NCBI GenBank assembly: GCA_964016885.1
Contig: OZ024751.1
Location: 29,636,001 to 29,700,000, forward strand
Length of the DNA stretch: 64,000 bases
DNA from: Eledone cirrhosa
Taxonomy: Eukaryota
Direction: 5' to 3'
Shown in pieces: positions 1-64,000 of this stretch. A model generated the notes under the pieces. That model was not told the origin of the DNA and ran no database searches. It saw only the letters and a program-made list of their open reading frames with translations. The translations under genes were made by a program, and so were the position numbers. Every line of letters begins with the position of its first letter. Position 1 is the first letter of the stretch.

Positions 1-107
1 GTAATTCCTCAAAGGATTCCTGATTGCCTTTTTATAGACGAAAATTATAGGTGAAGGGTATTTTCGAGATAGCAAAATACTGCATATATACATGTCTGTA
101 CATACAC

Positions 108-152
<45 letters not shown>

Positions 153-156
<4 letters not shown>

Positions 157-423
157 GGAACCAGGGTTCATGAATGCCTCATCACAAATAAATTGCTTCA
201 CAAACAATTTTTCCGGACATAAAGTGTCGGTTCACGAATGGTGTCTCGAGTAATGAAGACACAATCTGGCAACAATGGTTGACCACAAGGTTGGAGTATT
301 AGCGAGAAAGTGTTACTTAATGTGTAGTTAGTTACTATGATGATATCTATCTTTCTCTATGAACATTTCTGGTGATGAATGCCATTCAGGAATGAATTAG
401 GTTTGTGAACCAAGGTTCCCCTA
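153..423. mobile_element. Tigger/pogo-like MITE
   Basis: Left end CAGTGGAACCAGGGTTCATGAA; the reverse complement of the right end reads TAGGGGAACCTTGGTTCACAAA. Imperfect ~22-bp TIRs, TA after the right end, no ORF. Confidence 0.7.
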
Positions 424-490
424 TATACAATTATACAGATTATATATATATATATAATCAATATATATATGTTCAACCGGCATACCGCCT

Positions 491-790
491 ATGGACAGAG
501 GGTTAAATTGTAGTGTGTGGGAGAGGAGACTGCGATGGTATGGACATGTGATGCGCATGGAAGATGACCGATGGATGAAGAAGTGCCAAGAAATGCCAGT
601 TGAAGGAAGACGTGGTAGAGGTAGACCACGAAAAACATGGGCGGAGGTGGTGAGAGCAAACCTCAGATCGCTGAAGCTCACGGTGGAGATGACGAAGGAC
701 CGTGACAAGTAGAGAGATGGTGTGCTGAATAGGACCTGTCCCACCCTTGCAAGCAGGGAAAAGCGGATGTAAAATGATGATGATGATGAT
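491..790 (+). mobile_element. RTE LINE 3' fragment (family A)
   Basis: Encodes ERRLRWYGHVMRM...GRRGRGRPRKTW, the typical RTE C-terminus. Ends CCCTTGCAAGCAGGGAAAAGCGGATGTAAAA(TGA)n. Confidence 0.9.
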
Positions 791-962
791 ATATATTTTG
801 TGTGGTTAATTTGTGGGTCTTGTTCCTTTGGAGTTTACCCTGCATACTCACGAGATCATTAGTTATGATTTCTTCCTGACAACCCTGTGAGTGTGCAGCT
901 GGAACTCCAGAATGTCAAGGCTCACTACTTAGCCAAAATAAATGAATATTTAAATTTGCATT

Positions 963-1575
963 GGGGGGGGGGGGGGGGGGTTCCGAGGCCATATTATCTA
1001 GAATAAAGGACGAGTTGGAAGAAGTTTAGGGAGCTGCTCCCTCTGCTGACGAAGAAGGGTTTCTCCCTGCATACAAAAAGCCAGTTATATGATGCCTGTG
1101 TGAGGAGCGCGATGCTGCATGGTAGTGAGACATGGGCAGCAACTGCAGAGGATATGCGACGGCTGGAGAGAAAAGAGGCAAGCATGTTCCATTGGATGTG
1201 CAATGTCAGTGTGCGTGAACGACCCAGCATGAATGTGTTGAGAGAGAAACTGTGTCTGAGAGGGATAGAATGTAGTGTGTGAGAGAGGAGACTGAGGTGG
1301 TATGAACTTGTGATGCGCATGGAGGATGACCAATGGGAGAAGAAGTGCCAAGAAATTCCAGTTGAAGGAAGACGTGGTAGAGGTAGACCAGGAAAAACAT
1401 AGACGGAGGTGGTGAGAACAGACCTCAGATTGCTGAAGCTCACGGTGGAGATGACGAAGGAGCGTGACAAGTAGAGAGATGCTGTGCTGAATAAGACCCG
1501 TCCCACCCTTGCAAGCAGGGAAAAGTGGATATAAAATGTTGATGATGCGGATATAAAATGATGATGATGATGATA
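963..1575 (+). mobile_element. RTE LINE 3' fragment (family A), decayed
   Basis: AMLHGSETWA...RRLER motif, in-frame stops, same 3' stem-loop and (TGA)n tail as 491-790. Collinear with 20628-21197. Confidence 0.9.
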
Positions 1576-1613
1576 TATATATATATGTGTATATATATGT
1601 GTATGTTTGTGTG

Positions 1614-1993
1614 TACAGCCATACCTGCACCTATTTTATAAAGTGAACTCCTTAACCACACAGCCATATCTACACCTATATTATGAAGTAAACTCTTTAA
1701 CCACACTGCCATATCTACACCTATGTTGTGAAGCGAACTTCTTAACCACACATCCATATCTACACCATTGTTGTGAAATGGATTCTTCCGTGTCACAGCT
1801 ATGTCTCCACCTATGTTGCATAGTGAACTCCTTAACCTCACGGTCACACCTACACCTTTGTTATGAAGGGAACTCCTTAATCACACAGCCATACCTACAC
1901 CTATGTTGTGAAGTGAACTCTTTAACCTCACAACCATGTCTACATCTATGTTTTGAAGTGAGCTCCTTAACCATACAGCCATACCTACCCCTA
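1614..1993 (-). repeat. 45-bp minisatellite (~8.5 copies) resembling a SINE 5' head
   Basis: Unit CACAGCCATATCTACACCTATGTTGTGAAGTGAACTCCTTAACCA; gives a 15-aa periodicity in ORF 1607..2050. Confidence 0.85.
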
Positions 1994-2784
1994 TTGCATT
2001 TTGTTTCTTCGGTAAAAAAATGGCTATACATTTTTTTTTTTTGTGTTTGATATGCGACCTTCTGAAAAAGACAAAGGATTTACCCTATTATAAAACTTAG
2101 TTAATATTAGATAACTTCTGTAAAAATCCAATATTTTATACTTAGAATTATTTATTATATGACATATTAGTTATTATAATAATTTAGCTACTGTTGTTAG
2201 AAATAATATAACTGGATAGTAACCCCTGCAGACACACTGTAAATAAACTTCATATAAATGGTAAGCTACTATTCCATCCAGCCCACCATTGTGATATTAA
2301 CAACAGCGCTGGTAGATACCAATTATAAATGTGCCTTCCTATGACCTTGCTAGTATGTTGGATCCAAACCAATGAAATATGAGCAAACTATCTATGCTTT
2401 CCCCCTTTCAATAATTATATATATATATAATATATAATATATAATATATATATATATAATATATATATGTGTGTGTGTGTGTATATATATATATATGCAC
2501 ATGCATACATATATGTATGTGTGTGTGTATATATATATGTAGAGAGAGGGGGATGCAGAGCAAGAAGAGAGGTATAAGTAGCAGGCAGAGAAAGAGTACC
2601 AGTGAGATGGAGAGGGTGGGGGAGAAGAACTAAATATAAAATCAATCAATGGTGTAGAATTGTGTTCAGTTGTGTGAGAAACATGGCAGAGATCCAAGAT
2701 AGAAACACATAACTATATAACATTGTCTAATTTATCTGGAATTGTTTGAAAATTGCAGTAAATACTGATTAATCTTAGATAGAT

Positions 2785-3790
2785 GTTTCTGCTTATTGTT
2801 GTTGGTGATGCTCTATAGAAATCTTGTTGGTTATTGTTGTTAGTAGTGTTCTATAAAAATCCTGCTGTTTATGGTTGTTGGGGGTGTTCTGTAGAAGACC
2901 TGTTACTGCTTATGGTTGTTGGTGTTACTCTATAGAGGTGCTGTTTCTTGTTGGTGGTGGTGTTCTATAGAACAGTTGTTTCTGCTTATGATTGTTTGAA
3001 GTGCTCTATAGAAGTTCTGTTGCTTATGTTTTTAGTGGTGTCTATAAAAGTTCTGCTGCTTATGGTTGTTGTTGGTGTTCTGTAGAAAACCTGTTACTGC
3101 TTATGCTTGTTGGTGGTACTCTATAGAAGTGCTGTTTCTTGTTGGTGGTGATGTTCTATAGAAGTCCTGATCCCCCTTATTGTTGTTGGTGGTGCTCTAT
3201 AGAACCCCTGTTACTGCTTATGATTGTTGGTCGTGTTCTATAGAGGTGCTGCTTCTTGTTGATGCTGGTTGTACTCTATTGAGGTGCTGACTCTTGTTGT
3301 TGTTGGTGATGCTCTATAGAAGACCTGATACTGCTTAGGGTTGTTGGTGGTGGTGCTCTGTAGAACACTTGTTTCTGCTTATGATTGATGGTAGTGCTCT
3401 AAAGAGGTTCTATTTTTGCTTATGGATGTTGGAAGTGCTCTGTAGAAGTTCTGTTGCTTGTGTTTTTGTGGTATTCTGTAGAGGTGCTTTTTCTTGGTGA
3501 TGTTTGTGGTGCTCTATAGAAAATCTGATACTGCTTATGGTTGTTGGTGATGCTACTTATGGTTGTTGGTGGTGCTACTTATGGTTGTTGGTGGTGCTAC
3601 TTATGGTTGTTGATAGTACTCTATAGAACTCTTGTTGTTGATATTACTCTATAGAATTCCTGCTTTTGATTATGGTTGTTGTTGGTGTTCTATAGAGGTG
3701 CTGTTGCTTATAGTTACTGGTGGTATGTTATTAAAGTGCTGTTGCTTATGGTCGTTGGTTGTGTTCTATAAAAGACTTACTGTTTGGTTC
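2785..3790. repeat. Degenerate ~40-bp minisatellite
   Basis: Recurring CTGTTACTGCTTATGGTTGTTGGTGGTGCTCTATAGAA-like unit, more than 20 copies. Confidence 0.85.
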
Positions 3791-5383
3791 CCCTTTTTTA
3801 CCATGTCTGGTTTCTTCTTCTTCTTCTTCTTCTTCTTTGTTGAATTCATTCTGTAACAAGGGCAGCCTCTTTCTTCTAATGTTGAAGGATTGGTTGCAAC
3901 ATTTTAGCTGTAAAAATAATGGTAGAAGCCAGCCATATAACATGTTGCTAAGCCTATGCATCTGGATGATGGTGGTTATGGTGGTGGTGGTGGGTTGGAA
4001 TGTAACTGATAATGAAGGCAGCAGTGATGGTTGTGTTGTGGTTGTAGAGGTGATGATAATGGGTTATAAATGATGGTGTTGGTATTAATGGCATTGATGG
4101 TAATGGTGGTGGTTGTGATGGTAAGAGGTAATGATAATGAAGGGGGCGATGGTGGATGTGGTTGTGATGATAATGGTGATAGGTGATCGCAATGATGATT
4201 ACAATGATGATGATGATGATGATGATGATTATGATAGTGATAGTAACTGTGGTGGTGTTTTTGGTAGTATGAGTAGGTCAGCTTCCTTTCTAGACCCCCC
4301 ACCCCCCACCTCCAACGCCCTCACCCACCCAATGGATGGTTTAGTGGTTGTTATCAAGCAGTTATGTTACTCTCTGCAATTGTCTACATGATAATCATCT
4401 TTTTATATTCCGCTTATCTGTTTCCAACTAAACTGTGATTAACTGGTTAGATTTGATGTGGTCTTCAAAAGGATATCATTTTGGTGGGGGGCAGTTTTAT
4501 TATGTTTTCTTTTTAAAATGTGATGATGGAGAGCTTTCTGGATGGAAATTACACTTAGCAAGCAATTTGGCACCCACAAAATGATGAACATTACAAAAGA
4601 TAGTTCTAGAAAGAAGAAAGAAAAAATAGTTTCAAGATGAATCAGATAACATCGAAATAATTTAGTTTATTTTGGCTTTTAGTTTAAATTTAATTTGTTC
4701 AAGAAAATTGTTTTGTGTTTCAAAGTCTTTACTTGACAGCATATTTCATCAAACTATGTTTAAGTGTTCCTAACTTAATTTTAAAATGTACAAGCCTTTC
4801 CTGGCAGTGCTTTTAACTAACACTATATATCTATATTCAACTCACCAAATGTGTGTTTATGTGTGTGTGTTTATGTGTGTGTGTTTATGTATGTGTGTTT
4901 ATGTATGTATGTGTTTATGTGTGTGTTTATGTGTGTGTGTGGTTTTATGATGGCTATAAAGTTATAGTTCGCATGCACTCATATATTTTCGTTGCGGTTA
5001 TAATATTTTAAAACTAAATTTAAACGGTGCATATTTTGTTTAACAGCAGGACGACCACCATCATTATTGTAGCCAGTTTTACGTCTGTTTCTCCATGTTC
5101 ACATGTGTTGGTCAAGTGGCCAAGTCCTCTGAAGTACAGGGGGAAGGGTGCATGCAACGCATGCACTGCATGCGTTATAGAATCTTGAGTTGATCAATTG
5201 CGTCGGTTGAAGCAAGCAGAATTTTGGCTGCTTGCTAAATCGTAGACACATAAAAAGATAACACACACACACTAGACAGCCCCACATTCCGCCATGCCGA
5301 TTGGACTGCATGCCCTGCTTTCCAGGTTACCCTTCGCCACTGATGCAGTACATAATCTCCCCACTTGTATCTTTCCTTTATCA

Positions 5384-5699
5384 TCTATATATCTAAAACA
5401 GAGAATGTCTCTCTGTCTGTCTGACTCCCTAAAATTCAAGAACCACCCAACCGATTTTTTTCAGACTTTACACATGTAATACTTATGATCGTGTGAGTGG
5501 TTTGAGCAAAAATTATTTCAAATTTTCAATGCCCGAGGAACCGCAGTAGGCGTCGTTTAGCGGTCTCTCTATAATTCTTAGTCTGTCTTTTTAGATAGAT
5601 ACATAGCTACGACGTCGCGCTCTTATAATATCTGTCTGTATGTCTGGCTGTCTGCATTATGACATTATGACGCTATATGTGTGTGTATATGTATACATA

Positions 5700-5739
<40 letters not shown>

Positions 5740-6205
5740 TGTAACGTTTTTCGAAATATTTACTTCTGCGTTCACAGATTGATTTTTTTTAGTTTCAGAA
5801 GATCCTATTAAGGGTGAAAGCAGCGATTCTTTGCTTAAACTTTAATCTGTTATTTTAATATATATATATTTGTTTACAGATATTTTTGCATACTCAATAA
5901 CAAAATATAAACAAACATATTTATTTCACGAGGCTCGATAAGGATAAATATATATCAAATATATAAGAACCCTAGAGCAAATATTGTTCTCATTGCTGAT
6001 GTATTATCTTTGCTATTTTCCGTTCATTACCACCCAATTAAGTTAAACCCCTGGTAATCTACGACAAATTTTTTTCATAAGCACAAAATCTAGACACCAT
6101 CCCGAGGCCGAGGTATTCCGTACTTCTCTGTACTGTTTCAAAAAGGAGGGATAAACATACCAATCTATGTTTAGAATCCCTAGCAACGCCGGGCCATTCT
6201 GCTAG
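5384..6205 (+). mobile_element. Non-autonomous Helitron
   Basis: 5' A|TCTATATATCTAAAAC; 3' CCCTAGCAACGCCGGG degenerate hairpin followed by CTAG|T. Sits between host A and T with no TSD, as expected for Helitrons. Confidence 0.75.
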
Positions 6206-6329
6206 TCTACACTAAAATGATCAGGGTTGTACAAAGCATAAACTGGCATTAGTGTATTACAAATGAAAGTTTATATGTAAACTTGCCTAAGATAACAACT
6301 AAAATTGCTCAAAGTTGGTTATGATTTGC

Positions 6330-6530
6330 AGGACTTTGCTGGAGAAGTAAGCTGGAAGTTATACACAAGCTACTATTGTGGGAACTAACTTACAGGAGAT
6401 ATAGTAGAGAAAGACCTGCTTGGACCTTCATTGATCAACTCTCAGACAATACAAACCTCAGTAGGGAACAGTTGTGAAGAGCAATGAAAAATCTTGAATT
6501 GCGGAGACACTTTGTCAGGAATGTTTAGCT
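6330..6530 (+). mobile_element. Old RTE-like LINE C-terminal remnant
   Basis: Frameshifted translation AGLCWRSK...KLLLWE...RERPAWTFIDQL resembles 7640-7985. Confidence 0.5.
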
Positions 6531-6574
6531 GTAGTCGCAATGAGGATGATGATTATTTATTTTGTGAGGTACCA

Positions 6575-6730
6575 TTTAGATGGTCAGCTTCCACCATATC
6601 TACACAGGTCTTTCTTGGTCTTCTTCTTTTACAGCTTCCTTCCACTTGGAACTCCTGGCACCTCTTCAGCCAGTGGTCATCATCCATACCCATTTCATGT
6701 CTGTGCCAGAGCAATTTTCTCTCCTATGTA
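6575..6730 (-). mobile_element. Degenerate RTE 3' fragment
   Basis: Reverse complement resembles the family A segment MEDDRWMKKCQEMPVEG...RPRKTW. Confidence 0.6.
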
Positions 6731-6754
6731 CCTCTTCAAGCCCCCTACTCAGCT

Positions 6755-6930
6755 GGAACAGGCCTAAATAAAATGTAGGCCCCGCCCCAAAAAACAGAAT
6801 AGGCCCAAACCAGATGTAAAATGTTGCCCTCTAAAGCAAAAATAGGCCCAAAACTAAATGTAAAATCTAGACCCCTCCATAAAAAAATCTGAATAGACCC
6901 AAGTCAGATGTAAATTGTAGGTCCCTAAAC
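6755..6930. repeat. Short degenerate tandem repeat (~4 copies)
   Basis: AATAGGCCCAAA...ATGTAAAATGTAGGCCC-like unit recurs. Confidence 0.6.
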
Positions 6931-7639
6931 ATGAAATCCACTGTTTTGATCTAGGAATACCCTTCTACCTATCTTTAATTAACTTCGTAATATAGTATGT
7001 TAGTTTTAGTTTATAACTTCTGTCACTAGAGACATTGTTTAATTGGTACTAAGAAGAATTGCTTGAAACTGCAGAAATATTTTTTAAAAATTAGACAGCC
7101 GTCATCTATTTCAACATTTAGTTTCTAATTTTAGTCTCCTAATTAACGTTTTTTTAAAAAATAAACTGTGAAAAAATTTCATCTTTAATTACTTTGTTAT
7201 TTTTTATAATGCAGAACAGAAGAAAAATATTATGTTTCTTGTGTGCTCATGTTCACACAACTGGATATTTACCGAATAAAGTAGACATCACTTGGTATAT
7301 TGTTTAGTTGTGTAATCATAAATACAATCATATTTTGACACAAGTAAATAAAATATTTTAATTCTCTCTTGACACCGAACTGACTAAAATTGCCTCAGGT
7401 TCTATAATAATATTAAAACTGTTTATTTTAAAATGTTTATATTTATCTAAAAGCTTTCAATCATGATTTTATGTAATAGTATTTGTCAAGTTGTGTTACA
7501 AATAACAGCTTAATAATGAGGAAATAACTTATATTAGTAAATCTTTCTAAATTGTTTTATTATTTAAACAAGTAACTGTATTTGCTGGACTATTGGATGC
7601 CTCTTTGTGTAAAACGCCCCCCACCCAGTTTTACAAGGA

Positions 7640-7988
7640 CAGATTGTTTGTTATATGGAAGTGAAACATGGATGCTTTTATCCAAACAACAAAAGCACCT
7701 TGATGGCACTTACACTCACCTCCTTCAGCGCATTCACAACATAAGCTGGCGACATCTGTCTTCGAGAGAGATATATGCTGGCCTGCCACGCATATCTATC
7801 ATTGTACGTAAGAGGAGAGTAAGATTTGCTGGCCACTGCCATCGTGCCACCTCTGAGGCTGTGTCACAATTAGTGCTTTGGAAACCACAAGCAGTCACTA
7901 ATAACAGGGGGTGCAAGCTCTGCTTCTCCGACGTCATCTCCAGAGATTCTGGTATTGAAATCCAGGACTTGGCAACGGCAATGAATGA
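7640..7988 (+). mobile_element. RTE-like LINE C-terminal fragment (family C)
   Basis: LLYGSETW...LDGTYTHLLQRIHNISW...RRVRFAGHCHR. Confidence 0.8.
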
Positions 7989-8077
7989 CATATTCAATAT
8001 GAGTATAAATTATGATTACATATATATATATATATAAACACATACATATATATATACATACCTATATATCTATCTAT

Positions 8078-8269
8078 CTAGGGTGGGTAAAATTCCCGAG
8101 ATCCATGGACGAGTTCTCTCCAACGGTCTCTGTCTTTCATTATCGCTGCCATGTCCTGAGTCTCCAAGAGACCTGTGTCCGTCTTTAGGACATCAACATA
8201 TGTCAACCTCAGTCTCCTTCTTCTAGTGAGTCCATGCAGGGGCTCCCTCAGGAGCACTGAGTACAGCAT

Positions 8270-8272
<3 letters not shown>
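8078..8272 (-). mobile_element. RTE-like LINE extreme 3' fragment
   Basis: LLREPLHG...LTYVDVLKTDTGL...MKDRDRWR. Lies between 27-bp direct repeats at 7990-8016 and 8351-8377. Confidence 0.75.
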
Positions 8273-8316
<44 letters not shown>

Positions 8317-8575
8317 GCACACACACACACATATATAAACATATATATGTATATTCAATATGAGTATAAATTATGATCCTATATTTAAATTATATACATC
8401 TATAGCTCACATTAATATTGCATGATGCCACAACTGATTCTAGCCCAGAGTTGACCTTCCATGTAGAGCTTTGTATCCGAAACAACCATAAAATTACTGA
8501 AACATTAAAGAGCTATTTTTCTCTATCTACCAACTCTTTAAATGTACTTATTTTATTTTTTTATCTCTTTTTCAG

Positions 8576-8605
8576 GTGAGTGGAATGATTTTGTTACATT
8601 ACAAG
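8576..8605 (+). other. Candidate 30-nt symmetric micro-exon ([10 protein letters not shown])
   Basis: Long pyrimidine tract plus TTCAG acceptor; AAG|GTAAC donor. No homology recognised. Confidence 0.3.
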
Positions 8606-8633
8606 GTAACCTAGTGTTTATTTCTTACAATGA

Positions 8634-8970
<337 letters not shown>

Positions 8971-9418
8971 CAAATTTTAAAAAGAAAGAGATTAAAAAGA
9001 AAAACTGAAATCCGACCAAAATTTTTTGATAAAATGAAACATAATTACTCTTTGAAAATTCCACTTCTTTGAAAATATGGCATAAAGTATTTTTTTTAAT
9101 AAAAATGCTCTGGAAAATTCCAGTGTATGATGATGGTAAATATCGTTAAATGATGTCATTGAAGAAGCAAGGGATGAAATATTCTGATTTTGGTTATTTC
9201 TATTGGTTTCTCTCAAAGACTTAACTGAAATATTATTATTGTACAATAACTGATGTTGCAGGGTTAAATCAAATATTCTGTTTATTTAAGATTTTATGTA
9301 TGAAGAGGTTTGATCTTATTTATTATTGTTTGTTGTTATTATCATTATTGCTATTGTTGTTATTGTTGTTATAGCGTTGTTGTTGTTATTGTTGTTGTTG
9401 TTGTTGTTTTTGTTATTG

Positions 9419-9455
<37 letters not shown>

Positions 9456-9857
9456 GCAGTTTATTTATTTGTTTTCTTCCTCTATGTATATATGTTCTCA
9501 TTTCACCCCACTTTGATAGTCGATAGTCATTATAGTCCTTACTGGGTTTTTTCTCTTCTTTTTTTTTTTTTTTTTTTTTTTGATTTTTATTAAACCCTTG
9601 ATTTTTTAATCAAGGGTTATATTTAAATTTTCAGAGACTGATGTAAACAATTGGCAAATTATTCATTGAAAATTCAAAATAGATTAAACAGATTATGCAA
9701 ACCTTCATCATTATTATTATTTTTATTATTTTTTTTTTTTTTTTTTTTACTATTTTACTATTTGAAATAATCAACATAATTGGTATTTTATAATAATCAC
9801 CATTATTGTCATTTTTTAAGCAAGTATTAAATAACATTTTCTTTTTTTTTTCACTTT

Positions 9858-9901
<44 letters not shown>

Positions 9902-10083
9902 TGTATATATGTATATGTATGTATATGTATGTATATGTGTATGTATATATATATATGTGTACATATGTATGTATATGTATGTATGTATATATTTATATAT
10001 ATATGTATGTGTATGTATATATATATATGTATATATATGTATGTGTATGTATATATATATATGTATATATATGTATGTGCATG

Positions 10084-10114
<31 letters not shown>

Positions 10115-10404
10115 CTGTGTGTATATATATGTATATATATATGTGTATATATATGTACATATATATATATGTTAATTTGAATTTTTTTTAAACACTCACT
10201 CCATGAACAAAAGTAGTTTTTATGGCTCTGTGTTTGAAAAATTGTAATCAAATATTGACCCGGGATTCATAAAACCCAAATTTTTCACAAACAGTAGGAA
10301 TATTTCTCTGTCTGTCTTAATCACCTGCATTGTATGCATTCAAAGAACAACATAAAACATGTTAAAATTTGCAAACCTATCCCACTCACCCACTTAATCT
10401 AAGT

Positions 10405-10735
10405 TAACTCTTAACATCCTGTAATGATTTTGTAGAAAATGTCTAAAAACAGCTTTGATAATTTAAATGTTTATAGTATCTTTTCTTGTGGACATATTAT
10501 TATGAAAATTTGTGAAAACTTGAACTCTTAACATCATGTAATGATTTAAGATATAATGACTAAAACTAGGTTTATTAATTAAAATGTTTAAAGTATCTTT
10601 ACTTATGGACAGATCATTGTGAAAATTTGCTGTATTATCTCTTAATATCTTGAAATGATTTAGTAGAATATATCTTAAAACAGGTTTTTTTAATTAAAAA
10701 GTTTATAGTATCTTTCCTAGTGGAAAGATCATTGT
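10405..10735. repeat. ~115-bp tandem triplication
   Basis: CTCTTAACATC..TAATGATTT...TGTTTATAGTATCTTT..TGGACA.AT.ATTGTGA occurs three times. Confidence 0.75.
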
Positions 10736-10781
10736 GACCACTTGCTGTTTTAGTGTGCAGACTTTTATTTTAAATGTGATT

Positions 10782-11337
10782 TGCAGGGCAATAAAGATAG
10801 ACGGTAGCCACGGAATAGGCAGACCCAGAAAAACCTGGGACGAGCTGATAAATTCCGACCTCACACACTTACACCTCTCCAAGACAGTGTCACTGGACCG
10901 AGACCTTTGGCGGTACTCAGTAATAGAGAAGACCCGCCTTACCTAAATACAAAGTAAAACCTACTACAGTCAGTAGGCATCTCTAACAAAATACACCCCC
11001 GTCCCACCACCCCCACCCCATCCACACCGCCCCTTTCAATGTAAAGTTATGTTGGTCCCACAACATCCAGGCCGAAACAAATGAGGTCGTGTAGGTGTCA
11101 CGACAAAAATAAAACACACAGTCCACGCTGTAATGTGGCCGTGTAGGCAACACGGTAAAAACCTCCCAGTCCACACTGTAAATGTGGTTGGTGTTAGGAA
11201 GGGCATCCAACTGTAGAAAACCCGCCAGACAGTCCTATGCGAGCAAGACAACTAATCTTGCCTCAAGTGGGAAAATCCCCGTCCAAACCCATGCAAGCGT
11301 GGAACAGGGACGTTAAACGATGATGATGATGATGATG
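10782..11337 (+). mobile_element. RTE LINE 3' end (family B) with long 3' UTR
   Basis: CRAIKIDGSHGIGRPRKTWDELI; near-identical to 38835-39390; (GAT)n tail. Confidence 0.9.
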
Positions 11338-12082
11338 TGATGTGGCTATAGTGTTGTTTCAAACATTTCAATTTTCTCTTGCTTATATGGTTTTATGTGG
11401 TTCGTTGATTCAATTGTTTATATTTTTACTAGTGGATAAATCATTGTGATGTGGACATAGTGTTTTGTTATACTTTACAAGAATGTCTTTCTAATGTGGT
11501 TTCATGTGGTACAGGACACTTAGAGTAGAAGTTTTCATATAGAGAAAAAACGATAGCTCTGTAATGGTTTAGTGGCTTACAGGTTTTCCACATGAAGCTT
11601 TGAATATAAAAATGGTCGACCCTGATCCAGAATAAATTCTGTCATAATGGTGAACCTACTCAGCTACAAATATATATATTACACATACACACACACACAT
11701 TCACACACCCAAATGATTGAGTGTGTAGGGCAAGTCGGTCAATATTTCACTCTATATGAATATCTGTGTTGTTAACAAATATACGTTGATGACATCTCAT
11801 GCAAAAACAAAAATAACTTCCATGAGTGTCATCATCATCATCATTATCATTGGTTTTTACATCCACGTTTCCATGCTGACATGGGTTAGAGAGTATTTTG
11901 GGGGGAATGTTTTACAACCAGTTGCCCTTCCTTACACAAACCCTTTAAGTCACTTCTTATGACATGCCAGGCTATAGTGTACCATTTCTAAATCAGATAC
12001 ACTTGATCTGTTGATAAAGCATACTTGCGCCACAGTTCACTGTCAGCTGGCTGTACTTCTAATGTCTGTTAGATGTTATATA

Positions 12083-12293
12083 CAGAGTATTTAAAAAAAT
12101 TTGATATCATTTCAGATGTAAATATTGCAGAAGCTACCGCTATATATTGTGAATTAATGTTATAATGTTGACAAATTTTGGGGAATAAATCTTATGTTGC
12201 TGAACATTAAACCTGCTCAGTCTCTTTGTCATAGACTTGGTAGTTTCTTGGATATTTACATCTCAAATAATATCTATTTTTTTAAACACCCTG
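12083..12293. mobile_element. Tc1/mariner-type MITE
   Basis: ~55-bp imperfect TIRs (CAG(A/G)GT(A/G)TTTAAAAAAAT...GATGTAAATAT...AACTACC) with TA on both sides. Confidence 0.85.
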
Positions 12294-12629
12294 TATAGTT
12301 AGTAATTTGGTAGCAGCAATTTAAAAACACCAATTAATCTGTTTGTTTTAGGTATAAAAGCACATTGATAAGATATCTTTGGCTGTGGGAATTTGCTAGA
12401 GTGTACTGGCAATGATTGGGATTATTTTAACTTAATGTTATTTTTTCTTTTATGTTTTTCTTATCGAAACACAGCCACAAGTGATGCTGCAAACAGTATT
12501 TATGGGTGAAATGGGGAGCAGGTGGGGAGTTTTCTTATGTGACTCATGTATGTGTTAAAAGCTGATGCCAAAATATCATAAACATAAAGGGGATGTGACT
12601 TATCTACTGTTGCTGCTTATACATAAGTA

Positions 12630-13278
12630 TTTGATAACCCTCAGAAGGCTGAAAGGCAAAGTTGACTTCAACAAGATTTGAACTCAAGCCCTGTACATTC
12701 TGAGTTCAAATCACGCTGAGGTTAACTTTGACTTTCACCCTTACGAGGTTAATAAAATAAAGTACCAGTCACATACTGGGGTCAATTTAATCGACTTTCA
12801 CCTCCCCTAAAATTGTTGGTCTTGTGCCTATAGTAGAAATCATTATTATTATCATTATTAGGGTGGTGGATTAGCAGAATCGGTAGAGTGCTTCACGACA
12901 TAGAGTTATGTCTCTTTACATTCAGAGTTCAAATCCCGACGAGTTTAGCTTTGCCTTTCATCCTTATGAGGTCGATAAAATAAAGTACCAGTCACGCTCT
13001 GGGGTCGATTTAATCAACTTTCCTCTTCCCCCAAATTGCTGGCCTGGTGCCAAAAGTAGAAACTATTATTATTATTATTATCGGTGAATTGGCAGTATCG
13101 GTAGAGGGTCGGACGCCATGCTTTCTAGCATAGTTACGTCCCTTTACAGTCTGAGTTCAAATCCCGTCGAGGTTAACTTTGCCTTTCATCCTTTCGGGGT
13201 CGATAAAATAAAGTACCAGTAATGTACTGGGGTAATTGCTGGCCTTGTGCCAATAGTAGAAACAATTATTATTATTAC
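12630..13278 (+). mobile_element. Cluster of tRNA-derived SINEs with a Deu/Nin-like central domain (one inverted partial plus three tandem copies)
   Basis: A-box TGGCAGTATCGG, B-box GAGTTCAAATCC, body GCCTTTCATCCTT.CGGGGTCGATAAAATAAAGTACCAG, (ATT)n tail. The domain name is recalled similarity. Confidence 0.85.
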
Positions 13279-13727
13279 CCTACATAAAAAAAGCAAAGGA
13301 TGTCATTTTTTTTTCTGTCTCCTCAACTTTGTTCCAGTCCAATATATAATAATATAATATATGTAATAGATAGAAACTGTCGGTTTCAAACAACCACAAA
13401 ACTATATTAAATTAAACTTATAAAGTCTCAAGTAAACTCTTGCTTTATAGAATGATTGAATTCTTCTTTATTATATTTTGTTAAATTAGGAAAAAAAATT
13501 ATTTTATTTATTTATCTATTTATTTTGTTCTGCTTTAGTGAAATCAAGGTAATTATAAAAATAATTTACTGCAATTAAATATTTTCTTTGGCAAATAGGT
13601 TTCACTACATTTTTTTTCTTTCCTTTTTTCTTAATTTACATTTCATTTTATTTTATTCTATTTCAGAAATGATGTAATTAGGTTTTCAGATAATCAACTT
13701 TAATTATATTAAATTAATAAAAAAAAT

Positions 13728-13758
<31 letters not shown>

Positions 13759-14032
13759 GTGTTTGGAAAAGCAATGCTAACTGTATTTTTTCTCCTTTTA
13801 AATATTTTAGTTGTATTTAGATATATATACATAAGGAAGTGGTTAATGGAATAAGAGCCTTAGAATATTGGCTGAAGTGGTTTGAATCATTTAGAATCAT
13901 TTGAGGATTGGAATAATTCCTTATAACATATGTCCCCAATTCTTTGTATTCTGAGTTTAATTCTGCCAAAGATAACTTCACCTTTCATTTTTCTTTGGGG
14001 GAAGTGTGTCAATAAAATAAAGTACCCATTAA

Positions 14033-14950
14033 TCAATGCCTAGTTAGAGGACAAAAGAAGCAGTTTGAAAGTGTATATTTCTCATTGGATCTTGTACGAC
14101 CAGCTAAAGCAAGGTCAATGCCAGGTTAGAGGGTGAAACAAGCAGTTTTACAGTATATACTTCTCATAGGCTGAGCTGGCCGTAGGAGATCCTATGAGAA
14201 GTATATACTGTAAGACTGCTTGTTTCACCCTCTAACCTGGCATTGACATAGGCTTAGCTGGCCGTAGGAGATCCTATGAGAAGTATATACTGTAAGACTG
14301 CTTGTTTCACCCTCTAACCTGGCATTGACATAGGCTGAGCTGGCCGTAGGAGATCCTAGGTCAATGCCAGGTTAGAGGGTGAAACAAGCAGTCTTACAGT
14401 ATATACTTCTCATAGGATCTCCTACGGCCAGCTAAGCCTAGGTCAATGCCAGGTTAGAGGGTGAAACAAGCAGTCTTACAGTATATACTTCTCATAGGAT
14501 CTCCTACGGCCAGCTAAGCCTATGTCAATGCCAGGTTAGAGGGTGAAACAAGCAGTCTTACAGTATATACTTCTCATAGGATCTCCTACGGCCAGCTAAG
14601 CCTATGTCAATGCCAGGTTAGAGGGTGAAACAAGCAGTCTTACAGTATATACTTCTCATAGGATCTCCTACGGCCAGCTAAGCCTATGTCAATGCCAGGT
14701 TATAGGGTGAAACAAGCAGTCTTACAGTATATACTTCTCATAGGATCTCCTACGGCCAGCTCAGCCTATGTCAATGCCAGGTTAGAGGGTGAAACAAGCA
14801 GTTTTAGGGTATATACTTCTCATAGGATCTCCTACGGTCAGCTAAAAAAGGTCAATGCTGGTTATAGGGTGAAATAAGCAGTTTTAGAGTGTATTCATCT
14901 CATATGATCTCCTACGATCTGCTAAACCAATGTCAATGACAGGTAGAAAG
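14033..14950. repeat. 82-bp satellite (~11 units) with an internal inversion (14171-14354)
   Basis: Unit starts at 14359, 14441, 14523, 14605, 14687 and 14769. The central units are near-identical and the edge units diverged. Confidence 0.95.
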
Positions 14951-15056
14951 GCAAAGAGAGAATTAACTCTTCCCTCTCACCAAAGTGTTGGCTTTGTGCC
15001 TTACTTAGACACCATTATTTTAAATATGAGTGTATCATTTTTTATTTTGATTTCAG

Positions 15057-15118
15057 TCCTTGGAGATATAGTGTGGTTTGGTCGAGTAACTCCTAGTGGA
15101 GTTGTAGGGGCACCATAG
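15057..15118 (+). other. Candidate terminal coding exon (LGDIVWFGRVTPSGVVGAP*)
   Basis: T-rich tract plus TTTCAG acceptor, followed by non-repetitive, more GC-rich sequence. Phase is compatible with 8576-8605. Confidence 0.25.
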
Positions 15119-15249
15119 TTGCATACAGCATTTCTTGGACATTTTAAGCCTGGAGGAGCCCATTCATCTTGAAGTCTGAATCTATTAGATTTCTTCCAGG
15201 GACGGATAAAAAGATTGTGAGAGAATGGAAATGATAAATAGTTATCAGA

Positions 15250-15395
15250 GGAAGAATCGACCCCAGTCCTAAACTGGTACTTTATTTATCAACCTCAAAT
15301 AGACGAGAGGCAAAGTTAGTCTTTGCAAGATTTGAACTCAAAGTTCAGAGAACTGAAAAGAATACTGCAAAGCATTCTAACAATTACCAATTCAC
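15250..15395 (-). mobile_element. Deu/Nin-like SINE copy
   Basis: CTGGTACTTTATTTATCAACC...GCAAAGTT...GATTTGAACTC. Confidence 0.75.
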
Positions 15396-16306
15396 TGCAT
15401 GAGAAAGAGTTTAAACTGTTTAGAAAGCAAATACAAGAAGCATTTTAAGGCCATTTTACTTACTGAAGCAGAGGTTAGTGTTACATATCTCATGACTGGG
15501 TTTGATGTTTTACAACTTGAAGCCCTTCCTGGTACCAACCCTTTTAGTCACCTCTTATACCACACAGGGGTACAGTCTACCTATTCTAAACTGAATACAC
15601 AGCAATTGTTAAAAAATTGTGTGGGGGCTTTATATATGTGTATCGATGTGTGTGTGTGTGCATCATGTGTGTGGGTGCATGAGAATGTGTGTTTGCATAT
15701 GTGAGTGTCTATGTGTGTGTGTGTGCATGAGTATGTGAGTGTATGTGTGTATATATATGTGTGTGTGCATGCATGTGTGTGTATACAAGTGGTGTTCTTT
15801 GTATATTTAAAACTTAAACATTGTCATAATCCCTTCTATAATGACATGTTTACCAAAATACTTCTTTGCGTTCTTTTGTCTCATTAACGAAAATGTTTGT
15901 TGTTGATTACAATAGGAAGAATATTTTAGCTTCAAACAAGATTTGAAACCTATTTCTTTCTATCATTCTCTCTCTCTCCCCCTCGCTGTCTCCCTCTGTG
16001 TGTATTTTTTTCCTCCCTTATTTCCTTCTTTTACATAACACCTCAATAACCATCATTAAAAAAAAAATCAAAAGTTGAAACCTCTGTCAAAACCTCAATG
16101 TAACATAGAAAAGATATGACTGCCTACATTGTACAACGTAACTGATGGATTGATAATTTTTGAAAAATGATAAATATATACTGCTACTGCTGCTTTCCAC
16201 AATTTTATTAATCCCCCCCCCCCCTCCCCCCCACATTTTTTTTTTTGCTTTTACTTTTCTTTGCAATAAATTAAAACTATGTATGAATACAAATCAAAAA
16301 TTAAGA

Positions 16307-16350
<44 letters not shown>

Positions 16351-17162
16351 CATATATATATTCTCTCTGCTGAAATTATAATTACAATACATAAAAAATA
16401 TATAAAAATATTCTAGTATTACATGAAAAAGCTTGAATAAATAGTTATATTTAAAATGTGTGAAGTGTTGTAGAAATTTCTTAAGATAATATAAAAAAAA
16501 ATGTTTTCAGAGAATATTAATGAAATAAATGAAAATAAAGTCATCTTCATTTTGGTGTGAATAAATAAAGTATTATCTAAATATTAAAATTAAAAATAAG
16601 AAAAAAATACAAATTACTAAAAATTTCAATAATGAATTTTTAAGGAACAGAAAATTATTTCATAAGGTTACAAAAGATGAAGAATTTTTTTTAAATATAT
16701 CTTTATTGTATTTTTCTCTTTTTCAATGTTGACAGATTTAAATAGATTTCAAAGTAAAGTGTGATAAGATTGGTCTATATAAAAGAAAGGAAGGAAGGAA
16801 GAGAAGATAAAAGGAAAATAAAGTTATGTTATATAGGTATATAAATAAAATTTGAAGATCAAATTAAAAATTACAAAAGTTTAATTTCTAAACGATAGAA
16901 ATTTTCTGAAAACAAACTCTGAAGTATATATATATATATATACATACACACACACACATATATGTACATACATACATATATACATATATATATAAATTTA
17001 AATTAAGTATGAGAAATAGAAATCTGCATTCTTTATGTATGTGTTGTCTTCAGAAAAAAACTATTATTTTTTCAATATATCTATATCTATATATGTACAT
17101 ATATATATATATATGTAGGTATGCAGACACACACATGTTCACATGAACATATTTAGATACAT

Positions 17163-17236
<74 letters not shown>

Positions 17237-17352
17237 ACACATCTTCCTCATTACATATTATACAAGCACACAAAGAATTTATACTCAAGCACATTAAAGA
17301 GAATTATTTATTTAATAATCATTATTTATTTTATTTATAACATATAATGTAT

Positions 17353-17387
<35 letters not shown>

Positions 17388-17842
17388 ATATATTGTTTAA
17401 TATTTCTAAAAGTATCATGACTTAGATGAGTGTCTGTCTATGTCTCATTGTTTGTTAATTGAACTTTGCAGGTGCTTTTCATAAATGACATTTTCTAAAA
17501 AAAAATTTTTTATATATTTTGATTGTAAAAATCTTTTCAACATTTAACTAAAAGCGTTGATTTCTGACCATTTTTAAAATTTGCTGGTTTTCAAGACAAG
17601 ATTTGAAAGTCATGTTTTTTTGTTTTGTTTTTTAGAAAATGTAAACAAAAAAATATATACTGCAAAATATTGTGACAGTTCTTCGTTATATTTTATCTTT
17701 TATCTAGTTTTGTGTCATTTTTCCACCAAAAATATCACCTTTTATCTCTCAGTATCTCAGTCACCTTTTTTTAGATAGGGCTGGGTTAGTGGTGGTGGGG
17801 GGGTGTGCTTGTTTTTGTGATTTATATTGAGGCCCATCTCAG

Positions 17843-17911
17843 AAAAGGGAGATTGTGCGATTTTCATGTCTGTATCCAGGACATTGGAATAGAATTCCGT
17901 CGATATTCATG
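17843..17911 (+). other. Candidate exon
   Basis: Strong ATG|GTGAGT donor and two open frames; the acceptor is weak. Confidence 0.2.
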
Positions 17912-18094
17912 GTGAGTGTTCAAGTTGTCCAATGAAAGGCATGGCCTGCTTGTAATACTCAGGAATATTCAGCAAAACACAATGCATTACAAGGCCGAAA
18001 CTTTAAATTAGAGGTAGGTTTTTATCTGACAAACTCCTCAACAGTTCCAGTCTATCTAGTTTCATCCACAAGGCTATGGTAGATGACACATACA

Positions 18095-18660
18095 ACAACA
18101 TAAATTAAAGCATCTTGCTCAAGGACACAATGCATTGCTCTCTTTGGAAATAAAACTCCCAACCTTATGATTTTGAGCTGAACGCCCTAAACACTATGAG
18201 ACATGGCTTCATATATATATATATATATATATATTTATACTATGTGGTTGGTATTAGGAAGGGCATCCAGCTGTACAAACCCACCCAAATTTACAGTTCC
18301 GTTTGAACAACATACAGCACAGCCAATTTGGCCAGACTTGCCATGACGACCCATCTAACCCATGCAAGCATGGAAAATGGACGTTAAACGGTGGTGATGA
18401 TGATGATGATATATACACAGAGATAATATAAGGAATTGTTTGATAAGATCCCAGACCTCACTCACTTACCAAGTGGAATAGAACTCATATAATTGGACCA
18501 AGGAAACAGTGTTCCCATTCATCTTTCTGTTGTGGAAACACCTGGCAGAATGAGGGACATGAAATAAAGTGTCTTGCTCAAGGACATAATGCATCACCAG
18601 ATCAAGGAATCAAACTTGAAACCTTATGATTGCAAATCCAATTCTCTAACCACTAAGCAA
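18095..18660. mobile_element. Two minus-strand tRNA-SINE heads flanking a plus-strand bipartite RTE-derived element (18243-18410)
   Basis: TCTTGCTCAAGGACAC/T boxes; GGTTGGTATTAGGAAGGGCATCCAGCTGTA joined to CCCATGCAAGCATGGAAAATGGACGTTAAAC and (GAT)n. Confidence 0.7.
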
Positions 18661-18670
18661 AATACCTTTA

Positions 18671-18714
<44 letters not shown>

Positions 18715-19226
18715 AGTGTGTATAATATATATAATATATATATATATGTATATAAGCAATGAAAAATAAAAATGAAGAATGAGTAATTTGGATGAATTTT
18801 AATGAAATTACCAAACCTAGCTATATCAAACAGCATATAGCTTTATAGTTTTGGACAGGAATTTGACAGAATCACACACATAAAAGATCAAAGCAGTAGG
18901 AGCCTATTAAAAAGCATCACATACTATAATAAATTAGATATTCAACATCACATTTGTACTCTAAGAAGCAGAGGTAGCCAGGGACACCTGACTATCACAG
19001 AACAGATTAAACAGGTAATTATTATTAATACTGCATACTGCCTTTCTAACTCCTATGAAAACTTGTTCCTTGTTATTGTGAAGCAACATAGTTTTTATGT
19101 CCACTTTTTTTTTTCCATGCTGGCATGGGTTGGATGAGAATTTTTGAAGCAGTAACTCTCTGGTCAGAGGCCCTTCCTCTGGCCAGCCTATACTTTATTT
19201 TCAGGTGTAGTATATACTGCTCTAAG

Positions 19227-19530
19227 GTGGCAAATTGGCAGAGTTGTTAGAATGTCAGATAGAATGCTTTGTGGTATTTGTTTCAGCTTGCTACTCTCTG
19301 AGTTCAAATTCCGCTGGGGTCAACTTTGCCTTTCATCCATTCAATAAAATAGTACCAGTCTAGTACTAGGGTCAATTCTTCTTTTATAACTCTTTCTCAT
19401 TTTTCCATTCTCTCCCTCTATTTTTCTCTGAAAGAAATCTGCTGTATTTAGACTTGCAGAGGATATGGACTCTACTGGGCTTAAAAATGCCCTAGAAATG
19501 TTGTGACCATACAGTGCCCTTATGAATCCC
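19227..19530 (+). mobile_element. Deu/Nin-like SINE, long-tail subfamily
   Basis: Same extended 3' part as minus-strand copies at 33200-33505 and 45220-45495. Confidence 0.75.
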
Positions 19531-19584
19531 TATATATAGATAAGCAGGAACGAAGTCAAGGTTGCACCATAAATGAACTTTAAA

Positions 19585-19674
19585 GCATATGGCAATGGTT
19601 TCGATATTGATCAGCTGAAGGTTCAAGCATAATTGTCGGGGCCCAACAAAGCATTGCTATCTCATCAGATATGC
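19585..19674 (-). ncRNA. Type-I hammerhead-like motif with 59-nt helix II (16.1 is C instead of U)
   Basis: Sense: GCATAT CTGATGA GATA..51 nt..TATC GAAA C CATT GCC ATATGC. Helix I has 6 perfect bp. Confidence 0.65.
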
Positions 19675-19763
19675 CATCATAGGTACAGAACACATTGAAA
19701 CTGTAACTATAGTTACACACACACAAACACACATATATATGCGTGTGTGTGTATATATATATA

Positions 19764-21197
19764 GCATGGGTTAGACAATATTATGGCAGAGAGAATATTA
19801 ACACAAATGATTAGAGAAAGGGTCAAATTAGATGAGATGCAGTTTGGTTTTGTGCCTGGGAAAAGTACAACAGATGCCCTCTTCTTAGTGAGGCAACTAC
19901 AAGAGAAGTTCTTAAAGAAGTATAAGCCATGAAGCATAGCTTTTGTTGACCTAGAGAAGGCCTTTGATAGGTACCCCGATCTGTCATCTGGTGGTCCCGA
20001 AGGAAACTAGGTGTAGAGAAATGGCTTGTGAGGGCAGTGCAAGCTATGTACAGGGGTGCTGTCAGTAAAGTGAGACTAGGTATGGAGTTTAGTGGAGAAT
20101 TCCAGATACAAGTAGGTGTAAATCAGGGTTCGGTCCTCTGCCCGCTCTTGTTCATTATAGTCCTCCAAGCCATAAGAGAGGAGTTTAAGACTGGATGCCC
20201 ATGGGAATTTCTCTATGCTGATGATCTGGTTCTTATAGCAGAATCAGTAGAAGAGCTAGAGAATAAATTCTGGCTATGGAAACAGCAGTTGGAATGAAGA
20301 GGACTGAGAGTGAACATAGCTAAGACAAAAGTGTTGATAAGTAGAAGAAAGGACAATACTCCGATTCCATCAGGGAAATAGCCATGTTCGATATGTAGGA
20401 AAGGAACTGGCGTAAATTCTATAAAATGTGCACAATGCAGACCTTGGGTACACAAGAGATGTAGTGGGATAGCAGGCAAGCTAACAGGTAGGGAAAACTA
20501 CGTATGCAGTAGATGTACAGGGAAAGTTGGCAGTAGTAATCACAATGATAGACACACTTTTCCAATGCAGGTGGGTTCTTTAGAAGTGGTTGATAGCTTC
20601 TGGTACCTAGGTGATCAGATTAGCATGGGAGGGGGGGGGGTTCCGAGGCCATAGTATCTAGAATAAGGACGGCTTGGAAGAAGTTTAGGGAGCTGCTTCC
20701 TTTGTTGACAAAGAAGGGTTTCTCCTTGCATATGAAAGGATGGTTATAAGATGCCTGTGTGAGATGCGCGATGCTGCATGGTAGTGAGACATGGGCAGCA
20801 ACTGCAGAGGATATGCAATGGCTGGAGAGAAATGAAGCAAGTATGCTCCGTTGGATGTGCAACATCAATGTGCGTGAACAACCAAGCATAGTCGAGTTGA
20901 GAAAGAAACTGGGTATAAGAGGGATAAGTTGTGGTGTGCAGGAGAGCAGGCTGAGATGTGATGTGCATGGAGGATGAGCGCTGGGTAAAGAAGTGCCAAG
21001 AAATCCCAGTAGAAGGAAGACGCAGTAGAGGTAGACCACATAAAACATGGGCGGAGGTGGTGAGAGCAGACCTAAGATCACTGAAACTCACCGAGGAGAT
21101 GACGAAGGACCGTGACAAGTGGTGAGATGCTGTGCTGAATAGGACCCGTCCAACCCTTGCAAGCAGGGAAAAGCGGAGGTAAAATGATGATGATGAT
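19764..21197 (+). pseudogene. RTE LINE (family A) 3' half: reverse transcriptase, PHD-like finger, C-terminus and tail
   Basis: QFGFVPGKSTTDA, FVDLEKAFD, GVNQGSVLCPLLF, LYADDL, FWYLGD motifs, with stops and frameshifts; (TGA)n tail. Confidence 0.95.
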
Positions 21198-21248
21198 ATA
21201 TATATCACAAAAAAAAAGAATCAGTGTTGCGACGAATGGAATTTATTG

Positions 21249-21344
21249 GACATATTACAATCGTTTCACTGGCGACCAGCTCGAGGCACAATTGATGTGA
21301 TGATCGAACCTGACTCTGAAAATCGCAAGGTCCTCAGATACATC
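21249..21344 (-). ncRNA. Type-I hammerhead-like motif with 63-nt helix II, in a Penelope-like remnant (21225-21450)
   Basis: Sense: GATGTAT CTGAGGA cCTTGCGA...TCGCCAGt GAAA C GATT GTA ATATGTC, then AATAAA. Confidence 0.7.
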
Positions 21345-21537
21345 TTGATTTTACGAAGCAGATTTTTTGTGCTATCATACTCTGCTCAGTCAGAGCAGCG
21401 AGTGCTCAAACGGCCTACCGCATACGGACGCTTTAAGCATCCAACACCAATTATATATATATATACGTATATCTATATATATGTATATATATATATGTAT
21501 ATATATATATATAAATATAGATATATGTGTATATATG

Positions 21538-21573
<36 letters not shown>

Positions 21574-21992
21574 CCATATTTGCATCACTAGAAAGATGTC
21601 ATCCTAATTCTTTTTAACCTCAGACAAAAGAAAAAAGCAATTTTTGATGTGTACCTTGATTGATGAGCTGAAATAAGGCAAGAATTATCTACCCTCGTAT
21701 TTTCATTGATGTCCGTTAGGAGGGAGTGTAATTGAAGATGAGTGCTTGACAAGAAATAGTTCAAATAGAACTTCATCACTTTTTGTTCAGAGAGAATGGT
21801 CTTTGGGGGATTCTTAATTTTCATAGGATATAAGTTCTCTAGATAGAGATTAGAATAGAGAGGAAATTGGTCAGGAAATTGAGTAGCTGATGGCTAGGTT
21901 CTCTCTCTATAGATTCTATATACTTGTACTGTGTGGTAAGGTGTAATTCTGTATAGCATATATACATATACACTTGTGTATATGTGTGTGTT

Positions 21993-22034
<42 letters not shown>

Positions 22035-22053
22035 TAGGGAGACACAAAGCAAA

Positions 22054-22085
<32 letters not shown>

Positions 22086-22110
22086 GTATGTATATATATG
22101 TATATATATG

Positions 22111-22169
<59 letters not shown>

Positions 22170-22241
22170 GTGTGTGTATATATGCATATTTGTCAGTCTA
22201 TGAGAATCTCTGATGTATTCTCTATTTCTATGGACCTTTAA

Positions 22242-22308
<67 letters not shown>

Positions 22309-22421
22309 GCTCAAATTTGTTGTTGGAGTCCTTTGTATATAGCAGTATAAGCATATCTTCATTTGAGTATGTGTTTAATGTATATTCTAGCAAATGTCTC
22401 ATTGGTTAATATGTTTGTATG

Positions 22422-22479
<58 letters not shown>

Positions 22480-22591
22480 CATACATACATACTTTGTTAG
22501 TTTCAGAAGATCCCATTAAGGGTGAAAGCAGCGATTCTTTGCTTAAACTTTAATCTGTTATTTTAATAAATATATATATATATATATATAT

Positions 22592-23370
22592 CGTCCCACC
22601 CTTGCAAGCAGGGAAAAGCGGACGTAAAATGATGATGATGATGATGATGATGATATATATATATATATATATATTGGCCTTACTCGATAACAAGGAGGCA
22701 GCCATTATATATATATATATATATAGAGATAGATAGACAATATGCCACACCCTCCCACTGCAAGGTGGTCGTGGAGGTGCCACAACAAAAAAGCCCCCAG
22801 CCCACACTGTAAAGTGGACGTGTAGGCGCCACGAAAAAGCACCCAGCACTCACTATAAATGAGGTTGGTGTTAGGAAGGGCATCCAGCTGTAGAAATCAA
22901 ACCAAATCAGTTCCTGTATGAGCAAGGCATGGTCAGCCGACCAGGCACTGGCCACAACAGCACAACCCGTCTAACCCATGCTAGCGTGGAAGAACGGACG
23001 TAACACGGTGATGATGATATATATATCATCATCATCATCATTACCGTTTAGTGTCCATTTTCCATGCGTTGTCCACATCGTGAGACTAGTCTGGCCAGAA
23101 TTGGCTACACTGTACCTTGCTTCGACAGGACTGTAAATTGGCTGACGATTTTACAGCTGGATGTCCTTCCTAACACCAACCACATTTACAGTGTGGAACA
23201 TATATATATATATATATCATCATCATCGTTTGATGTCCATCTTCCACGCTAGCATGGGTTGGACAGGTTTGGTCAGGTGACCATGTCTCACTCATATAAA
23301 ACTGTTTCTGGCAGGTTTTTTTCTATGGCTGAATGCCCTTCCTAATGCCAACCACATTTACACATATAGA
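22592..23370. mobile_element. Cluster of RTE tails and bipartite RTE-derived elements in both orientations
   Basis: GGTTGGTGTTAGGAAGGGCATCCAGCTGTA motif plus CCCATGCTAGC(A/G)TGG tails. Confidence 0.75.
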
Positions 23371-23405
23371 TATACACTCATGTAGATACACACTCATACA
23401 TACAC

Positions 23406-23476
<71 letters not shown>

Positions 23477-23654
23477 GACAGAGCCTATTTAAATATGTTA
23501 GTGTTGCAAATCTTTACCTATCTTATTATCTTCGGTTTATTGCAGAACTCCTTTCACCATCTCTCACATTTACATATCTTTATTCTGATTCATTCCAATT
23601 CATTTTCAAACATTTTCAATTAAATTAACTTTGTCTGTGTGAATCCTTGTGAAA

Positions 23655-24145
23655 TTTCTGTTGCTATACTATCTATGTAGAGTGTGTGGTCATAGAAGTT
23701 CTATTATTATACTATCCATGTATATTGTGTGGTGTGTGTTTAGTGGTGGTTCTATTGCTATTCTATTTACATAGAGTGTGTGGTGGTAGAATTTCTATAG
23801 CTAGAGTATCTGTGTAGAGTATGAGATTGAATTTATATTTCTATACTATGTAGAGTATGTGTATGTTCCATGCTCTATTGCTACTCTATATCATGTAATA
23901 TGTGTGGTAGAAGTTCTATTTCCATACCATCTATGTAGATGTGTGTGGTGGTAGAAATTCTACAGTTGTACTATCAATGTAGAGTGTGTGGTAGAATTTC
24001 TAGGACTATATTATGTAGTGTGTGGTGGGGGTAAGTTCTATTGCTATACTATATTATGTAGAATGTGTGAAGTAGTGCAAGTCAAGTCCCATTTCTATAT
24101 CATGTAGAATGTGTGCATGGTAGAGGTTCTATTGTTATTCTAGTT
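23655..24145. repeat. Degenerate ~40-45-bp minisatellite
   Basis: TTCTATTGCTATACTATCTATGTAGAGTGTGTGGTAGAA-like units. Confidence 0.8.
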
Positions 24146-24892
24146 GTATTATAACTGTCTCAGATTTGATCATGTTCCTAATGAATTGCGAATTACATTA
24201 AAACTCTCTCGCTCATTCCTTTTTTCTTTCTTTCTCTCAATATGTCTCTTCCTCACTTTTTTTTCACTCTTTTTGTTTTCTCCCTCTCTCTCACTCTCTT
24301 TATCTTTCTCCCTTTCCCTATGTCCCTCCCTCCCTTTCACACACACTAACCTCCCTCTCTCCCACAAAAAACCCTCACCCAGTGCTCACACTATACCCTA
24401 TCCACTTTCTCAATGAAATTAGAAAAAAAGACAACTGAAAAATATATATTTATTATATTGGATTAGCTAATATAATTCTTTAATCAAATGAAAGCCAAAA
24501 TATTTTTCTTTCGAGATGTTTGGGGAGGAAAAAAAAATAAAAGAATTATTCAAGGGAAGTAATCAATGGCTACATAAATAAGTGAAACAAGGAGCTGATC
24601 TGACATATCTTTGTTTTGTTATTTTTACAATAGGATGTGATACATCACAACTAATAAAAATCTTCTCATACATTCTCTGAAAGTCATCAGATATATTTAT
24701 TACATTTTCACTGATGAAAATCTCTCAAAGAATCTTTTATACTTTGGCTTATGTTTAATATCGTTATTACATTTCATTTCTATTATAAATAAATTGTATT
24801 TTATTTTATTGTGGGTATATTTAGTTGTCTATTTTGTTTTTATTAATTTATTTATTTTATTTATTTTATTTTATTTTGTGTATCCATAGTTT

Positions 24893-25165
24893 ATTTAAAG
24901 TGCTTTTATTAACACTAACTAAAACTGTTTATCTAGAAGCTATCAACTACTTCTAAGGAGTCCTCTGAGCACTTGAAAGAATTTATTTTATGGGTGCTTT
25001 TAGTGTTTAGTGTGTTTATTACTATTTTATTTTGTGTAGGAATATGTGTAATATATTTAAAGTGTTATATTGAACACTAACTAAAATTATTTATCTAGAA
25101 GCTATCAACTACTTCTAAGGGTCATATAAACATTTGAGAGAACTTATCATATGGGTGCTTTAACT
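24893..25165. repeat. ~162-bp tandem duplication
   Basis: AACACTAACTAAAA.T.TTTATCTAGAAGCTATCAACTACTTCTAAGG occurs twice. Confidence 0.8.
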
Positions 25166-25314
25166 ATACCTGTGTGTATCTGTTATACACAGAGTCTTTC
25201 TTTTCTGTGAACTGTGTTTGCAATTCTCCTACATCTCTAGAGCAATCATCAATTCCATATATATATATATGGAATTGTATAAGAAAATAATTTTTTTCTT
25301 ATACCATTTTAAGA

Positions 25315-25401
25315 GGGTCCGTCGAGCTGCCGATTATTGAGTTGGGTAAGATCGATACAGATCGAACCTTGAGCTGATCAGTGCCGAAACGCGCGTCACC
25401 T
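25315..25401 (+). ncRNA. Variant or degenerate hammerhead-like motif with 60-nt helix II, in a Penelope-like remnant (25300-25555)
   Basis: GGGT CCGTCGA G..58 nt..C GAAA C GCGC GTC ACCT, then AATAAA. The core deviates from CTGANGA. Confidence 0.5.
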
Positions 25402-25956
25402 ACCAATAAATGTAATGAAGGAGTAACCAATCGTCCTTGTTATCCTTTCAATATATTACACTCTGTATAGCTCTACACCTCAACACAGAAGTGAACCTAA
25501 ACATCGAGTGCTCACCCAGGTGAACCTGCAGTAACTCCAAGTTACACTCCCTAAATATATATATATACCATTTCTACCTCCTCTATTTTTGAATATTGAG
25601 CACGACCATTTATCATAAATAGTAAAGTCATGTCTGTTTTTTCTTCTCTTCCTAAATTTGTGGTCTTTGCTAGCTTTATTTTACTTAGCTTTAACACTTT
25701 TCTTACCATATTCCAAACGAAATAAGCTGCCTAATTACAGTGTGTTTTATTAGAAATATGGTAATAAAATGGTTAACATAAAGGCACTTGTCTGTCCTAG
25801 TGGTTAGCATGTTGGGCTTACAAACATGAAGTCATAAGTTTAATTCCAAGACCAGGTAACATATAGTGTCGTGAGCAAGACACTTTATTTTACATCATTC
25901 AGCTATTGCAGCAGCTTGGCGTTAGCTCTGGGCTGGACTAACACCCTGTCTCTTAA

Positions 25957-26216
25957 CCCTTTAGCATTTACATTACTCTATATTTACTATTGTATTTTCA
26001 TGGTAAAGGCTTTTATTCTATATTTACTATTGTATTTTCATGATAAAGGTTTTACCTAACATAATTATCTCATTAATATCGAATCTATGAGATTTTTATA
26101 TTATCTATTTTAGCACCAATACCTTAACATCAGTATGAGCAGCTGGTTACAGCTGGTTTGAACAGAAAGAGGTGAGAGAATTCTGGCCAGATACAGCTGG
26201 TTTAAATGCTAAAGGA
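25957..26216. mobile_element. piggyBac-type MITE (followed by a partial tandem copy, 26221-26395)
   Basis: TTAA|CCCTTTAGCATTTA...TAAATGCTAAAGGA|TTAA. Confidence 0.85.
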
Positions 26217-26434
26217 TTAAGGCTTTAGCATTTACATTATTCTGTATATACTATTGTATTTTCATGATAAAGGCTTTACCTCACATAATTATCTCACATA
26301 ATATCGAATCTATGAGATTTTTATATCATTTATTTTGAGACCAATACCTTAACATCAGTATAAGCAGCTGGTTACAGCCAGTTTGAACAGAAATGTTAAA
26401 GTTATACTCTCAGTGGTTTTAATCCCCTTGATAT

Positions 26435-26600
26435 AATTGTTTCTACTTTTGGCACAAGGCCAGTAATTACCCAGTACATTACTGGTACTTCATTTTATCA
26501 ACCCCGTAAGGATGTAAGGCAAAGTTAACCTCGGCAAGATTTGAACTCAGTCCGTAAAGGGACGTAACTCTATGCTGGAAAGCATGGCGTCCGACATAAT
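26435..26600 (-). mobile_element. Deu/Nin-like SINE copy
   Basis: Reverse complement of the 13080-13270 type. Confidence 0.85.
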
Positions 26601-26839
26601 GATAATCTACGGGCTTTATCCAAACCATGCCTACATGAAAAAAAAAAACCCAAAACATGAAATTATGTAAAACAATGTAACATTTCTTATAAAATGTTTA
26701 TAATATGAAAGGAGAAAATATCTAAGAAACAAAAATGGACGTCAGTTTTGAAGCTTTAAAAAAATATTTTTATATCTTTGTTGATTGATGTATAATTGCC
26801 AGGGAGTTGGAAAACATCCAGCCCCACTCTTCATGTCTA

Positions 26840-29760
26840 TGTCTCTCTTTTTCTCACTCCTTCTCTCTCCCCTGTCTTTCTCTCTCTTTCGCTCTCTCTC
26901 TCTCTCTCTGTCTTTGTCACCTTCTCTCTCTCTTTGCTCTATTTGTCTTCGTCACTTTCTCTTACTCTCTCTCTCCCTTTCTCTCTCTCCCTCTCTCTGT
27001 CTTTGTCACCTTTTCTCTCTCTCTCCTTTGCTCTCTCTGTCTTTGTCACCTTCTCTCTCTCTATCATAACTTTTTACATGATATATTATGTAAAATATCA
27101 CCAACAGATAACAGATAGTTATAGTTCAAGCAGTTTGCCTCTTTAGTTTGTTTATATTTTCATTCATTCCCCTTATTCATTCATTCTCTGTCTTCATTCA
27201 TTCTCCTTCATTTGTTTTCTTTCCTCATTCATTTTCTTTCTTCATTGTTTTCTCTCTTTATTTGCTCTCTTTCTTCATTCATTTTCTTTTTTCATTCATT
27301 CTCCTTCATTCCTTTTCTTCAGTCATTCTACTTCATTTGTTCTCTTTCTTCAGTCATTCTCCTTCATTCATTTTCTTTCTTCGGTTGTTCTCCTTCATTC
27401 ATTCTCTGTCTTCATTCATTTTCTTTTTTCATTCATTCTCCTTCATTCGTTTTCTTTTTTCATTCATTCTCCTTCATTCGTTCTCTTTCTTCAGTCATTC
27501 TACTTCAGTCATTCTCCTTCATTCATTCCTTTTCAATCATTCTCCTTCATTCGTTCTCTTTCTTCATTCATTCTCCTTCACCCGTTCTCCTTCATTCATT
27601 CCTTTTCCTCAGTCGTTCTCCTTCATTCGTTCTCTTTCTTCATTAGTTTTGCTTCTTCAGCTGTTGAACTTTTTTTTTTTTTAGAAAGGGAAACTAATTT
27701 GGCAGGATGACTGCCATAGAAATCTGAGAGATTGACGCAATAGAATAAATAGAAGGAGGCTGGGAGAAGAAGAAAACTAAGAATATCTCAAAGACTGGTG
27801 GTAGAATTCACATGGAAGTCACTGCTAGGATAAATAAAAGTGCAGTGGGGGCGGTAGAGAATGATGGAATGGAATGGGAGTAAAAACCGAGGTGGAAAAA
27901 CAGCAACAAAAAACAAAAGAAAAAAAAACATAAATAAATAAATAGAACAGGAACGAAAAAGGATATGGGGGTGCGGTGGGGTGGAATTATGATGGAGGAG
28001 AAGTATGAACGAAAAAAGTGTCCAAGCATTGCCTCTCATCTAACAATATAATTAGAAACCATTCCAGGACCAAATACTTTTTACAACAGCTTCGGATACT
28101 GTTACTCTCTAACCTAAACTTTAATTTAGTTTTCAATTTAACGTTAAATTGAATTTCTCTCCTCTCTCCCCTCTGCCCTCTCTTGCCCTTTCCTCGATCC
28201 CCCTCTCCCCCTCTCCTATCTCTTTTCCCTCTCCTCTCCTATCTCCCACTATCCTCTCTCCCCCTTTCTCTCATGCTATTCCCCTCTCCCTTTTCCCTCT
28301 CTTTGCTCTCCTTTCTCTCCCCATCTTTCCCCTCTTCCCTCACTCCCCCCCTTCCCCCTCCCCACTCTCTTCCCCTCTTCCCCACTCTCTTCCCCCACTC
28401 TCCTCCACTCTTCCCCCACTCTTCTCCACTCTCTTCCCCTCTCCCTCTTTCTGCCACTCACCCCCTTTCTCCCACTATCCTCTCTCCCCCTTTTTCCCAC
28501 TCTCTCCATCTCTCCCCTTTTTCTTTCTCCCTCACTTCTTTCTTTCCTTTTGTCATTTTCTTTTGTTAGGTTTTTTTTAGGAGGGGAGGAGGAGCTTGTT
28601 TTGTTTTGTTTTCTTAGGTATTTTTGTTGTTTTTGTTCATATCTTTATTCTCTTCCTTCCTTTTGGGGAAATTTTTTTCTTTTTCTTTTTCTTCACTTGG
28701 GGCCAGATTTCATTCCCTTTTCTCTATTCTGTATATATTCTTTCAGTCCTACTCTTGGCCTCCTCCGCTCTTTTTCTTTTTTTGTCCTTCTTCTTCATCT
28801 TCCTCTTTCATTCTTCTTTTACCTTTGTCCTTCTTCTCCTTCATCTTTGTCTTGCTCCCTCTCTCCCCCTCTCCATTTTTCTCTCTCCATCTCTCTCAAA
28901 TTCTTTCACTCTCTCTCTCTGCCGATAACATCTCTCTCTCTCTGCCCATAACTCTCTCTCTTCATCTCACTCACTCTCACCATCTCTCTCTCTGCCCATA
29001 ACTCTCTCTCTTTATCTCACTCACTCTCTCTCTCCCTGCCCATAACTCTCTCTCTTCGCCTCACCATCTCTCATTCTCACCATTCTCTCCCTCTTTCTCT
29101 CTCTCCCTCTCTCTCCCCTTCTGGACATTAGACCAATCTTATCCAAATTAGGTTTACCCTCAGACATTCCATCACCCTTATATCCCTTATGTTTTGTTTC
29201 ATTTTCAAGTGTTTTTTACAGTATTGGTGGTGGTGGTGACGTTTTTGCTGGTGGTGATGTTGTTAGTGTTGTGGGTGTTGGTGGTGTTGGTGTTATTGGT
29301 GGTGGTGGCGTTGTTGTGGAGGTGTTGTTAGTGTTGTTGTTGTGTTGTGGGTGTTGGTGTTTTTGCTGGTGGTGGCGTTGTTGTGGAGGTGTTGTTAGTG
29401 TTGTTGTTGTGTTGTGGGAGTTGTTTGTGTTGGTGGTGTTGGTGGTATTGTTGGTGGGGGTTGGTGTTATTGGTGGTATTAGTGTTGTTGTTGCAGTTAT
29501 GGTGTTGTTGCTGTTGTAGTGTTGTTGGTGTTGTAGTTTCTGTTGGTGTTGTTGCTGTTGTAGTTTCTGTTGGTGTTGTTGGAGGTGGTTGTGGTGGTAT
29601 TGTTAATGGGGGTGAGTACTGGCAGTGTTATTTGTGGTGTTGTTGCTATTGTTGTTGTTATTGTTGGTGATGGTGAATAGTAGTGGTATTGGTGTTGGCG
29701 GTATAGGTGGTGGTGGTGAATAGTGAATAGTGTTATTGGTGGTGGTGGTGGTGTTGGGTG
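26840..29760. repeat. Low-complexity zone: (TC)n, (TTCA)n-derived, C/T-rich and (GTT/GGT)n tracts
   Basis: Direct inspection. Confidence 0.85.
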
Positions 29761-30129
29761 TCTTTCTTTCCTGCAACTGTCCAAGACATCCATCTCCCTG
29801 CCACATTTCCAAATAAAAAACTCCAATCTCAGTTCCTGTAAGAGATCATCAACCCTTTGGTGCTAAGGAAACCTGATAGCTTTTCTTCCACACTCAACAT
29901 AATACATTCTTTTCTTCTTCATTTTCTTCTTCTTCTTCTTCTTCTTCTTCTTCTTCTTCTTCTTCTTCTTCTTCTTCTTCTTCTTCTTCTCATCATCCCC
30001 CCCACCTCTCAACCACCACTACTTTCTCTCCTCTACTATCATCACCACCACCGTCTTCACCATCATAATCACCATCATCATCACTGTCATCAACAGTGCT
30101 GTGATTTCACTGATTTATTCCAGTGTTGG

Positions 30130-30830
30130 ACGAGATGCCTTCTAGTATTTGTTATAGTTCATTACATTCTGAGTTCAAATCCTTGGTAAACTTTACCTTT
30201 TATCCTTCTGGATAAACAAATAAAGTAAAGAACAAGGATGTGGGGGGGGGGGGGATGCTGTGGCGGTGGCAATGGGGTTAAGTATGGCACGATGACAATA
30301 ATAATGATGAAAATGATACCCCATCTACTATTACATCACCATACAACAATTACTACTAATAATAATAATTCTTTCTACTTTTGGCACAAGGCCAGCAATT
30401 ATCTCAGTGTATTACTGGTACTTTATTTTATTAACCTTGGCGGGATTTGAATTCAGAACCTAAAGGGCCATAACTATACTCTGCAAGGCATGGGTGATGT
30501 TCTACCTGCCAAACCATAGCCATAATAAATAATTGTTTCTACGTTAGGCACAAGGCCAGCAATTACCCAGTGCATTACTGGTACTTTATTTTATCGACCC
30601 CGTAAGGATGAAAGGCAAAGTTAACCTCGGCGGGATTTGAACTCAGATCGTAAAGGGACGTAACTCTGCTGGAAAGCATGGTGTCCGACCCTCTACCGAT
30701 ACTGCCAATCCATCAATAATAATAATAATTGTTTCTACTTTTGGCACCAGGCCAGCAATTACCCCAGTGCATTACTGGTACTTTATTTTATCGACCCCGT
30801 AAGGATGAAAGGCAAAGTTAACCTCGCTTC
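30130..30830 (-). mobile_element. Tandem cluster of Deu/Nin-like SINEs (mostly minus strand)
   Basis: Repeated GGCACAAGGCCAGCAATTACCCAGTGCATTACTGGTACTTTATTTTATCGACCCC. Confidence 0.85.
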
Positions 30831-31162
30831 TACCACCAATAAAAATAATAATAATAATAATATTTAAAAGTAATAATTACTACAATTTCTACCAACTGCA
30901 AGAAGAAGAAGAAGAATATAAAAGAAAACCAAAGGAAAAACCGAAAATAATATCCAGAAGCTATTACTGTCAAGAAAGCAGGATGATAAGAAACAAATTG
31001 ATAGCACCAACCAACCAACCAATAACAACACTAATAACTGAAATAATTTATTACTGGAGATATTAGGTTATTATTTTGTCTGCTACTGCATCTCAGACAT
31101 CAGAAAAATCTGTTGGTTTAACCCCCCTAAGTGTACTTAAGCGAATTGTACAATTTGATTTT

Positions 31163-31165
31163 ATA

Positions 31166-31206
<41 letters not shown>

Positions 31207-31225
31207 AAATATATATATGTATATA

Positions 31226-31270
<45 letters not shown>

Positions 31271-31347
31271 ATATATGTATATGTATATATATATGTATAT
31301 GTATATATATATGTGTATGTATATGTATGTATATGTATATATATATG

Positions 31348-31380
<33 letters not shown>

Positions 31381-31449
31381 GTATATATATATATGTATAT
31401 ATATATGTATATATATATGTATATATATATATATGTATATATATATATG

Positions 31450-31496
<47 letters not shown>

Positions 31497-31525
31497 GTAT
31501 ATATATATATGTATATATATATATG

Positions 31526-31574
<49 letters not shown>

Positions 31575-31576
31575 GT

Positions 31577-31660
<84 letters not shown>

Positions 31661-31976
31661 CTGTATGTATATGTATATATATATGTGTATATGTATATAT
31701 ATATGTGTATATGTATATATATGTGTATATGTATGTATATGTATATATATATGTATATATATGTATGTATATGTATATATATCTGTATGTATATGTATAT
31801 ATATATGTGTATATGTATATATATATGTGTATATGTATATATATATGTATATGTATGTATATGTACATATATATAATATATACATATGTGTATATGTATA
31901 TATATATGTATATGTATGTATATGTACATATATATAATATATACATATGTATATATATATGTATATATATATATGT

Positions 31977-32042
<66 letters not shown>

Positions 32043-32122
32043 ATATATATATGTGTGTATATATATCATTATCATCATCATCATTTTACGTCTGCTTTTC
32101 CCTGCTTGCAAGGGTGGGACGG

Positions 32123-32184
<62 letters not shown>

Positions 32185-32185
32185 G
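31163..32185. repeat. ~1-kb (TA)n/(TATG)n tract containing a short RTE tail (32065-32122, minus strand)
   Basis: Direct inspection. Confidence 0.95.
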
Positions 32186-32489
32186 TTTTTATGTAGATAA
32201 TGGGTTGAATGTATTTCTTTACCGTTCCTTATTATTGCTAATTCTCAAGAGTTAAACTTTCTATTTACACTTACATCATTAGCAACTCATTAGCGACTCA
32301 TTAACAACTGCAACATCAGTAATTATGGTTATTTTATATATTGTTTCCTTGGTCTGATTTGACGAGTTCCACCCCACTCCATAACTGAACGAGGTCTGAG
32401 ATCTTGTTGATCATATGTACTATATAATGCATATCAATCCTCAATGTTGCCACCATAACTAAAATTATATTTATTAATAATAAGGATAA

Positions 32490-33505
32490 TGGGTTTTGGT
32501 TTAGGCACAGAGCCAGCAATTTTGGTGGGCAGGTGTGGGGAGAAATTCAATTAAATTGACCCCAGTGTGATATCGGTACTTTATTTTCTCAGCACCTTAA
32601 GGATGAAAGGCAGACCTAACCTTGGCAGATTTGGACTCAGAACGTAAAGGACTGTAACTCTATGCCAGCAAACATGTCTGACACTTTACTGATACTGACA
32701 ATTCACCACCTTTAATAATAATAATAATAATAATGATTTCTACTATGGGCACAAGGCCAGCAATTACCCAGTGCATTACTGGTACTTTAAATAATAATGA
32801 TTTCTACTATAGGCACAACGTCATCAATTTGAGGAGAGGAGAAAGTCGATTAATGTGACCCCCAGTGCATTATTGGTGTTTTATTTTACTGACCCCTGTA
32901 AGGATGAAAGGGAAAGCTAACCTTTGCGGGATTTGAATTCAGAATGTAAAGGGACGTAACAATATGCCACAAATCATGTAGTCCAACTCTCTTACTGGTT
33001 TTTAATCTAGGCAGAAATCCTGGAGTTTTAAGAGAGAGGAAAGTCAATTAAATTGACCTCAGTATTTGACTGGTACTTTATTTTATTGACCTAAGAAGGA
33101 TGAAAGGCAAAGTTGACCTTGGTGGGATTTAAACTCAGAATGTAAAGAGCAGGATCAAATGCTGCAATGCATTATGCTCACTATGTATCACCTGCGGAAA
33201 TGCTGTATTGACATACAGCATTTCTAGGGGATTCTTTAAACCTAGCAGAACCCCTCTTTTCTCCAGGTTTGAATGCAGCAAATTTCTTCCAGAGAAAAAG
33301 AGAGAGTGAAAGAATGGAAATGAGAAAGAGATCTAGAGGGAGAAACGACCCCAGTACTTGACTGGTACTATTTTTATCACCTTTGAAAAGATGAAAGACA
33401 AAGTTGACCTCTGTGGGATTAGAACTCAGAGAGCAAAGAGCCGAAACAAATACTGCAAAGCAGTGTATGTGACATTTTAACAACTCTGTCAGTTTGCTGC
33501 CGCCT
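32490..33505 (-). mobile_element. Tandem cluster of ~5 Deu/Nin-like SINEs
   Basis: Repeated GGATGAAAGGCAAAGTT(A/G)ACCT...GGATTTGAACTCAGAA. Confidence 0.85.
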
Positions 33506-33920
33506 TTATTCACTATACACACTTCAAAAAAGAAAAAAAGAATCACTTTTGTATTGTGTAACAAGAAGCAGTTCCAGGTGGTTTGGTATCCAGAGTGTTA
33601 AATTGCAATTATTCAACAAAATATTTATTAAATACATCATTATTTTGATATTCTCTTATTACTAGAAATTAAGAATTTCATTTACATAATTTAAAAAAAA
33701 TAATTTTTCTTTATACGAAAAAATACAAAATGAAAATAATACTTGTGAAATTATTTAAATGCAAAAAAAAGGAAAAATTAAATAAACCAAAAAAGTAAAA
33801 ATGATTTTTATTTTATTTAAGCTCCACAGTTAGTAATGGTGTTGAACAGTTGAACTGGTCTAATGTGATCTGATTAATGAGAGGGGAGAGAGCAGAGAAT
33901 GAGGGGATAGAGCAGAGAAT

Positions 33921-34080
33921 GAGAGTGAGGTAGGAGGAATGGGGGTAAAGAATGGTGGTGGTGGTGTTGGGAGAGTGAGGTAGGAGGAATGGGGGTAAAG
34001 AATGGTGGTGGTTGTGTTGGGAGAGTGAGGTAGGAGGAATGGGGGTAAAGAATGGTGGTGGTGGTGTTGGGAGAGTGAGA
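33921..34080. repeat. 50-bp G-rich minisatellite (3 copies), decaying to ~34440
   Basis: Units start at 33921, 33971 and 34021. Confidence 0.9.
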
Positions 34081-35254
34081 GTGATGTAGGAGGAGAGGGA
34101 AAGATGAGGGAGGAATGAAACAGATAATGATGGTGGTGATGGTGGTGGTGGTGTTGGGAGAGTGAGACGTGGGAAGGGGGATGGAGAAATGGAACAGAGA
34201 ATGGTGGTGGTTTTAGGAGAGTGTTAGTGAGAGGTGGGAGGGTTGGGAGAATGGAGCAGAGAATGGTGCTGGTGGTGGCAGTGGTGGTGGTGTGAGAGTG
34301 AGAGGTGGGAAGGGAGGGGGAATGGAGCAGAGAATGGTCCTGGTGGTGGTGGTGGTGGTGCTGATGTTGGGAGAGTGTTAACGAGAGGTGAGAAGGGTGA
34401 AGGAAAAGGAGCAGAGAATGGGTGGATGGTAGTGGTGGTTGGGAGGTCGGGGGTGTGGGTGGGGGGTGTCTTGGATCATTAATGTATTTTGTTTACTCAT
34501 TCATTATGGCTTGTCACTTGAAGAATTGTCTTGAAAACTCTTGTTACATATTGGATGTCTTCAGTTGAAGTTGAAGGAAAAATAAGCTAAGTTCTATGAT
34601 CATTCTGGTCATTGCTCTTGACCAATAATTGTCTTAAATGTCAGAACAACAAGAGGTCTGTCTCTTCAACTTCAAACATACTGAAGCAGCTCGGAAACAT
34701 TTCTGTTAAATGAAATGCCAATTCTATGTCCTTTCTTTGCCTCTCTTCTCTTTTTTTCTTTCTCTTCAACTTAAAATAAATAAAATATATAAATAACATG
34801 AGATATAAATAATTTATATTAATGATTGAAATATCATTTTAGTTTTCTTTTAAAAGTTCGTTTTATATATATAATTTTTTTTTGTATTTTTGTATTTGTG
34901 TATTTTTTTGATTTTTGTTTTAGTATTAAGAATCTTTGCCCTACATTTATGGAATGTCACAGTGAGTAATTTGTTTTAATGGTGTGACACACCTGTTTCT
35001 ATATCTGTATGAAATGAGGGTAAAACCCAAGGTATTCACCAGGTGTAATTCTAAACTACCAACAAGAGACTATGAGACTCCGTACACACAGTTCCCGTAA
35101 CAGTTCACTTCAGTTCTTATTTATAAAGTTTCACCTAGTCCACTTTTAGTTAGGCGGGGGCTATTCACGTTTTTTCCCCACAACATTATCAAAAATATTT
35201 TTTTCTTTTGTTTTTCTTTGTTTTGTCCTAGTATATAGGTAGATTAATAACTAT

Positions 35255-35830
35255 TTTGATGCCAACACACCTGAAACTATTTTATCATGGCAGCCACAAC
35301 ATTAGAGAGATTACAACTGACAAGCTCTTACAACATATTTTTTTGCATGGCTTCTGCAGTTAGATTCACTTTCTCACAGTTCCCACTTTTGGAAAAATTA
35401 CTGGGTATATTTTATCATAGCAGCAGAAGTAGAGAGGTTGTCACATCCTAGATGTGACTGCAGAATCTTCTCAACACTTTTGTTTTGCATGTTTTCTGCA
35501 GTTGGATTCTCTTCCAGACAGTTACCATTTTACAGAGTTTACTTGGTACATTTTATCATGGCTGCAGGAATAAACAGGTTATCATGTATTAGATGCAACA
35601 GCAGAGGCTTCTCAGCTCTTTTGTTTGGCACTGTGTTTACAGCTAGATGTTCTTCCTCATGCCAACATATTTACACATTTACAGAGTATACTGTGTTGAT
35701 TTTATAATGACACTAGCACTACAGAAGCTGTCAGGTCTGGATGTCACTGAAGACACCTCTCCTCTTAATACTTTGTTTAACATAGTTTCTATGGCTGGAT
35801 GTCCTGCTTAATGCCAAACACTTTACAGTA
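35255..35830 (-). repeat. Degenerate ~120-140-bp tandem array of the RTE 5'-UTR-type module
   Basis: Repeated TTTTATCATGGC...TTT(TG)CAT(G)GTTTCTGCAGTTGGAT...TTTACAGAGT.TACT; the reverse complement resembles 50240-50320. Confidence 0.6.
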
Positions 35831-36151
35831 TGTGACAAAAATAAAACATGAAATAATATAAAAATCACAATATAGATATTTTGTTAAAGTTTACATTTTT
35901 ATTAAACACTTATCTTCTGGATATGCATGAAGATATATATATACATACATTTAGGTTTGTTGGTTCACCACTGGATAGAACTGGTCATTCCGTATGGTCA
36001 ACCTTGATGTAATATTAGGGAGAGCACTCAACGTTATGCAACTCACCAGTCCAGCCTCCTGTTATTTTATATATATTTACTATATTTATTATAAGAACAA
36101 TATTATAAGAAATCTTCGGATTTTAGTCTTCACATTTCTTATTACTATATT

Positions 36152-36203
<52 letters not shown>

Positions 36204-36375
36204 GTATATATATGTATATATGTATAGAAAATGATGATGATGATACATATATATATATATGAGAGATATGGGGTTCAGTTCCTTATAGCAGCCAATGGCA
36301 ATGTCTTTTTCCATCTTTAAATGTCGTCTCCCTATTTTATATATGTATATATATATATATATATATGTATATGTT

Positions 36376-36418
<43 letters not shown>

Positions 36419-36439
36419 ATATATATATACATATGTGTA

Positions 36440-36480
<41 letters not shown>

Positions 36481-36488
36481 ATACATAT

Positions 36489-36521
<33 letters not shown>

Positions 36522-37108
36522 AAAATATTATTTATAATAATAAAATCTAATATTTTTTGCAAGTGTCAGCCGAGTCTGAAATTCTCTTTGGTAAGAGACA
36601 ACAGATGTACTCTTGACATATTGCTTCTTTGACTTGAATTTCACAAGAATTCTTATGCCTGTTTGTTATTTATTGTTGTTGTTGTCTGATATTAGGTTGA
36701 TCTGATGTGATACCAACCAAAAATAGATACAAGAGCATCAAAGAAGGAACCCGAAAAAATAATAACAAGATAAAAAAAATTAAAAGTAAAAAAAAAAAAA
36801 GTACACACACATATACACACAAAAAATAAAAAATAGACACAGTTCTTCTATTGAATGTTTCTGATTTAAGTTTAGCTTTCCACTGTAAATCTATTAGAAA
36901 GCAACAGAACCTTCTTTTATCATATGTGTATTAGGCAAAAAAAAAAAAGAAGCTTATATATGACTACAGCAAAAATAGAGTAAAAAAGAATTTTTTGATG
37001 GAGTTCGCTATTACGAGATATCTGAAAGTTTCTAGTAAAGAGGTGAGGAAGATTATACGTTTTTAGCAAAGAGGTGTAGTTAGTATGTGTAGAAACTTTG
37101 GATCAAAT

Positions 37109-37159
<51 letters not shown>

Positions 37160-37205
37160 TACATAGATACACACACACACACATAAATATATATAGGTGT
37201 GTGTG

Positions 37206-37236
<31 letters not shown>

Positions 37237-37964
37237 TTGCTATTGGGGAAAGCGGATGTTAGAACGAACGACATAGATATATATTTATGCATGTGTGTGT
37301 GTGTATATATATATAACTATTTATGTGTGTGTACATATGTATATATATGTGTATATATATGTGTATATATATATGTATGTATATATATATATATGTGTGT
37401 ATGTATATATATATATGTGTGTATGTATATATATATACGTGTGTATACATATATATAATATATATATAAATATACACACATATATATATGTGTTTGTGTA
37501 TGTATACATACGTATATACACATGTCTGTGTGTGTATACATATATATGTGTGTATGTGTGTATAAAAAAAGAGAATAGTACTTTCCATTAAGAAAAATTT
37601 GTGATATAAATGTAAAAGTGTAAAAAGAATGAAGCGAAGTGTTATGAAGTGTAGCAAGTATTAAAATAGATATATATGTGTTCATATTACTGCTTAGTCA
37701 GACATTATATGGTGGTGGTGGTGGTGGTGATGATGGTGTAGTGGTGGTGGTGGTGATGATGGTGTAGTGGTGGTGGTGGTGATGATGGTGTAGTGGTGGT
37801 GGTAGTGTGATCGTGGGGTAGTAGTGGTGGTGGTGTTAATGGTGATTGTGTGGTGGTGGTAGTAGCGTTGATGGCGGTGGTGTTGTTAGTGTTGCTGTTG
37901 GTTGTGTTAGTGGTACTGTTGTTGGTGGTTGTGCTGTTTTTGTTGTTGTTGTTGGTGTTCTTAG

Positions 37965-38328
37965 TTTATTGGCCTTGTTCCTAATGTAGAACACCTTACT
38001 ATCCAAGGTGGACTTTGCCAACTATCCTTCCAGTGTTGATAAAATAAGTACCAGTCAAATACTGAGGTTGATATAATCGATTTACCCACTCTGCACCCTT
38101 CACTTAGTTGATGGCCTTCTGCCTAAATTAGAAATCATTTGGATTGGCAGTATCGGTAGAGGGTCGGACGCCATGCTTTGACGCATAGAGTTACGGCCCT
38201 TGCCATTCTGAGTTCAAATCCCGGCCGAGGTTAACTTTGCCTTTCATCCTTACAGGGTTGATAAAATAAAGTACCAGTAATGTACTGGGGTAATTGCTGG
38301 CCTTGTGCCAACAGTAGAAACAATTATT
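37965..38328 (+). mobile_element. Two SINE copies abutting an RTE fragment
   Basis: Full Deu/Nin-like copy at 38140-38328. Confidence 0.85.
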
Positions 38329-39390
38329 TTACATGTGGCCGGTGCTCTGGTGCAATAAGTAGCAGCAAGTGCCCACAAAATACTAGCTCTTTCAATTGCG
38401 CAGAGGGTTCTATAGAAATAGTGGACAGCTTCCGTTACCTGGGCGATAAAATCAGCAGTGGGGGAGGGTGCTCTGAAAGTACTGTAGCTAGAGTCAGAAC
38501 TGGTTGGAAAAAGTTCAGAGAGCTTATACCACTATTAGCTGCTAAAGGGTTCTCCCTAAAAATGAAAGGCAGGTTGTACGATGCCTGCATACGAACAGCA
38601 ATGCTGCATGGCAGTGAGACCTGGGCATTGTGTGCAGAGGATATACGCAGACTAGAGAGGAACGAAGCTTGCATGCTCCACTGGATGTGTAACAGTAATA
38701 TACGTGAACGGCAAAGCATAAACGAACTAAGGAAAAAATTAGAGATAAGAGGGATCAGATGTTGTTTACTCGAGAGAAGGCTACGTTGGTATGGACACGT
38801 GATGCGCATGAAAGTCGATAGCTGTATAACAAAGTGCAGGGCAATAAAGATAGACGGTAGTCACGGAATAGGCAGACCTAGAAAAACCTGGGACGAGCTG
38901 ATAAACTCCGACATCACACACTTACACCTCTCCAAGACAATGTCACTGGACCGAGACCTTTGGCGGTACTCAGTAACAGAGAAGACCCGCCTTACCTAAA
39001 TATATAGTAAAACCTACTCCAGCCAGTAGGCATCTCTAACAAAATACACCCCCGTCCCACCACCACCACCCCCACCCCATCCACACCACCCCGTTCTATG
39101 TAAAGTTATGTTGGTGCCGCGCCATCGAGGCCGAAACAAATGAGATCGTGTAGGTGTCACGACAAAAAAACACACAGTCCACGCTGTAATGTGGCCGTGT
39201 AGGCAACACGGTAAAAACCTCCCAGACCCACACTGTAAATGTGGTTGGTGTTAGGAAGGGCATCCAACTGTAGAAAACCTGCCAGACAGTCCTATGCGAG
39301 CAAGACAACCACTCTTGCCTCAAGTGGGACTACCCCCGTCCAAACCCATGCAAGCATGGAACACGGACGTTAAACGTTGATGATGATGAT
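38329..39390 (+). mobile_element. RTE LINE (family B) 5'-truncated copy with an uninterrupted C-terminal ORF to 38999
   Basis: TCGRC...VDSFRYLGD...AMLHGSETWA...RRLRWYGHVMRM...GRPRKTW. The ORF-track Met lies in the upstream SINE. Confidence 0.95.
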
Positions 39391-39419
39391 GTGTCAGCAT
39401 TTGAAATTTCATTCTCTGG

Positions 39420-39790
39420 TTGTCTGTCTGTCTATCTGTCTGTCACTGTCTGTCTGCCTGCCTGCCTGCCTGTCTGTCTGCCTGTCTTTATCTCTGCCTG
39501 TCTGTCTGTCTGTCTGTCTGTCTTTATCTCTGCCCGTCTGTCTGTCTGTCTTTATCTCTGCCCGTCTGTCTGTCTCTTTATCTCTGCCCGTCTGTCTGTC
39601 TGTCTTTATCTCTGCCCGTCTGTCTGTCTGTCTTTATCTCTGCCCGTCTGTCTGTCTGTCTTTATCTCTGTCCGTCTGTCTGTCTGTCTTTATCTCTGTC
39701 CGTCTGTCTGTCTTTATCTCTGCCCGTCTGTCTGTCTTTATCTCTGCCCGTCTGTCTGTCTTTATCTCTGCCCGTCTGTCTGTCTGTCTG
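39420..39790. repeat. (TCTG)n-derived minisatellite
   Basis: TCTTTATCTCTGCCCGTCTGTCTG units. Confidence 0.9.
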
Positions 39791-39902
39791 AGAAGAGTTC
39801 ACTGAACATACCTTGTCATTTTTAATATAGTTTTTGAAATCTGTTCTTTAATATTTTCTTCATGAAATATAGTTTTGTTTTACATTTTTCATATCCACCT
39901 AC

Positions 39903-39947
<45 letters not shown>

Positions 39948-40001
39948 TATTATATATATATATATGGACATAGACACATATATACATACACATATATATA
40001 T

Positions 40002-40149
<148 letters not shown>

Positions 40150-41389
40150 TATATATATATATATACACATATATTTGTGACACCCCCTACTCAGTTTTTC
40201 TTTTTACTGCTTATAGCTCTCCCTCTATCCCTTCTCTCCCCTCTCCCTCTCTCCCTTCTCTCCCCCTCTCCCTCCCCTCCCCTCTGAAAAATTCAGTCCC
40301 AAACTAAGCCTGGTTTCCTTCTTCCAGTATTTATATTTCATTCAGGTATGATATTGCTAAACTCTGAGGATGAAGAGAGAGAGAGAGGGGGGAAGTTGGA
40401 GAGAGGGTGGGATGGAAAGAGAGAGAGGAATGAAGAGAGTAGGTGGGATGGTGAGAGAGAGGGTGGGATAGTGAGAGAGAGGGGCGAATGTGGGATGGAT
40501 AAAGAGAGGAGTGAACAGAAAGAGGGTGGGATGGTGAGAGAGAGAGAGTGTGTGTAGTATGGTAAGAGAATGGGTGAGATGGTGTAAGAGAGGGTGGAGA
40601 TTTAGTTTTAGTTTCTCTTTATTTATAGGAACTGATTTCTCTGGAGAGTGATTCCCTGTCTCTCTCTCTCTCTAAATAATGGTAACTGGAATTCTCTTCT
40701 TACTCTTCTCTTTGTTTTAGTTTTGTTCTTTTTCATAAAATTCTAATATAGTTTGTCATTGACAGAACACCAGAGATTTGTACTGTGTCAACTACAGGTG
40801 CTTTTATATATATAGGTTTTTGCAAAGATATTATCTTCTCTTTTGTCTTTTAACTCTTCATTTTCAGCGAGAATTTTATACACTTGTAGATTTATTTAAG
40901 GTGATGGGGGTGTATACAAAACGAAATGCTTGTATGCATGTGTATATATGTGTATATGTAGGAGATTGGAGGTGGGGTTCTTATAATATGAAGATATGTT
41001 CGTTTTAATTTTATCAATTTTATCAAAAATTTGTAAATTTTAATATCGTTGCTTTCCTTTCACATATTTACCAATTTATAATTCTTCATTTCATTTTTTT
41101 TTTGTCCAGTTTGTGAATTTTTGGCACTTGGGGCAATTTCAAGAAATCTCCACTCGACCTCCCCTCCCCCTCCACACACACACTTGCTGTATAAAGTGCA
41201 GTGTCAAGGGAGATCTCTCTCTCCCTCAGCTCTTTATTTATGATTTGAAGCCATATTTCTTTTGGTCTACCTCGTTTTCCATTTCCTTGTGGTATCCTTA
41301 TCCTATTTTTACATTAATATATTACTTTTATCTAAGTTAATTTAAGCATTTAGTCAGTGAGGAAAGACAAGACAGGAGAACAATACAGT

Positions 41390-41726
41390 ACAGTTTATAT
41401 ATAGTTATATATAGTATATCAGTTTATATATAATATATAGTATATTAGTTTATATACAGTTTATATATAGTTATATATAATATATAGTATATTAGTTTAT
41501 ATACAGTTTATAGATAGTTATATATAATATATAGTATATTAGTTTATAGATAGTTATATATGATATATAGTATATTAGTTTATAGATAGTTATATATAAT
41601 ATATAGTATATTAGTTTATAGATAGTTATATATGATATATAGTATATTAGTTTATAGATAGTTATATATGATATATAGTATATTAATTTATATATAGTTA
41701 TATATAATATATAGTATATTAGTTTA
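41390..41726. repeat. 36-bp AT-rich minisatellite
   Basis: TATAGATAGTTATATATAATATATAGTATATTAGTT units. Confidence 0.9.
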
Positions 41727-41750
41727 ACATTTGATATAGTCAGAAAAGAG

Positions 41751-41786
41751 TCTTAGTGTTTCAGATGTTAGTCCTTCATCAGAAGA
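41751..41786 (-). ncRNA. Decayed minimal hammerhead motif (same family as 56929)
   Basis: Sense: TCTT CTGATGA A GGAC TAAC ATCT GAAA CACT AAGA. Confidence 0.6.
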
Positions 41787-41793
41787 AAGTTAT

Positions 41794-42001
41794 CCCTTTA
41801 GCATTCACATTACTCTATATTTACCAGTGTATTTTCACAGTAAACACTTTATCTCACATAATATCAAATCTATGAAATTTTGATATTATTTATTTTGAGA
41901 ACAATACTTTAACGTTGGTATGAATAGCCGGTTATGACCAGTTTGAACAGAAAATGATGAGAGAATTCTGGTCGGATATGGCCGATTTAAATGCTAAAGA
42001 G
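41794..42001. mobile_element. piggyBac-type MITE, same family as 25957
   Basis: TTAT|CCCTTTAGCATT...AATGCTAAAGAG|TTAA; the internal sequence is homologous to 25957-26216. Confidence 0.8.
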
Positions 42002-42599
42002 TTAAGCTTTGTCTAGTCTCAGATCATGATACCCTTTCCAACCCCTGTCATCATAGAAAATGGATATAAAATGATGATGATGATGATGATGATGATGAGA
42101 AGTATTTCTAACCTAATAAATTTCAACTTCAAACTATGTCAACATGGTATATCATTACTATAATATCATTTTAGTTGGCGACTGACTTTCATATCACACA
42201 CATATATGTGTATATAAATATATTGACGATTTATCCAAGCTACAGTTTATATTATGATATAAAACAAAAGATACATCTCGTCTGTCTTAAATGTTATAAT
42301 TAATGACTGTTGATGTAATCCTGTCAATTGTTATTATTGTGTATTTGGTGATGTTTTAGATGTATATCTTCCATCTTATAAATACACTGTTGTAGTGAAG
42401 TGGCTTCTTATCATAATTTTAAAGTTCCACTTTAAAACATCACTCTATATCTATGCCAATATCTTAAATTTGTTGTGTTTACACGTCTCTTGTTTTAGTT
42501 ATTTGGAGCAAGAAAGCACAAGCAAAGCAATGGCTGTATGTATAAGAAGATTATTTTGCAGCCATCACATGGTTTCAGGTTTGATATCTATGCTCTCAG

Positions 42600-42798
42600 C
42601 AATTGTCAAACTGAAACCACTCTGGATAGATAAGACAAGAACACCATTCTCAGATCAGAAATAAAACTCCTGCATGTGTTGATCCTATCCATTTTTATAT
42701 CTGCATGTGAGCCATGGAGCTTGGGCGCTGAACAGCAAAGAAAGATCCAAACAGGGGAGATGAAATGTTATAGAAGAATCTTAGGAATCTCGTACACA
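42600..42798 (+). mobile_element. RTE/BovB-like LINE fragment
   Basis: LILSIFISACEPWSL...IQTGEMKCYRRILGISYT. Confidence 0.7.
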
Positions 42799-42799
42799 G

Positions 42800-43709
42800 G
42801 GTCTTTCGGCTGGTATGGCAAGGCACTGAGTCTTGCTGCCACACGTACGGCCTACCTGCAGCTACCTGGTAGATCCAGGGCTTTACTACCTCGCTCAGAA
42901 CGCGGATGTAGCCATCAGTGTTCAGCTTGAGGCCCTCAGGGAAGAAGTGAGGTGGCATGATGTCACCTTGACTGCTGACGACACCTAAGATCAATGTTGT
43001 CGCTGGAAACTTTGTCTGCATGACTCTGGGCATGTCTTTGGATGAGACAGCGAGCCACCTGTTGTTCTGGGAGTTGATCCACTGGTCTTGGCAGAAGTTG
43101 TTCTCGTCGGAGAAAAACCACAGCATGTCTGGCTCCAGTGGGTGTTTCAACTTGTTGATCAGCTTCTTTGCATGCTTCAGTCGCTTTTCTTGCATCGCCT
43201 TTGACAGAAATTGTCCTTTCCTCATCTTGTATGAAATGTAGCGAATGTCTTCATGTACCACCAGCCTAATGAGCTTTTCATCCACGCCTTTCTCCCTTGC
43301 AATGGCACGCATCGACTTGCTAGGTTCATTGTTGATGATATCCTGAACTTCAGCGACCAACTTGGGCGTTCTGAAGGCGTCAGATCGTCGATCATGTGTT
43401 TTCCTCTCTGATGTTGCTTCGTAGTCGAATCCTGAATCTTCCAATTCCTTTCTGACCTTTTCCACCATTCTCCTGCTGATGCTGAGAAAGTCTGAAATTT
43501 CCTTATTTGTCCTCCCGGCGCGGATTCCAAGAAGAACTCCGTGTCTCTTCCACAAATTTGGAGGTTCAAAATTATTCATAATCAATTATTCTGAAAATAA
43601 ATAATGGAAATATAGTCACTGTTTTTATGAAGACAAGAGTGACAACGGAAGTAAAAAAAATTTGCATAAAATTAGCAGTTGAAAATTGCAAACAAATATC
43701 GTCCACACC

Positions 43710-43711
<2 letters not shown>
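42800..43711 (-). mobile_element. 3'-truncated Tc1/mariner transposon (maT/DD37D-like); transposase starts at ~43579
   Basis: N-terminal HTH region, WFFSDENNF, WQQDSVPCH; the third catalytic residue is missing. Terminus TA|CAGGGTGTGGAC lies in (TA)n. Confidence 0.9.
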
Positions 43712-43753
<42 letters not shown>

Positions 43754-44664
43754 ACATACATATATATAAATATATATATATACAGCTATAAATATATTAA
43801 GATACACACATATATGTGTGTAGTATGTAGATATGTATATATAACTAAAATATTATATCAAGGATAACATATGTCCTATATAGCTTAGAGTTTATTTGCA
43901 GATTTGAACCTTGTTAAATCAGGATAGATAAAGAAATATAGAAAAAAAACAAAAAAAAAACAGAACTTAATAAGATATATAATAATTTGTAAGAAAAGTC
44001 TTTATTGAAGACTAATTTGAATGATAATAATAGATATTCTAATATTTATTGCTGACAAAACCTCCGATCATTCAAAGATGCCATTCAAAAGACATCCAAC
44101 TCTTTTCCCCCTCTTCCGAATCTTATGCCATATTGCCTTGGATGATTCCGAAGACAGATATCATATCTTAGAGGAGAGAGAGAGAGACACCTCTAGTTCT
44201 TACTGCCTCAGTAGCACCAAAACCAAAAAAAAAAAAAAAAAAAAGGGAAGGAAGAAAGAAACAAGGAAAGAAATGAATTACACCATAAAAAATCATTGAT
44301 TACGGGTTTTAGGTTAATCATAAATTTCAATTGTTGGAAAGTTTTCGAGCCACTAGTAGAAGGCTGTATCTAGTATCTGTACTTAGAATGTCCACAAAAT
44401 ATGATTTAGGTCTCGGGATTACCAATCTGGAAGAATATTTTTGTTTTGTTATTTAGTTTATTGTTTTTTTTGTTTGCTTTTTTCATATATATATATATAT
44501 ATATATTTCTGTAGAAAGTGACATTGCTCGTTATTATTATTATTGCTATTATTATTATTATCATTATTGTTATTGTTATTTTCTTGTAAGTCTTAATAAT
44601 GATGAATGACCAGTTATTTAGGAAGTTTGAGTGATATATATATATATAAATATATATATATATG

Positions 44665-44704
<40 letters not shown>

Positions 44705-44759
44705 CATATATTTATATATATATATATATATATACACATACATATATTTATATATATAT

Positions 44760-44801
<42 letters not shown>

Positions 44802-45219
44802 GTACGTACATATAAATATATATGGTTGGTTAGGTACATACCTATATATATATATATTCTTTTTTTCTATGATTAGGGGTAGGTGGTAGTTTGATAGATA
44901 TTGAGGCTGGATTGAAAAATTGTCTGATTTAAAAAAAAAAAATGATTTGTCCAAGATGTGACTTGTTCCATTTCTGTTTCATTTGGTCTGACTGTCTTCA
45001 GCCGTCACATAAAACATATTTCATTTATTTATTAAGTTATTTTTCTCTGTATGTGTGTGTTATGTTTTTATCTACTATACTTGTGAACATTATAAAGAAC
45101 CAACTTACTAAAGCACCATAGCACGTCAAATTTTAAGTATGTACGTATGTATGGTTCCGTAACTCTTGATATAGTTGTAGGGGTGCTGTAATGACATATG
45201 GTGTATCTTGGCATTTTAA

Positions 45220-45700
45220 ACTTGGCAGAGCCCATCTCTCTCCAGGCCTAAGTACAGCAGATTTCTTTTAGAGAAAGCGAAAGATACAAAGTGAGAGAGA
45301 GAGGAAATGAGAAAGCGATATAGAGGAAGAATTGACCCCAGTACTAGACTGGTACTTTTTTTTTTATTGACCTCGAAAGGATGAATAGCAGAGTTGACCT
45401 CGACAGGATTTGTACTCAGAGAGTAGGCAGCTGGAGTGAATACCATAAAGCATTCTATCCAATGTTCTAATAACTCTGCCATTTCGCTGCCTTAGCTGTT
45501 ATTAATGGTTTCTGATTTAAGAACAAGGCCAACAATTTTGTGGAAAAGGAAAGTCTATTAAATTGACCTCAGTGCATTACTGGTACTTTATTTTATTGAC
45601 ACTGTAAGGACAATAGGCAAAGCTAACTTAAGCAGAATTTGAAATCAGAATTTGTCTCAGCTGCAAAGTATGGTGTCCAATTCTCTACCAAAACTTCCAA
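45220..45700 (-). mobile_element. Two Deu/Nin-like SINEs
   Basis: GACCCCAGTACTAGACTGGTACTT and TTACTGGTACTTTATTTTATTGAC. Confidence 0.8.
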
Positions 45701-45952
45701 TTTATAAATGATTCTTTGTAACTTGTATTGCTCTTATTATTTGGTTTTCAGTAAATTGCACCCAGGACACTCTGTAAAGTGGTTAGTGATTGGATAGACA
45801 TCTAGCCATAGATAACATGCTGAACAATGGGCAGAAAGGAGTTTTTAGTTGTGCTAAAGACACAATGATTTCTCTAGTTCTGGTACCCCGGTAAAATTCA
45901 CCAAATGCACTCAGTAGAGTGTGAGACATCTCTCTCTCTCTATATATATATA

Positions 45953-46111
45953 TCATCATCATCAGCAGCATCATTTTATGTCCGCTTTTCCCTGCTTGCA
46001 AGGGTGGGAGGGGTCCTATTCAGCACAGCATCTCTCTACTTGTCACGGTCCTTCGTCATCTCCTCCGTGAGCTTCAGCGATCTGAGGTCTGCTCTCACCA
46101 CCTCCGCCCAT
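45953..46111 (-). mobile_element. RTE family A 3' end
   Basis: WAEVVRADLRSLKLTEEMTKDRDK plus tail, flanked by (TA)n. Confidence 0.9.
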
Positions 46112-46137
46112 ATATATATTGTTCCAGCCATATCTGG

Positions 46138-46209
<72 letters not shown>

Positions 46210-46407
46210 GTAATTTGAGTTTTTCAAATATTAATAATAATATTCAATTCATTTGCAAATATACAAACAACCACTTTTTAAGATAAACTATTTGTTATAT
46301 ATATATATATATATATATCTATCTCTATATATACATGTATGTATATATAGAGATAGATAGATTGTGTGTGTGCACATGCATATATATTCCTGTAGATGAA
46401 TATGTTA

Positions 46408-46485
<78 letters not shown>

Positions 46486-46735
46486 CTGCTAGATAGATAT
46501 AGTAATAGGTACACAATGCATATATTTCCCATTGTGCTTTTTTAATGTTTTATGCATACATACATATAACCCTTGAAGCAGGGTGTGGCTCAAACTACAC
46601 TGTGTAATAATGGTAACTAAAGTATAAGCTTTCTAAAGGAAAACTCTAGAAGAACTACAGAACATCACCATCCGAATGATGAATCAATACCATGATAAAT
46701 GCTCTAATTTTTTTTTTTTTATCTATTTATTTATT

Positions 46736-46780
<45 letters not shown>

Positions 46781-46782
46781 GA

Positions 46783-48058
46783 TGTCAGCCCTTGTGGCCA
46801 ATAAAGAAATCATTATTATTATTATTATTACCCTTCAATTTTTTTTGATAATTTTTTTTCTTGTTTTGGTCTTTTTTTTTGCGTTTCTGTTTTGGTTCAA
46901 AGTGAGTGAATCTATTAATTTCTGAGCATCTTCTTCATTTTTGATGCCAACCTCCCAAGCATTGACCCATACTTTCCAGAGAGAGAGAGAGAAAGGAAGA
47001 GAGACAGGGTGTCTGTGTGTGTGTCACTGCCCCAACCCGTCAATAAAGTGTTTCAATGCCATCAAAGTCTGGGCAGGCATAACAACGACATAAGAGGTGA
47101 GGAAGGAAGTTGGCTGTGACACAAAAATATACAAAACAAAACAAGAAAATAAGGTGGGGGTGTGGAAAAAAACCAAAACCTGTCAGAATCTTCTCCCCTT
47201 GTCTGATATATGGCTACTTTCATGCTTTACAAGCAAGTCATATTTTTTATTTTTTAAAAAAGGGACTTCATTGTTATTATTGTTGTTGTTATTATTACCA
47301 GTATTATTAATATTTCTATCCTTAAATTTATTATTAGTATTATCATTTTCATTATTATTATTATTTATATATTTATCATCATCATAATCATCATCACCAT
47401 CATCATTAATAATATCACTGCTCCCCTGTCTTTGTATTGTCCCTACATGTCGGCCCTTGTGGCCAATAAAAGAAATCATTAATATTATCATTATTATTAT
47501 TATTATTATTATTTATAAGTTTATCATCATCATTAACAATATCATTATTATTATTATTTATATGTTTATCATCATTATAATCATCATCATCACCATCACC
47601 ATTAATAATATTATTTTTATTATATATATATTTTTATTAATATCATTATCATTATTATTACCTGATTTTTATGTAAACCTCTACACCTTATGTAACCCAT
47701 CTTTGTAATGCCCCCCTTCTTATTCAGTGCCCTTGTGGCAAATAATAAGAAAACACCATTATTTTTATTATTACTACCATCATCATCACCATCACCATTA
47801 TTATTATCTGAGTATATGCCTGTAAATTGAAGATGGAAAACTGTGAGAGGGCACTTGCCCTGGTGGTCAGGATCACCGTGGTTTTTTTTTAATGGGCTTT
47901 CTCCCCTATTGGGGAATTTTTCATTGTTCTTTTTTTTTTTGTTACAACCTCTGTTTTTGTTTTTTTTACACGCAGAAATGCCCATTTGTACAATCCTGTA
48001 TTGTCCTGTACTGTCCTTAATGTCTACTTTGTGTAAACCCTTGTGGTTAATAAAGAAA
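46783..48058 (+). mobile_element. Four 5'-truncated 3' ends of one non-LTR family in (ATT/ATC)n tracts
   Basis: Shared terminus CCCTTGTGG(C/T)(C/A/T)AATAA..AGAAA at ~46788, 47454, 47730 and 48038. Confidence 0.6.
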
Positions 48059-48194
48059 GCATTTTGCCTTTCATCCTTACGGGGTTGATAAAATAAAGTA
48101 CCAGTAATACACCAGTGTAATTGCTGGCCTTGTGCCTCAAGTAGAAACAATTATTATTATCATTATTATTACCATCTATCATCATTATTATCAG

Positions 48195-48262
<68 letters not shown>

Positions 48263-48977
48263 GTAGTAGTAGTAGTTTTGTTTAAGGGATTCTTTTGTTC
48301 AGTCTGTGACAAAGTTTTTCCCCAGCTTTGATGATTTGCAAAGAAATTTTTGCATTCTTCATTTTTAACCAATTCTATTCTTCGATCTCTTTTTCTTTTT
48401 TACTTGGGAAGCGGGGGGGGGGGGGGGGGTCCTCCCTCGCATTATTAATATTTTACTATTTTTTTTTTTAAAACATATATTTCTTTCTCAGTTTCCTCCC
48501 ACTGCTTTATATATTTATTTATTATTTTTATTTATTTTATATATTTTATTTTTTTATTATTTATTATTTTATTATATTATTCCGAAATATTTTATGACAT
48601 AAATTATAGAGTGAAGTGTGATTTCTTTGACAAGCATCAGAAGCGAGATAACAATACAAGACAAAATTAACAAAAAAAAATAAAATAAAATAAAAATAAT
48701 ACCATTCTGCAAAGAATAAGGCGATGAATCAAGAAGCTAACAAGGATGATGATGTTATTTTATTTTGCATATGGTTGCAAGGATGGTTGCAACCTAGAAC
48801 TTTAGTACTGTATGTCATGCATAGCATAGTGCAGGTTGTAAATTATTTCTCGTTTCAAATCCTAAATAATTTTACTGAGCATTATACTAGAACTTAATAA
48901 GCTGTTCAACTTTTAAAACCCATGCGTACACACATATATATATATATATATATATGCGTGTGTGTATAAAATGTATG

Positions 48978-49014
<37 letters not shown>

Positions 49015-49087
49015 GGGGGGTATATATGTGGTGTATGTATTCATGAGTGTATACATGTATATATATATTTGTCTGTGTGTGTATGTA

Positions 49088-49120
<33 letters not shown>

Positions 49121-49228
49121 GCATATGTGTGTGTGTATATATATATGTGCATCTGTGTGCATATATATATATATATGTGTGTGTATGTCTGTGTGTGTAT
49201 ATGTATATATGAGTGTATACATGTATAT

Positions 49229-49284
<56 letters not shown>

Positions 49285-49689
49285 TCAAAGAAGCATAAGG
49301 AATGTTCTAATTGAAGGTTCTTTATGCATGCCTTATTTTATAGGGTGGGGGGTTGGCGTGGGAAGGAGGATTTGGTGACAAGTTGAGCTATAGATTATAT
49401 TATTATAATATTATTTTTTATATATACCAACTGCTTTATTTGGATGAAGAGGGCGTAGGTTTCCAGAATGATTTGTTAGGTAACCTCACAGAGTTCTAGT
49501 TCTAGTTCTTTGCTGTTGTCACACATGATGCAGCCCCTGAGGAATGTTTTGAAAAAAAATATCTCTCAAAGGTTTTTAATAACAACTGAGGTTCTGCGAA
49601 GGTCGCCATGAGTTCTGCCCCTTCCACTAAACTTAACAAATAAATGAAAAAAAAAATGTTATCACAAAATATTTCTTCATACATACTAC

Positions 49690-49830
49690 ATACGGTTGTG
49701 TGGTTTAGGAGTTCACTTTGCAAACCACATGGTTCTCGGTTCATGCCTGTTGCACAGCTTCTTGAAGAAGTGTCTTCTATTGCTATAGCCTTCGGTTAAC
49801 CAAAGCCTTGTCAGTGGAATTTGGGAGCTG
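49690..49830 (+). mobile_element. tRNA-derived SINE (GGCTGTGTGGTTAAG head type), decayed
   Basis: GGTTGTGTGGTTTAGGAGTTCACTTTGCAAACCACATGGTTCTCGGTTCA...AAGTGTCTTCTA...CCAAAGCCTTG. Confidence 0.7.
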
Positions 49831-49967
49831 TAAACTATGTCCATGTGTGTATATGAATGGTGACGGTGTTGGTGGAGACATGGTGGTCTATGATGGAAGC
49901 AAGAAATGCAGTCAGTTGGCATTAGTTGGCAATGAGAAGAGAAGAATAATATATGTGTATATATATG

Positions 49968-50026
<59 letters not shown>

Positions 50027-50128
50027 GTATAAATGCTTCAACAACATTCTAATAAATATTTCCTGTACAGGTAATCAAAGTGTGTATACATTTTTTTTTT
50101 GGGGGGGGGGGGGGCGTAGAGAATTCCC

Positions 50129-52197
50129 CTAAGTCCAGTAAGACAACTTCCCTAGTGCTGGTGGCACAAATAAAAACACCCAGTCCATGCTGTAAAATGG
50201 AGGGGTAGATAGGGCCCTTGAGTCCAGTAAGACAACCTCTCTAGTGCTAGTGGCACGAATAAAAGCACCCAGTCCATGCTGTAAAATGGTGTTGGTGTTA
50301 GGAAGTGCATCCAACCAGTATAATAAAAAGCCAAAATTATGAGCACAACAAATAAGAATTGCAACAACTGCGTCAACAGCAATAACACTAACCATATTAG
50401 GGCTGCACACGGTTGTGGGATGGCTAGTGAGGCCATGTGTGAGAATTCCACGACCGTCATCAAGCAATCGCACAACAGGAAAAAGAACGGGACGTCGCAT
50501 CTCAGAGTTGCCACACTTTATGTTGGCACTCTAACAGGTAGATCTGGTGAGATTGCAGAGATGCTGGAGAGAAGGGATGTGGATGTGTCCTGTGTGCAAG
50601 AGGTGAGATGGAGAGGTGCCTCTGCAAGACTAATCACAGGCAAACATCGTAGTTATAAGCTTTTCTGGGTGGGTAATGATGATGGGTTAGGTGGGGTGGG
50701 CATATTACTGGCTGAGAGGTGGATCAATAAGACGATAGAGGTAGTTAGAGCTAGTGATAGAATAATTAAGCTTAGATTAGTTGTAGGCAAGAGACTACTG
50801 ACAATCATCTCTACCTATGCTCCCCAGGCAGGCCTAGGTAAAGAAGAGAAAGACGGCTTTTACGAGCAATGTTTACAGATAGCCTCAATGACAGAGGACA
50901 GGGACATCGTTATGCTAGCAGGGGACTTCAATGGACATGTCGGACAGCTCCAGGATGGATACACTGGGGTACATGGTGGGTACGGTTATGAAGGAGTGAG
51001 GCTTCTTGAATTTTGTGATGCAAATGCACTAACCATTTGCAAGACTAACTTCCAGAAGCCTACCAATCATCTAATAACCTACAAATCAGGCAAGCGCATA
51101 AGCCAGATTGACTTCCTGCTAGTTAGACAGCGAGACAGACGGATGGTGTCAAATACTAAGGCTTCCCCTGGTGAAGAATGTACTCCACAGCATAGGTTAG
51201 TCGTTAGTGACATCTCAGTAAGCAAGAGAAAGAATGAGACATACAGGAAGGTGTGGAAAAGAAAGGTCTGGAAGCTAAAAGACCTTTCATTAAAATATAA
51301 ATTTAGCAAAGCCCTTCAAGATGCGTACGATGAAAAAGAAGACGATTTAGAGTTGTATGACATAGATGATAACTGGAATGTCTTGCATGACAACTTACTA
51401 CTGGCTACTGAAGAAACTTGTGGTTGGGGCCGAGCTTCCACCAGACAGAGAGTGACCTGGTAGTGGAACAGCACGGTAGATAGGGCCATTAGAGACAAAA
51501 GACTGGCATGGAAAGCTTGGAAAAATGGTGGAAGTAGAGACGGATACACAGCCACTAAGAGAGAAGCTAGACGTCAGTTGTACTTAGCACGCAGGGAGGC
51601 TGAGAGTAGGAGGTTTGCCAATGTTCTGCGACGGGAAGATCAGAGGCGTGAGGTGTTCCACATTGCAAGGCAGTGTGTCAGTGAAAATCAGGATGTTGTT
51701 GGAGATAAGTGTGTCCGGAATGATGCTGGTGTACTTAGTGTCACGGATGATCAAAAGGAGGCAGCCTGGAAATGTCATTATGAGAGACTGATGAATGTAG
51801 AGAACGAATGGGACAGAGAGGAATTACCCCCAGTAGACAAGACAGAGGGACCAGCTATTGAGATTGACGAATATAGGGTACAAGAGGCAATTAAGGAAAT
51901 GAAGAATGGTAAGGAAGCTGGGCCGTCGGGGTTAGTTGCTGAGATGCTGAAGGCTTCAGGAGAAGTAGGCACTAAACTAGTTGCACGCATCATTAATCAA
52001 GCTATTGTCCTCAGCCCACTCTTGTTCATTATAGTCCTCCAAGCCATAATGGAGGAGTTTAAGACTGGATGCCCATGGTAACTTCTTTATGCTGATGATC
52101 TGGTTCTTATAGCAGAATCAGTAAAGGAGCTAGAGAATAAATTCTGGCTATGGAAACAGCAGTTGGAATCAAGAGGCCTGAGAGTGAACATAGCTAA
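50129..52197 (+). pseudogene. RTE LINE 5' part: 5' UTR with ~89-bp tandem module, APE endonuclease (50339-51463) and an internally deleted RT
   Basis: RVATLYVGTL, CVQEVRW, TYAPQ, AGDFNGHVG, QIDFLL, PQHRLV, GPSG, LSPLLF, LYADDL. Confidence 0.95.
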
Positions 52198-52199
52198 TT

Positions 52200-52662
52200 A
52201 TATTGATTTAATCAATCAACCCCCCCCCCCCCCACGCACACACAAAATAATTGCTGGCCTTGTGCCTATAGTAGAAATCATTATTAATTTTAGAGTTACG
52301 GTGGATTGGCAGTATCAGTAGAGGGTCAGATACCATGCTTTGCAGCATAGAGTTACGGCCATTTACGGTCTAGTTCAAATCTTGCCGAAGTCAACTTTAA
52401 TATAATTCTATATAGGAACATTTCTAATGTGATTCTCCAAACACCAGATTAATAATTAGAAAACCAGGGCGGTGGATTCGCAGTATCAGTAGAGCGTTGG
52501 ACACCATGCTTCGTGGCATAGAGTTATGGCCCTTTACGTTCTGAATTCAAATCCTGCCGAGGTTAACTTTGCCTTTCATCCTTACGGGGTCGATAAAATA
52601 AAGTACCAGTAATGTACTGGGTAATTGCTGGCCTTGTGCCTAAAGTAGAAACAATTATTATT
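52200..52662 (+). mobile_element. Deu/Nin-like SINE cluster
   Basis: Full copy at 52468-52662 plus two partial copies. Confidence 0.85.
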
Positions 52663-53943
52663 ATAATTAATATTAGAGTTTATTTTTCAAATTTTTTCTC
52701 CCTTTCATCCATCTCACTCTAAGTAGTTCATCTGTTGCTCTTTAACAAAATGATGAAGAGAACAAAAAAAAATATTTTTCTTTCTTCTAAGTATGTCATC
52801 TTAGTTCGTCAAGATTAACGAAGTAAAAAAATGAAAGATATAAAGCACCATCATAACTCATAAACAACACCTTTGTCACTTGGAAAATGGCCAATTTACA
52901 TCTCATAAAAGTAATATATATATATATATATATATTTGTGTGTGTGTGTGTGTGTATTTATGTGTATATATATCTGTAGGTATGTATGTGTATATATATG
53001 TGTATATATGTATATGTATATATATATATATGTATATGTATGTATATGTTAGTATATCTATGTATATATATGTATATGCATATATGTATATGTATATATA
53101 TGTATATTTATGTATATGTATATTAGATGTATGTATATGTATGTATATGTATATTAGATATATGTATATATATATATATATATATATAAGAAAGTAAGTC
53201 CATAGAATCATTTGATAAAATATGTACAATATTTCTTCTCCCAATCAGCATAATTAACCACACAAAAAATCAATTAAACGAGGCTAAAAGTTTAAATGTA
53301 CCTATGAAGAAACAATAGATAAATAAATGATAGCTATTTTATCCGCGATCAACAGCCACAGAAGATTTACCTAGTATTTCTAATAGCCCGTAGAAATTGA
53401 TCAGACATATAGCCAACCATACACAATTAGGTACAAAATCAAAGTTAGAAGAAAAATGTACAGAAACATACCAAAATTATGTTTCTACCCCATATATATA
53501 TATATGCGTACCACCACATATTTACACACTCAGCCTCCGGAATCCTCTCCCCCCACCCTTCTGACCCATTCCCATCCACACACGCACACCTCCCCATCCA
53601 CACACGCACGCACACACCGACCTACACCCCACCCCACACACACCTTTTCCTGAACATGCAACCCCGTTCTTCCCCTAACTCTTACTTTCACATACACACA
53701 CACACACACACACCACCTTCAGCCCTCCCCGCTCGGACACCCCGCCTCCCTCTCCCCACTCCACCCGCCACCACCCCTACACGCCCCACACCCTTTCCCC
53801 ACTTGTTTTACTTTGTTTATTTTTATTTTTATTTTGCTTTCATATTTAATTTCATTTGTACCGTTTCCTCTCACCCCCTTTTTTCTATATGTCTCTCCAC
53901 CACTCCCCTACACACCCTTGGAACTCTCTTCCCACACACTTTT

Positions 53944-53977
53944 CGCCTGAAGAAGGGCTTCTGTCCGAAACGTCGTT
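53944..53977 (+). ncRNA. Minimal type-I hammerhead in a Penelope-like 3' remnant (~53500-54065)
   Basis: CTGAAGA A GGGC TTCT GTCC GAAA CGTC, AATAAA ~40 nt downstream, then (TA)n. Helix I is weak. Confidence 0.7.
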
Positions 53978-54061
53978 CCCCACCACCACCCCCCACTCTC
54001 AAGAGTGAAACTAATAAACCTTTGTTCGTACTGCCTCTCTGTTTTGTTCCCGTTCAATTTT

Positions 54062-54113
<52 letters not shown>

Positions 54114-54141
54114 ATATATATATATATATATATATAAAATG

Positions 54142-54207
<66 letters not shown>

Positions 54208-55844
54208 GTATATTTTTGGTTGTTTTACCTCTTGTGCACAATTTTTCAAAATTATTACACACCAAATTACAAATTTGCTATTATTTACTTACGATAATGG
54301 TCGGTTTGTTTGTGTGTGTATGTGTGTGCGTGTGTGAGCATGTGTATGTATGTGTATGCATATGTGTGTGTGTGTGTGCCCATGTACGTATGTGTTTGTG
54401 TGTGTGTTATAATGTTTGTATTTATGTGTGTGTATGTGTATGTGTTTGTGTATGTATGAGTGTGTATGTGTATGCATGTGTGTGTGCCTATGTACATGTG
54501 TTTGTTCGTGTGTGTTATCATGTTTGTATTTATGTGTGTATGCGTGCATATGTATTTGTGTGTTTATTTTTTTTTACAATGTCATTTTACTTTTTATTTT
54601 TCTTTACCATCTTTTTTATAATTTCTTTATTTTATACCTTTTTTTTATTAAAATTAGTCTTGTAGTTCGATCTCTCTCTCTCCTTCTCTCCTCCCCTTTG
54701 TTTCCCTCTCCTTCTCTCTCTTCTTCCCCTCTCCCTCTGTTTCCCTCTTCTTCTATCCCCCTCTCTCTCTTTTTCCCTCTTCCTCTCTCTCCTTGTTTCC
54801 CTTTTCCTCTCTCCCCCTCTCTCTCCCTCGCACTTTCTCTGTCTTTGTTTTTGTTGTTGTAAGTATACATTGATGTGTTTTTTTTTCTTTTGATTTTTCA
54901 GTAGTATGATAAAAGATTTCTTTTCAAGCTCATCTTTACCGGAACTAATTGAGACATGGGGCTTTAAACATCACCCAATATATTTACTCTTATTTTTCTT
55001 ACCTCTCTCCATCTCCTCTTCTCTCTCTATATATATATATAATATCTGATTCTGTCTATCTCCATTTTTTTAACTTCTCACTTTCATGCCCTACTCGGTC
55101 TCTCTAACTTACCCCTATCTCTCTCAGTCTCCCTTATCTCCCTCTATCTCTTTGACCTCACCCTTTCTCATCTCTCTCTGTCTCTCTAACCTTTCTCTCT
55201 CATCTCCCTCTATCTTTTTAACCTCCCAGTATCTCTCTAACATCTCTCTTATCTCTCTCTGTTACACTAACCTCCCTCTCTCTTATCTACCTCTGTCTCT
55301 TAACCTCTCTCTCTCCCTTATCTCCCTCTATCTTTCTAACCTACCACTATTTCTGTCTCACCTCCCACTATCCCTCTAACCTCTCTCTAACTTGTCTTTC
55401 TCTCACTAGACCTCCCCTCTCTCTCTAACTTTTCTTTCTCTCACTAGACCTCCCCTCTCTCTCTTTCTCTCTCTCTCACCTGTCTCCCCTCTTCTCTAAC
55501 CCCATCTATCCCCTTAACATCTCCCTCTCATTCTTGCTCTCCTTCTCCTTCTCATTCTCTCTCTCTCTCTATGTCTCACCTCTCTTTGGTGGTTTCACTG
55601 TTTTTTCAGTGAGTGTGTGTGTGTGTTTTTCAAAGATTATTCTTTTGTCCTTATATATTTACTATTATGTTAGTTTTTTGCTGCTAGTATATATTTAAAA
55701 GCTGTACCAACTCAGTAATGGAGACTAGAATTAACCTTCACATGAAAATTTAAAGACAATAAAAAAAAGATACTTTACATTACTTAGCTACAAACAAAAA
55801 ACTTTTTTTTAACTTTGTCTATGAAACTTCCCTCTCATTCTCTC

Positions 55845-55847
<3 letters not shown>

Positions 55848-55894
<47 letters not shown>

Positions 55895-55993
55895 TACATA
55901 TGTCTGTGTGTATATATATATATATTTATACCTCCATATATGTATATATGTATGTGTGCATGTCTGTGTTTGTACATACTTACATATATATAC

Positions 55994-56035
<42 letters not shown>

Positions 56036-56134
56036 GTATATATATGTAAGTATGTACAAACACAGACATGCACACATACATATATACATATATGGAGGTA
56101 TAAATATATATATATATACACACAGACATATGTA

Positions 56135-56181
<47 letters not shown>
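55848..56181. repeat. 334-bp palindrome centred on (TA)n
   Basis: Unique marks mirror exactly about 56014.5 (for example ATACCTCCATAT / ATATGGAGGTAT); the ORF track shows identical peptides on both strands. Confidence 0.9.
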
Positions 56182-56190
<9 letters not shown>

Positions 56191-56233
56191 TATATATATT
56201 TATATATACACACACACATATATATATTTATAT

Positions 56234-56292
<59 letters not shown>

Positions 56293-56739
56293 ATCAGTTT
56301 ATCACTCTCATCATCTTTTAGTCTTTTCAGTTTTTTTTACCTTTCAAGTATTTGGAAAGGTGTGTTTGTTTTCCTTTCTTCTTTCTATTATTTAGGGGTA
56401 TGTGGGAAGGGGGTATGTGACCGGGGAGGGTGTGAGGATTAATTATCTATCAGATAGATGTCGTTGTTGTTAACGAACTAAGTAATAGACAAATAATTAA
56501 TTTTTTTAATTTTTTCACTGTGTGTGTGTGTGTTTGTGTGTGCCCCCCCCCCCCTAAAAAATGTTATTCTAATTATGGTAGTAGTCGTTGAACTTATAAA
56601 GAAATCTTTCTGCCAGGAGTTCTGACTGAAAGATTGTATCAGCAATTGAAAGGCCAATGGAAACAATATTTCCTTGGTCCAATCTGATGATTTTTCTTTC
56701 TCTCTTTCGCTTTTTATATATATTTGATTGACTTGTTCG

Positions 56740-57051
56740 AAATGCACCTGGTACACTCTGTATGAGTGGCTGGCAAAAGGAAGTGCACCCCGCTATAGAA
56801 ACCATGACTAAAAGGGTTGAGAAGAACTTTTGTTATATATATATATATATACCTGTTATTTTTATCTAAAGATATTTTTTCCAATTCTATCCTGCCCGTT
56901 CCCTCAATCTATCTTATTTCTCATTCTTTCTTCTGATGAAGGACTAGCGTCCAAAACGTTAAGACCCTCTTCCTGCTTTATCAAGCATTAACCTAATATA
57001 TCCCTTCCATATACTGTACCGATTGTGTTGTTATTTCTGTTTACCTTTTAC

Positions 57052-57082
<31 letters not shown>

Positions 57083-57225
57083 TACATAGGGAGAGATAGA
57101 GAGAGGAGAGGCTGTCATGTTTTTGGCGCAACTAAATGGTCTTCTCAACCTTTTTAGTCATGGTTTCTACAGTGGGGTGCACTTCCTGTTGCCAGCCACC
57201 CATACAGAGCGTACCAGGTGCATTT
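56740..57225. repeat. ~85-bp inverted repeat (56740-56825 / 57140-57225) of the RTE-UTR-type module
   Basis: AATGCACCTGGTAC...GGTTGAGAAGA versus TCTTCTCAACC...GTACCAGGTGCATT. Confidence 0.85.
56929..56964 (+). ncRNA. Minimal type-I hammerhead with GAAA->AAAA change, in a Penelope-like remnant (56850-57050)
   Basis: TCTT CTGATGA A GGAC TAGC GTCC AAAA CGTT AAGA; helices I and II pair perfectly. Confidence 0.75.
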
Positions 57226-57329
57226 TTGTGGCTCCATCACTTGAGAGGTTATTGGTCATAAGCCCAACTGTAGAGCCCTCTAAATGATGATGGTGTTGAG
57301 GACATACATATATATATATATATATATAT

Positions 57330-57547
57330 GAAGGCGCGTAGCTAAGTGGTTTGAGAATTGGATTCGCAATTGTGAGGTTGTGCGTTCGATTCTCAGACCG
57401 GACGAAGCGTTATGTCCTTGAGCAAGACTTTATTTCACGGTGCTCCTTCTACCTGGATTTGTTACTGATAGATAGTATTAGCAATTGGAAAGACCAGTGG
57501 AAACATAGTTTCCTTGGTCCAATCTGCCGAAAGTCGATCGACTATCG

Positions 57548-57549
<2 letters not shown>
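57330..57549 (+). mobile_element. tRNA-derived SINE, well preserved
   Basis: A-box TAGCTAAGTGG, B-box GTTCGATTC, TGTCCTTGAGCAAGAC box; the 3' part is shared with 56610-56690. Confidence 0.8.
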
Positions 57550-57627
<78 letters not shown>

Positions 57628-58655
57628 TACATACATATAGTTCAAGATTGATACGAAAACAAAGAGACCAGTTAGGCAAAGAACAATTTCACAAAGTCTT
57701 ATTAGTTTCACGCTTGTGGGAAAAGGAAAATGATTGTCTCAACATTAGGAAAGAATGAAGTTAGACGATTAAAATAGAAAAAAAAAAGAGACTTATCAGG
57801 ATAGGTGCAGTGGGAAGGCAAGTGGTGAGCATTGTAAAGATTTGAGCCAAATTTCTGGTTTGGGGATGGCTTCCTCGTAGCTTTTAGTATATTTAGCACC
57901 ACCATCACCACCACAACCACCACGCCTTTGGGTGTCTTTAGTGGAGTCAACTCTATTGTAAATATTTGAGCCTAATCTCTGGTTTTGTGATACCTTCCCC
58001 CTTCTCTCTATCTCTCCCTCTTTCTCTCTCCCGACCTTCTCCAATTTTAGAGGCCTGGAAATTCAATTGACTATAATATCCTTGTAACCTCCAAAGATTG
58101 ACCTTAACAGTGGAAGTTCCACTAGCTAATGCCCTTGAGAAAAAATCATAAACAGCCTAGACTCTGATAAATTTAAAACTTTATGCTTTTGTAAGAAATC
58201 AATATCATAAATGAATGTATAGCAATATCTGTGTATGTAGCAGACATGGATAAACATTGCTTACATATATTATTAGATTTTCTTAGAATCCTTCACTTTT
58301 AATTCATATATTATATATAATTTATTTTCTGGGAGGGTGAATGATAGATATATATATTATAGTTAATATGAAGCATTCTGAGATATGTTATAAATGACTG
58401 ATAAGTTTCAGAAAGCCAGTACAATGTGGTAGAAATATATAGTAATGTTTTACCCAACATAATATTTCAGGGCTATTGAAAAGGGTGCAATAGCCCTGAA
58501 ATATTATGTGGAAATATATTGGGCAAACCATTACTTTTTGTTTTATTTGCCATCCTTTTCTCTTTATATATTTCTACTGCATTGTAATGGCTTTATATAT
58601 ATATATATGTTTATCCCGGGTTCTAGTTCTAGTCCTGTAGAAGCCATTTCTATAT

Positions 58656-58708
<53 letters not shown>

Positions 58709-58710
<2 letters not shown>

Positions 58711-58757
58711 TTCTACAGGACTAGAACTGTTTCATTCTTTAGAAATCATCAGGAATC
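58709..58757 (-). ncRNA. Type-I hammerhead motif within an inverted duplication (58705-58805)
   Basis: Sense: GATTC CTGATGA TTTCTAAAGAAT GAAA CAG TTCTAGTC CTG TA GAATC. Confidence 0.75.
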
Positions 58758-59094
58758 ATGATCATTTCTAAAGAATGAAACGGTTCTAGTCCTGTAGAAT
58801 CTCATCTATATTAAAACTTTTTTTACTCTGCTATGTATTGAGTACCTTACTTACTGTGGTTACCTCCGATTCAACCTGGAATAACATATATATATATATA
58901 TATATAAATATACAGGGGTGTGTATGATTGTGTATAGAAGATTATATTAATAAAAGGAATTCCAACTTTGTCTGATTTACTCATTTTATTTACAATCCTT
59001 TAAAATTTATAATGGTATTAGAATGAAATAGTATGGTAGAATATTAAATGTTAAGTGTTAATTAAACACATACACACATGTATATCATGACTCA

Positions 59095-59210
59095 TACACT
59101 ATTCACTTCCCTGACATTTGTATATTATTCTATGTACTATACATGCACCTTTAACGAGTTGTAGTGCACCTGAGCACATTACACAATAATTTCATTATTA
59201 TTATTATTAT
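59095..59210 (+). mobile_element. LINE 3' tail remnant
   Basis: GTTGTAGTGCACCTGAGCACATTACACAATAATTTC(ATT)n: stem-loop plus simple-repeat tail. Confidence 0.45.
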
Positions 59211-60089
59211 AAAAAGACACACTTACTTACACATATATACATGTATACAACATATATACATACATATATAGATACATAAATAAAAACACATGCATACTTA
59301 CACATACACACACATACATACACACACAGACATATATATATACATATATACATTGAAGGAATCTTTCCTGATGTCCTTGTTACATGCTTGTTCTCATGAC
59401 ACCCAAGGTTATTTAGATTAATTCAACTATACTTGAAAAAAAAAGAATTGTTTAAATTGAAATATATTTTTCTTTTCCTTCCATATTGTTTTTCAAGAAA
59501 TTTCACAAGTCATTGGCTTTGAATTAAAAATATAAATATAAATATTCTCCAGGAAGCAAAACGCAAGTTACATCAAGATTGTTGTTCACACAGAATAAAC
59601 GTTAGCGGTAATGGTAACACCATGTCTTCTTCTGCTGCTCAGTTCCGTCTTTTCTGTTCCAACCAAGTCTTTTTTTTTTACATTTTCTTATAGGATAAAC
59701 AATCTTTTATTAATATCAGTCAAGTTTTCACACATATGATTACAAGACTTGACAGTTTAGTGGATTAAGGCTATAGGAAAGAAAACTACACACACACAAA
59801 AAAAAAACAAGATGGATGAAAAATGATGAAAAATAATGAAAGAAAGGACAAGATAATGTATAGAAAAGAGAGCTAAGCAAGGAAATAAGAACAGTTGGAA
59901 TAAAATATATAGAAAATAGAAAGAAAAGTGAGTGCAAGAAGCAATATAGAAGCCCCATTGACTTAAGTGGAAAGCTTTAATTCATAATGGCTGATAACTG
60001 TTTAAGTAGGATTGCTTGAAATTTTCTCTCTTATCAATCCTTTTTATTTTTAAATTGAAGAGATATTATCAGTCTTGCCATGAAAAGAA

Positions 60090-61122
60090 TAACAACAACA
60101 ACAGAAACTACTACTACTGCGACTACTAGAACACAAACAACTACTACAACACAAACAACTACTACTACTAGTACAACACAAACACAACTACTACTACTAC
60201 TACAACAACACAAACACAGATACTACTACTACTACTACTACTACTACACAAACAACTACAACTACTGCTACTACTACTATTACTACTACCATACAAACAA
60301 CAACAACTACTGCTACTACTACTATTACTACTACTACACAAACAACAACAACTACTGCTACTACTACTATTACTACTACTGCTACACAAACAACTACTGC
60401 TACTACTACTACTACTACTACTGCACAAACAACTACAACTACTGCTACTACTACTATTACTACTACCATACAAACAACAACAACTACTGCTACTACTACT
60501 ATTACTACTACTACACAAACACAGATACTACTACTACTACTACACAAACAACAACAACTACTGCTACTACTACTATTACTACTACTACACAAACACAGAT
60601 ACTACTACTACACAAACAACTTCCATTACTACTACAACAAATATTCTTTTATTTTATATATTTATTTACTGGTTTTAGTCATTAGACTGCGGCCATGTAT
60701 ATATGTGTATATATGTGTATATATGTATATATATGTATATATGTATATATATATGTGTATATATGTGTATATATGTGTATATATGTGTATATATGTGTAT
60801 TTATGTGTGTGTGTGTATATATATATATATATGTGTATATATGTGTGTGTATATATATGTGTGTGTATATATGTGTATATATATATGTGTGTATATATAT
60901 ATATATGTGTATATATATGTATATATGTGTATAAATGTATATGTGTATATATGTATATATATATATATGTGTGTGTGTGGGTGTATATATATTTATATGT
61001 GTGTCTGTGTCTCTATATGCATTTGTATATATGTATTTATGTTTGTCTATATGTATACAAATATGTAGTTTGTGTGTGTGTGTGTGTGTGTAATTTATGT
61101 TTGTCTATATGTATACAAATAT

Positions 61123-61160
<38 letters not shown>

Positions 61161-62590
61161 TTATGTTTGTCTATATGTATACAAATATGTAGTTTGTGTG
61201 TGTATATATGGGAAAATAAACAGAAATAGTTTTATGAAACACCACCACCAACAACAATATTTGCCCTCTATCTTCCTCTCCCACTTAACCCCCTGTTCCT
61301 CTCCCACCCCCTCTATGCACTATTTATGTGATTTTTAAAAAAATGATGGTGATACAGTTGCTGCTGCTAATGATACTGGTGGTGATGGTGGTGGTGGTGA
61401 TCGTGGTGATAATGGTGGTGGTGGTGGTGGTGATAATGGTGGTGGTGGTGGTGGTGATAATGGTGGCGGTGGTGGTGGCGGCGGTGGTGGTGGTAGTGGC
61501 GGTGGTAGTGGTGTTGGTGGTGATCGTGGTGATGGTGGTGGTGGTGATCGTGGTGGTGGTAGTGGCAGTGGTAGTGGTGTTGGCGGTGGTGGTGGTGGCA
61601 GTGGTGTTGGCGGTGGTGGTGGTGGTGGCACTGCCGCTCATGAAATAGCCATGTTATTTCATCATGTATGTGAAAAATGAAAATTATATTTCAACCATTA
61701 AAATGGAATGGACTGCTTGCTTTGCAAAGATTGGTGGCAGTGGTGGTGGTGGTGGTGGTACGTGGTGGTGGTGGTAGTAGGTGGTGGTGGTGGTAGTAGG
61801 TGGTGGTGGTGGTAGGTGGTGGTGGTGGTGGTAGTAGGTGGTGGTGGTGGTGGTGGTAGGTGGTGGTAGTAGGTGGTGGTGGTGGTGGTGGTAGGTGGTG
61901 GTAGGTGGTGGTGGTAGTAGTGGTGGTGGTGGTGGTGGTAGGTGGTGGTAGGTGGTGGTGGTAGTAGTGGTGGTGGTGGTGGTGGTTGTTTCAAAGATGG
62001 TAGTGTAGACATGAGTGGTATGGTAATAGGAAGTGGTGGTGGTGGTGGTGGTGGTGGTGATAATGGTGGTGGTATTGCTTATGATGATGGTGGTATTGCT
62101 CATGTTGATGATGATGATGATGGTGGTGTAGGTGATGATGATGAGGATATTAGTGGAGGGGGTGTTAGTGGTAGTGGTGTTTGTGGTATTGGTCATGATG
62201 ATGGTGGTAAGTATTAGTGTTAGGTGGTGGCTTATAGTGGAGATGGTAAATTCCAAGTTGAGTGTTGACGCTATGGTTATAATGTACTCTGGCAATGATG
62301 GTTGTGGTTGGTTTTAGTGGTGGTGGTGTAGTGGAGTGGTGGTGTTGTGGAGTGGTGGTGTAGTGGAGTGGTAGTGGTGGTGTGGTGGTGTAGTGGAGTG
62401 GTGGTGTAGTGGAGTGGTGGTGGTGGTGTGGTGGTGTTGTGGAGTGGTGGTGTGGTGGTGGTGGTGTGGTGGTGTAGTGGAGTGGTGGTGTGGTCGTGTA
62501 GTGGAGTGGTGGTGTGGTGGTGTTGTGGAGTGGTGGTGTAGTGCTGTAGTGGTGGTGGTGTAGTGGAGTGGTGTCGTAGTGGTGTAGTAG
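60090..62590. repeat. (CTA/CAA)n, (TATG)n and (GGT)n low-complexity tracts
   Basis: Direct inspection. Confidence 0.9.
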
Positions 62591-62702
62591 ACTGAATTTT
62601 CTTGGTGGAACTGTAAATATGATGTACATATATGAATATATATATATAATCACCATTTAACGTCCGTTTTCCATTTATATTTGTGTGTATATATATATAC
62701 AC

Positions 62703-62741
<39 letters not shown>

Positions 62742-62977
62742 TAGATAGATAGATATACATAGATATATTTATTTATATATATATATATACACACACACCT
62801 ACACCCCCACATATATATGCATATATATATATATATATAGACATGTATACATACATATATAAATACACACATAGACATATATATATGTGTGTGTGTATAT
62901 CTATGTATATATGTACGTGTATATATCTATGTATATATATATATGTATATATCTATGTATATATATATATGTATATA

Positions 62978-63024
<47 letters not shown>

Positions 63025-63188
63025 CTATGTATGTATATATCTATGTATATATATATATATGTATGTATAAATCTATATATATGTATATATATGGTATGTA
63101 TAAATCTATATGTATATATATGTATATATATGTATGTATAAATCTATATGTATGTATATGTATATATATGTATGTATAAATCTATATG

Positions 63189-63223
<35 letters not shown>

Positions 63224-63525
63224 ATATATATATATATATCTATATATATATATATATATATACATAGTGAGGAGCAGCCGGGTGGAGTTTTAATTGAAAA
63301 ACTGATTGATTTTGATGTGTTGTATGGTGAGTAAACCTCATTTCATGGTGGACTTGGTGTTGCGTTAATCTTCCCTTTACTCCCTGCTACACTGTGTACA
63401 ACTGAAAATCTCTATGCTGAATAAACATTACTTTATGCTATGCTTATGTTGTATGTAAGAATTATTACCTCCCCTTCCCAGAACCGGGGAGAGGGGAAAG
63501 TTTGAGTGGAAAAACTAACTCACAC

Positions 63526-63587
<62 letters not shown>

Positions 63588-63806
63588 ATATATATATACA
63601 TATATATATATATGTATATATATATGTATATATATATATATGTATATACATACATGTAAATGCATGAAGGCATTCACATGTGTACATACACACACACAAA
63701 CACAGACATACATGTAAACAAATGAACAGATATACAAATATAAATACACACATGTATAAAAACACAGGCCTGAAAAGACGCACTTCCACACACAAATATT
63801 ACAATA

Positions 63807-63860
<54 letters not shown>

Positions 63861-63887
63861 CATATATATATATATATATATATAACG

Positions 63888-63918
<31 letters not shown>

Positions 63919-64000
63919 ATATGTATATATATAATTAAAAATACACTGTTAGGCACACATAAACACACACACACACAAAAACACACAAAAACACATTCAC

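Follow-up and report, generated by a model that had tools for sequence, protein, structure and literature searches.

A stretch of 64,000 nt from the Eledone cirrhosa genome (the window; contig OZ024751.1, positions 29,636,001 to 29,700,000) contains three hammerhead-like RNA motifs in which a helix II of about 60 nt carries a shared sequence. This raises the question of which elements the motifs belong to and what such an arm may do, considering that the in vivo role of the hammerheads of Penelope-like elements (PLEs) is 'still a mystery' (PMC7761336).

Truncated terminal repeats of a Hydra-type PLE family

A first-pass annotation had already located these motifs and given their insert lengths correctly (Table 1), and the 13-nt motif that it reported has exactly three occurrences in the 64-kb window, with GAAAC-N4-GYH after it in every case. 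Its description of the loci as otherwise dissimilar has to be revised, since they are homologous: they are 5'-truncated pLTR fragments of three subfamilies of PLEs with Hydra-clade ORF motifs. We regard it as very likely that the motif is the hammerhead of a PLE pLTR and that its arm is an extended one.

Table 1. Positions in the window of the hammerhead motifs and of the repeat fragments that contain them
Feature	Position	Strand	Description
Locus 1, hammerhead motif	19585..19674	-	Subfamily F1a; helix I, CUGAUGA core, 59-nt helix II, GAAAC-N4-GCC
Locus 1, whole solo pLTR fragment	19541..19699	-	
Locus 2, hammerhead motif	21249..21344	-	Subfamily F2; CUGAGGA core, 63-nt helix II, GAAAC-GAUU-GUA, AATAAA
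Inverted short-ended pLTR copy with locus 2	21202..21366	-	
Tail fragment in forward orientation, from the F2 insertion that holds locus 2	21368..21452	+	Ends at (TA)n
Locus 3, hammerhead motif	25315..25401	+	Subfamily F3y; CCGUCGA core, 60-nt helix II, GAAAC-GCGC-GUC
Locus 3, conserved module	25338..25377	+	5' half, RGG/CCY helix, apical hairpin, 3' half
Locus 3, whole 5'-truncated pLTR plus tail	25277..25561	+	Between (TA)n tracts

Locus 1 is decayed, with mutations in the module's 5' half and in AATAAA, and with a private change of U16.1 to C at the cut site (GCC, compared with GUC in the F1a family); its pLTR ends ~50 nt past the cut site, a short 3' end common to the subfamily. The module is intact in helix II of locus 2. 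At locus 3, the core differs by U4C and A6U, both fixed across its subfamily, and the scissile bond is predicted 3' of position 25397. A 28-nt palindrome lies at the 5' junction of its pLTR, which aligns over 268 nt, at 90.7% identity, with the 5' pLTR of the full-length element L211.

The link to RT/GIY-YIG-type PLE ORFs, which the annotation had proposed to look for, was found in several elements. For the locus-3 lineage, the RT/EN ORF is flanked by both repeats: L141 has a hammerhead-ORF-hammerhead arrangement 3.8 kb apart, plus an inverted extra copy, and in L211, L212, L220 and L222 (4 of 20 regions) the motif lies on both sides of the ORF. At 7 of 30 ORF N-terminal loci, the motif was found 337–386 nt upstream (one further regular-expression match was false). 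In the locus-2 subfamily, linkage was seen at the 5' side, in two of the six loci checked (L278 and L285), where the F2 tail follows the F2 hammerhead and continues into a Hydra-type ORF. The FM hammerhead is linked to an ORF in L218, and for the locus-1 subfamily no such link was found.

The ORFs of L207, L208 and L218, analysed with motif regular expressions and by reading, contain DKT, a CxCx5C linker, CxxC and CxH, with RWR instead of RWK and, at the C terminus, a GIY-YIG-like region; by eye, CCHH is absent and they resemble Hydra-1_Obim. The ORFs had no match in Pfam or the PDB. The RT regions of three motif-linked ORFs are 60–62% identical and group on one side of a 99/98 branch in a tree of 8 rows, all from the E. 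cirrhosa genome. The 30 PF01541 loci belong to other PLE clades, and a true motif copy was present near 1 of these 30, probably as an independent insertion. Copies are 5'-truncated, often inverted and located in (TA)n, most tails end in (TA)n (by eye), and copies stop at one of two constant positions past the cut site.

Further genomic copies, which the first pass had predicted, are abundant: the motif plus GAAAC has 8,111 exact matches (4,098 + 4,013) in the 3.0-Gb genome, and a reversed control has 0. Using an insert-blind pattern that comprises only the core and AATAAA, we detected 1,141 matches (control, 0), and both halves of the motif were present in 25 of 30 fetched loci, compared with 20 of 6,000 shuffles. 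Contigs of three sequencing runs confirmed many motif copies. The run labelled as another organism yielded only 7 pieces, all of low depth. Scans of metagenomes and viruses gave six matches and one match, respectively, none with a hammerhead core upstream, and these are therefore attributed to chance; the two scans thus gave no evidence of the motif beyond the E. cirrhosa genome. The family escapes Rfam, as had been suspected: the best Hammerhead_1 (RF00163) score on locus 3 is 13.3 bits, relative to a cut-off of 34, and covers only the 3' half. Across the whole window, all of the 150 matches listed out of 276 are below the cut-off (microRNA-like matches on simple repeats and one to a pestivirus UTR), and 35 matches on eight other loci include no hammerhead. 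Thousands of hammerhead motifs are thus missed by Rfam and by short-spacer descriptors.

A conserved module within a variable arm

Helix II measures 58–63 nt in 14 subfamilies and contains a conserved module, AGAGUC-RGG ... CCY-YGAGCU; the 5' GTTGGG and the C variant of position 5, which had been taken as part of the motif, are decay in single copies. The two halves of the module have mean pairwise identities of 0.90 and 0.89 among the 14 consensuses, compared with 0.52–0.59 for the helices, and this conservation is inflated by the motif filter with which the 14-family set was gathered. The expected covariation was found: 101 of 126 cells are paired in proximal helix II (80.0 with strands swapped) and 71 of 84 in helix I (58.4 with strands swapped), with 0 of 20,000 permutations in each case and relatedness ignored. 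In 16 real copies, 85.2% of the cells pair, compared with at most 36% in slid controls, and 14 pairs show double changes, compared with 8.3 after shuffling. The three helices, the open-ended helix I and the covariation identify a type I hammerhead. Most pairs internal to the module are invariant, and its fold is therefore without covariation support. Folded alone, the window copies do no better than shuffles (z of 0.26, -1.16 and -1.40), so the support for the structure comes from comparing members of the family.

Loop III is GCGC, AAUU or AUAU in 11 of the 14 consensuses and near-palindromic in the other three, and a palindromic loop III corresponds to the dimer type. Subfamily assignment required a near-intact core, which is exactly CUGA in 10 of the 14 consensuses, carries U4C only in three (F3a and FI among them) and combines U4C with A6U in one (F3y). 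The proposal of a distinct ribozyme subtype with an extra domain was right about the domain, namely the conserved module. A distinct catalytic subtype is unsupported, given the ordinary PLE core, the long loops II already in print for other PLEs, spacers of 11 to ~60 nt in other hammerhead families of this genome and a downstream AATAAA common to PLE hammerheads.

The genome holds a natural series of related Hydra-type elements: in some helix II is short, in others there is a long arm and conserved loop, and in a third group the arm is kept and the core crippled. The Hydra-type elements L214, L215 and L217 have a 20-nt spacer, lack the module and have long intact ORFs, and the very young L173 family has a different long loop, also without the module. 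Some of these short-arm, long-arm and crippled-core elements have long intact ORFs, and with this series cleavage and protein binding should be separable in one assay.

Core decay and the possible role of the loop

In the most abundant lineage, U4 and A6, the U-turn bases of the core, are lost in 78 of the 100 matches listed, among which CUGA, CCGA and CCGU account by eye for 19, 3 and 78. The core has decayed stepwise from CUGA through CCGA to CCGU, with the loop retained; this retention is weak evidence, since the divergence between the core-decayed lineage and its sister is only ~10%. The cut site is read through in 38 of 39 copies and coincides with the 5' end in 1 of 39, with an anchor blind to ends further downstream, and no pile-up of 5' ends was found there among these 39 copies. 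The loss of both bases together with the read-through suggests that cleavage is likely dispensable in this lineage, the youngest abundant one. Just upstream of the hammerhead, 5' ends form a suggestive cluster in F2 that is scattered and confounded by subfamily divergence.

The reading that we favour, tentatively, is that the conserved internal loop in the 58–63-nt helix II of these truncated terminal repeats is a candidate site for binding of the RT/endonuclease that the element itself encodes. Loop bases conserved in a sequence-specific manner are what a recognition surface is expected to give. The element would be transcribed through both pLTRs, the two hammerheads would pair via their palindromic loops III to cleave, and the element's protein would bind the arm and assist folding. 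Reverse transcription would then begin ~55–70 or 135–170 nt downstream, on RNA uncut or re-ligated at the hammerhead. This protein-assisted model is borrowed from Poseidon PAc of Anolis, whose hammerhead was cleaved only once the element's protein was added (PMC11167929). In that element, insertion requires RNA from ORF +20 onward, shortly ahead of the cut site at +26 (PMC11167929), so that helix II is not needed there, which counts against protein docking on the arm. The Hydra-type families that lack the module and have long intact ORFs (L214, L215, L217 and L173) also argue against it.

A broader scenario, which we consider somewhat doubtful, is that a PLE lineage grafted a predicted protein-recognition module into helix II and turned the ribozyme into an RT-loading scaffold, after which catalysis may have become dispensable and been lost in the most successful recent subfamily, with hammerheads kept as recognition signals and not as enzymes.

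It is unlikely, in our view, that the loop instead acts as a tertiary module of the RNA, accelerating cleavage in place of the loop I-loop II contact by docking on helix I, the A-rich strand that follows it or the partner hammerhead. Natural hammerheads are more active through stem I-stem II contacts (PMC3088659), the usual contacts are absent from PLE hammerheads (PMC7761336), and the distance between core and loop is constant, 9 bp plus a bulge, in all 14 consensuses. However, helix I varies freely (identity 0.58) and the loop does not, there is no conserved complementary partner, and the loop persists in the lineage without both U-turn bases.

Less probable still is a single chance elongation kept as a generic helix, with loop conservation due to shared ancestry and the search filter, in which case a neutral loop would reduce the finding to a cataloguing note. 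Spacers of 11 to ~60 nt do occur across many hammerhead families of this genome, the family set was motif-filtered and the loop is altered in single copies (L149 and L162), but the flanking helices, which share its ancestry, have turned over to ~55% identity, both halves recur in 25 of the 30 loci selected by the insert-blind pattern, and FM, a single copy with an extra base in the core that was reached via a protein search, retains 11 of 12 loop bases.

Two further explanations are improbable. The loop might bind a host RNA-binding protein, such as an export, stability, translation or ligation factor, and not the element's protein; host factors were suggested by Cervera and de la Pena (PMC4209133), and the motif precedes the ORF start by ~180–240 nt in the 5' pLTR and lies directly 5' of AATAAA in the 3' pLTR. 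Against this, no Rfam family exceeded its cut-off, and SECIS and kink-turn geometry is absent by eye. A SECIS element in particular was rejected, considering that the geometry it requires (a UGAN/NGAN quartet, a helix of 11–13 bp and apical AA) fails by eye and that L207 has, in the standard code, 861 open codons without an in-frame UGA. Equally, the two halves could be DNA-level promoter elements, PLE promoters being located in pLTRs (PMC6765202), but subfamilies differ by several bases in the distance from one half to the other, the pair next to them can be A-U, G-U or G-C, and in 12 of 14 consensuses folding is better for the sense than for the antisense RNA. A nested second hammerhead on the CUGAUC of the 3' half was dismissed (G8 is missing, and other subfamilies have CUGGUC or CUGUUC), as were a hairpin-ribozyme loop A, a kink-turn, a sarcin-ricin loop and a tetraloop receptor, none of which appears to fit.

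Relation to known hammerheads

PLE hammerheads are already known, and a non-exhaustive literature search found no published description of a 60-nt arm with a conserved module. Type I hammerheads in metazoan pLTRs, minimal and with a short helix III, were described by Cervera and de la Pena in 2014 (PMC4209133). The Eledone motifs share with them the type I topology, the CUGANGA/GAAA core, a short helix I, a palindromic loop III (dimer model), an AU-rich 3' flank, and thousands of dispersed and inverted copies in many covarying subfamilies per genome. They differ in the arm, a 58–63-nt irregular stem with a conserved internal loop as opposed to a helix II of ~4–8 bp with a short loop, and in one large lineage in which U4C and A6U are fixed.

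The coding elements resemble Hydra-clade PLEs, including Hydra-1_Obim (Craig et al. 2021, PMC8557442), in RW[R/K], DKT, CxCx5C, CxxC and CxH, the C-terminal GIY-YIG-like region, (TA)n targets and a hammerhead in the pLTR. Hydra-clade elements are typically <3 kb with tails of 30–40 bp (PMC8557442), whereas those of Eledone span 3.1–5 kb between pLTRs with tails of ~80–105 nt. All Hydra hammerheads in File S2 of that study have shorter arms, with stems II of 3–7 bp and loops of 3–10 nt, and two 3' motif forms searched in its supplement gave no matches. In PLE-X1_sMoe, PLE-X1_sTam and the 'HHR_half_core' Naiads (Craig 2021), the core halves are likewise set apart by a long helix II or loop (~35–50 nt), but these are single elements of other clades with different sequences and no conserved internal module reported.

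Poseidon PAc (Frangieh et al. 2024, PMC11167929) shares two 3' end points (tail), templates uncut at the hammerhead and AT-rich targets with the Eledone elements, and differs in its clade and in a short helix II that is dispensable for insertion in vitro. The core and the GAAAC-N4-GUC junction are common to Rfam Hammerhead_1 (RF00163) and animal non-LTR retrozymes; the latter are tandem non-coding repeats of 150–300 nt, whereas the Eledone copies are dispersed or inverted ends of coding elements, and a retrozyme origin was rejected.

Three loci and their arm

The first-pass annotation had described three hammerhead-like RNAs with a long helix II, and they are present at the stated positions; a CUGANGA-like box and GAAAC lie 59, 63 and 60 nt apart in them. 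The 13-mer CCT(T/C)(C/G)AGCTG(A/G)TC, in the 3' half of the intervening arm, is found at three places in the window, always ahead of GAAAC-N4-GYH. The further genomic copies that it anticipated are abundant: motif plus GAAAC gives 8,111 exact matches in the animal's own genome (3.0 Gb; reversed control, 0), and a pattern of core, 50–75-nt gap and AATAAA, with the arm sequence unspecified, gives 1,141 (control, 0). Both motif halves were found in 25 of 30 loci fetched with this second pattern, compared with 20 of 6,000 shuffled spacers. The long-arm hammerhead is a real feature. The three window copies are decayed, and individually they fold no better than shuffled sequences.

Positions of the features discussed
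Feature	Location	Strand	Remark
Locus 1	window 19585-19674	-	subfamily F1a
Locus 2	window 21249-21344	-	subfamily F2; directly at the 3' end of a LINE-like fragment (next row)
Decayed LINE-like endonuclease/RT fragment	window 19770-21195		translation judged by eye
Locus 3	window 25315-25401	+	subfamily F3y
Decayed LINE-like endonuclease/RT fragment	window 38265-38999		translation judged by eye
Tc1/mariner-like transposase frame, 296 codons	window 42695-43585	-	by-eye likeness
Decayed LINE-like endonuclease/RT fragment	window 50327-52081		translation judged by eye
Single copies sharing the arm's layout	L149:3648, L162:121		altered loop or changed RGG/CCY helix; possible diverged relatives
Hydra-type protein	L207:2514-5096		open frame of 861 codons
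Very young Hydra-type family	L173:1256-7138 (G000:C1:437199000-437208999)		784-codon frames, tandem at 3,531 bp
Short hammerhead, five times	L101:7568-9560		spacing about 490 bp; candidate retrozyme-like or satellite tandem array

From 140 motif-filtered copies, 111 were assigned to 14 subfamilies (1–19 copies each), and 29 truncated or rearranged ones were left out. In all 14 the insert measures 58–63 nt and consists of a 9-bp proximal helix, a 2–4-nt bulge on the 5' side, a module of AGAGUC opposite YGAGCU, an RGG/CCY helix and an apical hairpin. The covariation predicted for helices I and II was seen in helix I and proximal helix II: in a permutation test on the 14 consensuses that ignores their relatedness, 101 of 126 cells pair in proximal helix II, against 80.0 after an exchange of 3' strands between subfamilies, and 71 of 84 in helix I, against 58.4, values reached by none of 20,000 permutations. 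Among 16 real copies, with relatedness likewise ignored, 85.2% of cells pair, double changes occur at 14 pairs (8.3 when shuffled) and slid registers reach at most 36%. Alignment A1 carries a one-column offset in some F1 rows. In 12 of the 14 consensuses folding favours the sense over the antisense strand. In 11 of the 14, loop III reads GCGC, AAUU or AUAU, a sequence that changes while the palindrome is kept; PLE hammerheads with a palindromic loop III are thought to cleave as dimers (PMC4209133).

Mean pairwise identity is 0.90 and 0.89 for the module halves, 0.52–0.59 for the helices, 0.43 for loop III and 0.90 for the 5' core box, the 0.90 values of module and core box being inflated by the copy-selection filters. 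The first RGG/CCY pair is the only one here to covary (A-U 7, G-U 5, G-C 4; 16 copies), and pairs inside the module vary too little to choose between its two predicted folds, one a 4x4 loop, the other a 2x1 loop with a bulge.

The host element

Hammerhead copies are 5'-truncated, frequently lie in head-to-head pairs and mostly end in (TA)n, with ends at about 50–70 nt and about 135–170 nt past the cut site. A terminal repeat (pLTR), inverted copy and tail are the signature of Penelope-like elements (PLEs) (PMC3846280, PMC8557442), and the copies show it. It is nearly certain that the three loci are PLE pLTR hammerheads with an extended arm. In three loci (L211, L017 and L265) a tail of about 80–105 nt separates the two 3' end points, longer than the 30–40 bp reported for PLEs, and 3' ends there fall at the element's own TA-rich spots. 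Several F2 copies (L013, L019, L279, L286, L290 and window 21354-21366) start 30–45 nt upstream of the core, while others extend further; a transcription start at that distance is possible.

The proposed link to Penelope ORFs held in several arrangements. One locus, reached by walking out from a neighbour (L141 from L140), contains hammerhead, ORF, long 3' UTR and hammerhead across 3.8 kb, plus one further copy in inverted orientation. The motif lies 337–386 nt upstream on the same strand in 7 of 30 loci found via the ORF N-terminus (an eighth regex match was false) and on both sides of the ORF in 4 of 20 longer regions. In the locus-2 subfamily, hammerhead, tail and related ORF follow one another in two of six checked loci, and in L218 the ORF is followed by FM, another subfamily; for the locus-1 subfamilies, no linked ORF was found among the loci examined in this genome. 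The ORFs carry RW[R/K], DKT, YRDD, CxCx5C, CxxC and CxH, which are marks of the Hydra clade (PMC8557442). The proteins of L207, L218 and L173 matched neither a Pfam family (E 0.1) nor a PDB chain; the clade call therefore rests on these motifs and by-eye likeness to Hydra-1_Obim, and profile searches miss this clade. That likeness, together with the genome's size and its wealth of (TA)n, suggests a cephalopod host.

Three motif-linked ORFs, 60–62% identical across the RT core, are separated by a 99/98 branch from L214 and L217, whose helix II has 20 nt, and from L173, which has another kind of long loop, in an eight-row, midpoint-rooted tree whose clustering was equalled in 55 of 500 label shuffles. 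The L173 family, with 150 of 150 scored matches 97–100% identical, is a good candidate for biochemistry; in its hammerhead-like motif the 5' core box is non-standard, loop II measures about 37 nt, and helix III is long and palindromic.

Cleavage and the role of the loop

Ten of the 14 consensus cores read CUGANGA, three have U4C and one has U4C and A6U, which together remove both U-turn bases. The locus-3 lineage, with 1,499 copies matching a core-spanning pattern, is widespread despite its decayed core: among the 100 matches listed, counted by eye, 19 have CUGA, 3 CCGA, 78 CCGU and none CUGU. In vitro, U4C makes the hammerhead less active, and low activity is also described for a natural variant with C6 (PMC3088659). 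Judged by its core, this is a crippled yet successful lineage within the arm-bearing elements. Of 39 copies selected by the sequence that follows the cut site, 38 spanned it and one started there, so the templates were either not cut or re-ligated, which also holds for the anole PLE, whose cleavage mutants still insert and whose cleavage requires protein (PMC11167929).

The reading we favour, tentatively and at somewhat less than even probability, is that the loop would bind the element's own protein, because its bases are conserved beyond pairing alone, the module tracks one ORF clade and protein assistance has been demonstrated for the anole element. Against this, helix II is dispensable for insertion of that element (PMC11167929), and sister families without the module thrive. 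A tertiary contact aiding catalysis is an unlikely role for the loop, and neutral inheritance compounded by the filter bias in the identities is a slightly less likely source of its conservation. Binding of a host protein and service as a DNA promoter element are both improbable.

Relation to described hammerheads

PLE hammerheads have been described before (PMC4209133). For the Hydra clade, File S2 of PMC8557442 shows a short helix II throughout, unlike the long arm here; two non-Hydra elements in that file have loops of about 30–35 nt, and its methods mention eight half-core Naiad cases of 35–50 nt. In the comparison with Rfam that had been proposed, the motif went unrecognised. The arm was not found described in the literature searched or by motif search of two published supplements (bar one PMC4209133 file; Repbase and Dfam lay outside the scope), and the available main text of a 2026 Octopus vulgaris repeat paper mentions neither hammerhead, ribozyme nor Hydra. 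Pattern matches in metagenomes (six) and a virus (one) were rejected as outside occurrences, all being without a hammerhead core. Spacer length in other hammerhead families of this genome ranges between 11 and about 60 nt, so a long helix II alone is unremarkable here. The arm-bearing form is a real and abundant structural variant of the PLE hammerhead that has apparently gone undescribed; the role of its conserved module is putative. Hammerheads with a long helix II (about 47–53 nt) and no module also occur, at L101:1642, L092:6200, L039:3190, L098, L154, L219:1009, L134 and L176.
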